DNA from: Geosiphon pyriformis uo1
Taxonomy: Eukaryota; Fungi; Glomeromycota
Assembly (NCBI GenBank): GCA_016748015.1
Contig: JAAOMT010000198.1
Coordinates: forward strand, 170,797-234,796
DNA: 64,000 bases
Reading direction: 5' to 3'
Part shown: positions 1 through 64,000 of the stretch, one piece after another
Position numbering within the stretch: the stretch's first letter is position 1
How the letters are laid out: each line of letters opens with the position of its first letter
Made by a program: the position numbers and the translations under genes
Notes under the pieces: model-generated
Database searches by the model: none
Told to the model about the DNA's origin: nothing
The model's input: the letters and a program-made list of their open reading frames with translations, nothing else

Positions 1-1046
1 TGAATCTTCCAAGATAGGTCATAACAGTTTCAGATGTTTCTTGCTTGATATTGTGAAAGTGGTTTCTAAGAGTAATAGAAGTGTTGTTGTCAGTAAATTG
101 TTGTAGAAAAGCATCTTTGAATGCTTGCCAGTTTTCAAATGGTTCTTCTAAGTTTTTAAACCATTCTTCTGCAGTTCCTTGGAGAAAGTATGGAATTGTT
201 TTGAGCATTTTTGCTGCATTCCAACCATTTGCATCTCCTGCTTTTTGAACTTTGTCAAGCCATTCTTGAGAGCTAGTATCATTATCTTCACCCGTGAATT
301 CTGGAATCTTTGCAATATAAGCAGTTGCCATTTCTTCTTTGTTTTCTGTGGCTTCTTCTGGTTCTGGTTCAGTTTCTTCACTTTCCAAGCTTTCTGAATG
401 ATTACTTTCGTTTTTCTGTAAGTAATTAATGATATTGGCACTTGTTGATATTGATTCCTGTTGTTAAGTAGGATTTCTAGATGACTAAAAATCTTCTGGT
501 CTGGAAAAATGGTTAAGTAGTGAACTTGGTGTTTGTGATTGAACAAGTAAAATTGAAAATGGTGTAATAGAAAGTGGTAATTTAACACTAGTTCTTTGTT
601 CAGGTGTTTGCAAGTGTTTGGCAGTTGTTTTTGGTAGTATTGGAGTGTTTGGAGTGGTTCTTGAGTATTATTTCACTTTGTTTGTCTTTGTTGCTTGTTT
701 CTGTTTTTAATTCAAAGTTAAAAGAATATTTGGGCTATACTGGATATTTTTCTTCACAGTACTCAATAATATTAAAATTAAGTTTTTGGAAGTAGATAGC
801 AAATGTTTCACTGTTCAGGTCTTCTGTTCTCAATTGTGAATAATGCACTAAATTATTGTAGAGATTGCTTCTAACTTCTGAAATGTTGTAGTTTCCAAAA
901 AGATAATTGTTGATGTGATTTTCAATATATTGGTATACTGATTTCTTGACAACTTCAATTTCGTCTGGGATGTTGAATCTTTGCTTGCAGTGAGTGTAAA
1001 TTGACTGATAATACTCTAGAGTTGTTGTGTCTGGTGTGGTTGCCAC
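1..1046 (-). pseudogene. Ty3/gypsy LTR-retrotransposon gag, degenerate, runs off the window start
   Basis: Fragments (V/M)ATTPDTTTLEYYQSIYTHCKQ... (735-1046), then IPKFTGEDNDTSSQEWLDKVQKAGDANGW...EEWFKNLEEPFENWQAFKDAFLQQF...NIKQETSETVMTYLGRF, a retrotransposon gag domain. Stops/frameshifts and near absence of CpG; lies directly after LTR and PBS. Confidence 0.85.
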
Positions 1047-1077
1047 TTTGAATTTGTTGTTGCTGTGTTATTTCTAT

Positions 1078-1089
1078 GGGAGAGCACCA
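1078..1089 (-). promoter_or_regulatory. Primer-binding-site-like motif
   Basis: Minus strand reads TGGTGCTCTCCC 2 nt after the LTR end; cognate tRNA not identified. Confidence 0.6.
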
Positions 1090-1091
1090 AA

Positions 1092-2099
1092 TGTTACCAG
1101 AGGTTTTTGGTCTCTTTTCTTAAATGTTGTAAATGTCTGTTGGTTGCAAATTCACGTTTTCTAGAAGTAGTTGAACCTCCAGTACTGAATTTATTTTCAA
1201 ATTATTTTCTATAATTTGAACTGCTGGGCTTATAAGTAGAATGGCCAATTCTGTGCCAGTTACTTTGTGTAGTTATGTTGTAGTAAACATCAACTCTTTC
1301 TTAGAAATTGCTTGTCTGGAAGCTCACCAAAATGTGTAGTTACTTTGTTGTGAAAATCAACCCTTCTACAAAAATCTTGTCTGTAGGCTACTCTAATGAT
1401 TATAGTAAGAAAATAAAAGAAAATAAAAGAAATGTAAAAGAAATTGAATTCTGTCAAGGGAAACATTTTCTATTCAGGCCTGGAGTTACTAACAGTTTAC
1501 TGAAATTGGTAGCTAATCAATTTCAAAACATTAGTTGGGTTTTGGAGATTTTCCAAGTGCAATAATTAAAGAATTTGGTTTTTTAAATTATTTGATATTT
1601 ATTTCTTTTTGTGTGTATAGGAATGATTCTAAGTAATAAATCTAAAGTAAGATACATTTTTTTGAAGAGAAAAGCTTTTTTTTTATACAACTTGTTGTAA
1701 TACTAGTCTATGAATTTGCACTTTTTCTTTTTGCTCAAATTTCGGCGAACTAAAGATACATTTTGATGGACTACAAGTTATTTCGCTGAATTATTGATTA
1801 ATTTGAGTAAATTATCCATAATTTTGGCAAATTTCTATAAATTTTGGCAAATTTCTTATAAATTTTGGCGAATTTTTGTAAATTTTGGTGAACTTTTGAA
1901 TGTTACAAAGTTCAGGGTATTGTGTAATTTGATCATCCTACTTTTTGTTATACTAATTAGATTATTTAATTAAATCGTGATATGTAATAATTGATTAAAT
2001 AATAAATGATAATTTGAAATAATATTAATATACTAATTAATTATAAGAATTATAAGAGTAATTTCATGTTAATTAATAGCTAAAATTCTACTGGTAACA
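1092..2099 (-). mobile_element. 5' LTR (~1008 bp) of the gypsy element
   Basis: TG...CA ends with 9-bp terminal inverted repeat TGTTACCAG/CTGGTAACA; colinear with the second copy at 46775-47787. Confidence 0.92.
1820..1897. repeat. ~20-bp tandem repeat inside the LTR (AATTTTGGCRAATTTCTRTA, about 4 copies)
   Basis: Visible directly; equivalent array near 47510-47585 in the solo LTR. Confidence 0.75.
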
Positions 2100-3985
2100 C
2101 CAGCCACCATGCTGAGAAAAAAATTTAACAGAATTGCAATTCCAGAAGGCTACTAAAAACAATTATTAAATCTCTGTTCATTATACAAAGAACTCTACAA
2201 CAAAACTTTCAGATTAACCAAATTTTTAGATACCAATAGCAGAATATCAATCAAGTACCAAGTTACGGATTTGTTATTTGATTTGAGACCCCAAATAATT
2301 ATCTGTAATAGTATACTTGTTAGTATTGGTTTTAACAACTTATACTGAATTTTTTTTTAGCAAGCTTGATTATTTGGTCATAAATTTAAAACTTTTAAAT
2401 TTAATTAAGACTTTTTGCAAAAAACCAATGAACTATATTCTAATAAAAACAATTTTGCCAAATTTAAATAATATTGATTTAATTACTAATTTAAAAAAAT
2501 TTATTAAAATTTTTTTAACTATTATTTTTTAATTTAATCTAATGTTAATTTTTAAATTAGTATTAACCAAAATTTTTTTTTATATCTAGTTGCTTTGTAA
2601 TCTTAAAACTGAATTCAGATATAAATAATACTTTAATAATTCTTTGGAATTTTAAAAGAATTGATGTTCTTTCAAAATTATTGATATTAAAAAAAAATTT
2701 TTAATAAACTTAAATTTTTTATTTAAACACAGCTAAAAAGTTAATGTTTAATACAAATAATTTGGCTAAATTAAAACTTTTTTTTCTTTTTTAAGTATTT
2801 AATTACAAAATAAAACTAATTAACCAAAGTAAAAAAAAGTTTATAACATTATTATTATCATTAAAGCTAAAATTACACAAGCCAAAAAAAAAAATTATCA
2901 CATTTTTAGAATTAAAACACTTAGCTTTTAGGATATTTATGTAAGAATTCAAAGACTTATTATTTTTACTTTTAGTATTATAACCAATATTATATAAAAG
3001 TAACTTAAACTTTAGATTCATTTTATTACTCAAATATTTAACTTTGTTAATTAATATTTTAAGCTTTTGTACCAGATTTTTACTTATTAAACTTAAGGCA
3101 ATATTTTTAACCAATTTTTTTTTAGATATTATATTACTAATAATAGTTATTAAAACAACAACAAAAAAGTTTGTGTTTTAAAAAATAGTAAAAACAAAAT
3201 AGTAAAGAGAAATAAAAACAAAAAACTTTTTTTATCAAATTGGTTCTTTAGAAAATTTTGAACATAAGAAAGAAAAAAAGTTTTTAAAACTTTTTATAAT
3301 ATTTAAATTAATTTTTTATATTAACTTTATTTATTTAGCTTTAAATATAGCTTTATATTATGTTTTTATCTGTTTTTATTGGGTGTTTTTTAATTAATAT
3401 TAGCTTATAATTTAAATCTTTTAAATTTATTATTATTAAAATTGTTTTATAATATATTAAAAACAATTTATAATAATAATAATTTTATTTAAAAAAATAT
3501 AAATAATTATTTTTATTGTATTTTTTAAATTATATTTATTTATTTATTTATTGCTAAATTATCAAATAATATATTATACAATTTTAAATACTTAAGTTTT
3601 ATTAAATTAGCATCTTTTTTAGTTTGTTTTTATTTAAATTATTTTTAATAATTATATAATAATTATTGTTAAGAATTTTTACAATAAAATTATTAGTATA
3701 ATATTTAAACAATTTTTTTTAATACTATTTCTGCATAAATACTTATTATTTGATTTAATTTTTCTTTTAAAAAACAATTAAATACTTAAAATTTTTTTTA
3801 TAATTATATATATATTTTTTATTAATTTATTGTTAATAATAATTATTATTTTTAAATTGGGGCAGACTGCAACAAAACCAGACAACGTGACACAATTTCA
3901 TTTGCTATAACTAGCAGTGCAATTAACGTCAATCTTCCCATATTAATATACTGTATAAAAGCTCCCTCAGTGTTTCGTATTTCCC

Positions 3986-5996
3986 ATGTCTCAACCGGCC
4001 GAGTCAAGACGTTCCGCAAGGATAGCTTGGGAGGTCGCGCCACCACCTATTGAGCAACCCATTTCTCTGTTCTGTCTTGTGCAGGGTGAACCAACGGAGA
4101 AGGCATTTCCGGTTGACGTTGAAAAAAGCAAAACAGTTGGCCACTTGCGAAAACTGATATGTGAGGAGACTCAAGAAACATTCAAGAACTTAGATGCCAA
4201 AGACCTCACTCTCTGGGCTGTGTCTGTACCAATAGAGGATGGAACAGTGCAGGTTGACTTAGCTCAGGTCAACAAGCGCAGGTTACTTCCCAGGTCAAAA
4301 ATAGCTAATATAATTTCAGAAGATGATCTCGCTGATGAAGGCTTTTACATCTTTATAGAACCACCAACAGGTACTTGTTTGATATCATGCCATTATTCTA
4401 TCACTTTTTTGCTAACTTTATCTCAAATCACCATCTATCATTTTGTTTATTCAATCCACTATCAGACGTTCCGAGTATGAATATATACTATATGACTGAG
4501 TTGCCTATCTTGATCTTTTCTGACTCATATTCTTCGAATCTTCGCAAGCTCCTACTATTATTGAACGCCGAAACCTGAATACACGTAAAATTCGAGATGC
4601 GGATCCTCCGTCAAGTGCTTCCCAGCCAAAGAAACTTCGTAAGATACAGGCGGGTGAGCTGCTTCTATGTGCTCGTCCTGCTGATTGTGTGGGCCCCCCA
4701 GTACATATGTACAATGAGGTTTTTTCCAAGTTCTTATTTGACTACAATGACGAGGATCTTAAACCGTTTGCGAGACTCTGTCAATGGACTACAAAATTTA
4801 TCCGTTCCATGACAGACATCTATGGGGATGAAGATGGGAGAGATACTGCTTTTCAGGATTTTATTGGCAAACTTACGAACGAATCACTTACAAAACAGTC
4901 CACAACTGATGGATTTGGTAATGATGGCATGATAGAATGCCGAACGGCAATTGGTGAGGTGCTTATTGTCAACATTGAGATAAAAAATGAAGTGGGTACA
5001 GGAAATTGCGATCCTTACATACAGGGAATTTTTTCATATTCTAAATATTGGGCACATGATAAGGTAACTTTCTATGCAATTGATATTTCTATGGCCCCTA
5101 TAGAGCTATTGTACTGATTATTAATACTAAAATAACTCTAGTACGACAACTTTCGTCGTCGAAGCAACTGCCCATCATTTATCATTGCCATGGCTGGGCC
5201 GTGGATCTGCATTGCAGGTGCCGTATACCTTGAGAAACCTGTAATTGCTCCTCTTACCGATTATATATCTTTAATGGAAACTTACGATACCAATCATAAG
5301 CATCGGATTGCACGACTCTTCCAGGCCTTCAGCAATGGCATTGACAATTTAAAGGCATTTTATCAACAGAATATACCAGCTGCATCAAGTAATCTCGAGT
5401 TTTTGTATCCATTTCCTTGTCAATATGTCGATGGACCATCAACTGTAAGATTTAGCTATATAGAACCTTTAAAAGTAGACAGTGTGAAACACTGGAAGGC
5501 ACGCAATACTGAGGGGAAGGATATTGTCATCAAGTTCACCCAGCGTTATAACGAGGCAGCACATAAGCTATGTGCTACGAAGAATATGGCACCTCAACTG
5601 TTATACATCGGTAAGGAGGTGTATGGATGGTGTATGGTGGTAATGGAGTATGTTGATGGGGTAACGCTTAGTCAAGCAAATCTCACCCGGGATGTTTATC
5701 TGGAAGTCCTTGAAAAAGTCGAAGAAGCCATAAAGATACTTCATGAAAACAACATTGTCTTCGGTGATCTACGCCCTCCAAATATAATGGTTCAGCAAAA
5801 CGGGGGTAACCCTTACGTTAAATTGATAGATTTTGATTGGGCGGGGCGTGATCAGGTAGATTGTTATCCTCCTTTTATGAATCATGTGCACATAAAGTGG
5901 CCCGAAGGAGCCAGTGATGGAAAGATACTGCAGAAGAAGCATGACCTTGTTATGTTGGACTATTTGAAAGATAATGCGGATCAGCTCAACACATAA
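3986..5996 (+). CDS. Crinkler (CRN)-family protein: ubiquitin-like CRN header + PD-(D/E)xK REase-like domain + kinase
   Basis: Header ISLFCLVQGEPTEKAFPVDV..TVGHLRKLI..LTLWAV; GNDG...EIKNEVG...Q nuclease-like motif; kinase IVIKF, FGDLRPPNIM, KLIDFDWAG. Exons ~3986-4370, (4466-4474), 4549-5063, 5143-5996 join in frame via GT-AG introns. Confidence 0.85.
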
Positions 5997-6109
5997 TAGA
6001 GCAGTTGACATGCCCATTTATCTAGTATTAGTACATTGCTTAATTAGTAAAAAGAGAATCTTAGTGTAAAGAACACAATAATAAAAATTATATATAGGAT
6101 TACTCATAT

Positions 6110-7850
6110 ATGCAAGATAGTAAAAATGGTGGTTCCACTGAATATGAAAAAGCAATACGTTTCTTAGAAACAGGTTGCCATTGTGGTTGTTTATCAAAGG
6201 TTCCCAGAGAAAAATTTGCCGAATTACGTGAAGCGTTTCAAGCTCTCTCCAGATCCGAGCAAGATATATTTTTAATGGCCCAACTAAAAGCAATGAATGG
6301 TGGAGAAATAACTGCCAGTCGACGTCTTAAAAAGAAAGCGCGTACTAATAAGAGAACTTTTTATTATTGAGATCGCAATACGCCACTTTGTCAGAAAACG
6401 TATCTCAATATGTTGGGAATTGGTCGCACTCACTTCGAAAACGTTAGAAATCACTTAGCGACAAACGGTATAATACCACGCGTTCATGGTAACATAAAAC
6501 GAATACCGCGATGAAAAACCAAAATAACAATTGATATAACCGTTGCTATCGCTGTGAAGAACTTTCTCGAAAACTATGCTGAAATTCATGGATTACCAAG
6601 TCCTGGTAGAAATGTCAACCGAATTACGCTTGTATTTTTACCAGCAGAAACGAGTTACAAATCGGTCTATCGTGATTTTATTGCAGGCCTCGAAAACGAT
6701 AGCTCGTTGAAGGTGTTAAAATATGATGCATTCCGCAAGTTATGGCACCAATTAACGCCTTATATTCAAATCATGAGTCCAAGAACGGATTTATGTGACA
6801 CATCCCAACATTTTCGGAACGGCTTACAGTATAATGCTCGTAAGGAAGAAGAAGCGAGAGACTTACTAAAAAAATTTAAAGAGCATTTAGTTAAGGCCAA
6901 ATTAGAAAGAAATTATTACAACAAAAATACGAAATTGGCAGAAGAACAAAGAAAATTGGTAGATGATAATTACGCCGTAACAGGAGGTAAAGCTGATTAT
7001 TGTAGCGTTGACGCGACTGCGCATTACAGTTACGATTGAGCGCAAAATGTTCACGTACCCCATTCCGATCAACAAGTAAATAAAATTTACTATCTCAGTC
7101 CGCGTAAAGTACATTTATTTGGCATCCAAGATGAAGCAGTACGCGAACAAATCAATTACGTTCTTGATGAGAATGAAATAATAGGGAAAGGCCCTAATGG
7201 CACCCTGAGCATGGTATTCAATGGAATTAAGAGACTGAATAAAGGCGAAAAAGATTACTTGTGATAATGCGGGTGGTCAGAATAAAAATAATGCCACCAT
7301 TTGATTTTACCTATATTTAGTAATTTGCGGTTATTACGAAAGTATCGAATTAAATTTCATGGTACCTGGACATACCAAATTTAAGTGTGATGGTAGTTTT
7401 GGATTGATTAAAAAGCTTTATCGAAAAACAACAGTAGATTGTGTGGATCACATTGTTGAAGTTGTGAAAAAATCAAGTACAGCGGGATTAAACAAAGTTC
7501 AGTGTTATGAAAACGGCAAAGGCTTTCAATACTTAGATCTTAATTCCGTGTTGGGGATTTTTTTTAAGAAATTGAGTGGTTTACAAAAGTATCAGCATTT
7601 TCTATTTGAAGCAGCTCAACCTGGAGTTGTCAAAGCCCAGCTGGTTGCTAATGGTACTTATACTGAATTTAATTTGTTAAAAACTAGAAAAGCAAGTGTT
7701 TCTGAAATTACCAAAGAAATTAAGTCCTTTTCAATCCTAGTACTAACCCCTCCGCCTTTGGATTACAGAAGGCAAGAATACCTTTATCACAATATTCGTC
7801 CATTTGTCCGGGATGAATTCAAAGATATCACTTGTCCAGTACCAATCTAA
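6110..7850 (+). pseudogene. Sola-like DDD transposase written in genetic code 4 (TGA=Trp), one frameshift near 7250
   Basis: Track ORFs 6110-6370, 6554-7039 and 7359-7850 join when TGA at 6368, 6512, 7037 and 7302 is read as Trp. Motifs HGN, GLPSPGR, PRTDLCD, HYSYD(W)AQNV, GKGPN, TCDNAGGQNKNN, FMVPGHTKFKCDGSFGLIK, IRPFV..DITCP. No introns; no TAA/TAG in the reconstructed reading path. Confidence 0.85.
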
Positions 7851-7900
7851 TCTATACTGCCAATAAATAAACATATTTATATTACCGAAGCTATAGAAAT

Positions 7901-8879
7901 ATGAATAATCAAAACAAAATTGATTCCCTTTACACTTTTATCAAAGAACAAGTCAAACTCAAAGGGAAAAAATTAAAAATCATTGCTGATTGAGATGAAT
8001 GTTTACAATCTAATAAGCCATTTTTATTGTGAGAAGCTGGGAAGAAAAATCTTTCTTTTGGGGATTATTTTAAAAGATTTTGAAGCAAAGCTGAAATTGC
8101 TACTCATAGTCCTAAAGGGCATGGTTCTATGATTAATGCTGATGTAATAAATTCATGATAATGATCTTATATTGATAAAGATGATCCTAATGAGAAGACA
8201 AATATTCAAAGATTAGCTTCGGGAGAATTAAAAAGAATAAGAAATGAAAAGGAAACCCAGCATTGTAGTGAACAACATTCTTTTTATGATCGTTCCCCTT
8301 TTTTGTCTATTGCAAGCTTTAAAAGAAGAACTAATTAGTGAATTAATTATTGTGACAGCCTTTAAAAAAAAAGGACATGCGAAAGGTTATCCAGTGGGGA
8401 AAAAGAAAAAATTTGACAAAACTTGGGGACAATTTCCACAAGCCAAGGTTGATTTTATTGAAACTAAGGTTGTTTTAGAACAAGAATTAGTTCAACCTAC
8501 GAGATGGGATTATATTAAAGAGCATTATCCCAATTTTGATTTATATATTGATGATCATCCCCTTTCAATTGAGAAAACTAGCAAAATTATTCCCAACAGC
8601 TCTTATGTATTACCAAAATTTGCTTGTAACAATTATCTCGAAGCTCCCAATATTTACCATCTTGAGACTAGTGCTACTGATCTCAAAAAAGGAGACTTTG
8701 CCATTGCTGTCTTAGAGATGAAAAATAACCAGTTAAAGAAAAAACTAAAATTTCTGCAAATACAAGAGAGAAACAGTTGAGTTTTTTGGATGATAATTAG
8801 TGGATCACTAATTTTTATCTTAGTTGCTTTAGTAGTTAAAATTACAATAGTGCAGAAAAAACGTTTTAGAAAGAATTAA
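7901..8879 (+). pseudogene. Mollicutes/MRE-like HAD-superfamily protein with C-terminal TM anchor, code 4, pseudogenised
   Basis: MNNQNKIDSLYTFIKEQVKLKGKKLKIIAD(W)DECL (HAD motif I DxD), DLYIDDHP (motif IV), tail (W)VFWMIISGSLIFILVALVVKITIVQKKRFRKN*. TGA at 7991, 8030, 8081, 8156, 8162, 8778; one TAA (8159); one frameshift near 8313. Confidence 0.75.
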
Positions 8880-8882
8880 AAA

Positions 8883-9269
8883 ATTACTGACAAAGCAATG
8901 ACAAAGATCAGATCAAGCCATTATTTTTCGTTCTTGGTAAATTCATAAGTGATTTTTCTTTGTCTAAATATTCCTGAAGAGTTTGGGTATCATTGATTTT
9001 AAAAACGTATGGAGCAATTTTTTCTTCTTGAGCTTTCTTTAAAATACTTCTAATGGTGCTGTAATTCTTGGGTTCCATAGTGGATTTAATAAATAGTTCT
9101 ATTTAGTCCTATTGTTCTTTGGTGATGGTTTTGACAAAAGAAGTGGGTTTTGTTTCTACCTTTTGACCAGTTAAGACCTTAATGGATTGTTTCAGCAAAC
9201 CAGATATGGTTATTAAGTAGGCTATAGATTTTTCTTTTTTAATTACTTATTAATGTAAATTAGTTTCAT
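8883..9269 (-). pseudogene. Degraded K/E-rich ORF, possibly a third endobacterial gene
   Basis: Frame reads ...LKQSIKVLTGQKVETKPTSFVKTITKEQ*D*IELFIKSTMEPKNYSTIRSILKKAQEEKIAPYVFKINDTQTLQEYLDKEK...; convergent and abutting the HAD-like gene; family not recognised. Confidence 0.35.
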
Positions 9270-9559
9270 ATATTTTATTTTTATATAGAGATAATCCTAT
9301 ATTAATCCTGTTATGGTTTATATTTATCATATTTTGGTATGATAAAGTGAGTATTAAAATTAACAAGTTCATAAATTATGAATGAGCACCATTATTACTT
9401 TTCAAAATGTCATTAGTTATACTGGTCAATTTACAGTCACATCATAATCAGTTTCTTATTTATGTTATATAATCAAATGTTTACTTTGTTTGGTTTTGTT
9501 GTAGTCTGTCCCAATTTATATAATTTTTGTTTTTATTTATGTTTATATTTTAAAACTTA

Positions 9560-12500
9560 TTTTTTTTTTATTATGCAATTAATAAGTAAAGCCTAACTGC
9601 TATCTAGTATATAGAACCAAACTAAGTGGAACAAACTAAATGCAGCTTACACACTTTCTACATATGGCCAGCCACTTAGACCAGACAAGATTACACTACA
9701 CATTTATGTGAACAGAAGCATTACCATCCAAACCAAAAAAAAAATGGCATATTTTGTATCTACCAAAATTAATAGCAAAAAAATCAATAACACTAAGTAT
9801 ATAAACAACTTCATCTGACAACTTAGATACCAAACAATAAGATAAGCCTAAAACTACACTACTATCTCTGACCAAACCAGCCTTCTCTATATCCACCCTA
9901 TGCTTGAATTTAACAGACTATACCTTAGTGCAAAACAATTTGACCACAAACCTAACATATTCAATAATAGCCAATAAGACTTTTTCTTTCTCTTCAAAAG
10001 CCAAAGTAGTCTCAGCATACCAATCTTTGAACACAAAACTCTTATATACAGCAATAAACAGACCCAAGTCCAAAGAACTATTTGAAAGTAAATGCAAGAC
10101 AACTAATATAGGTGAGCAAGAAAAACTTACCAAAAACACTTATCTTTTAGCAGTATTGGCTAAAATGTTCTTACAAAGTTTAGCATAATTAGAACAAGCA
10201 AAAACATGATTAGACAACTTTATCTCTTTACATAGCAAGCATAGCACTCCAGAATAGTCCTTGTCATACAACCTTTTTTTGACTACTACAGACAACTATC
10301 TATGTACTATTTTTATTAAATAGGTGTGCAAATTGCCTAAGCTCTTGCTAATAAATCCAGAGAGCATGTAAGAATCAAAATGTCAGACCTTTAAAGTAAC
10401 AGTCCAATATATCTCCTTAATCATAGCACCCGGAACAATATTATAACCAGAACCAGCCTTCTAACGAGCATGGCAAATCAACCAATAAAGATCACAAACA
10501 AAATAACAAGCATTGTCTGACATAACAGTATTCTCAGCAACCAAAAAACAGTCTTGAACTCCAACTGATAAAAAAATTGAAGAAAAAACGGCCTTTTTTG
10601 CCATTTTATCAGTCTTAATATTGCCTGGAATCCCTGAATGACCTTTAATCTTCACCTATTTAACCAAAATGTTTTTATTTTTAATAAAATTAACAATATG
10701 TGATCTTTTAATCCAGCACTGATTGTAAAAATCAGACACTGCAATTTAAGTCTCTAATACATAAGCATCAATTGTAGGTTGGCTGTCTGAATATAAAATC
10801 ACAAAACAAGAAAAAGAAACACATTCTAAGACTAAAGCAATAGCTTGTAATTCAGCCAAAGTAAAAAACAAAAGTTCAAAGACTCTAATCCCAATACCTA
10901 TATCTATAGTCAAAAAATAGACAGCTATATTATTTGTCATCTCAGCTGAACCAGTACCCTTTAAGGACCCATTTGTATAAACCTTAATACAATTTAACCA
11001 AATTTCCAAAAGACTACTATGAACACCAGTGTAAGTCTCAGAATCCAAGATATTCAATGCTAATAACCCATGAGTTTTGGTGACCATGACCTTAGTGAAA
11101 GCATACTTGTCCATAAAATTAGCTGTTAGAGTAAACCAGTAAGGAACAAGGCCTCTTAAATCCAATTTCTTCCACTGCTGAAATGTTTTCCAGTCCATTA
11201 CTCTTTAGAAGTCTATCACTAAAAGCAATACCAAATTGTCTCAAGGAGAAAACAGAATTATAATACAAAGAATGACCCAGGATGTCAGATATCGGAAATC
11301 TGTTAGAGCCACAAAAAGCACTGGGCAAATTGTTTACCAAAAACATCTTATTTTCCAACAAGATCCTTATTATACCAGTTAAAAAATTATTCACTGAATT
11401 AATTTTCAACCTGACAGAATGCTGTAAAAAATTCAAAAAAAACCACCTCAAAACTTGTAAATCTAAAAATCTATGCTCAAATAAACATTCAAAAATGCCA
11501 TAGACATTAAAAAAGAAAACCAGTGAAGCCAACTTTCCTTCAGATTGTATCTGCTCAAAAGATTTCAAATTATACAAAAAAAGGTGATGTAAAATCTTAT
11601 TTGGAAAATTTCGCAGCAACTTAGCCTTAGATCTGAAATTTTTTTTGACCATAACATTCTATTTGTAACACACACTCAATGAAACATAACTAAACTGTAT
11701 CCAATAGCTAACTATAGGCTGAAAAACAACCAATGCCAAATAAGAAAATTGTTTATCTGTAATAGCTTTTCTAAGCACCACATTTGAAAAAAATCTAACA
11801 TCTGTATGAGCTTAGACCAAATTAGGCTTGAAGAAACCCTCAATAGACAAAAAAATCCCTAAGTACCTATGTAATTCACCACACTTAGCAATTAAGATTG
11901 GCAAGTCATTAATCAAAAGTGAAGCAGTCTTGACACCTTGATTGATTGAAATAGCCACTGTCTTATCATTATTAATAAAAATGTTATTAACAACAAAGAA
12001 TCTACTAGCAATATCCAAAATATTCTGTGTAGAAGCTTAACAGCTCCCAACCCAAATAGTATCATCAACAAAAATGCCAGCAGCCAAAAAGAAAGTTCTT
12101 TCTTCAATAGCTTAAACTTGGCCAGTGTTTACTACAAACTTTGTATTAATATGGTATTCAAATAAGTGTTTTTGTTTCTTAATCTTACATAAAAATGGAT
12201 CATAGAATATCCACCAAAGAAATAAAAAGAAAATCCCACCTTAATCCAACTTATCATGTATCCTGTAATCAATTGAGAGGCCAAAATTCATTATAACTTT
12301 GTTAATACAATTCTCATAAATACTACTAAAAAACTTGATAAACTGACTGCACATCTTAATATGATGCAAATTAATTTTCAAATGATACCAGCCCATAGAA
12401 TCATAAGTCTTGTGCATGTTTTACAATACCAACAAAGTTCTCTATTCTTTTCCAAAGCATCTTCAACAACAGAACCAATGGCAAAAATTAGAGATTGAGT

Positions 12501-15500
12501 TAAAGTACTTTTTAACACCAAAAAATTGTCACTATAAAAAACATTAAATCTGCTGTATGCTAAAAATATCCAATTAGAAAGAATCTTAAACAAGATTTTA
12601 CAGGCTGTTTCAATTAGTGCAATAGACTTAGTATTGATTAAAACACTATTCCATTTATAGAATTTAGGAATCATTGAAACTCATGCTTTTTTCCAAGAAG
12701 TCAGAACTGTATTTGAAGTTAAGCACAAATTTAACAGCTTTAAGAGACAAGATAACACCTTATTACTACAGTGTTTTTAAAGTTCATTAGGAATCCTTAA
12801 TAATCCAGCAGCTTTATCATTTGGCAAATTATTAATACACAAAAACAACTTTTTCATATTAATTATTTTATCACACCAGAAAAAGCATCATCATGAACAT
12901 AATCCAAAGACATATATTAATGAAACCAATGATCAGACATTCTTAGAAGAACTGACTGTTTTCTTGTCCACCTTTCTATAATTTTATCTACTTTAAGTTT
13001 TACCTCATCAGATTTAACCACCAATTTATTTTCAATTACTAAGTGATCCAAAACAACTTTGTAAAATAAATGTTCAAAAACACTCTTAATCATCTATCTT
13101 TTGTTAGAACAGAAGTTATCCATATGACATTCAATTGTTTTCTTAATGGCAGCATTCTCAAAAGTCTTTAATTCAAGATACTTAGAATTTTGATACTTTT
13201 TCTTGACTATTGACAAATATTTGACCAGATCCATTAAACTCATACCAACCAGAACCATGTCAGCAATTTTAGAAGCCTCTACTTTATTAATATCTGATCA
13301 GACTCTTATGAGATGGTCAAAATTCAGATGATCTTCAGAACTCCAAACTTTCACAATTTTAGCAACAAGCAGTTCCAATTTGAAAAACTTAAAAGATTGT
13401 TTGTTTTTTGAACAATTATATTCACTATACCAATGTTTAGAAAACACCACATTAGCAACCTGTACTATGGCATTTTTTAGCACCACCCACATTGCATCCA
13501 AATCATTATCACTCTTTGTACTCTTAAACTTGTTTGAACTGCCAATAACTCAGCAAAAGCTCACTCTTTAAAATGCAACCAATAGGCCTCATTTACATTA
13601 TCTATCTTAAATTTTCACTGGTCCCAATTGGCTTGTTTGTAAACACTATTAAGACAAGCATCCAAGAAGCCTCCCAAACCAACTATAACTGAAATTGTTT
13701 TATGATCTGTATCAAAAAATTCTGACATATTATTGACTATATACAATATAACAATAGAAGCCAGGTTTCCACTCACAAAAATAAAATTCAGCACTCTTTT
13801 AATGCCCTTAGAATTGCTCCAAATAAAAGTTTTGGCCAACAAATGTCCCTTAAAAGTATTAACAAGACCCAGGTCTGAACAAAACTTAAAATTCACACTT
13901 CTTTTAGATTCATTAAAGTTACTATTCACGACAGTAAAAAAGCTAGAATTAACTGCTCTAGAGATTAAGGAGTTGATAAAAAAAGCTTGGCCAAAATGTG
14001 TATTAACAGAAGCACCAGCATATAGGCCTAAGATTGTAATTAAAAGCTTGTTTTTAAACAAAAGATGAACAAAGATTAACTGACCAGGAACTTCATCCAT
14101 CTTTGAAATATACAGAGCCAAAAAATTGTTAATAATAATGGCAATCTCAGCACCAAGAAAACTCACATCCAAACCAGAAGTAAAAACCCAAATTTCATCA
14201 AATTTATTCATGATCTATGGCCAAATATTAGATCTTAATTTGATTTTTGTAATAATTGAAACCATATTTCCTAATTCTTTATGCCAACAAACAATGTCTT
14301 TCTGCTTGGTAGAGACATTGATACTCTGAACATTACACATAGCAAATTTTCAGATTAGATCTATTATTGAGAGGACAAAAGTGCCAAGGAATCTGAACCA
14401 GTACACAAATAGTCCAATTTTAACAAAACAAAACCAACAGAAACCTTAAGAGCTGATAACTTTGATTTCAAGCTGTCCACCTTCATGGTAAAAATTTTTG
14501 AACTACTCGAACCAAGAGTCAAGGCCATATTTACAACAACTGAAAAAAGAGCCATGGAAAACATCTGCAAAGCATCCAAAATCATATTTAAATTTGAATT
14601 TGAACTCACAGACTCAACCACAACAAGAAAAGAAGATCAAAAAACAGACACCAAAGACACCAGATTGACCAGACTTAGTTTCTTAATAACATCTAAAACT
14701 TGATTAGCCAGAAACTCCAAAAAATATTCTAGTAAAGCCAAACAATTATAAATTGAAGAGCTTTTTTGAGCAACCAATGTGCTTCCCTTATTATTTAAGG
14801 CACCAGAAGAAAAAAAACCAGACCCAAAACCAGAACCAAGATGAAAACCACCAAAAGAAGAAGTAAGTGAAACTACTTACACCCAAGACTTGCCACCAAA
14901 GACAACAGAACAAGAAATAAAAACACTCTTTTTTACATACAACTTAGCCAGCTAAAGATGATATTTCTCTGAAATGACCTTTTTAACAGTTTTTGAAAAC
15001 CTAAAGGTGGACACAGTTGGTGTGTTATACTTTAAAGTAGAATGACTGAAATGTCCACATCCTTCATAACAAACCAAATCTAGTCTAGTCCAAGAAAATT
15101 TAATATCACCAAAAATTGGCTCAGTGTAATATGCAGATTTCATTGCATCTTTAGACTCAAAGCCAACCATAGCACAGCAAATTCTATTGCCAGAATTCAA
15201 AAAACAATTTATAATACAAGTTTTTTCACCAGCTTCTTTCAAAAAAGTGCTCAAATTATAAGCAGTTGTTCCTATAGGCAAAGTAAATAACAAACCCCTA
15301 AACTAATCTCTTGATGCCCATGTATTACAATCTCTTACAGTCATAGCTACACACACTAAGTTTTTCTCAATCAAGAAGGATTATTTAACAGCCAACTGTT
15401 CAGTCTGACTCAATTTGGTAAATTCTATCACAGTCTTTTGCCACATTCCAATAAATTGAATTTTGATTAACACAATTTGTCCAAATTCGACAACTGCGGC

Positions 15501-16300
15501 GACGATCATTTCCTTAAGTGTATTTATGGGAATTTTTTTAATTATTACAGCCCGATCTGAATGAATTCCATATTTCTTAAGATTGGTGTTTATAATAATC
15601 CCTTTTTCTCTGGTCAATAATGTGGTCTTTTTCATGTTGTTTTCTGAAGTAAAGATAGATCTGATGATCTCTTCAAATTTTGAGGAGGTAATGGCTCCTC
15701 TAAAACTATTGACTAATAAAAAAATTTTTCTGATGAGTTGAGTTTTAGCTGTGGCAAATTTGTCTTTTACTGTTGAAAGATTAATGTCTAAAGCAAATAA
15801 TTTTTTAACCAACACTTCTACAAAAGTCTTGATAATCTTCAGGTCAATTTATTTTTTGTCCAGAAAAATGAGCAAGTAAGGAGAGAGAGCAACTTTATTA
15901 TCATCCACATAAAAATTGAGAGAACTAAGTGAGGAGCCAAATTAGCACCAATATTAATATGCTTTGTCTCGAGAATAGTAGCAGCCGAACCTAGAAGAGA
16001 CCCATTAGTCATGCTAGTCATGCAAACATCCTTATCATTACCAAACAGACTATTTATATTAGAATACACACTATCACCAGGCCCAAATTTACTCAAAGAG
16101 ATATCCTTCTTATTACCAGAATGTTTAACATTACTAAAGAACAACTTTCTTCTTTTAAGAAAAGAAATCATCAGTAGAACCATGAAAGGAATCTTTGGGA
16201 GTCTTCTTTTTAGACATGGACCTACTTGTAGTAATCTTCAAATTCATAAAAAATGAGTTATTAAGTAAAAAAATATTGATATAAACTAACAAAAAAAATA
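9560..16300 (-). mobile_element. Near full-length non-LTR retrotransposon (L1-like with RNase H), decayed copy 1
   Basis: ORF1 remnants ~14364-16183 (CxxCxxxxH knuckle); ORF2 remnants 9696-14364: APE (NFNE, DTDH), RT (PIALIETA, FVDD, YLG), RNase H (YTNGSL, AEL, KIKGHSG..GN..D), C-terminal Cys motif; A-tail at 9560-9569. 5' end approximate. Confidence 0.9.
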
Positions 16301-16619
16301 TAAAAAATTTTTTTTTCAGAAAATACACTTTTTAAAGATTTTTAAAAGTAAGAAAAAAAAAAGTTTTTTAATAAATATATTATTTGATTTTTTGCTTAAT
16401 AAATTTAAAAAATGAGTTTTGTATTTTTTATTATGTTTTTTATATTATTATTTTTAATTAAATTGAGTTTTTTTATTAATAACTTTTTTTATAACTTTAA
16501 TATTTTTAATTATTTTGTTTTTAAATTTGAAAATAATAGTATTTACAATTTTATTTGTAATATTTATTTTTAATTTGACTATTTTTTTAGTTAATTCAAT
16601 CAATTTTAGTAAATTTATT

Positions 16620-16830
16620 TTTTATTTTTTTATTAATGCATTTAATGAATGAAGTCCAATTACTATTTAGTACATAGAACCAAACTAAGTGGATCAAACT
16701 AAATGTGACTCATGCATTTTCTATATGTGGCTAATCATTCAGGCCAGACAAGACAACACTATATATCTATAACAACACATGAATTATTATCAAAACCAGA
16801 AAAAAAAAAACAAGGCCAATAGCAGCCAAA
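16620..16830 (-). mobile_element. 5'-truncated 3' fragment of the same LINE family
   Basis: Shares TAGAACCAAACTAAGTGGAxCAAACTAAATG and CCAGACAAGA with the LINE 3' end at ~9600-9750; T-run at the tail. Confidence 0.8.
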
Positions 16831-18145
16831 ATTTATTTTCTATTAAATTTATTAATATTTAATTTTTTTTTAAATTTTGATAAAAAATTTATAATAATTT
16901 TTTATTAATTATAAAAGATTACTTAAGTTTAAATAATATTTTTAAAAAATATTGGTTTATTAATAAAAAAAATTTTTTTTTGTAATATTAAGTCAAAAAT
17001 TTTTTATATATAAGTTTTTTAGTCTAATTTATTTAAAAAACTTAATTTTATAATTTTAAACAACTTATTTTTTATTTTAAAATATATAATTATAATTTTT
17101 TTATAATTAAATAAATATTTATTAATTATGTATATTTTTTATTTAATTTGTTACAATTATTAATGTTTAATAAATTAATAATAATAGTTTTATGCTAATT
17201 TTTTTTAAATATTTTTGATTTTAATAAATTTAACTATTTATATATAAATTAAAATTAATTAATTATTAATTGTTTAATTATATTGTTTTTAGTATATTCT
17301 ATTTTGGTTTTTTGTTATAGTTTAATTAATAATAAAAAATATATTATTTATATTAATTTTTAATAACAAAGTTATAAAATCAGTTTTTCAATTTAAAGTT
17401 AAGTTTATTTTTTTTACTATTTTTTAAAATATTATTATTGGTTTTACAAATCGGAACTTTTAAGTTTAAATAGCACAAAAGTGTTTGAAACAAACAGAAC
17501 TGTAATATAAAACTTCATTTTTCTTTGCTATTTTTTTAGTAAACAAGAGATTTAATACAATAAAAGAATTTTTTTTTAAAACAATTAAAATAAAAACATA
17601 AAAAATTACAATATATATTATAATTTTTTTTGAAATTTGAAATTTTGTGGTTTTTAATTTCTTCATACACAAATATATGTAAATAATACAAATTATAATT
17701 AATTAAATAAAAATTACGTTTTAATTATAATCTCAACAATCTTGATGAAAAAGGCGAGAAAGAAACGTCATCTCGGCATAAGCCACTGCAGCTTCATATT
17801 CACACTACCCCCATACTAAGAATAGCCTTGTATTACCTTTAGTCCCAGTAAACAACTCCATCATCATCATCATACATGAAATTAGTGGAAGTCAACTGAA
17901 CTTTCTGAAGATTCCACTCGTTACTGAGCAAAGACGATTTCTCATAATTGGTCAGCTCTCTATTTCAGGCTTTATGTTCCATTTCCAATAAAACTTTATT
18001 CTTGCCTTGATTTTTGAATTGAAATCTTCCGATTAGAATTTTATGTTTGTTTACGATCCCAAGTTTATACTATAATATTAGCGCTCGAAAGATCCTTGCT
18101 CCGGTTTATTCGAAGCAAAAAATAGTATAACCCAATTTTTCAGAA

Positions 18146-21100
18146 ATGGAGTACCCCTCAAATCTCTCCTCACGTTCAAGTTCAACATCCATAAGTAGCT
18201 TTGGAAACGGTGGGCCGGGTACGGCTTACGGAACCGCTAGTTCAAGTTCAAATAACCTCAGTGGACCTTTACCTAGTAATCATGGAAGCAATGGTGTCGC
18301 TGGTGGTTCTAGTGGTTATTCCTCATCGCCGTCTAATGTAACCATGGTGCGTGACTTTGAAGCCGCTTTTATCGCATGGTTTGGTCGGATATGTTGGAGA
18401 TTTTGGTGATTTATGATGATCTATGAGCATTTGATTAATAAATCTCATTTTACAGATGATTGGAAAATGCATGTGCTGCGATAGGTAAACATTGCACATT
18501 TCGTTCCCCTCTTTTTATTTAGAGAGCTTTAATCAATTTTTTATTACAAAAAAGGGAATTATAATTTAATTTCATTATTAAAATTTACAGCAATTTGCGA
18601 TTTCCAGAGTCAGTATCTTGTTTTCGATGTACAGTATGTCAAACCATTAATGATCTCAAACCTACTGCTCAAAAAGGTAGGCATCAATTTGAATAAAAAA
18701 ACAAAACTTGGAACTCAAAAAACTTACGATATTTTACTTTGAATAGAAGAACCTATTTTACCCCTCACTTTAGATCGACTTCGGACAATGATCAACTCCT
18801 GTAAAAGCAATCATATTAGCAGAAACAGTGTAAACTACGAACTTTTAGAGCAGACCATACAAAAATGTTTCTCTAGCTGGCATGCTTTGAACGAGAGCTT
18901 TAGTAATGTAATTATGATATTTTACTTTCTTGATGCCTTTGCCATATTTTTTATTAGTGAGCATTAACACAGATAAGTTTTCTGTAAATTATTAGGGTCG
19001 GTCTGTCACTTTAGATGATTGTGGAGTTGCTCTGGATCAAGTGAGAGAGGCTTATCGGATCTTATTGGAGTTGGTATGTTTTATATTCTAACGCTATTAA
19101 AAATTTTCGCATTATCTTCGATGTCTATCACACTTCTTAGTTAACAATAGAAATGATTGCCCTTTCTACCAGCCTGTAAGCGTCATTAGGGCAATGATGA
19201 AATCAATTGAAAGTATATTAAAAAGGCCTGGAAGGTGGGTATAGTCATTTAAACTTTTTCTCATTTCCAAACAAGAGCTTGATTTTTTTGATTTTTTCTA
19301 TAGGACATTAAAAAAGAAGGAAGAAATTAAGTTTTTAATGATAATTCTTGAGGTTGGTTTAGGCAAGATTTCATTATATGCACTAATTTTTTGCTTGTTA
19401 TTCTATGCTTGATTGCTGATTTAAGTCTTTATACGTGATCTGATTTCTTTAGAATCCTCTATTATCACAACACAACTTCCCTCAAGAATCGCAATATCAC
19501 CATAATATTGTAAAGCGCATTTTTGGTCTTCTTTCTAATCTGAGTAACGAACTCCATCATTTCCTAGTAAATTGGTTTGCAAGGTAAAGCCAAAATATGA
19601 ATACTTTTTAATTCTTTAATATTCTCATTCTCACATCAATATGCTTTGTTTTTAGGCATTCAACTTCAACCTTTCGAAAGCGCGTTGATTTAGTAAATGC
19701 ATTCATTACTTTTCGACTAGCGAAACAACAGAGAACTCCTACTCCCACCCCAGGATCCCCCATATACAAATCAGATTGGCGAATTAGCTCTGCCGCAAGG
19801 GTTATGGCATTGTTGTGTATGTATCGAATATTGGACGTGAATTAAGTGAACCATTTCTCTGATCACCTTATTTATATTGATCGTGTGAATAAACATTTCA
19901 TCGAATTTCCAGTTGCCGCAAATAAGCAACAAGCCAAAATCCCATTGTCTGAATTTTATAATACTATGCTTGATTATATTGACTTAATAGCGGACTTTGA
20001 TACATGGGAACAAAGACAAGGGTCCGTTTTATAATTCAATCAAGTTTTTTTTTTTTAAAATTAATCATTGGTCGAATCATCACAAGATTTTTGCTGTCAC
20101 AGGAAATTTGCTTTTTGTCAATATCCCTTTTTAATAAGCATGGGTGGTAAAATATCGATAATGGAATTTGATGCCAGAAGGCAAATGGAATCCAAAGCTA
20201 AGGTACGACAAGGAATACTAATTAGAAGACCTGACTCCCTAAGTCTACAACAAGGGCATCTGTTGTTGACGCGTTCCAGCTTCTAAATTTTTAGGAGGCA
20301 TTTCTTAACATTTTTTTTCAAAGACGCGTAACGGCACCACATCTTGTCTTGAAAGTTCGTAGAGACTATTTAATTGAAGACTCTCTGAGCCAGATTGCAG
20401 CAAATGAAATGGATCTGAAAAAATCTCTGCGAATAGAATTTGTTGGGGAAGACGGGGTCGATGCTGGAGGCTTAAGAAAGGAATGGTTTTTGTTATTGGT
20501 GCGAGAGTTGTTCGATCCGTGTTTTGGTAGAATAAATTTTATCTTTCAATTGGTAGGCTTACCGCATTTATGTCCCAATATTACTTATGCTTATCAATTC
20601 TTGAATTTTACATGTATCAGGCATGTTTACATGGGACGAGGACTCGAATCTCTGTTGGTTCAACCCAGCCAGTTTCGAGACAAGCGATCAATATTTTTTG
20701 GTCGGTGTTGTTATCGGCTTGGCTATATACAATTCTACTATATTGGACGTCCATTTCCCATTGGCTTGTTATAAAAAATTATTTAACACTACAGTTGGAT
20801 TAGAGGACTTGAAAGTCTTTCGGCCTGTCAGTATAGTTATTTGACTCTTTTTGATTGGTTAGGCTTAGTTTTCATTTCTTTTAGTCATTTTAATTATAGG
20901 CTTTTGCACGAGGACTAGAAAAATTACTCACGTTCGAAGGTGATGTTGAAGCAACGTTCTGTCGAGACTTTGTAGGTGAATATGAAGCATTTGGTGAGCT
21001 CCAACGAATTCCATTAATTCCAAGTGGAGAAAATAAACCAGTCACTAATGCGAATCGGGAAGGTGCGTGTCTTATGAACTCTAAAATTAAATTTGTGTTA

Positions 21101-21815
21101 AACTTACTCATATATATTTTATCCGTAGAATATGTTCATCGATATGTTAATTTCATTCTTAATGAGTCAATTTCGAAACAGTTTGAACCGTTTAAACGCG
21201 GATTCAATCATGTCTGCGGCGGAAATGCATTATCTGTATGTACTCTAATCATATCAATCAAAATACATGATACTTATCATCAAAGGTCTTCATCTTTCGT
21301 TTATTTGAATCAGAAAGCTTGCACTTCATTAATGAATCTAACTTCTAAATAAAAAAAATTCCCAAGCTTTTCCAACCCGAAGAAATTGAACTCCTTGTTC
21401 GTGGTAGCGCAGAACCTTTAGAAATTGAGCAATTACGCGCCGTGACGGTCTACGATGGGTTTCGGGAAGATGAAGAAACTATTAAACATTTTTGGGCTAT
21501 TTTCAAAGCTATGGATCCTTTGATGCAACGCAAATTATTGACATTTGTGACCGGAACTGATCGAATTCCCGCAACAGGTTTAGCGAACTTGGCGCTTAAG
21601 ATATCGTGTATGGGTGAAGATAGCGAAAGGTTGGTTTATAATATGCCACCTACTTCTCAAAATTTCACAATTTTAAATTTCTTCTTGAACTTAGGTTTCC
21701 AATCGCTCATACGTGCTTCAACCAATTATGCCTTTATCGATATCGATCAAGAAAGAAATTGGAATCCAAACTGCTTAGGGCTATTCAAGAGAGTGAAGGG
21801 TTTGGTTTGAAATAG
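18146..21815 (+). CDS. HUL4: HECT-domain E3 ubiquitin ligase (Hul4/mug30-like), multi-exon
   Basis: N-terminal CxxC..CxxC ([19 protein letters not shown]); [43 protein letters not shown], catalytic [10 protein letters not shown], ends SEGFGLK*. Confidence 0.9.
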
Positions 21816-22840
21816 CATTTCAATTGTTTATAACTCGTGCTGGACGTCCATCTTTATATCCTTCCCATTCCGCTTTGAAATATGATGTCTACCTCCTTCC
21901 AGGTATCATATTTGAATCCGCTTGCTTCATTTTTGGAAATCTTTAAAGATTTTATAAAGAGGCTGTACATTATTTACATTAGATATCTAGTATAGTAATT
22001 TTGCACTTTGCTGTATTCGTGTCCCGCATTTCAGCTTCATTAGTGATCACGTTGAATAAAATTATAATTAAAGACCAAAAGAAAGAAAATGTCTGGAAAC
22101 TGCTTCATTTTTAATAGGATTTTATGTTTATATTGGAAGGCCTACACGCTCCAGGGAAAAGGTTGAAAAAAGAAATTATGAAACAATCATTCTAAATCCA
22201 TTTAAAAATTTAACTATTAAATTCTATATAATCTTGATATTTCTCACAAAAAATTTGTTTTCCCTTTGAAACGCCAACAAAAATGGATTGAAACTGATAA
22301 TCGCTATAGTGGTTTTTTCCAAGTTGATTTTGTGGAAAATAGACTGAAAGGAGGAATGATACAACTTGATATTTCTTAAATTTCCTGCGATAGGTAATCT
22401 GCAAATAAAAAACCCTATCAAATTGCGGAAGGAAAGAGAAACGTTAGACAACAATTCCATCACTAAAAGAACCAGAAAATGGAGAAATACTCTAAAGCAT
22501 AAAAATTAGGTCTACTAAGATATTGATGTTTTTCTCCTTTGAATGTTCAGCAACTATATTTTTCTTTGTCATCACGCACAAGGTGTCAGTGCTTGACTCT
22601 ATAAAAATCATCATACTTGCAAAGGATTGAAACGAACTAAAATATTTTTCGGTACTTTTTTGATTCTTCCTAGGAGCTTCGCGATTGATATATCGAAGCT
22701 CCGAGAAAGTATCTGTCTTTAGAAATAGAGGCTGTTTTCAAGCTTTTAGGAAAAAGTCGTGCTTACTTGTGTACTTTTCTGCGAGTGCCGCTGAAAACTT
22801 TTGCTATCAATAAAAATACCAAGCAGTTGCTTAGTCAAAA

Positions 22841-23153
22841 GTGCCCTACCTCCTTTTTTGCTATCAGGCACCCTGCCTATCACATCATTGGCTTAAGCAA
22901 GGAAAGATCGCCGAAATAATTTTTCCAGATATCGCTGAGAAATTAAAAAATGTGGAGCCGCTTTTGTCCTCTTTTTATTTGGTGCTAGAGATACGGGCGT
23001 AGAGGTAATCTTTCTTGGTGGCTGCATTTTCGGCGGCAAGTCTCATAAGTTGTAGTCGCCGCTTTGCCTTCGACCTTTTCCAATGCATCTTCTCCCTCCA
23101 TTCTCCAAAACTTGTGGTTCTCTCCGAAGATGACATTTCCACTATATGGACGT
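22841..23153 (+). pseudogene. IS607-family TnpA serine recombinase remnant
   Basis: HWLKQGKI (N-terminal HTH), VVVA[deletion]RFAFDLFQCIFSLHSPKLVVLSEDD, LYGR: the order and motifs of IS607 resolvases, with internal deletions. Confidence 0.7.
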
Positions 23154-23186
23154 CTCTGCATGCTCTTACGAGATTGCTTAGGTGTG

Positions 23187-23973
23187 GCTCCTGCTAATAT
23201 CACTTAGGAAACCATTGATCAGGCGCTGACAGCACGAAACGAAATCATCAAACATAATGTACAATGACAACAAGGTATGCTAGCTCATTAATTTTCAGGA
23301 GTCTCGTATCTTTACTTGTAAAGATTTTAGTTTCTTAGAAAAAATTTCTACTACATATTTAATTTTTTTTCAATAAGGACAAACGCGTGCTATGACCTTT
23401 CCACCTCGAAACTAACCACAGAAACAATAAGTGACCTATCCGCACAAGGTTACATCTGATGGCAAACTTACATATTTTGACAAACCAACGAATGGAAGGT
23501 TCGCGAGATCAAAGCGGGCAGCTCCATCAATGGAGTCTCTATTGATCCGATGTTCGCATACCCTTCGCTTGGTATTCCCTCCAAAGACATGGGTAAATAC
23601 ACTCGGACGAATTGTTAACCTGTGCAAGTATAATGTCAAACTGCCTGTTTCTACTAAAAAACGTAAGAAACGCAGGACCCGGCGACTCAACAAATCAGTC
23701 TCGCATATACGACGAAGGATTGTGCGTCTGCAGCATGAAATCCATAGAAAGAACGATCGTGTTCTTCACTCGTGAGCTTCATCTCGCCAAGGCCGAGGAG
23801 TTGGGAATCCGCGTTGTCTTCCGAAATGAGGCTTATATATTCAAGACTTGTAACCGGTGTAGTAACAAAAAAGCATTAGAGGGTTCGAAGTGTACAACTG
23901 CCGGAATGAAAATGGCCCTCGGAGGATCCTCCTTCAAACATTGCTTGGCGGAGTCTTGAGGGTTATTCAGTAA
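23187..23973 (+). pseudogene. TnpB/Fanzor2 RNA-guided nuclease remnant
   Basis: RuvC-I-like SIDP[fs]VRIPFAWYS (23538-23575), helix RRLNKSVSHIRRRIVRLQHEIHRK, RuvC-II plus Zn ribbon KAEELGIRVVFRNEAYIFKTCNRC..LEGSK, then YNCRN[DRD deleted]ENGPRRILLQTLL. Confidence 0.82.
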
Positions 23974-24653
23974 ATAGTTTTACTTAGCAATTTCTAGTAT
24001 CACTTGATATATTTCTGTGTTACAATTCAATCCGAATTAAGTATTGAGCAAATCAAAATTCTACATAAAAGTGCGCGTCCTCTTTGGAAATGATATTAAT
24101 CATTTGCTCTTCAGATTATAATTATAAGGAAGCATTTTGCGGGAGTTTGGCTTTTAATGAGTTTCAGACACTATTTAGATCTGTCAATTTATTTATATGG
24201 ATAGGTGTATCATACTAATACAACATTCATCATTTAGCAAGCGGAATCCTTAATGGATGACGATAATGTTTTTTTTTAACATGACTCCAAGCAGTGCATT
24301 ATCTTTGATTAGTTGAAAACACAATCACGTGAGGTTTCGCACCAATTTTCCAGGTTACACGAATATGATCAAATATTCTGCATTTCAATTAATTTAATTA
24401 TAGCGATAAACGTTTTGGTTTAAAAAGTTCTTTCCGAAAAAAAGCAGTTTCAGATAATAACACTTGAAATACCCATGTCAAAATTGCTAACATAACTGAC
24501 AAATATTTTAGATAAAATAATAAGAGACAGAAATTTTCAGAGTTAAATCATCTACGCAAAATGAAACTATTAATGCCATGTACAATGAAATTATTTATAT
24601 AATACAGCGTCCTTTTCCCATTCCCATTCCCATTATGAGTAAACTCAAGGTTT

Positions 24654-27854
<3,201 letters not shown>

Positions 27855-29029
27855 ATTTCTCGAAGAATGAGTTGTAATGAATTGCAAAATAAACTAAAGA
27901 GAATCGAGTGAAGAATGAGGAGTATGAGTGATGCGAAGCAAGTAGACCAAAAGTATATTGCAAAGAGCAAAAAAGGGAAAGTAGAGTAAGTGAACGACTG
28001 AATTGTACGTGATTGTTAAATCTGCCTCAGATGCGTGGGAGATTGAATGAATTTTCACCAAAAAAGCTTTTATTGTTAAAAAGTAGGACTTTATACAGTT
28101 TCCTAATAAGAAAAAAGAAGTGAACAAGTCTTTACTACCTTTAAATCTTTTAGAGTATTCTTCTTCCGATCCAATCTCAGCAATGAAGAGTTGTGAGCAA
28201 CTGCCAGAAAAAGAGAGACTTTGGAATAGGAAAGGTTTAGAAAAAAAATTGTTAAATTTAAAAGGCAAGAGGCAAATGTTAGGATGTGTAATCTTTATAA
28301 AGAATATAATTGATGATTGACCACCTTTTTAATGATTTTCTACTTAAACTTTAGTAGTTTATATCAAAGTGAGTTGATTCTGCATCGCAATTCCTTGTTT
28401 GTATTAAAATGGTGATCAAAAATACAACGTTTTCTTGCACCCCATTTTCCAAAAGTTTAAATCACAGCAATTTACCCGTTACACAATGTTCGTTGGTTTA
28501 GCGAAGAATATCAATCTTCTTAAAGCAAAATGTCAAAATGTATTTTCGTTTTATGCTGTGCCGTAAATCTGTAAATAATACAATGTCATAATGCCTATTG
28601 AAAACCGCCAACATAGAATTCGTTAAGGTTACCCACCGAAAGTATCTGCGATTTTTGAGATTTTTTAGAAATCGATCTTAATTATTTTTTTTACTGATGT
28701 CCCAATTGTTATGAATGACAAACCAACCGATTGGGATATTTTATTAGAGAACTTTTATGTATCCTTCAAGAAAATATAGAACACAATTTTGTGTTCTAAC
28801 TTAATTGTTTGTGCTAAAGGGTACAAAGGTAAAACCACATCATCTTCAATAGAAATCCTTTAGATTTTAATCAAATTTAGATAATTCTTACTAATATATT
28901 TTTTTTAAATTTTTCTATGAAACTACGTTACACTAGTAGAGCATCAAGAAATTGGTGAATACGAATATTTTTGACAATCCTTACATTTCCAGCTGCTGGA
29001 AAATATATGTTCATCTAAGATGATCCTTC

Positions 29030-29495
29030 TTAAAATGTTTCGTCGTCATATTCACCTCCTTCTGCAGGATTAGCACCTTCCGGAGGAACTTCAAAGCCGT
29101 CCTAAAAAATATTTATAAAAAAAAACAGTTAGCAAACTTTTTCTAGGCTTAAATAAAGCATACCATCCAAAATACACCATGTAATATATAGTTTCCAATT
29201 GCTATACAAGTCTACTTAACCCCCGTTACCTCTGTACTATACAAAATGGCTTGAATTTCTTTCAATAGCTGATTATCTGGTTCTTGATCGATTTGTTGTT
29301 GAACTAGAATTTCAATATCTCTCAGCTTCCCGAAATAAAAGTCACGTTCCTTTTCTAGTCCATCCACAGTCACTTTAAATTCGTCGATTTGTTTATTTAG
29401 CTCAATAACCTGATTGCTGTCGTGATGAAGACTAGGAGCTGAAAGAAACGAATTCAGGATTTATTAGGTGAGTGAGTGAGTGAGTGAGTGAGTGA

Positions 29496-29536
<41 letters not shown>

Positions 29537-30445
29537 AATAAAGCCAATTAAAAATTAATAAAATAAATTATTTTCTGCTATTCAGAAATATAATTAATAG
29601 GAGATAAGTTTTTGGACAAAAATTTATTTACCAGCACTAAGAGCATGATGACCAACGTTACCAGTAGCAGGAGTAGGTCTCTTCGCACCCACTTTTGATG
29701 TACCGCCACCGCCAACAGTTTTAACAGGGACAGGGCCTGGTCCACCACGTCGAGCTACAGCATCATATGCCCCACCAGGATAGAAGGTATCCCAATATCT
29801 CTTCAACCATTGCAAAAATTCCAGATTATCTTGAAATTTGCATTTCACAAGACGCTCGACTGGAATTGTCTAAGTATATGGTTGTGCAAATATAAATAAA
29901 AAATTTTCTACCCACTTAATAAAGTGTCAATCATGAACAAAAGTAAATTAATATATATATATATCACTTAAATATACTATATGGTACCTTATCAATCTTG
30001 TGTTTATCGAAAGCAGTCTGCAGCACTTTAAAGTTGGCAACATATTCGTACTCGTGTTTTGAAAAAAATTTTACCTTGTTCATTTGAACATCGCCTGAAA
30101 GTATTCGTATTGATGATATAATAAAAAATTATTCCAAAGCGAAAATCTAGCAAATATGGAACTTTAACTCGAAGAGCATAAAGATCAAAATGTTACCAAA
30201 TATAGAATCAATAATTTGACAATGTGCAGCCCCTATAACATAAAATTAAAGTTCCAAGGTGACTGTGTAAGAATCGTAAGAGATCTGAAAATTTTCTGCA
30301 TAAAATCAAAAGGGCACCATCTTAACCTGCCCTATGACCCCTTGTTTCGCTCGAATGTACCTGTACCGCACTGTTCAACTTTGGTATAGTTAATTTGCAG
30401 CAAGTCATTTATCCACGCCAACAGTTCGGTTCTTGATTCACCCAT
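29030..30445 (-). CDS. BIM1: EB1/Bim1/Mal3 microtubule plus-end binding protein
   Basis: [45 protein letters not shown]-terminal DDETF*. Confidence 0.93.
29469..29536. repeat. (TGAG)n(TG)n microsatellite in an EB1 intron
   Basis: Directly visible. Confidence 0.95.
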
Positions 30446-30829
30446 TATGATAAAGAATTATCTACAGCAGTTGCGCCGAATGACTTTTAAAATTGGTTTA
30501 AATTAAAAGTTAAAATGAATCAAGGAATAAGAAATAATTAGGAAAAAATGCACACACAAAATGAGTGATATTGTTATATATGGTTTTCGCAGCCTTCCGA
30601 GAAACTAAAGTTACAATTTATAATTTCTTAAAATTGACTGTTTAGTACTGATTGTTTGTATGACAAACAAAAAATGGGTTCATAATTGTTATGTAATAAA
30701 TTCAACGATGAACCAATCAGATCCTGAGAGACAAAAGTTTCCTCGACGAATGGTTGGTTAACCAAAAAAAAAAAAACCTCTGCATGATTATCCTAAAATT
30801 AGTTCTTGATGCATTTTTTGTATACCTTT

Positions 30830-31446
30830 TTAAGAAAGATGAATATATTAAGAGAAAAATTATTATAAATAGTAAGATTTAAATTTAATATAATAAAAAT
30901 AATATTTGTAGTTAAATATAAAATATTAATTATAATTAAATATAAATTTATATTATTTTTATTTAATATTAATTAACAAATAAGATATTTTTTTATAAAA
31001 TTTATTTGTGTTTTTTATAATTTAAACTGTATAATGTAAATATATTTCAAGTTTACTATTTTTAATTAAAATTTTTTAACATTAATTTATAATTTTGTAT
31101 TAAATTAAATTAAATTTTAAATTATATTATAATTAACTATATTTTTGATTTAATTTTATAATTATAATTTTTTTATGTAAATTTAAGTATTATACATATT
31201 ATTTGTAAAATTTAAATAAATAATAATTTCAAATATAATTATTGTTATAAATAAAATTTTATTAAAAAAACTATTAAAATTTAAATTAAAAATAAATATT
31301 AAACAAAATTAAATAATATAATATAAATAAAAATGTATATAAGTTAATAACTTAATTTAAAATATATTTAAAAATAAAATATTATAAAAATTGTAATTAA
31401 TCATATTTAAATTTAAATTTAAAATTATAATAAAATAATAATTATA

Positions 31447-31490
<44 letters not shown>

Positions 31491-31900
31491 AATCATTAAT
31501 TAATAGATAACCATTAAAAAAAATGTAAACATAATTAAAAAATAATATTTTTACATATTTTAGCCCATTTTTTAACAAAATTAATTATTTGTGTTGTTAT
31601 TTATTATTAATTAATTAATATTATTTTAATAATATAAACTAAAACAAAAAAAATTTTAAATTTTAGTTATAATATACAAAAAATAAGTTTATTTAAAAAT
31701 ATTTATACTAATATTCTACAATATAATTAATAATTTTGTTTGGTAAACTTAAAAATAATATAAATAATAGAACATTTATTTTTAATCATCTTAATTACCT
31801 TAGTATATTAATTCCAGCCTTTATAATACTAATTTTAACTTTTTAATAAAAATATTCTTTAGCAAAATATTTCAATTTAGATTGTTATTTACATAATCTT
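30830..31900. other. Extremely AT-rich intergenic block including (ATT)n
   Basis: Very few G/C; similar blocks at ~3150-3850, 16830-17720, 36050-36690, 51800-52850. Confidence 0.8.
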
Positions 31901-32176
31901 TAGCAATTAAGGTCAATAAAATTAAGTTCCTAAACTGGGTACATGTACAAATAGATTTACTGATCTTCAATTTCATGTAAATTTTAATTTTTTAAATAAC
32001 ATGGTGTGACTCTGTCCCGGGGAACTACTTTTGCATAAATAATGGCGAATCTGGTTAAACTCCTGTGATTGATAAAAGCAATGCTGATCTTTTCAAAATT
32101 TCTTGATTTGGTGGTCTTTTAAAAAGACTACGAACCAAAAAATTATTTGCCAATCATTTTAAACAAAGTCTTCGAG

Positions 32177-35100
32177 ATGGATAACTATGAAATTGTCAAA
32201 GAGTTGGGAGACGGTTCTTTCGGCAATGTACTTCAAGCACAGCATAAAAATACAGGTCTAGTGGTGAGCTACAATATTTTATTTACCTAGCTGAAAACAA
32301 CGTTTTTTTGATTTTTTTTCAACTTTTCGGAAGGAACTTGTTCCAGATGAACGGCAGTTTTCGCCCTTCAAAGAATTGAATTTCCATGCTTCCTTTTAAT
32401 TCAAAATTGGATTATTTTCAAGCAATTCTTTGTATTGTTTTCGGATAAATTTTCGATCCCTTTTTTGAGTAAGGAAATTTATCGGATCAAACAGAATTTC
32501 GTTGAATTGAAGAAATTCGCTTCTTTATTATATGCCTCTGCCATCTTGATCAAATATTATGTAAACCTTTCTTTTTATTTTTCATTAGGTGGCCATTAAG
32601 AAGATGAAAAAAAAGTTTTCATCTTGGGAAAAAGTTTGTGAGCTACGTGAATTTAAGGTGAGAGATCCCTATATGATCCTCGTGCTGTTATTAAATTAAC
32701 CTGATTTTCTAATGATTTTTAGTCTTTGCGAGGTTTGCCTTCGCACCCCAATGTGATTGGCCTTCTTGAAGCTTTTCTAATACCTCAAACTCGGGAATTA
32801 AATTTCGTATTTGAGTTTATGGAAGTAAATTTATATCAAGTTATTAAGGAAAGAAAAGGAAGACCTTTTAGTCAACAAGTTGTTCAATCAATCATGTAGG
32901 TTAAATTTCCTTTATTTAAACGACATCTTTAATCTATAATGTTCAATGAAGTTTCTGATTATTAGTTTCAAATTAATAACTTATTACATTTTCTACATGA
33001 TCAAAGGTTTCAAGTATTTCAAGGAGTATATCATATACATTCGTACGGTCTATTTCATCGTGACCTAAAGCCCGAAAATATTTTAATTTCGACAAAAAAA
33101 AAGCTCATTAACGATTTTCTGCAGCCAGACATTTCCTTGGAATCCAAAGAAAATCCGAATAATTATTCCGTTCAATTCAATTTATTCCAATCAAATGAAA
33201 GTATGGATATTCAAGAGTTAAATGAAAATTATGATAATATCGAATATATCGTTAAAATTGGTGATTTCGGTTTGGTAAGAGAAATCAAATCTAGACCGCC
33301 ATATACAGACTATGTTAGCACCAGATGGTTAGTAAAAATAATTTATACATCATATATTTTCTCCAATTTCTCCACAGCTTACTATATTATGTTAAAATTA
33401 ATCTTTTGGGCATTAGCCAGACTGATTTCATTATCAATTCACCTATTCTAGGTATCGCGCACCAGAAGTTCTTCTTCGCTCAAATTTTTATTCTTCTCCG
33501 ATAGATATTTGGGCACTAGGTGCCATTATGGTTGAACTTTATACATTGAAGCCGCTTTTCCCTGGTCAAAGTGAAGTGGATCAATTGTCGAAAATTTGTA
33601 GATTATTAGGAAGTCCGGGTCTTTCAACTGATTCTACTGGTGAGATTGGTGGATTAGGCGGTGGTGAGTGGAAGGAAGGTCTCAAATTGGCCAAGAACAT
33701 CGGTTTCAATTTTCCCACGGTAAGTACTCTTTTCCTTTCCTTCAAAAAATTGGCTTTTTAATAATACAAGTTTTATTTTAGACTCGGCCTGAACCACCTT
33801 TAAAAATTTTTCCTCCATCGACCCCGGCAATTTTACTTCAATTAATCGCACAGTTATTACGATATAATCCAAGTCAACGTTTAACAGCCTTGGGTGCTCT
33901 TAAACATCCATATTTTGTTGAATCTAATATGATTTTTCAACCAACGGTTGTGCAGGAAATTTCAGTCATTGGATTCAACCTTACAGACAAAAAACGCAAG
34001 AATGAGAATTTCTCTGCTTTACGAAAGCTAGCTCAAGGAGTTAATTCTGTGCCATTCGAGAAAAAGAATACAAGATATTCATGGAGCAAAGCTGAGGAGA
34101 CGTCAAAACAAGAAAAATTAGTCATGACCGAAACTTCGGGTGATAAGCTAACGAAAGACATTATTTCCCTACCTCCTTTGAACATTAATGCCGCAAATCA
34201 CTTTAAACTAGAAGAATTTGTGCTTCCATCCATCAAGGCAGTAAGTCCTTTCAGCTCAGAACAATCACTAGCTACTGATATTAAGCACCTTAACGGGGCT
34301 AATGGCGATCCGTCAGAACAAACATTATCGGAAGCAAATGGAACTTTATCTGATTTTGAATCTTTATATGATTCAATATTTGCCCCTTCAATTACCGGAT
34401 GTCAAGCGGAATCTCGTTCAGATTCTTCGTTGTTAGGGACCCGATTACATAAGCATTCTGAATATCAAGTATTTTCAACTCAAAAATCAATCACCGATAA
34501 TTTCCCATCAACCAGGAAAAACTTTGGACACAAAAGAAGTCGTTCCAACACTGCTAGTCCAATCGATCAAATGGTAAAAGAGATCAATCATGTTAATAAT
34601 GGTGTGAATGAAACAAAAACTTTAGTCAATGGCCCAACAAATACCATAGATTTACACAGTTATCAACTGCCAGACGACGTGATCAAATTTTTCGGGGTCT
34701 CAGAAGACTCGAAAGGACCCACTAGAAAATCTTCATCCCCATCAAGGGATTTTATGAAAGTTCATCGAAGATATTCTTCAAATTCTGCCACATTGGCAGA
34801 AAATTCGTCGATTTACTCATTTGATACGAATAATCAAGGTAAGGACGGCTTCCGTCTACTTACCTCTAGCATATTTTGTCCCATTACCTTTTTCAAATTC
34901 TTTTTAATGTCAAATAAAGCTACGGCGCCTTATGCCACCCGATATTATGGCCAGCATTTAATGAGTTGGCAACAGATGCGTCAACTAGAGAATGGGACTT
35001 CTAGTATTAACGCCAAATTGGATGGAAACTTGGGGTATGCTACAATTTTGAGCAAATTAGAGTGTCCGACATTTCACTCATTTCATTTTGATATTATAGC

Positions 35101-35505
35101 ACATTAAAAAATACTCCATATACTTCATCAACAATCGATCAACACCAACTAAATCCTTCGGTCTCGGTGCCTAAGTTTCAACTTAAAAAACCCGATGCTT
35201 CTACAAACTTTTCACCTAATTTGACCAATGGATTCTTGTCTAACCTAAGAGCTGCGGTACGATTACATACATATTCACCTACGAAACATAAATCTACGAT
35301 CCCTCTTAACGAAATTGAAGGACCCTCCCTTTCAAGTTCCACATTACCCAATATTCTTCCAGCCATACCACCATTATCTTTATCACCAACCACCAAATTA
35401 ATTTCTAATGAAGATCTAAATTATACGAAGGTTTCTAGTGAAAGGAGGAATTCCTTCCGGGAAGATGTACTTGGTCACTCTCAATATAACGAATTTGCTC
35501 TGTAG
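32177..35505 (+). CDS. Ime2/MAK/ICK-family Ser/Thr kinase, multi-exon
   Basis: [65 protein letters not shown] (TDY activation loop), long S-rich tail. Confidence 0.9.
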
Positions 35506-37018
35506 CGAATAACATTTAAATTCTCTTGGTGTAGCTATAACCTATAGCCTATCATTATATGGACTAATCGAGTGGTGTAACGAATCATTTGATTCGCTGT
35601 GTAGCCAATAGTTTTTCAATTGCATGTTACCCCGTTTTGGTTTAATGCTAGGATACTTGTAGGACGCGAAAAAATTTTTCGATTTACTAGCAGCACCCAA
35701 AATTCAATGGTGACCAAGCAACAAAATAAGTTTTTAATATGAGCGACAAATTGGTTTAACAAAAAAAATAAAGCCAATGAAAAAGTGAAAAAGAATGAGA
35801 AATGAAAAAGCAAAGTGTAATATTTTAATAAATTTACATTTTTACCAGCTTTTGCGAAATAAAAAAATAGTTTTATGGAAAGACTATCTAGATTTACTAT
35901 TTTCCAAGACAAAGAGAGACCATATATTAAAATCAAGATGGCTTTTACAATATAAATTAACAAAATCAACTAACCAGTTATAAAAACAATGGTATTCCAA
36001 AAAACCATGTCAATTTATTACAATGTTTAACATTCAAAAAATTTTGAAAATCAAATAACTGGTTAAATAATTTTAAGAAAAATATGTATATTTAAGTAAA
36101 ACAAATAATGCACCATTAAATAACTTTTTTAAAATATTATAATAAACTTAAAAATATATTAAAAAAATATAATATATATATATATATATAATACAAATAA
36201 AAATTATACTAAAATTAAAAACTTGAATTAATTAAAATACTTTTTAATTATTTAATATTATATATATATTAAACTTTAAAAAAACATAAAAAATTATTTT
36301 TAAAAGTTTTAATTTTAATTATTTTAATATAATAATTATAATTTTTTTAAAAAAAAAACAAAAAAATATATATGTATATTAAAAATAAAAGTTATTATTA
36401 TTATTAATTAATATTAACTGTTTTTGTTATCAAATGATTTAAATAATAACTAAAAAAATTGGTAATCTTATGTTTAATAATATTAATAAAATTTGAAATA
36501 ATATTTTTAATAAATTGTTTTATTAATTCAAAAAGATAATATATATATCAAAATTTTAATAATTATAATACAATATAAAATACTTAAAAAAATTATTTTT
36601 ATATTAATTAATACAAACAAACAAAAAAAACTTTTTTTATAAAATTATAAAATATAATATATATATATATATATATTAATATTTTTGCAACCAAAAAAAG
36701 CTAGTCGAAGAAATTGCTAATTACAACTGAAAATAATCCCACCAAATGGAATTTAAATAATTAGTATTTGAAACAAAATATTAATGTATTCTATTTATTA
36801 TTAAAAGTAATGCATAAATTGCTACAATGAGAAACAGTTTAAGACTTGATAACGATGGTTAGACAAATTTTTGAATTACATGTCGGACAATTGCAATAAA
36901 AATTGCTTGCTATTATGATTATATGAAAAAAGTGTTTCAAATATCAGGTGGATTTGTAAAAATTTCTAATCGTTTGAATGTTCATTCTAATAATAATAAG
37001 TTACATTCTAATATCTTT

Positions 37019-38099
37019 TTATCGTCGCCTTCTCATAAGTAGGGGATCCGAATTCAAAGAGCTTGTTAATAGGCTACTGCATATTTCGACATTATTCCAT
37101 TGACTGGTATCAACTGTTGTAATATTATTGGTGGTGGAGTTGGTGTTGCTAGTGCTTCCACGGGTTTCAGTACGAGGTCTGTTTCTTGATGTTGTTGATG
37201 ATGGAATTGTATCATTTTTTGTAAAGAATCGATTCGTGTATATGGTGCTATTAGCATCCCTCTTAACCCAAACAACACGTTCAACGAAACCTCTTACTAA
37301 ATCTATGACATCAGAACCATCACCTTCAACGTGAACTGAAGCCTCCAAATGTCGAATTATATGAACCTTTCCTTCATCTTTCTCGCAAAATAAAACTTTT
37401 CTTTCATCAATAGTGTTAGGAATAAAAAAATTGGCATCACGAAATAGTGAAAGAATTTGATCTTTCTCTTTTTCGGTCTTGATGGAAGAGACAAGGTAGA
37501 TGGTATAATTTCTAGTGAGAATTTCCAACAATGGAATAATATTTTCAATAAAAGCATAATTAGGTGAATCCGGATCGTTAGATGAGTTCCAAATGAGCGT
37601 CTATTTTAATGGATAATTTTAAAAAATCATAGTTTAAAAAGACACTAAAGAGTAATTAAAAAAATCCTTGACTTCTCTTACATTTCTCAATGATATAGAC
37701 ATTGATCTCTTTCTTGTTCTGACATTCCTATTTTGTTGTTGGGGCCTTTGGTGACGGAGAGTTGGTAGTTCAACAGGTGGACGCCTCCGTGGCCGTGATT
37801 GACTTGGTGGTATTATAGGTCGTAAAGTCTAAAAACAGTAAAAAAAACAATTTTATTTACTTAAAATAAAGATAAAAAGAACAGTACAAAAGGTTTCGAG
37901 AAACTTTTAGACTTCTCACTTCATTTCTTTCCGCTTCACTCGTGGTTTCCTCCTCCCCGGAAGCTCTGTTTTCACGTCGGTCTCTAGGTTGCGACCTTTG
38001 GTAAAGGTAATACAATATACCAGCTGCTGCCACTGCTAGCGCTGCATAGGTATATATTGCCGAGTTTCTCCCCCTTGTGTTTGTCTTTGCCGAAGACAT
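37019..38099 (-). CDS. PEX22-like peroxisomal membrane protein
   Basis: N-terminal TM (AALAVAAAGILYYLY) plus domain ..DERKVLFCEKDEGKVHIIRHLEASVHVE, resembling plant-type PEX22 (KVLFC..G..RQLEP.WH). Confidence 0.55.
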
Positions 38100-38679
38100 T
38101 CTAAAATGAATTGAGATACTGTTTTAATTGTAAATTTTTGTGATCGTCGATTGAGCTGATCATTTTTCCTCAAATTTAGAAGGCCTCAACAGCCACAACT
38201 GATACTAGCCACCTAATCTAACCGAAGATAATTGATAATTGATGAAGATTCAATATAAAACTTAGTCATTTATTAAATGATTTGTAAAATTTAAATAATA
38301 TGTATTTAATATTAAAGTATTAATTTTTATAGCAATTGTTTATTAAAAAACAAAAACAAGAATTAAATTATAAAATATTTTTATCAACTTTAAATAAGAA
38401 TAAAGATTTTAATTATTTATACTTCAATCAAAAATTGTAATAAAAAATCAATTATAATTAATTACAGTATTTTTTTTAATTAAAAAGTTATATAAAGTTA
38501 CTGAAAATTCTTTTTGTAAAGAACATAACATAATAGTATTACCTCTTTTTTGAATGTTACATTTGTTAACACAGCATAATAATTTTTTTTTAAACAGATT
38601 CATGAAAATTTTCTCATCTCTTTATTATTTAAATCTTTTGGTAATTATATTAAGAAATGACTATCCCGAAAATTTTGAC

Positions 38680-40311
38680 TTAGTCTAATTTTTTTGGCCG
38701 GATTTTCTTTGAACTCATTTCAATGTTCTGAATTCGTAAACTTCTTTCTAGAGTTTCCGCCTCAGAAATTGCGTGAAGAAGAGCTTTACAATCATTCAAC
38801 TCTTGAATCTTTTCTCTGGTGCTGGTGCAAAGTTGGTGCATTATTTGAGCTATTTCATGAACCTGTCATTCATATTGATTATTAAGATCCATAATTTTGC
38901 GTGGAAAAACATAAACTAAACTTGAATTCATTACCATGCTAGACTCAATTTTGCTATCTTCAATGATTTTAGCCACAGCGTCAGAGCATTCTTTTATCTG
39001 TTCCGATAACGAAACTATAAAGAAAATTAATCAGATATTAGACCGTTTTAAAATTCTTTGAACTATTTAATAAGATTTTAGACCTATATCTCCAGTTTCG
39101 GCATTCATCACTGGCATCGCGACTATGGTATTTGACAAAGATGATGCAAAAGGAATGTAGCATGCTTTAAAATCTTCTAATTGTTGGACGGTTTGGTGTA
39201 ACTGATCTCTCTAAGAAAAAAGAGAGAAAGAATTTACACGTACTCGAATAAAATATGTAGCGCAAAAAAAAAAACTTGGTGAATACCTGGACAGATAAAG
39301 TCTCTTGTAGCAATATGATCTCCTTTTCTAATTCAAATCTTCTTTGAGCTTCACTGAGTTCCTGTTTTTTCCGAACGAGTAATTCCCATGCTTCTAATAT
39401 CTGCGTCTAGGATATCCATATACAATTTAAATTTGTCATGGTACAAATTAAGTGAGAGTTTTCCGTATAGGAATTTACCTCTGCTGCTTGCTTTTGGAAT
39501 TCAAAAGATTGAAAAGATTTGGCATTGATGAAACACCATTGATTTAAACGTGCATTTAACATTGCGACCTCATCATCCAGGCTCATAGAGAGATTATCTT
39601 GCTCGCTGGCTTCAGAAGTCTTCTTACATTTCCAAAAAAAAACATAATCAATGTGGCATTTCCGAATTTCAACGAGATCACTTGTCGGAAACTAATGACC
39701 GACCTTAGAGGAAGTCAATCCTTGAATTGACGAGATACTATAAGAATCACTTGATCGCTTGATGTCTAAAAAAAAGGAACGATTAAAATTTATATGGCCA
39801 AAACTGGTACCTGATTCTTTAAAGATTTAAATCAGATGAATTGGAATATTTGCTTTTATTTTTTATTTTTTGATGAAAAGGGTTAAGAAGTCACCTGATC
39901 TCTTCGAAGCGTTAATGACTCTCGAAGTATTCTGTCTTTTTTTAATCAAAGACGGTTTCAATTCATCTAGAGTAGATGATCTAAGATTACCGGGGTGATC
40001 CCTAGGAGTCGTTGTAGCTATGGGGGTAACATTCTTTGTATTTACATTCACCAATGGGCTTAAAGTAACCCTTTCTTTAGACTTGGTCAAGGAAGGCACC
40101 TTCAGAATATTCTCGATAGAATCTTTGGGAGCTGCACTTAATTGTTTATTATTCAAGGTCTGCATATATCGCGAGGGTATCTCACGAACTATCCAAGAAA
40201 TTCATTATTAAAATTAACTGTACTACAAGAAAACAGAAATCTTAAAAATATGGTTTTTAACAAACCTTTTTTCTTTCGTCCCGGTGTGCTTTTCGAGAAT
40301 GAGGTAGCCAT
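38680..40311 (-). CDS. Coiled-coil protein with QWRF-like motif (augmin subunit HAUS8/AUG8-like), multi-exon
   Basis: Basic S/T-rich N-terminus, then MLNARLNQWCFINAKS and coiled coil; ends KIRPKKLD*. Start approximate. Confidence 0.5.
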
Positions 40312-40739
40312 GGAAGGGTATAATACAAATGTTTATACATTCAAAATTTGTTGCTGTCATTTAAAATACCAATAATATTTATTTATTTGTTTTTATAAAA
40401 ACAATGTTTTTTTTTGATGACAAAAAATGTCTTTCAAACTTTCATTTATGACATCATCTGTTTGTTAAATAAAAAACACGTATTAAATATAAAAAAATCA
40501 ATTATTACGTAAAAATATTTTTATTTACCTAATTAAATAATTATTTCATTTAATTATATATATATATATATATATATTATTATTATTATTATTATTATTA
40601 TATTTTTAATTGATTTATTTTGGTTAATTTATTTTTAAAAATTAAAATTAAAATATTTAAATTGGTTATTTAAATAAGTTAAAATATAATTGTTTTTTTT
40701 ATTATTTTGAATTTATTTATAAAAAAAAAAAAAATTGTA

Positions 40740-43700
40740 TTTAATAAAACTTCTTTCTCTTTTTTATCCCAAATTCCTAAAAAAGAGTCAAAAGTTTTTT
40801 GAAAAAGAAGTTTTTACAATTCAGTATGATAAATCCAAACTGTTTCTGCTTGATTACAAGACTATTGTTGGTCTCAATATTGCTGTAATGAAGAAGTCTG
40901 CCAAAGACTTTAGTGCTGATACTGTTAGTAAGGATGTTGCTTCTAGAAAAAAAAAAAAAGGTGGTGTTTTAAAGGACAGTGCAGCTCAGAAAATGGTTTT
41001 GTCTAATAAAGTGGTTGGTGGTTCTTGGGGGTCTGAGGCTGGAAATACCATTGAATCTGATAGTATGGACATGAAAGAGGAGTTTTTAGTTGAAAAGACT
41101 AGTATAGATTATAGAAAAAGAGTTTTCTGGAAGGAAAAGACAATAACCAAACACCTAAAAAGCCTAAAATAGTTACTAAGCAAGCTTTAGGTAAACTGCT
41201 GGACAAAATCAACTTTTTGGGCAGTGATGATAATGACATCCTCTTGGATGGTCCTGTGGTTTTTCTTCCCTTCCTAAAAAACTTGGTCAATGTCTCTGTT
41301 AGAAAGTCTTTTGCTCTGGATATCAGTTTGGACAATGTTGTTAAGAAATCTACTCAGGAAAAGCTTGTGGTAATCAGGAAATTATTCTCAAAAATCAATG
41401 GTTTTGGGGGGCCTCTACTCCCTCAAAATTTGCTGGGATCATCAAAGTGTCATTCACTTCTAATTTGAGTTTGGCGCAGGCTTCCAAAAAGGCTAAGAAT
41501 GCAAAGATCTTGGTGAACACCAATCTCAAGAAACCTTCTGGGCACTTAGATTGAGCTGTGGTAGTTAAAAAAATTCCAGTTGGAACATTGGCTGAGGCTA
41601 TGTGCACTGTGCTTTCTGAATTTGGTTCTGTTGTGTCAATCAAGATGTAGTTGGTAGGGCTATGGCAAAAGCTGTAGTAGAATTTACTCAATCGGATCAG
41701 ACTGATTTGGTCACAACCAGATAGTCTATCTTAATTGGAAAAGATGCTGTAAGAGTGACCAAAGCTAATTTAGACAAAGAATCATGAGATACAAGAGATC
41801 AGCATAGAGCTTTGCTCTATATACTTCCAATAGACACCAATGCTCATGATATTTGGGACTTTATTGGCTTTGTGGATGGGAAAACTTGTACAATCAATTG
41901 CCATTCTGTTACATATGCTCAGACCAAATGTGCCATTGTTTGTTTTGAGTCCACTGATTCACTAAATGCTGTCATGGAAACTACACTGGTTTTAAGAGGT
42001 GCTCATTTTTATTGGTCTCATTTTGGCTCAGCTGTATGTGCAATGTGTGGAAAGTTGGATCATACTTCTTTGGTCTGTGCTTCTGATAGGAATTTTTCTT
42101 CTGGTAAATTGCCATATCAGGCACTTTCAGATGCAGACAAGAGTAGACTGGCAGCCATTTATGCCAAATGTTTAGCTCCAGTTGCTCAGCCTGTTGCTTT
42201 TGGTGGTGCTTTATAAACAAGTATTGTAGGTAGGTCTTCTTTCCCTCCTTTTTCTGGCCATAATGGTTTGGTTAATTCTGGTTCCTCTTTGGAGATGAAG
42301 CCCACCCTGCAAGTGTTTTTAGAATTGAATGATAGGTTTGCTGCACTTGAGCACAGTCTTGCCAGCTTTGCAAAGTGTGTAAATAAGCTGGCTAAAAGAT
42401 TGGACTCACCCGAACCAACAGTTTCTCAGCTTAGCTCTGGATGTCAGCCATTGGTAACCCCTTCATCACAAAATCAAGGGGCAAATATAGTGATAAGTAA
42501 GGGTTCAGGTGTGGCTACCAGTGGTAGGACTATTGTAGGAGCAGCAGTTTTTGATTCTTTAGTGGTCTCAAAAATAGAGAAAACTTTGAAGAATTTGTTG
42601 ATTATAGTTATGGGTCTCTCAGCCAAAATGGACAATACTGGTTTGGTTCTTGCTATTTCCTTTTCTCAATGATGGATCTGGTTTGGAAATTTGCTATGTG
42701 CAATGTTTATGGTCTCAATATCCCTGCCAAGCAGAAAGATGTTGTTTGTTGGCATGTAAGATCTGGAAATATGGTTTTTATTGTTATGGAAACAAAGTTG
42801 AGATCTAGCATTAGGCCATGGATTATGAACAAATTTGATGAGGTAAAAATATTTTCTTTGAGTTTGGACAAAAAGTTTCTTGGTGCTGGAGTGGTAATTA
42901 TTATGAACAATTTTCTTGTGCATTATGTTTCTAAGGTTGAGAAGGTTCTTGGTTGCCTTATTTCTGTTTGGCTCCTTTTTAAAGGCAAACTTTTGGTTAC
43001 AGTTTTGGGTTTGTATGCTGGTGTATTGTCTAGAACTAGATTTGGTCAGGCCATGGAGATTAACTCTTTTATTGCAAAAGCTTTGAACTCCAACACTTTT
43101 GTGGTTCTGGGCGGTGACTTTAATGAGAATGATTCTAAAAAAAGTGCTAGTTTTAGGTTTTGTTTGGATCTGGGTTTAGTTAACTATTTTGGTGCACACC
43201 TACTGGTCAAGACTCTTACATGAAGCAATTCCAAAAGTGTTGAAAAGACAATTAATTATATTTTTGTTAATGGTAGTCTTTCTTTGGCAGTTGCTGGTCA
43301 GAATGTTGTCTCTGTCTCTGATTATTTTGACACTAATCACAAGGCTGTCATAGTGTTAATCAGTCTGGGTGGTCTTTTAGATGTACATTTGAACAGTTTG
43401 CACAAGCAGGCTAATAAGGATTGTTGGAAGTTCAGGATTGCAGATGCTAATAGTTCCAAATGGGCCAGTTTTAAAGAGTGTGCTTCTGTCAAGTTTTCCT
43501 CCATGTCTGATGAGTTCTCAGCTGCATGTGCTGGTGAAAATGTTGATTCTCTGTGGTCCTTGTTGGTAAAAGTGATGTTTAATTCAGCTGATGAAACATT
43601 TTCTAAGCAGTAATATTATGAGGTCAAATGTCCTTCCAACAGACAGTCTTCTAAGTTTTTTAAGCTGGAACTGTTAGTTGCTAAGTTGGTGAAGTCTCTT

Positions 43701-46700
43701 CAGTCTGGTAATGCTTCTAGAACTGATGCTCTTTTTAATACTTGGTTGATTGCTGATAATGTTAAGGCTCTTGAAATCCAGACCTTAATGGCTAATAGTG
43801 CCAGTAGTGCTGACATTTTTTGTTATCTGTTCAGGTTTAAGAAGGGTTACCATTGTTCCAAAATGCATTAGTCTAAAGCTGTGGAAACTACTACAATCAA
43901 ACGTGTTATTGATAGGAGAATGAAAAATTTTTGTTTGGACAAAGGCCGTATGATCAGAAGTATTTTGGATAAACCTTTTCACAAGGTTGTTCTTGATTAT
44001 TTGGTGGTAAATAATGAGCTGGTGTTGGATCCTGGTGAGATTAAATCCAAAGTTGATGAAATTATGAAAGGATAGACTAGGAAACGTTTAGTATCTGTGT
44101 TTCTTTTAGCTTTTTGGGCTTATCAGTATGCTCCTTTACAGCATGTAGATAACAATGCTTTCTCTGATGTTATGAATGTTATTGGTTTTGATGAATTTTT
44201 TCAAGTTGTCAAACATCTGCCAAATGGAAAGGCTGCTGGCTTCAGTAGTATTCTTAATGAATTGTGGAAGCATTGCAGTAAAGCCATTCTCAAAGGCTTG
44301 TTAGTTCTCTTGAATTTGTGCTTGAAGTTGGACATAGTTCCTGTTCTATGGAAAAGGGCCTGGGTCTCAATGATATCTAAGCCTTATGATTGGGATAGTG
44401 CATTAACAAACACTCACCCTATTGCTCTAATAGAAACTGCTTGCAAAATTTTTTCTAAGATCCTTTCAGATCAAATTTTTCTGGCTTGTAGTAAGTTTGG
44501 AGTGTTGCATGAGGATAATTTTTCAGTTCTTAGAGGTACCTTGATTCAGTCTCCTATTTTTGTTGTTGAATTGGTAGTGAAGGATGCTTTGGAAAAAGAC
44601 AAAGGGGTTTGGCTGGTTTTATAAAACATGCACAAAGCATATAACTTAGTTGGCTGGCATCATTTGGAAGCTTGTTTGCGTCATATTAAAATGTGTAATA
44701 GATTCATCAGGTTTTTTGGTGGTATTCATAGGAATAGATTAAACTGTGTTATAACAGATTTTGGCCTTTTGGATGATTACTGGGTGTTGGATGGTCTTGA
44801 TCAGTGTGAGGTTTTCTTCCCCCTTCTCTAGTGGATCTTCTATAACTTCCTACTGTGTGAGATTAAGAAACAGGAGAATATATGTGGTTACTGGTTTGAT
44901 ACCAAGTTTGTTGTCAAGATGGACAGGGTAAACAATATAGATGAGATGACTTTCTTCTTTGCAGCTGGTGCTTTTGTTAATGATACTATCTGAATTGGGA
45001 GTAGCCAGGCTGCCACTCAATTTATATTAGATATTGCCAGTGATTTCTTTGTGATTAATGATATTTCAATTAATAATAACAAGACAGTGGCTATTTCTAT
45101 TAACCATAGGGTCAAAAATGCTGTTCTTAGAATTAGCAGATTGCCTATTTTGATTGCCAAGTGTGGTGTACTTCATAGATACTTAGGTATCTTTCTATCA
45201 ACCAATGGTTTGTCCAAACCTAGTTTGGCTAAAGCTCAATCTGATGTCAAGTTCTTTTTTAATTTGGTGCTCTAGAAGACTATTTCAAACAAACAGTTCT
45301 TGTATTTAATTTCAGCTGTTCTTTAGCCTATTGTTAGCTACCATACTTAGTTTAATTTTGTGTCTTCTGCTATTTGTCAGCGTTGGGATGCTTTGGTTAA
45401 AAAGAGTTTCAAGTTAAAGGCTGGTTTGTCTTGTAATTTCCCAAATAAGGTGCTTTATCACTTTTTATTATATGGTCTAAAAACATTTGAACAAGTGCAG
45501 ACTGAAAGGAAGTCTGCTTCTGTTATTAGTTTTTCTAATGCTTCTGAGATTGTTGGCTGAATGTTTGAACACTGTTTTCTGGATCTGCAAGTATTGAGTT
45601 GGGCCCTATTGAATTCACTACAGTATCCAGTAAAGCTATACATTGGTCTTTCCAACAATTTTTTGGCTGGGATAGTGTGAATATTTTTGGTTAATAATAT
45701 TTATATGAAAAACAATTTGCCTTGTGCTTTTCTTTATTCTAACAAATATCCTGTCTTTAGTGTCTTAGAGTCTTCTTTGTATTATGATCAGGTTAGTTTT
45801 TTAAAGAGATTTGGTGTGGCTTTCTGTGACAGACTCTTAGATAAGCATGATAAGATTCTAGATTGGCAGACATTCTGGCATTAAAAAAGACTGGATCCCA
45901 GGGGATCTGTGCCTTCTTGGTTTGTCTTGGTATCAAAGTTTTTGTGTGATGTGACTTTTTATTCAGCCTCCTCTAGTGGTGTTTCTTTGGTGGATGTCAA
46001 TGATGTTTTGCTTTCGAGTCAGTTTTCTGATGTTAAAAATGGTCTGCTTGAGATCTAGTCAAATTTTATTTCTGTTTTTATGGATAGCTCTTTGAAAGGG
46101 CTTGGTTCTGTTGATGTGGCTGGAGGTGCTGCAGCATTCTTTCCTGAAATTGGGTTTGGTGTTAGTGTTAAAGTTGTGGGCCTCTTATCTTCTATGATGA
46201 CCAAGTTACAGACTGTTGCTTTGGTACTGGAATGTGTATCTTCTTTTTGTTCAGTGAAAGTATGCTTGAACAGTCAAGCTGCTTTGGATGCTTGTATTTC
46301 AGAGTTAAATATGGGCTGTTCTGATTTTTGCAATTGCTGTTGGATAGAAAGAAGACACATTGCAAATTTGATTAAGTGCAAAAACATTTCTATTATTTGG
46401 GTAAAAGTCAAAAGACACTTTGGTGTATTGGATAATGTTAGTGCAGATGCTTTGACAGACACTTCTGTTCATTTGTTATTGCTGCTGCCAACTGGTGTGT
46501 GTAAACACTTTTTGATGACCAATGACATACCAATTTCTGGTAATATTCATCACTTTGTTTGAGACATTTTTAGATCAGTGAATCGTGCATGCTGAGAAAT
46601 TGGTCTTGGTTCTAAGGTTCTGGGTGGTTTTTTTGTTTGTGATGTTGATTGGATTAGAACTGTGACTGTTTGGCATCTGAATTTGAATATGCTGTCTGGT

Positions 46701-48513
46701 TTTACAAGCTGAACTTTGGCTGGCTTGCGTTTTTTTTTACATGAAAGCTGTGTATGGTAGACTGTCTGTTATGGTGTTACTGGAGGTTTTTGGTCTCTTT
46801 TCTTGAATGTTGTAACTGTCTGTTGGTTGCAAATTCATGTTTTCTAGAAGTAGTTGAATCTCCAATAACTGAATTTATCTTTAAATTATCTCTCATAATT
46901 TGAACTGCTGGGCTTATAAGTGAAATGGCCAATTCCTTGCCAGTTACTTTATGTAGTTACATTGTAGTAAACATCAACTCTTTCCCAGGAATTGCTTATC
47001 TGAAAGCTCACTAAAAATGTGTAGTTACTTTGCTGTGAAAGTCAACTCTTCTACAGAAATCTCATCTGTAGACTACCCTAATAATTATAATAAGAAAAGA
47101 AAAGAAAAATAAAAGAAATGTAAAAGAAATAGGATTTTATCAAGAGAAACGTTTTCTATTCAGATCTGGAGTCACTAACAGTTTACTGAAATTGGTAGCT
47201 AATCAATTTCAAAACGTTAGTTGGGTTTTTGGAGATTTTTTAAGTGCAATATTTAGAAAAATTGGTTTTTCAAATTATTTGATATTTTATTTCTTTTTGT
47301 GTGTGTAGGAATGGTTCTAAGTAATAAATCTAAAGTAAGATATATTTTCTTGAAGAGAAAAGCTCTTCTTTTATACAACTTGTTGTAATACTAGTCTATG
47401 AACTTGCACTTTTTCTCTTTGCTCAAATTTCGGCAAACTAAAGATACATTTTGATGAACTACAAGTTATTTCGCTGAACTATTGATTAATTTGGATGAAC
47501 TATTCATAATTTTGGCAAATTTCTATAAATTTCGGCGAATTTCATATAAATTTCGGCAAATTTCTGTAAATTTTAGTGAATTTTAGAATGTTACAAAGTT
47601 CAGGGTATTGTGTAATTTGATCATCTTACTTTCTGTTGTACTAATTAGATTATTAATTGAATCGTGATATGTGATAAATTGATTAAATAATAAGTGATAA
47701 TTTGGATTGATATTAACATGTTAATTACTGATAGAAATTATAAGGATAATTTCATGCTAATTAATAGCTAAAATTCTACTGGTAACAGTGGTTAGGAAGA
47801 GGCTTTACGACAAGTACTATCCTGGTGTCTTGTGTTTACATTGTGGTAAGGTTGAATTCTCTGATCATGTATTCACTTGCAACAAAGAATCTGTCTCCTA
47901 CAAGGAGATTTTATTTGAGTGTGTGGCTGGTTGGAAGTCTATTGCTGGTTCCTGTCTCCAAATTCCTTCCACAGTCTTGGTATCTCTTTTTTCGTGTGTG
48001 TTTAATATTGGTTTATATGCTCTTCTTTGCAAGAGTTTTGTGCTGGTGAGGTGGTTTGAGAAAGTTTTGCAGATATTTGAGGACTGCAGAGAGGCTGCTT
48101 GCATACTTGTTGATTTTGTATATAGTATAGGTATACATCACCGTTCTGTGTTGTGGGAGTTCAGATCCAGATTCAGAGCTGACATGGAAAAGGATAGTTT
48201 GGTTAGTGATTCGGAAGTGTTGCCAGTGGTGTCTTGTGGTGCAGTACGGGATTTGTCGGATGGTGTGGTTAGGCTGATTGGTATTGATGATTTTTTTGGA
48301 ATCAGTTTTGGGTTCTGTAAGCCTTGTTTGTTTTTTTTTGGTTTGGATAATACGGCATCTGTTCATATAAGTATGTAGTGTTGCTTTGATTAGTCCGATT
48401 AACTGGTCACATGTAGTAAGTGTGTGAGTCACGTCTAGCTGGAGTCCACAGTTTTGACTCTGTATACTAGATAGTGATTGGGCTACACTCGTTAAACTGT
48501 TAATAAAAAAAAA
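40740..48513 (+). mobile_element. Near full-length L1-like LINE with RNase H, decayed copy 2, interrupted by a solo LTR
   Basis: ORF1 ~40888-42672 (CAMCGKLDHTSLVC knuckle); ORF2 42669-48378 (MCNVYGL, METKL, GGDFNE, DTNH; PIALIETA, LDQCEV, FVND, YLG; RNase H; CLHCGKVEFSDHVFTC); A-tail 48505-48513. Confidence 0.92.
46775..47787 (-). mobile_element. Solo LTR of the gypsy family seen at 1092-2099
   Basis: TGTTACTGG...CTGGTAACA, colinear with 1092-2099; flanked by ATGG/GTGG (imperfect 4-bp TSD); LINE ORF2 resumes (..VRKRLYD). Confidence 0.92.
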
Positions 48514-48792
48514 TTGTTTATAAACACATATATAAATAAATATTTGAAAAAAATTTAATTGTAATAAAATTTATGTTTTAATTATTAAAAAACAATTATT
48601 TATATATTTTATAAAACATAAATATCAAACATATAATTTATATATTTAAGTAATCATAATTAATAATGTTTGCTTAAAATTTAATAAATTTTCAATATTG
48701 AAAATTATCCAAGTTTTTAGCTTTCATATATGTGGTCTTATTCTAAATAGATTAAAATCTGATCATACTTTGAATTAACACAATTAATTGAT

Positions 48793-49167
48793 TCAAAGTT
48801 TTGAAAATATTGGTTTTTTCTTTATAACTATGCTTTCTGTTGCCTCCTTGATATCCTGTCAAAAAAAAAAATTGAAGAAATCAGAGAAGAAACATTGGGA
48901 CTTTTTTTGTCTTGAAAAATATTTGTTCAAACCTTGGTATTCAACATTGAGGCGTTCCAAACTGCGGTATATCGCAGTCCTTCAGCCACCGAATGATCAC
49001 GTGAATAATTCAAAAGATGCCTATTTTCAATTCGAAATTGTAGAAATTTAAAAATAAAATGAAACCAATTATAAATTTTATATGTAAGATATTAATCTTA
49101 CTTCGTGCCCATCGTTGCCACAGGTGATTTGGCAGCAATAAGAGTGGCCGTCTTGAAACCAGCAGCT

Positions 49168-49199
<32 letters not shown>

Positions 49200-50387
49200 T
49201 GAAAATCTTAAAATGATCCTAGAGACAATGAAGCATTTACTTGAACAAGATATTAAACATTTTTATTACCTAAAGCATCTTCTTTGTTTAAAAATGTTTT
49301 GCTCACTAAACCCATATTTAGAGCTTCATTTGAAGTGAAACTAAATAAATTGTAAATGAGTGATTAAAAAAACATTTTCGAAAAAAGTAGAAAGTCATTT
49401 AGTTATCTCAATCTCCCCCAAAAAACTCGGATAAGCTCACTCGCGTCCAGTTAGACAAACTTCTCTCACGAAGCTATCATTTCCAATGACTTTGGGTAGG
49501 CGTTGTAAAGTACCTATTAATCGAACCAACGAGATTCAAATTTAATCCTTATGAATTAAGGAAAAGAAAAAAAAATCTCGAATCATTAAACATCTTTCTT
49601 ACCAACATCAGCGGCCAAACCAACATCTACTTCCTTTTAACAAAAACTGGTGTAAATTTACACATCATATAAGAAAAGAGAAAAAATGGTTCAAAGATTT
49701 AATGAGATTCATCGCATGGCACTAGCCTTTACGCTAAAAATAGCATCTTCAGTACAGTATCGAATATCACAAGCAGTTATCAAATCAACACCAGCCCCTA
49801 TGCACCATTTGTGAACAATTACAATGACGGCTTTGTCACAACTCTCAATAGCGTTAAAAGTGTCTTGAAATTCCTGAACGGGTTGGAAAGAAATCAATTT
49901 AGATTTGGTATGAAAATTGAATAACGGAAGAGCGAAAATTACCAGGAGTTCAAGACGTAATCGGTGTGACCGTCGAGCTGGATCTTCCACCGAGAAATTA
50001 AGATCAGATAAGGAGGTTGAAACGACTAGGAAAGTAAAATTTGTGATTTAATGGATTTTCCCAAATGGGTTTTCAAAAGAATTTTTTAAGACTTTAAATT
50101 TCACGCTTACGGTCAAGTCCAGCAGAAAATACTTTTCCAGCCCCTGATAATACGACAGACCGCACGTCTGAATCATGCTTTATCTCTCTAAAACACTCCT
50201 TCAAGTCGACCCACAAACTATTTTGGGCAATACCTTAAATTATCTTTGAGATCAAATTTTTGATGGATTCAAACATTTCTTACGCTGGGTTGAAAGTATT
50301 TAGTTTTTCGGGACGATTTAGTTCCACTTGAAGAACGAACTCTGAGTGGTATGTCACTTTCAAAGTATCAAATTTGTATTTAAACAT
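48793..50387 (-). CDS. ECH1: Delta(3,5),Delta(2,4)-dienoyl-CoA isomerase (crotonase family), peroxisomal
   Basis: VELNRPEKLN, FSAGLD, CIGAGVDLITACDIRYC, KEVDVGLAADVGTLQRLPK, C-terminal SKL (PTS1). Confidence 0.88.
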
Positions 50388-50798
50388 ATTCGCAATGGTA
50401 ATTTTGAACTTTAGTAACTAAAATAAAGCAAGCAAACTCTACGCGTGGTTTGTCAATGAGAACTTTTCAATATATTCAATGGGCACCTTTCTACGTCTTA
50501 ATTTAATAATACATATATTTTGTTGTTTGAATTTTGGAATAGTATTTATTTCCAAATTCTTACCTTAATTACTAGCAGAAATTTAATAAACGTATTATAC
50601 TCCATACTCACCCAAGACATTAATGCTTCTCTTGCGTCTTTTTTTTATTTGAATTAAAATTTTACATTTAATTTTACTCTTTCATTCAAAACAATCAGAA
50701 AATGTAAAACAGTAAGAAAAGTCAACTATTCTGTAGTTCGCCAAAGACTTTATTAATGGTTATAGAGATTGATAAATTTAAAAAAAGATAGGATTCTT

Positions 50799-51502
50799 TC
50801 AATGAGAAATTGATTCATCACGAAAAGATGCGGTCGACAAACACTGATTAACAACTTCCAATAAATGAACATTCTCTAGTGCAGCAGCAACACGTTCTTT
50901 GTCGTTAAGTTGCTTATTAACTATATAAATTAGAAATATTTAAATTAAATTTGAAAAACATTAGGGAATATTCCCTTCTCAGAACTCTAGGCCAAAAAAA
51001 CAATTTCTAATTGATTTATTGTTCTTACCTGCCAATTCAGACTGATGGGTTCCTTTCCTTACCTCTATATCTACCTTAAAACGCTCGGGTAAGCTACGCA
51101 AAAGTCTCACTCTGATGCACAAGCCAATCAAAGTTGCCATAGAACAGTGGGGGATAGTAGGGGTGAATTCAACCAATACTTGGTTGTTATAGTTGTCTAC
51201 CTTCACATGTTCAAGTTGTGTGACTTTGAGTTGTTCGAGAGTTAGAGGGTGTTCAGGATCAGTGATCGAACGAATCAAATCTATGGGGTGATTGAGAGAA
51301 AAACATTTAGCAAAAGGGGCTCAAAAAGTCAAAGGTGTTTGAAACTAAAAGATAAATTTTGAGGGAGAGGAACCTTACCAAAAATCTCTTGGGAATCTAT
51401 GTCATCTATAGTATCTTCATTTTCTTCAAATTCAGTTTGTACTCGGCGGGAAATCTTCGTAGTTGCATAGACAGTTGGATTAGCATTAATGAGTTCGGGC
51501 AT
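50799..51502 (-). CDS. CIA2: MIP18/FAM96/Cia2 cytosolic Fe-S assembly component
   Basis: [53 protein letters not shown]. Confidence 0.93.
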
Positions 51503-54018
51503 GGAAAATTTATAGTAAATAAAAGGGAAAAAAGAACACCTGTGTTTTGGAGATTAAAATTTTCAAACTGATCGATCACATGTATAAAAAATTGAGGGCT
51601 GCGGATTCTGTTTCGTAAAAAAAAAACAAAATAATTAACCACAACATATAATGTCAAAGTATCATTTTATAGGAAAAGAAATTTTAATTTTTATCTTATT
51701 GAAAATACACTTTTTGTCATTATGTCCCTAATTTTTTGTGAATAGCATTAATTTAAATTTTGGACAGTAAATTATTTCAGAAATTTTTTTTTCTCCTTTG
51801 TTACTAATATATTATTTTGATTACTAACTATTTTTTGTTCTTTTTTTCTTATCTTTACTATTTTATTTTATTTTTATTGTTGTTATTACTGTTTTTATCA
51901 TTTTTACTGTTTTTATTATTATTATAATTATTATTATTATTATTATTGTTGTTGTTGTTGTTGTTGTTGTTTTTATTATCATTACTGTTATTATTATCAT
52001 TATTTTTTATTATTTTCTTTTTAATTATTGTTTTAATTAACACAATTTGGATATTAAAGATTTTAAATATTAAAAAACAGAAATTATTTTTAATTACATA
52101 TTATTATAATTATAATTATAATTATAATTATTATTATTATTAAGATATATTAAATTTTTTTTAATTTAATAAATACATTTTATTTTAAAAAAATTCTTAA
52201 AACAATAAATAAAATTAACCCAAATTTGTTTTTTAATATAATAATAATAATAATAATAATAATAAAATAAAACAAAAAATCTTAATAATAATTTAACTAT
52301 TTAAAATAAACAAAAGTTTTATAAATCTATTATTTAATTAAAAATGTTTTTATAAAATTATTTAACTTAATTTTTGTTAATATTATAAATAAAAAAATTA
52401 ATTAAATATTAATTATATAAAATAAAGTTAATCTAATATAATATATAATAATAAACTTATTTATTTTCAAAAAATTAATCAATAAATATTTTATTTGAAT
52501 TTATAAAATATAAAAATAAGTTTATAAAATCTAAGTAAATAATTTTATTTATGTAATTTCTATTAATTTTACATTTTTATTCAATATTTTTTTATTAAAA
52601 AAATTATATAAAAATTAATTAACAAAATATTAATCTATATTGTTTATATTATTTATATTTGTAATTACAAAAACAATTTAATATTACAAAAAAACAAGTT
52701 AATACAATTAATTTTTAAAATCCAAAAAATCCAAAAAATCCAAAAAACTTAATAAAACAATAATTTGTATTTTACAAAAAACTTGTTTAATTATTTTTAA
52801 AATATCAAATATAATAAACAAAAAAATTATGTTTGGCTGAATTCGTTATCAATTTTAACAATTTTAATAACAAAAAAATCCAAAACATTAAAGAATCTGA
52901 AATGTATAAATGTCAAAATTTTAAAACTTTATAAATAAAAATTGTTTGAAATCTTGATTCTTATTAAAAATAGTAACATTGTCAATTATTGATATATATT
53001 ACAATCCATCTACAAGCTGCAAAAATTTGAAAATTTTGGCAAAAGTAATTTAAAAACCAAGCTTGGTCTTCAACCACTTATCAATTATATGGGGCTATTG
53101 AACTTTAGATTCACATTATTTTTCTACGTGATGTATTATATTTTGTGATAAAATCACGCGAGCATAATTCGAATTATGAAAAATTTCAAAAACCTGGCCT
53201 GTTGAAAGTTATTTTTACGATTACATAACAAATACTTCGAAGCAGCATCAAATTCCTGGAATAAGCTTAGGGAAGCTTGAGCAACCAACATAAATTTCAT
53301 AAAGAATGATTAGCATAGGAATAACCTGCGAAACAGACTAATGGTCTGCTGAGAATGCTAGTTTTTATTGTTAGACATTAGTATTGATTAGAAGATGCAA
53401 AATATGATAATGGCTTACCTCACTTACCTTTCCTTCAAATTTCATGGTTTGAGTTTGGAATCTGTATCAACAGAAACGAATATTTTCACTAAATAATGAA
53501 AGAATTGGTGAGCATTATAATTATTCAGTTGAGCAGGATTATTGAATATAGAGGATCTGTGTTGTTTGAGGACGAAAAGTGAATGACTATGTGTGGCGTG
53601 TGCCTTGTCGAAACATTGAAAAAACAACTTTTCTCGGCAATAGCGTTATAATTGTTGACTATTGACCGGTTAGTTGAAGGGTTGAAATTGAAACTAGCTG
53701 AATGCGTCCGTTTAAAGATGTTTTATTGTTGGAGTTTGCTGATTTTTAGTTGTCAGGTGAGGTACAAGTCGAAATTATCGGTTTTCCTCTGTTGAACTTT
53801 AAGTTGAAGCTAAGTTGAAGGCTGACTGAACTGAACAGGAAGGAGATCGCATTCTTGTCGCCATAATTCTGTGTCGAGGGCGATTGAGATAAACAAATAA
53901 TACTGCAAATGAAATCACTAAAAACACAATTAGAATAATACACTGCTCATTTCTAAAGATGCTCTTTGAGGGGCAAAAATTTCCGCCCAACTCTTCGAAT
54001 TGACCACAAGATATCTTC

Positions 54019-55313
54019 TTAATAAGGTGACCGAGGACGCGGGTAAGGATCGTAACGAGCTGTTGGCGGAGGGCGACGATCTCGATCATAAGCTCTATCA
54101 TAGGTTCGGTCGTATCCACGCTCGTATCCACGATCATATCCACGATCATAATAAGCTCTATCATACGCACGATCATAATAAGGATCACGTCCGTAACCTC
54201 TAAGTGGTCTCTCATAACGATCGTATGGCCTATATTCATATCTAGGATCAAATCTGTCAACTCGACGACTTTCTAAAAACCATGAAATAAATTTATTGTA
54301 TTGGTTTTATTTGCTCGAAATCTGAGGAAAAAAGAACTGAGAGCCAAACCATGTTCTTTACCTCTACGTTTAGGTGGGCCGTAGTATCGACCAGGTGTTG
54401 GGGTCCTAGCCTTGGAGCGGCGAGCCTTTTTAAGTATAAAAAGATGTTAAAGTCATTTATGATTTGTTTCTGAGTTGACATTTAAGGGAAGGGTAGCCTA
54501 CTTTTTCAACGGTGATAACACGTCCGTGTATTTCTGTACCACTGAGGCCTTCTCTCGCGGCATCAGCTTCGTCAGTTGTGTCCATGGTTACAAACCCAAA
54601 CCCACGAGATTCACGTGAATGCGGATCATACATGATTTGAGCTTTAGAGACCTTTTTAGGAATTTTGTAAACATTATCGCTTAAATATGGTGATAATAAT
54701 TGATTTAAATTTTTCTTAGAAAGTTAAAATGATCATTACCTTGCCATACTTTGTAAAGTATTCTTCCAAATCACGATCTTCAGTTCTGATCGATAACCCG
54801 GTAACAAAAAGGTTATTACCGGGGTTCACATCTTCTTCCTCCGAGCTTCTACTATTAACGAAAGTTTTAGGAATAGCTCTAAAACTAAGTTGCAATTAAA
54901 TCTTTGTCTAGTAAATCACAAAAATACCTTCTTTCTCGGGAAGAACGAGCCCTACGGGGAGACCTTGAATGAGATCTGCTTGTACTTCTCCTATCATCAC
55001 GTCTGTCGCTATGACGGTCATCATGCCTGTCATCATGGTGGCGATCACGGTGTCTATCCTCGCGGTCATCTCGGTGCCTATCTTCAGCATTATGTCGGTC
55101 ATGATGCCTATCATCAAGACCACCTGGCGAGAAACTATCAGAACCATTTGCAGCTAACAACATAAGACAATTTTCAAAAAAATGGAGCATTATTAATTTT
55201 TCAAAATTTCCAGTACTTTTGTGAATTTTAAATTAAACGATCTTGTCGTCATCATCAGAAAAAAGATTTTTCAAGGGTTCATAGCGATGCAACATACCGT
55301 CTGCTTCACTCAT
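54019..55313 (-). CDS. Tra2/SR45a-like RRM splicing factor, multi-exon
   Basis: RS/RD repeats flanking RRM NPGNNLFVTGLS..SRGFGFVTM..ITVEKARR; RTPTPGRYYG; ends PRSPY*. Confidence 0.88.
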
Positions 55314-55856
55314 ATTTCTCAGCAAAAGTTTAAAGAAGCTATTAAAATAATTATATCAAGAGTGTGATAAAAGTTTGTAGGTGAACTTTCAGTTTTTCAA
55401 AGCTTTTTATGTAAAAAAAGCTTTACAAACAAGAAATTGTGTAGTTTGGAGAAAAGCAGACCCCAAAATAGTTTTTGAAACAAAGGGAAAAAATGATAGC
55501 AGAATTTATTATTCCACTCGCCGAAAATCGATACTGTAATGGTAGTATAGTAGGCGACGTGGGTGCTACAGGCTTCTGTTTGTATTAGGATTCTTGTTCT
55601 GATTTGTGTGATATCAATGATTGATCTGCAAGATGATAAGATGATGCTGTTAGATGGAAGGTTCTTTAAATCACTCTATATCACTCTATGAAAGAATTTT
55701 TTTTTTAATCCCAAGTCCCAGTGTGTCACATACACCCATTTAGAAACTATGGTTACAAAATCAATTATTTTCACTCTCTAAGTCATAATAAACATTTCAA
55801 TTTAAATTTTGAGCTAAAAATTTTATTTCAGCCTCCTTCTTTTAAAGATGAAAATA

Positions 55857-56691
55857 TTATGATGTATTTTTTTGAAAGTAATTGATCGATGTATTTTTAC
55901 ATGATTTTTTAAAATGTTTGAAGGTAGCTTTAGCAGCTGGAAGTAGCATTACAAAATTCTCTTTCCACCATCGCTTATTATAAGCCATTTGACGTTCATA
56001 AGCTTTGTCTAAAAATTCTTTATAGAATAAAGACATTTCTGAAGGTGTTGGCTTTTCACCAGTTTTTTTTATGACTAAACACACGATAAAAGGGTATCAG
56101 CATACGAATTTAAATAATTCAGTAAAAGAGATTAGTTTGTTTATATGTCATTTTCATTTTTTAGAATAATCCAATATTGAAGTTGTTATTCACTTACTTT
56201 GATTTTCAAATTCCTGTTTCTCCAAAATGAACAACTGATTATTACTTGACCAAAATTGCTGATTAAATCGGTCAACACGTTCTCTATGTAATCTCCAATC
56301 ACGATCCTTAAGATAATTTTATTAATTGAAAATACAAAACGTTAATAGTAACAGCAATCTTGAACAAAAGTTACCTCATTTGATTCTTTTTCCGCTATAT
56401 AATATTTAATGGGTCGCAGATTTGAAACCAAGTCAGGCGTACCAACAAAGTCTGATTTGGTAGAATTTGCATACTCGAAGGAAAAGAACTCCTTACTCTT
56501 AGCAAAATTTCCAACTATTTTAAGAGTCGCCAACGAAGGGAGAGTAAATATACATGGATTTTCCCTTTTTTTATCAAATTATTTTTCTAATTTAATGATA
56601 TTTTACCTTGGACCACAGTTGAAGGGTGATGTAGATTTTTAGGAGCGAACGCATACTTTAGTCGAAAGAAACCGCGCAAGGAATTGAGCAT
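55857..56691 (-). CDS. COA8: Cytochrome c oxidase assembly factor 8 (APOPT1 family)
   Basis: Presequence-like MLNSLRGFFRLK; DFVGTPDLVSNLRPI, FNQQFWSSNN, EMSLFYKEFLD..YNKRWWKENF. Confidence 0.85.
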
Positions 56692-57059
56692 CTACAAACC
56701 GGCCATTAGCTGACTCGTTTTGCTTATACCGCAAGATTTGTGATATCTGCTCTCAAAAATAAAAAGGACCAACTGTTTTGGAGAGCCAACGAAACTCCAT
56801 TGTTCGTTTTCAATATGCTTGATTTGAACATTGAAAAGTTGGATTATAGTAATAGGAAGTAAAAATTATTAAAAATACTCGAGATCAATTTATATTAATT
56901 GTTTCTGGAATGACCAGAATCTTTCCCGAACGGATTACGGTTATTTTATGGGTGCCATACACTCGGATGGAATATGATTCGCTTTCATTAGAATTTCCTA
57001 AGCTCCTAAAATATTAATAACCATGGATCGACTTGTTCAAAGAAATCGCGAAGTACACA

Positions 57060-60000
57060 ATGTCAATAGAACAAAACACACTATTAAGACGTCCAAGAGG
57101 AGGTGCTAGTCAAGAGCAATTTCAACCCTTCATATCAACTGCATTTATAAGTGCACCGACACAAAGACTTTGTGCCCTCTCTGCTTATGTTGTTATTTGG
57201 GCGATAAAAGTTTATCACTTGTTTCTTGGGGAGGTGTTTTTAGCTTCAAACTTACTTTCCTGTTGTGCCTTGGACTTGGTTTTTTTTGTGGTGCTGTGGG
57301 CCCTTCGAATACCGTGGCTTCAATTCCGGGGCCCATCCTTATTGCTTATCATTATATCCTCTTGTTTCCTGAATTTGACCTTATTTCATCCCCGCTGGGT
57401 AAGTTTTTCTTTGGGCTTAATTCGAAACTACTCTAGTCTTTATTTGGCACTAAAAGAGCGGTGAAAATTTAAATCAATTTCTCATAAATAAATCTGCTTT
57501 AATGTACATCTACCTATCCAACCTCTTTCATCATTACTCTTTCGAAAGCCGATTGATGTGGGATTGACTGCACCTATTAAAAATTTGGCGAGTTGGGGAC
57601 CGATTTTTCGTAAGTTGATCATAATAATATATTCCTTCTGACAACAAATGTTTTTATAACTCTGAACCCTCTGACGCGTAACGTGAGCAAATCCCTGGCA
57701 AGCCAGGATAATTCCCTTCTGATTTGCATTGCCTGAATCAAAGCACTGCGCAGATTTAAGCACTCCTGTTATTGACAAACTAAATGGTTAAATAGTCCGG
57801 CAGCAATTCGCCAGATTTTGGGGCGATAAAGTGCGTGCTGTCAGCTCAGAAGATATCATCAAGATTAATGGTAAGGTTTCCTACTTATTAATTCAGTTCG
57901 TTGTCCTCCTTTACTCGTGTTCAATATTTAATATCTGTAAAGATGTCAGATTCAATTCCTCTCACATTAAGGGGAAGCACACTGTTCGATTTCTTCCTTT
58001 TGCGACGGCCAAAATCAATCCTGATGATTCCAAGCTCTGTTTGCAGAGGAAACCTCCACCAAAAAAATCAACCTCAACTGTTAATATTCCCATACTTTTT
58101 AACAAAACCATTCCAAGGGTCATTGAATATTCTCGCGTTGACCCTGAATCTGGAATCAAGATCCTACATAATTTTACTAAAAGAGATATAGAACTGCACA
58201 GAATCATTGACAAAATACAAAATATAGCCTACGTGTTTATCCCTGTACAAGAACCGGGGGTTTATCGTCTTGAACAGGCCTGGGATTGGGATTGGATTAA
58301 TATTAAACTTTACCGACGCGAGGAAATAATTGCCTATTGTCCCGATGGCAGATTTTCTTCTGATGTTGGCCCAGACAGATGTCTTGACGATATTATTCCT
58401 GTTGAATTGATTTTACAAGGTGTTCCTCCTTTCAATGTTTACTATGAGCGAATTATAGGCGATACAACCGTCAATATGACAATTGATGGGATAACACCCG
58501 AAAATGACGTTGTTCCAATTCGAAATTCTCAAGCTCCAGTATCGGCTGGGTATCAATGGGCTCGTGACCAAACAGTTAAACTTCCGATGAATTTGACATC
58601 AGAAACAGCCACTGAATACTCTTTAAAAATATTGCATGTTCGGGACTTCTTCAATAACACTCAAACCTATATCAATAGGAAAGACACTAGTGACGTTATA
58701 AAATTTTTGGTTCACCCTCGTCCTTCAGCAAGGTTTCAATCTGATTCAACAATTAAAATCAAGCCCGGAGATTCCCCTAACATAGCAGTGGATTTACATG
58801 GCCAAGGTATGATGAAATAGAAACTTTTTTCTTTAGATATTTTGCACTCCTGATGCTGAGATAATCATTATATTATTTCTGCTGTCTTTTTCTCGAGCAG
58901 GCCCTTGGCGACTTCTAGTTGGATATTGGGCCGAAGATATTTCCCAAGGATCTGATAGCACTTCCACCAATACGAATGATACCCTCGAGTTTTTCTTGGA
59001 AAAACCTTCTGATGATATGATTACTGTAAAAAAACCAGGCCTATACAAATTACTCTCTGTTTCAGATGCTTTCTGTCCAGGTCAGATCTTGGCACCCTCT
59101 AGCTGTATTGTATTGGAAGTTCTTCCTCCCTCTGTCAAACTTGAATCAATTCCAATACCCGCTGGAGATTGTCCTGGGGAAATCGGCTTAGAAGTAATCA
59201 TGACACTTACTGGGTCACCTCCATGGTAATAACGTAGAATAAAAATTGGATCTTTTATTAAATGTATTTCTCACACTAGTTTTTTCAGGTTGCTCGAGTA
59301 CTCGATTGTACATGAGGGCAAAGAAAGATCTATTCCCGTTCACATATTTAAATCCCGCCACTCCTTTACCATCCAACCAGAAACTTCAGGTCAACACGAT
59401 TACAAATTCAAGCGTTTAAGTGACTTCTATTACCGAGAAGGTATAGAAATCGGTCATACAGTGTCTCAGGTTGTTCATCCCAAACCTGATGCTATTCTTC
59501 GAGCTATACCTGGTAATCAATTGAACACCTGTGTGGGTAGTCAGGTGGATTTGGATGTCAAATTCTCAGGAACAGGGCCATTCACGTTGACGTTAGTCAT
59601 CGACTTCTTTTTTACTTTTAACTGACATGGTATTATAATTCATTATTTTATTAATATCTTCATACTTTTTATTAGATATGATGTACTGTTCAATCGTCAA
59701 AAGAATATATTCACAATTGGTGATATTCAAGGACCATATTATGTTATTACCTCCCCACCTTTCGATAATCCCGGCACATATACAGTAACTCTGGAAAAAA
59801 TAAAAGATTCAAAGGGTTGCAGTAAAATTCTGAAAGCTTCAGACGATATTATCATAAATGTTATGAAAGAGAGACCTTCGGTGGGATTTAGATTGGAAAA
59901 TGAAGTTGTTACTTTTCTTGAAGGCGATTATGTTGATTTGCCGCTTCAACTCACTGGGAATCCATCATGGGAAGTGTCTTATCGATACCATGCCAGCATA

Positions 60001-61574
60001 GACAAAGATATAACTATTGTACAACTAGAGGATCCGAACTCCCATCTGAAGGTTAACCAACCAGGGCAATACGAGCTATTAGAGGTTAAAGACCTTTATT
60101 GTTATGGGAAAGTAATTCCTGAATTAAAATACGCCAATGCTAGCTGGCTGCCTCGACCCATCTTAAACATAGCCGAAGGTGAAGCCGAGCTCTTAAAACC
60201 AGGATTTTATCAAAGAAGAAATGTATGTGAAGGGACTGAGGATAGTGTAGGCGTAATTTTGCAAGGTCGAGCTCCTTGGAGTCTAGAATATAGAATCCAG
60301 GCAAATGGCAATTATTCACAAAAACGAGAAGTCGTAGGTGGTTCAACAACTCGAATTCCTCTGCTTACCAAGTTACCTGGAAGATACCTTTACGAATTTC
60401 AAAAATTATCAGATGATATATACACTACACCACACAACATATCTTTGACACTTGAACAAATTGTTATTAAAAATCCAAGTGCAAAATTTTTGCCTCGGAA
60501 AAGAGATTTTCATCATTGCGTCGGCAATGCTTTGAGTGAGGAAGAATCATTAGTTGTTGAACTTGAGGGCATGACCCCCTTCACTGTTTTATTTGAAATT
60601 AGACATCAAAGTAGTAACCAGGTCGAAACTGTAACTGTTGACGAAATTTATACTACAACTTTAAAATTTCGTCCAAGGACGAAATTCCCATTGATTGGAA
60701 AGTATACGATCACTATACTTCATATTATCGATTCACACCATTGTGGACAAACTCCAGAAGGCCCTGATGTCAAATTGGAGTTGAATGTTTCTGATCTTGC
60801 TTCAATTGAGAGATTATTTTCTCCAGAGATTCATTGTGTTGGTGATTTATTAGTGTATTCTTTGAAGGGTAACTTCCATTTTTTTTTGATTTCTCGGTTT
60901 CCATTTTTCGTTTTTAATAAAATTTTACGTTCTCTTGGCCTACAGGAAGTCCCCCATTTAATATAACTTACACATATAACGGTGAAATCAAATACGCCTT
61001 CTCAGAAACTTCCGTGTTTACTTTTGGTGCTGATAAGCCAGGAAATATGACCATCACTAAAGTATGTCAACAGGCAGATATGTGCTGTGGATATCCTGTT
61101 GACTTCAATGAAGTAATTTATGATCTTCCAACCGCAATTGTTTCGGAGGGCAAAGATATTATCTCGGACATAAGAGAAGGGGATAAAACCGAAATTATCG
61201 TCAACTTTCTGGGTGAGTATACGCAAATTTTTCATTTCTTCATTTTATCATTTCCAATTATAATGTTATCTGCCTATATATATATAGGAATACCACCTTT
61301 TCGCTTCACCTACACTCGTAGTGAAATATTACCAAACGGAAAAAAGGGAAGACCTGGTCGAGTAATTGAAACACAAGATATAATTAATGTTCGTGGATAT
61401 CAACATTCCATATTTACAGCACAACAAGGTAAATTCTTATAAACCTATGATCAAATTTCAAAGATTCAAAAGGCTAAACACTCATTTATTAACATAGGTG
61501 TATTCCAAGTGACCCATGTAGCGGACAAATATTGTGAATATCCACGTGATATTAATAAAAATCATCTAGACTAG
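57060..61574 (+). CDS. POM152: Nuclear pore membrane protein Pom152, multi-exon
   Basis: ISAPTQRL, LRIPWLQF TM region, HIKGKHTVRFLP, repeated Ig-like units (G.PP(F/W)..Y, Y.L..V.D..C.G), ends VADKYCEYP. Confidence 0.9.
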
Positions 61575-61956
61575 ATTATTATATTAGCTAATTGAAACCT
61601 AAATTGGGAACAGTAGCCGTTTCTTTCCAAAACTTGATGAAATTAATCACTGGAATAAGATCCTAACATCTCAAGATTTTCTAGGGATTAATTATTTACT
61701 AAATTTAAAATTAACATACTGTCAAAATTAAATAAAGAAGCCATGAGTTTGATCGCAAGAGTCAAGTTAAATTCTAACACCTAATTTATCTACTTTTAAT
61801 TTAGTAAACATTCAATTTTCTAACTAATTCATCTCCATAAATATATTTAAAAAATCTCGCTATGTATAGTTTTGGATTTATAATAAAAATGCATATACAA
61901 TAAAATTCATCACATCAATTAGTCTGATTGGTTTTTAAAGTCTTCCAGATGGCAGA

Positions 61957-64000
61957 CTAGTTGCCATTTCTCCTAGCCATGTGGACAATATCGGAAAATG
62001 ATTTTTTGTTGCCAAGAGAGTTTTTTCTTGGTTTTCGGAGTGCAGAAAACACTGCAAGTTGATTGCGATGTTTAATTTCCTTACGAACATCCGTAATGGC
62101 AGATTCCCATCTCATCTCAGAATGGGTGACCAAAGGTTTCCGTTCTTCGTTGAGAATGGCGTCGGGGACACAGCTATTTGGAAGGAAACGAATGATTATG
62201 CCGACTGGGATTGAAAGGAATCCGATAAGTACGGTAGTAATCCATTGATACAAATTAAGACTTGTAGTTCCAAACGCCACACCACCATATTGGACAATAA
62301 AGAATTGTCCAGCAATGACGACAATCTGAATTATAATAAAAACGTGATTGTGCAATATATTATGGAATATATTCAAGTGATCATCGATTCGTCGGCAATT
62401 AAGTTCATTGAACACTTGTAGAAAAACGAACGTATTAAAAACAAGAGTTCTAAGCACAATTTTATCGTGCTTGCTATCGTCGAGATGGAATATTGCAGGT
62501 CCCTGATTAAGGAGGGCTAAATTGATGAAAATCTGGAAAGTGGCCTGTCCGATAATCATTTTCCACATACGATAACTAATTAAGGAAGCCGTCTTTTCCG
62601 TTGGATACCGGTTAAGGAGTTCATCGGTAGGTGGTTCGGTAGCTAATGCAAGTGCAGCAAGAGTGTCCATAATAAGATTGACCCAAAGAAGTTGCACAGC
62701 AGAAAGCACTGATTCATTATCGTCGCTCAAGACAGCACTGGTGAAGGAAAGGACTACGGCTGTGATGTTGACGGTAAGTTGAAATTGTAAAAACTTTCGT
62801 ACTGAATCATTGACTGCACGACCCCATCTCAAAGCATTGACGATAGAATTGAAGTTGTCGTCCATTAAAATAATCGAGGAAGCTTCTTTTGCAACCTCAG
62901 TACCAGTTATCCCCATACTGAAACCAACGTCTGCCATTTTCAAGGCGGGACCATCATTTGTGCCATCCCCAGTAACTGCTACAACTTCGTTCAGTTCCTG
63001 CAAGCACTTGACCACAATTGTTTTATCAGTCGGAGACGAGCGAGCAAGCACTTGGAGACGTGGTACCATCTTTATTTGCTCCTCATGAGAAAGAGCACGA
63101 AATTCTGGGCCAGTAATTGCAATCCCTTTGTTATAAATTCCAGCTTCTTTAGCAATAGCTTTAGCAGTAGCAATATTGTCTCCCGTAATCATCCTCACAT
63201 AAACGCCAGCCTTCCTGAATGCTTCGACAGATTTAATAACACCTGGACGTAAAGGATCTTGTATTCCAACAATTCCTAAACAAATCAAGTTATCATTCGG
63301 AGGGTTTTCGTCATCAAATTTTGCAAACTCAGCACCAGATACTTCACGATAAGCGAGGCAAATTGTGCGCAGAGATTTGTTCGCAAAGTTAGTTATGATT
63401 GTGTCAAACTTTGATCTTGCTTGCTCATCCAACTTTTTGTTACTTCCATCACCTTCAACGTATTCAGTGCAAGAAGCCAATACAATCTCTGAGGCTCCTT
63501 TGACGTAGATACGGTATTCCGCGTTATCACTGGACGAAATTTTGACAACAGTTGTCATGGACTTTTTCTTTGAGGCAAAAGGATAGACTTTAACAACTTC
63601 TAAAGAGTTCCTTATTTCTCTATAATCTACGCCAAGATCTTTGCTAAATCCAAGCATAGCACACTCGGTTTTGGAGCTTACAAAAATGTGATTGAATTAG
63701 TACAAGTCATAGTTTAATACAAAAAGATCAACCATTTTGAACTAAAGACATACCCAATAAAATCCACCTTGTCATTTTCATCTTTCCCTTCGAAGGCCGA
63801 GGAATTAATGGCTATAGCTTCCATAATGAGGTTGAAAGTCGAGGGATTGACTTGTTTTTTCCATTCGGGTATCTCTGATTGACTTTCGAAAGTCTTTTGA
63901 GCAAGAACACCTTGTACAACTGTCATCTTATTTTGAGTCAATGTGCCGGTCTTGTCAGAGCAAACCGCAGTAGCGTTACCCATTGTTTCGCTGTTTGAAT
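61957..64000 (-). CDS. PMC1: P-type IIB Ca2+-ATPase (PMC1/PMCA), 3' part; 5' end outside window
   Basis: CSDKTGTLT, KGASE, MITGDN, TGDGTNDGPAL, QLLWVNLIMDTLAALALATE. Confidence 0.95.

Follow-up and report, generated by a model that had tools for sequence, protein, structure and literature searches.

How does a gene that can be read only when TGA encodes tryptophan come to lie in the nuclear DNA of a fungus? The window analyzed here, a stretch of 64,000 nucleotides of Geosiphon pyriformis uo1 (contig JAAOMT010000198.1 of assembly GCA_016748015.1, forward-strand positions 170,797–234,796), contains such a gene, which we call ORF1. The original prediction regarded it as a eukaryotic Sola-type transposase that had entered a Mollicutes-related endobacterium (MRE) of the fungus, had been recoded there, and had been carried back to the nucleus.

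ORF1 Encodes a Sola-Like DDD Transposase

Re-reading of the sequence confirms that positions 6110–7850 form a single protein of ~575 codons that is readable solely with TGA as Trp (table 1). The in-frame codons include four TGA, the last of which lies past a frameshift, and one TGG (6743), with neither TAA nor TAG before the terminal TAA. The TAA/TAG-free run of 390 codons is longer than that of all 2000 shuffles (maximum 233, mean 94), and the remaining long ORFs of the window contain two to six TGG each and no TGA. The frameshift near 7250 is an 8-bp deletion that, by comparison with other copies, is private to the window copy. All three predicted catalytic motifs, YSYD, CDN, and KCDG, are intact: the Asp of HYSYD is kept in each of the 12 aligned sequences that span it, and all 15 aligned sequences retain the DN of CDN and the D of KCDG.

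Database searches used stop-free protein pieces as queries, and the spliced host gene described below was searched exon by exon; alignment, dN/dS, and trees are based on code-4 read-through translations (with X at frameshifts) and joined coding sequences. The C-terminal piece of ORF1 (7305–7847) matches the Pfam family DUF7869 (PF25273; E 1.6e-9, 38.1 bits, with a curated cut-off of 26 bits), which is also precomputed on most ORF1 homologues, and the N-terminal pieces have no Pfam match. A sequence search of solved structures with ORF1 gave no match, and a Foldseek search of the PDB with its AlphaFold model (pLDDT 88.6) gave nothing significant. In an exhaustive structural search with the same model, the best matches were Mos1, Metnase, retroviral integrases, and Sleeping Beauty (Z 6.8–8.1; the Mos1 match has Z 8.1 and covers 130 residues at rmsd 2.5). 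The top 30 matches were transposases or integrases without exception. ORF1 is accordingly modeled with an RNase H-like transposase/integrase fold; a Z score of ~8 is moderate alone, but the match list is uniform. The assignment of the gene as a Sola-like DDD transposase in code 4, located in nuclear DNA, is supported.

ORF1 Is Part of a 5,654-bp Element with Host-Type Cargo

ORF1 is enclosed in an element of 5,654 bp (3859–9512) that has ~34-bp terminal inverted repeats (TIRs) and a 4-bp AATT TSD and sits in AT-rich nuclear DNA. A 5′ boundary at ~6073, the start of copy-to-copy similarity, was considered and rejected, the 5′ TIR being found at 3859.

Table 1. Features of the element that contains ORF1 (window positions).
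Feature	Position	Strand	Description
5′ TSD	3855–3858		AATT; identical 4 bases follow the element
5′ TIR	3859–3892	+	Starts GGGGCAGACTGCAACAAAACC...; ~28 of 34 bases match the 3′ arm
Crinkler-kinase cargo gene	3986–5996	+	Host type, standard code; exons 3986–4370, 4549–5061, 5140–5996
ORF1 leader	6073–6109	+	TATATA, then AGGA ~10 nt upstream of ATG (putative promoter and Shine-Dalgarno); conserved; copy-to-copy similarity begins here
ORF1	6110–7850	+	DUF7869/Sola-like DDD transposase, code 4; TGA-Trp at 6368, 6512, 7037, 7302; TAA at 7848
ORF2	7901–8879	+	Second code-4 gene, hydrophobic C-terminus; TGA at Trp-like places; broken by TAA and a frameshift
Small ORF (MEPKNYS...)	8908–9078	-	Within a long subterminal inverted region; no Pfam family
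Copy-specific 144-bp stretch	9106–9249		Other copies skip query 3107–3250
3′ TIR	9479–9512	-	Inverted match of 5′ TIR
3′ TSD	9513–9516		AATT; unrelated repeat family from ~9535

The cargo gene contains 9 TGG and no TGA codons. Searched exon by exon, it matches the Pfam Crinkler N-terminal (E 1.1e-18) and Pkinase (E 4.3e-10) domains; its two introns are supported by GT..AG joints (4370/4549 and 5061/5140) in a spliced RNA contig (run X2) that ends at ~6057, and it has a paralogue at C371:242700–244746. Sequence upstream of 6073 differs from copy to copy, and in a cross-element comparison the upstream cargo of different elements is unrelated, which leads us to reject a single ancient capture. 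ORF2, downstream of ORF1, is shared by other copies that have the long form of the element; it has no Pfam match, and a protein search for relatives returned Geosiphon proteins only and none in MRE. In intact elements (L103, L092, and L114), the small ORF is located at either end in inverted orientation. Contigs of other copies join 9090 directly to 9250/9270. Elements that carry intron-bearing, standard-code genes between their TIRs are present together with a MITE-like family.

The Family Diversified in Code 4

As had been predicted, the alignment places Trp or another aromatic residue of homologues in the TGA columns of ORF1. Among 27 copies, the Trp columns are occupied only by TGA, TGG, or the one-step decay product TAA (TGA/TGG/TAA per column: 21/0/3, 4/15/3, 6/17/0, 17/5/1, and 19/1/0). 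The median pairwise dN/dS between copies is ~0.13, at dS of 0.25–0.8, and the comparison of the window copy with an Ambispora copy yields dN 0.049, dS 0.63, and omega 0.08. The interchange of TGA and TGG at Trp columns only, together with this purifying selection, indicates that the family diversified while it was translated with UGA as Trp. The downstream cargo is TGA-rich as well, with, for example, 15 TGA and no TGG in 436 codons. Every family member in the Geosiphon genome is broken in the standard code, with no intact code-1 copy, and distant genomic copies without TGA are full of TAA. Given three to five UGA stops per transposase ORF, the transposase would not be translated in the nucleus; a suppressor tRNA sought inside the elements was not found. 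Gene models of AMF split or truncate genes of this kind, and the proteins found in Ambispora and Diversispora represent code-4 ORFs only in part.

Nuclear Copies Have the Footprints of Transposition

The genome contains 138 copies of a 26-nt TIR core (75 forward and 63 reverse; the reversed control occurs 0 times). This core defines a family of elements of 5–9 kb and small MITE-like derivatives, all of which are on nuclear contigs. The window copy, which had been viewed as a single dead relic that was passively carried in, is one of ~70 or more TIR/TSD-bounded insertions in the genome. Of the TIR pairs that were read, eight have an exact 4-bp TSD match (two of them non-palindromic, AAAT/ATTT), two have a one-base difference, and three are unreadable; TSDs of other copies include ATAT, AAAT/ATTT, and ATTT/AAAT, and the family TSD type is 4-bp AWWT. 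The copies examined do not have the arbitrary breakpoints, devoid of TIR and TSD, of NUMT-like insertions, and their defined TIR ends and 4-bp TSDs indicate that integration was carried out by a transposase.

Relatives in Endobacteria and Other AMF

Homologues were predicted in the genomes of Ca. Moeniiplasma glomeromycotorum, and they were found there. Among Ca. Moeniiplasma MAG proteins, P0050 and P0118 are homologues, loci L031–L035 are from named MAGs and have a bacterial gene neighborhood, and a full-length MRE homologue with one frameshift is located amid restriction-modification and ribosomal genes. TIRs and a TSD were also found in MRE: contig L235 (GC 32%), which is densely packed with code-4 genes, one of them a HET-domain gene that uses TGA-Trp, carries a 4.2-kb element that contains ORF1 together with coiled-coil and Zn-ribbon cargo shared with the Geosiphon elements; its 33-nt TIRs are related and 94% complementary, and its TSD is AAAT. 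In the sampled MRE copies, identity is only ~57%, and these copies too carry frameshifts or truncations. The TIR variant of the nuclear clade is absent from MRE MAG loci, which is weak evidence of absence because very few MRE genomes have been sampled. More than 120 soil metagenome contigs contain the exact TIR core, and convincing bacterial flanks were found in 0 of 32; across MAG loci, the assembly, and metagenome flanks, no nuclear-clade element with its own TIR variant has an unambiguously endobacterial setting. This family is also present, intact in code 4, in Ambispora leptoticha and Diversispora eburnea, with 86% nucleotide identity, and their copies are interleaved with Geosiphon copies in the tree; TIR/TSD-bounded nuclear insertions span three AMF genera. 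Support is good for an endobacterial origin of the nuclear copies.

Our phylogenetic analysis (IQ-TREE) recovers the topology (AMF code-1 nuclear, (MRE, nuclear code-4)), with supports of 100/100 for the nuclear code-4 clade, 98/94 for the MRE clade, 100/99 for both joined, and 100/99 for their sister relationship to the AMF code-1 sequences. The original prediction expected the element to be nested in an MRE clade that is itself nested among fungal Sola proteins; the tree gives sister groups instead. At the deep node, fungus-to-MRE and MRE-to-fungus transfer each need two compartment changes, and the direction of the first leg is thus left undecided. The supposition that the family is specifically eukaryotic did not hold, as an alignment-based motif scan of 185,579 species identified 54 bacterial loci that carry it; an earlier scan that queried bacterial genomes with a single protein piece gave no match. 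In the motif scan, no Mollicutes genomes other than those of MRE matched. The round trip from fungus to MRE to nucleus is a plausible hypothesis, according to which the family would first have entered MRE from a fungal nuclear Sola-like element.

Origin of the Nuclear Insertions

We posit that ORF1 is the transposase gene of a cut-and-paste transposon whose nuclear copies were probably inserted by transposase made in the endobacterium. The transposase and downstream genes are likely in code 4 because the family lives and is translated in the MRE of the fungal cytoplasm. Enzyme made there would have as its substrate element DNA arriving in the nuclei: a released element could jump directly into nuclear DNA, or copies and MITEs already in the nucleus could be mobilized in trans, and each nuclear insertion would leave a normal TIR/TSD footprint. 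The nuclear copies, being untranslatable, would then decay, as the 8-bp deletion and broken ORF2 of the window copy may illustrate. The footprints suggest that a bacterial enzyme inserts DNA into host chromosomes; the site of enzyme synthesis and the route by which DNA and enzyme enter the nucleus are inferred. The MITE-like family and the intron-bearing, standard-code cargo suggest events inside the nucleus, so that a strictly one-way jump from bacterium to nucleus is insufficient as an explanation. We tentatively entertain, as a possibility that is open to considerable doubt, a two-code shuttle in which the half made up of the transposase and its downstream genes works only in the endobacterium, the Crinkler/kinase half works only in the nucleus, and an endobacterial enzyme acting across compartments inserts and re-mobilizes elements and MITEs in host chromosomes. 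Such a shuttle would have its intron-bearing half between the 5′ TIR and the transposase, and host genes might be carried back.

The passive alternative is that a fungal Sola element entered MRE and gained UGA-Trp codons, and that bacterial DNA then integrated in the manner of NUMTs to leave a single dead relic. The existence of MRE homologues, the sister position of the code-4 clade to AMF code-1 nuclear copies, and the restriction of Mollicutes matches to MRE are consistent with its first leg, as is the presumption that a code-4 cell can read a standard-code gene but not vice versa. We nevertheless consider this alternative unlikely. The TIR/TSD bounds of the window copy and many others contradict its passive step, and the number of TIR cores, the occurrence of the family in bacteria proper, and the sister-group topology also count against it. 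We are similarly reluctant to favor an autonomous nuclear transposon, whether the fungus reads through UGA, has a suppressor tRNA, uses recoding, or supplies a standard-code relative in trans. All clade copies so far are in nuclear-type DNA, the MITE family and captured intron-bearing host genes resemble nuclear activity, and ORF1 and ORF2 of other copies have matching RNA contigs; however, host genes use TGG, the UGA load and standard-code breakage of the family and the TAA load of its TGA-less members point the other way, as do the TGA-rich downstream cargo and the lack of a tRNA in the elements, and the AMF code-1 element has a different TIR.

UGA is a Trp codon in fungal mitochondria too, and the direct donor is unsampled, so the source could be proposed to be the mitochondrion of the fungus, a plasmid of that mitochondrion, or a code-4 symbiont not yet sampled. 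This is very improbable: the closest code-4 relatives are in Ca. Moeniiplasma MAGs and on a dense bacterial-type contig, and no search revealed a mitochondrial context. An artefact, be it a bacterial–fungal misjoin or a standard nuclear pseudogene with sporadic G>A mutations, has a negligible chance of being the answer. Public assemblies of Mucoromycota at times include MRE contigs (PMC11423566), but the family has at least 55 matches at the DNA level and 118 at the protein level, on carrier contigs of up to 2.7 Mb, the TSDs match, a nuclear tRNA-Gly adjoins one copy, and bacterial 16S, sought in the assembly as a trace of donor contigs, was not found among SSU matches that are all of eukaryotic length. 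Read contigs from two samples bridge 5346–6250, from the host gene into ORF1; the whole window element is unspanned by read contigs, as short-read contigs break at repeats and the 3′ flank is another high-copy repeat. These observations exclude the assembly chimera that the original prediction had raised as a possible objection, and its other objection, a sporadic origin of the TGAs, is excluded by their being common to copies and confined to Trp columns, by TGG interchange, and by the low dN/dS.

Implications

Endosymbiont-to-nucleus transfers are usually seen as accidents of DNA repair. The footprints described here point to dozens of integrations made by a transposase, spread over three or more AMF genera, and that transposase is readable only in the bacterium. 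If true, transposition by an endobacterial enzyme would be a natural case in which an enzyme from one domain of life reshapes chromosomes that belong to another, and a source of genome change in fungi long thought clonal. The nuclear copies would constitute a fossil record of a poorly sampled endobacterial mobilome, and the in-frame TGA would be a built-in tag of the compartment where a copy last worked, so that both the direction and the pace of the traffic could be measured. The shuttle, if it exists, would be a standing transposase-driven DNA channel between bacterium and nucleus that spreads among AMF along with the bacteria. A well-defined bacterial IS family is also added to the Sola-like group.

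Comparison with Known Systems

The Sola superfamily of DNA transposons was reportedly described by Bao and colleagues in 2009. A DDD core, short TIRs, and AT-rich 4-bp TSDs (here AATT, ATAT, AAAT, and ATTT) are common to Sola and the family described here; unlike Sola, the latter has its transposase and downstream cargo in code 4. Sola2 elements have TSDs of AWWT, ATAT, AAAT, and ATTT, and chimeric Sola2 elements with variable cargo are known (PMC3627910). Two Dictyostelid Sola2 transposases (PMC3627910 supplement), compared by motif, are without the GQNKN and GHTK motifs; we therefore assign no Sola subgroup.

The bacterial DUF7869 IS of Desulfobacterium, Desulfocicer vacuolatum DSM 3385, and Thiomargarita encode one transposase of ~640 aa, with 34–38% identity over the catalytic core, and have 33-bp TIRs starting GG(C/G)GGG and TSDs of TTAT, AGAT, and ATAT. 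On the Desulfobacterium chromosome, the IS is 2,074 bp with 33-bp TIRs and 4-bp TSDs and has at least five near-identical copies. These IS differ from the code-4 elements in using the standard bacterial code, in being cargo-free and chromosomal, and in falling outside the AMF/MRE clade. The standard-code sister clade of AMF includes sequences of Rhizophagus irregularis, R. clarus, and Gigaspora margarita and the metagenome element L105. The AMF code-1 element is 2.35 kb, has 8 TGG and no TGA, is without code-4 cargo, and is flanked by ATAT, with TIRs that start GGGA (sequence GGGACCTTTTCTAGC...) and differ from those of the code-4 elements.

Host-derived genes in MRE genomes were reportedly described by Naito and colleagues in 2015. 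MRE genomes are rich in transposases (1–8% of genes) and contain fungal-type genes (PMC4916391), and the code-4 HET-domain gene of L235 fits the fungal-type genes known from MRE. Literature searches found no description of MRE-coded elements transposing into nuclei, and the published gene flow is from fungus to MRE, opposite to the nuclear insertions reported here. NUMTs, NUPTs, and Wolbachia-to-insect transfers are likewise DNA of a cytoplasmic bacterium decaying in host chromosomes; in contrast to those inserts, which arise by end-joining at arbitrary breakpoints, the insertions described here have TIR ends and 4-bp TSDs.

Reading Frame, Fold, and Genetic Code of the Transposase

The transposase gene, ORF1, runs from its ATG in one frame and continues in another to a TAA, the frame change being an 8-bp deletion private to the copy in the window (see table). 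The original prediction described four in-frame TGA codons, one TGG, no TAA or TAG, and a small-deletion frameshift near 7250, all of which we recover. Within ORF1, 390 successive codons lack TAA and TAG, a length reached by none of 2000 shuffles (maximum 233), and the remaining long ORFs of the window contain no TGA and 2–6 TGG each. The C-terminal piece of ORF1 matches the Pfam model DUF7869 above its cut-off. The catalytic half of the transposase, taken from another copy that is stop-free there, was modeled with AlphaFold (pLDDT 88.6), and the structures closest to the model are without exception DDE/D transposases or integrases: Mos1 (Z 8.1), followed by Metnase, retroviral integrases, Sleeping Beauty, IstA, Tn5, and Hermes. 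The three putative catalytic aspartates, which had been described as intact, are kept in every aligned homolog covering those positions.

When 27 copies are aligned by codon, the five tryptophan columns contain only TGA, TGG, or TAA, a one-step decay product (TGA/TGG/TAA counts of 21/0/3, 4/15/3, 6/17/0, 17/5/1, and 19/1/0), and distant homologs carry tryptophan or another aromatic residue there. The median pairwise dN/dS under code 4 (UGA read as Trp) is 0.13 at dS 0.25–0.8, with higher values only in the closest pairs. The interchange of TGA and TGG, together with this ratio, shows that the copy lineages were under protein-level selection while UGA encoded tryptophan; the TGA codons of the family are sense codons. 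Sporadic G>A damage as their source is incompatible with both the column pattern and the dN/dS values.

Features of the element and its surroundings (window positions)
Feature	Position	Details
Whole element	3859–9512	5,654 bp; TIRs of ~34 bp, starting GGGGCAGACTGCAAC; AATT on either side
Cargo gene	between 5′ TIR and transposase	standard code, three exons; Crinkler and kinase domains; TGG 9, TGA 0
ORF1	6110–7850	ATG at 6110, TAA at 7848
ORF1 in-frame TGA	6368, 6512, 7037, 7302	
ORF1 sole TGG	6743	
ORF1 frame change	~7250	8-bp deletion
Contig from read sample X1	5346–6250	zero differences
Contig from read sample X4	5078–6250, minus strand	omits 6022–6103 (82 nt)
Dispersed repeat	9535–10600	unrelated, directly after the element
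Low-GC blocks	3001–4000, 31001–32000, 36001–37000, 52001–53000	9–15% GC

Element Structure and Copy Number

The Geosiphon assembly (128 Mb, 792 contigs), in which the window occupies C725:170797–234796, yields at least 55 matches at the DNA level (72–97% identity) and 118 at the protein level, on contigs of up to 2.7 Mb. Similarity between copies starts ~35 bp 5′ of the ATG; a 5′ end at this point was rejected in favor of 3859, an inverted copy of the conserved 3′ terminus. The genome contains 138 occurrences of the 26-nt terminal inverted repeat (TIR) core, versus 0 of the reversed control. TIR pairs bound elements of 5.2–8.6 kb as well as a MITE-like family of 380–550 bp, whose copies have a common interior and resemble the long elements in just their terminal 41 bp. 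Of the TIR pairs read, eight carry 4-bp target-site duplications (TSDs) that match exactly (ATAT, AATT, and, as non-palindromic cases, AAAT/ATTT and ATTT/AAAT), two show a single mismatch, and three are unreadable. This pattern is the footprint of transposition and not of passive integration, and the family of 138 TIR cores and TIR/TSD-bounded insertions contradicts the proposal of a single insertion carried in passively. Intact long elements have ~420-bp inverted ends containing a small ORF, and code-4 genes 3′ of the transposase, one example having 436 codons with 15 TGA and no TGG.

The repeat that follows the window element has at least 40 genomic copies at 70–79% identity. Four loci (L006, L015, L095, and L104) contain N runs of 2.4–3.3 kb within elements, representing sequence that is unassembled or withheld. 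The low-GC blocks of the window lie between gene-bearing segments, and the element is at the edge of one.

Nuclear Location and Cargo

The GC content of the element is 36% versus 15% in its 5′ flank. The Crinkler-kinase gene appears in GT..AG-spliced form in a contig of read sample X2, and contigs of X1 and of the separate sample X4 bridge this host gene into ORF1, over the 5900–6200 stretch for which the original prediction asked for spanning long reads. These short-read contigs span neither the whole element nor its 3′ junction, where a different high-copy repeat follows immediately. A search of the Geosiphon assembly for bacterial 16S found none, and a nuclear tRNA-Gly adjoins another family copy. 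In several elements the slot 5′ of the transposase is filled by an intron-bearing gene in standard code that differs from one element to another.

The segment omitted by the X4 contig is a GT..AG intron when read on the minus strand, which suggests a spliced antisense transcript covering the stretch where the kinase gene ends and ORF1 begins. A Crinkler-kinase paralog on another contig (L101, C371:242700–247000; 80% nucleotide identity) is followed by a degenerate ORF1 (64%) with no TIR nearby, the paralog being far better preserved than the transposase remnant.

Relatives in Endobacteria and Other Fungi

Among named relatives beyond nuclei of arbuscular mycorrhizal fungi (AMF), the closest proteins come from MAGs of Candidatus Moeniiplasma glomeromycotorum (53–57% identity). 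These Mollicutes-related endobacteria (MRE) encode them amid restriction-modification and ribosomal-protein genes, the neighboring genes mix TGA and TGG as ORF1 does, and one copy is full-length under code 4 with a single frameshift. Metagenome contig L235, 9.8 kb long and 32% GC, is packed on one strand with code-4 genes. Its 4.2-kb element has a transposase, an AAAT duplication, and 33-nt TIRs that show 94% complementarity and a clear relation to the nuclear TIRs; the coiled-coil and Zn-ribbon cargo of this element is the same as in Geosiphon elements on contigs C702 and C633. A sister lineage of the nuclear element thus works as a transposon in a genome of endobacterium type. TIRs and a TSD, which the original prediction asked to look for in MRE genomes, are found on L235; the nuclear TIR variant has no copy in a bacterial context among the MRE MAG loci and metagenome flanks searched. 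At L235:1–1959 lies a gene for a HET (heterokaryon incompatibility) domain of fungal type, with 11 TGA-Trp codons; it appears to derive from a host and to have been recoded in the bacterium.

The nuclear family extends to Ambispora leptoticha, whose 589-codon ORF1 is intact under code 4, to Diversispora eburnea, where a 10-kb element has both TIRs, ORF1, and code-4 cargo, and to an AMF-like metagenome contig. The exact TIR core is present in more than 120 soil and rhizosphere contigs. The window copy shares 91% protein identity with the Ambispora copy (omega 0.08) and is nearer to it than to several other Geosiphon copies, so the family does not track host phylogeny; carriage by horizontally moving endobacteria would fit this distribution. 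At both fungal loci the deposited gene model reads only part of the code-4 ORF, giving 461 aa against 589 codons in Ambispora (L113) and 409 aa against 567 codons in Diversispora (L114). On metagenome contig Ga0126384_10209051 (L131), two elements lie end to end with a common ...CCCC ATAT GGGG...; either they inserted in tandem or one landed at the margin of the other.

Phylogeny and Direction of Transfer

The family comprises 3,223 cluster representatives (E<0.001). It had been presented as specifically eukaryotic, which it is not: animal genomes, Antedon and Halichondria among them, share it with 54 bacterial loci, including the isolate Desulfocicer vacuolatum DSM 3385. A Desulfobacterium chromosome (OY764894.2; L042–L045, L076) has at least five near-identical copies of a 2,074-bp IS that encodes a 641-aa DUF7869 transposase and has 33-bp TIRs (GGCGGGTTGTCTGAG...) and 4-bp TSDs. 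This is an IS family of bacteria within the Sola-like group.

In the IQ-TREE phylogeny, the nuclear code-4 copies form one clade (100/100) that is sister to the MRE sequences (98/94; joint node 100/99), and both are sister to a standard-code AMF nuclear clade (100/99) of Rhizophagus irregularis, R. clarus, and Gigaspora margarita that includes a 2.35-kb element with 8 TGG, no TGA, its own TIRs, and ATAT flanks. The original prediction expected nesting in an MRE clade itself nested among fungal Sola; the tree shows sister groups, so that each direction of the first transfer costs two compartment changes. Two inferential arguments favor fungus to bacterium: a code-4 cell would read a standard-code gene at once, and not the reverse, and an alignment-based motif scan of 185,579 species' genomes found zero matches in other Mollicutes. 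A round trip from fungus to endobacterium to nucleus is slightly better than an even bet. Elsewhere in the tree, a Halichondria sponge protein (EUK_Halichondria_P0167) groups with Stappiaceae MAG copies (BAC_Stappiaceae_L047; 100/99), reflecting either sponge-symbiont transfer or mis-binned sponge DNA.

Proposed Mechanism

The best-supported reading is that endobacteria would make the transposase, which would insert the element into nuclear DNA, where the copies would be untranslatable and would decay. The original interpretation is partly supported and extended: endobacterial relatives exist, but TIR/TSD footprints contradict passive integration. Insertion by endobacterial transposase leaves unexplained the MITEs, the varied upstream cargo, and the missing bacterial copy with nuclear TIRs. 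The MITE family and the varied intron-bearing standard-code cargo point to activity within the nucleus, which would imply an enzyme reaching nuclei repeatedly or a fungus somehow reading UGA; we found no suppressor tRNA inside the elements and no intact standard-code copy in the Geosiphon genome.

Comparison with Known Systems

Published Sola elements have a DDD core, TIRs, and AT-rich 4-bp TSDs, all matched by the Geosiphon element; Sola2 TSDs are AWWT, ATAT, AAAT, and ATTT (PMC3627910). Two Sola2 transposases in the supplement of that paper lack the GQNKN and GHTK motifs. Membership in the Sola superfamily is likely, as judged by the DDD core, TIRs, and TSD type. MRE are known to have abundant transposases and host-derived genes (PMC4916391). 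The literature searched holds no description of code-4 transposons in AMF nuclei; should the mechanism be confirmed, it would have no clear precedent. The Geosiphon case combines a Sola-like transposon with endosymbiont-to-host transfer, both of known kinds.
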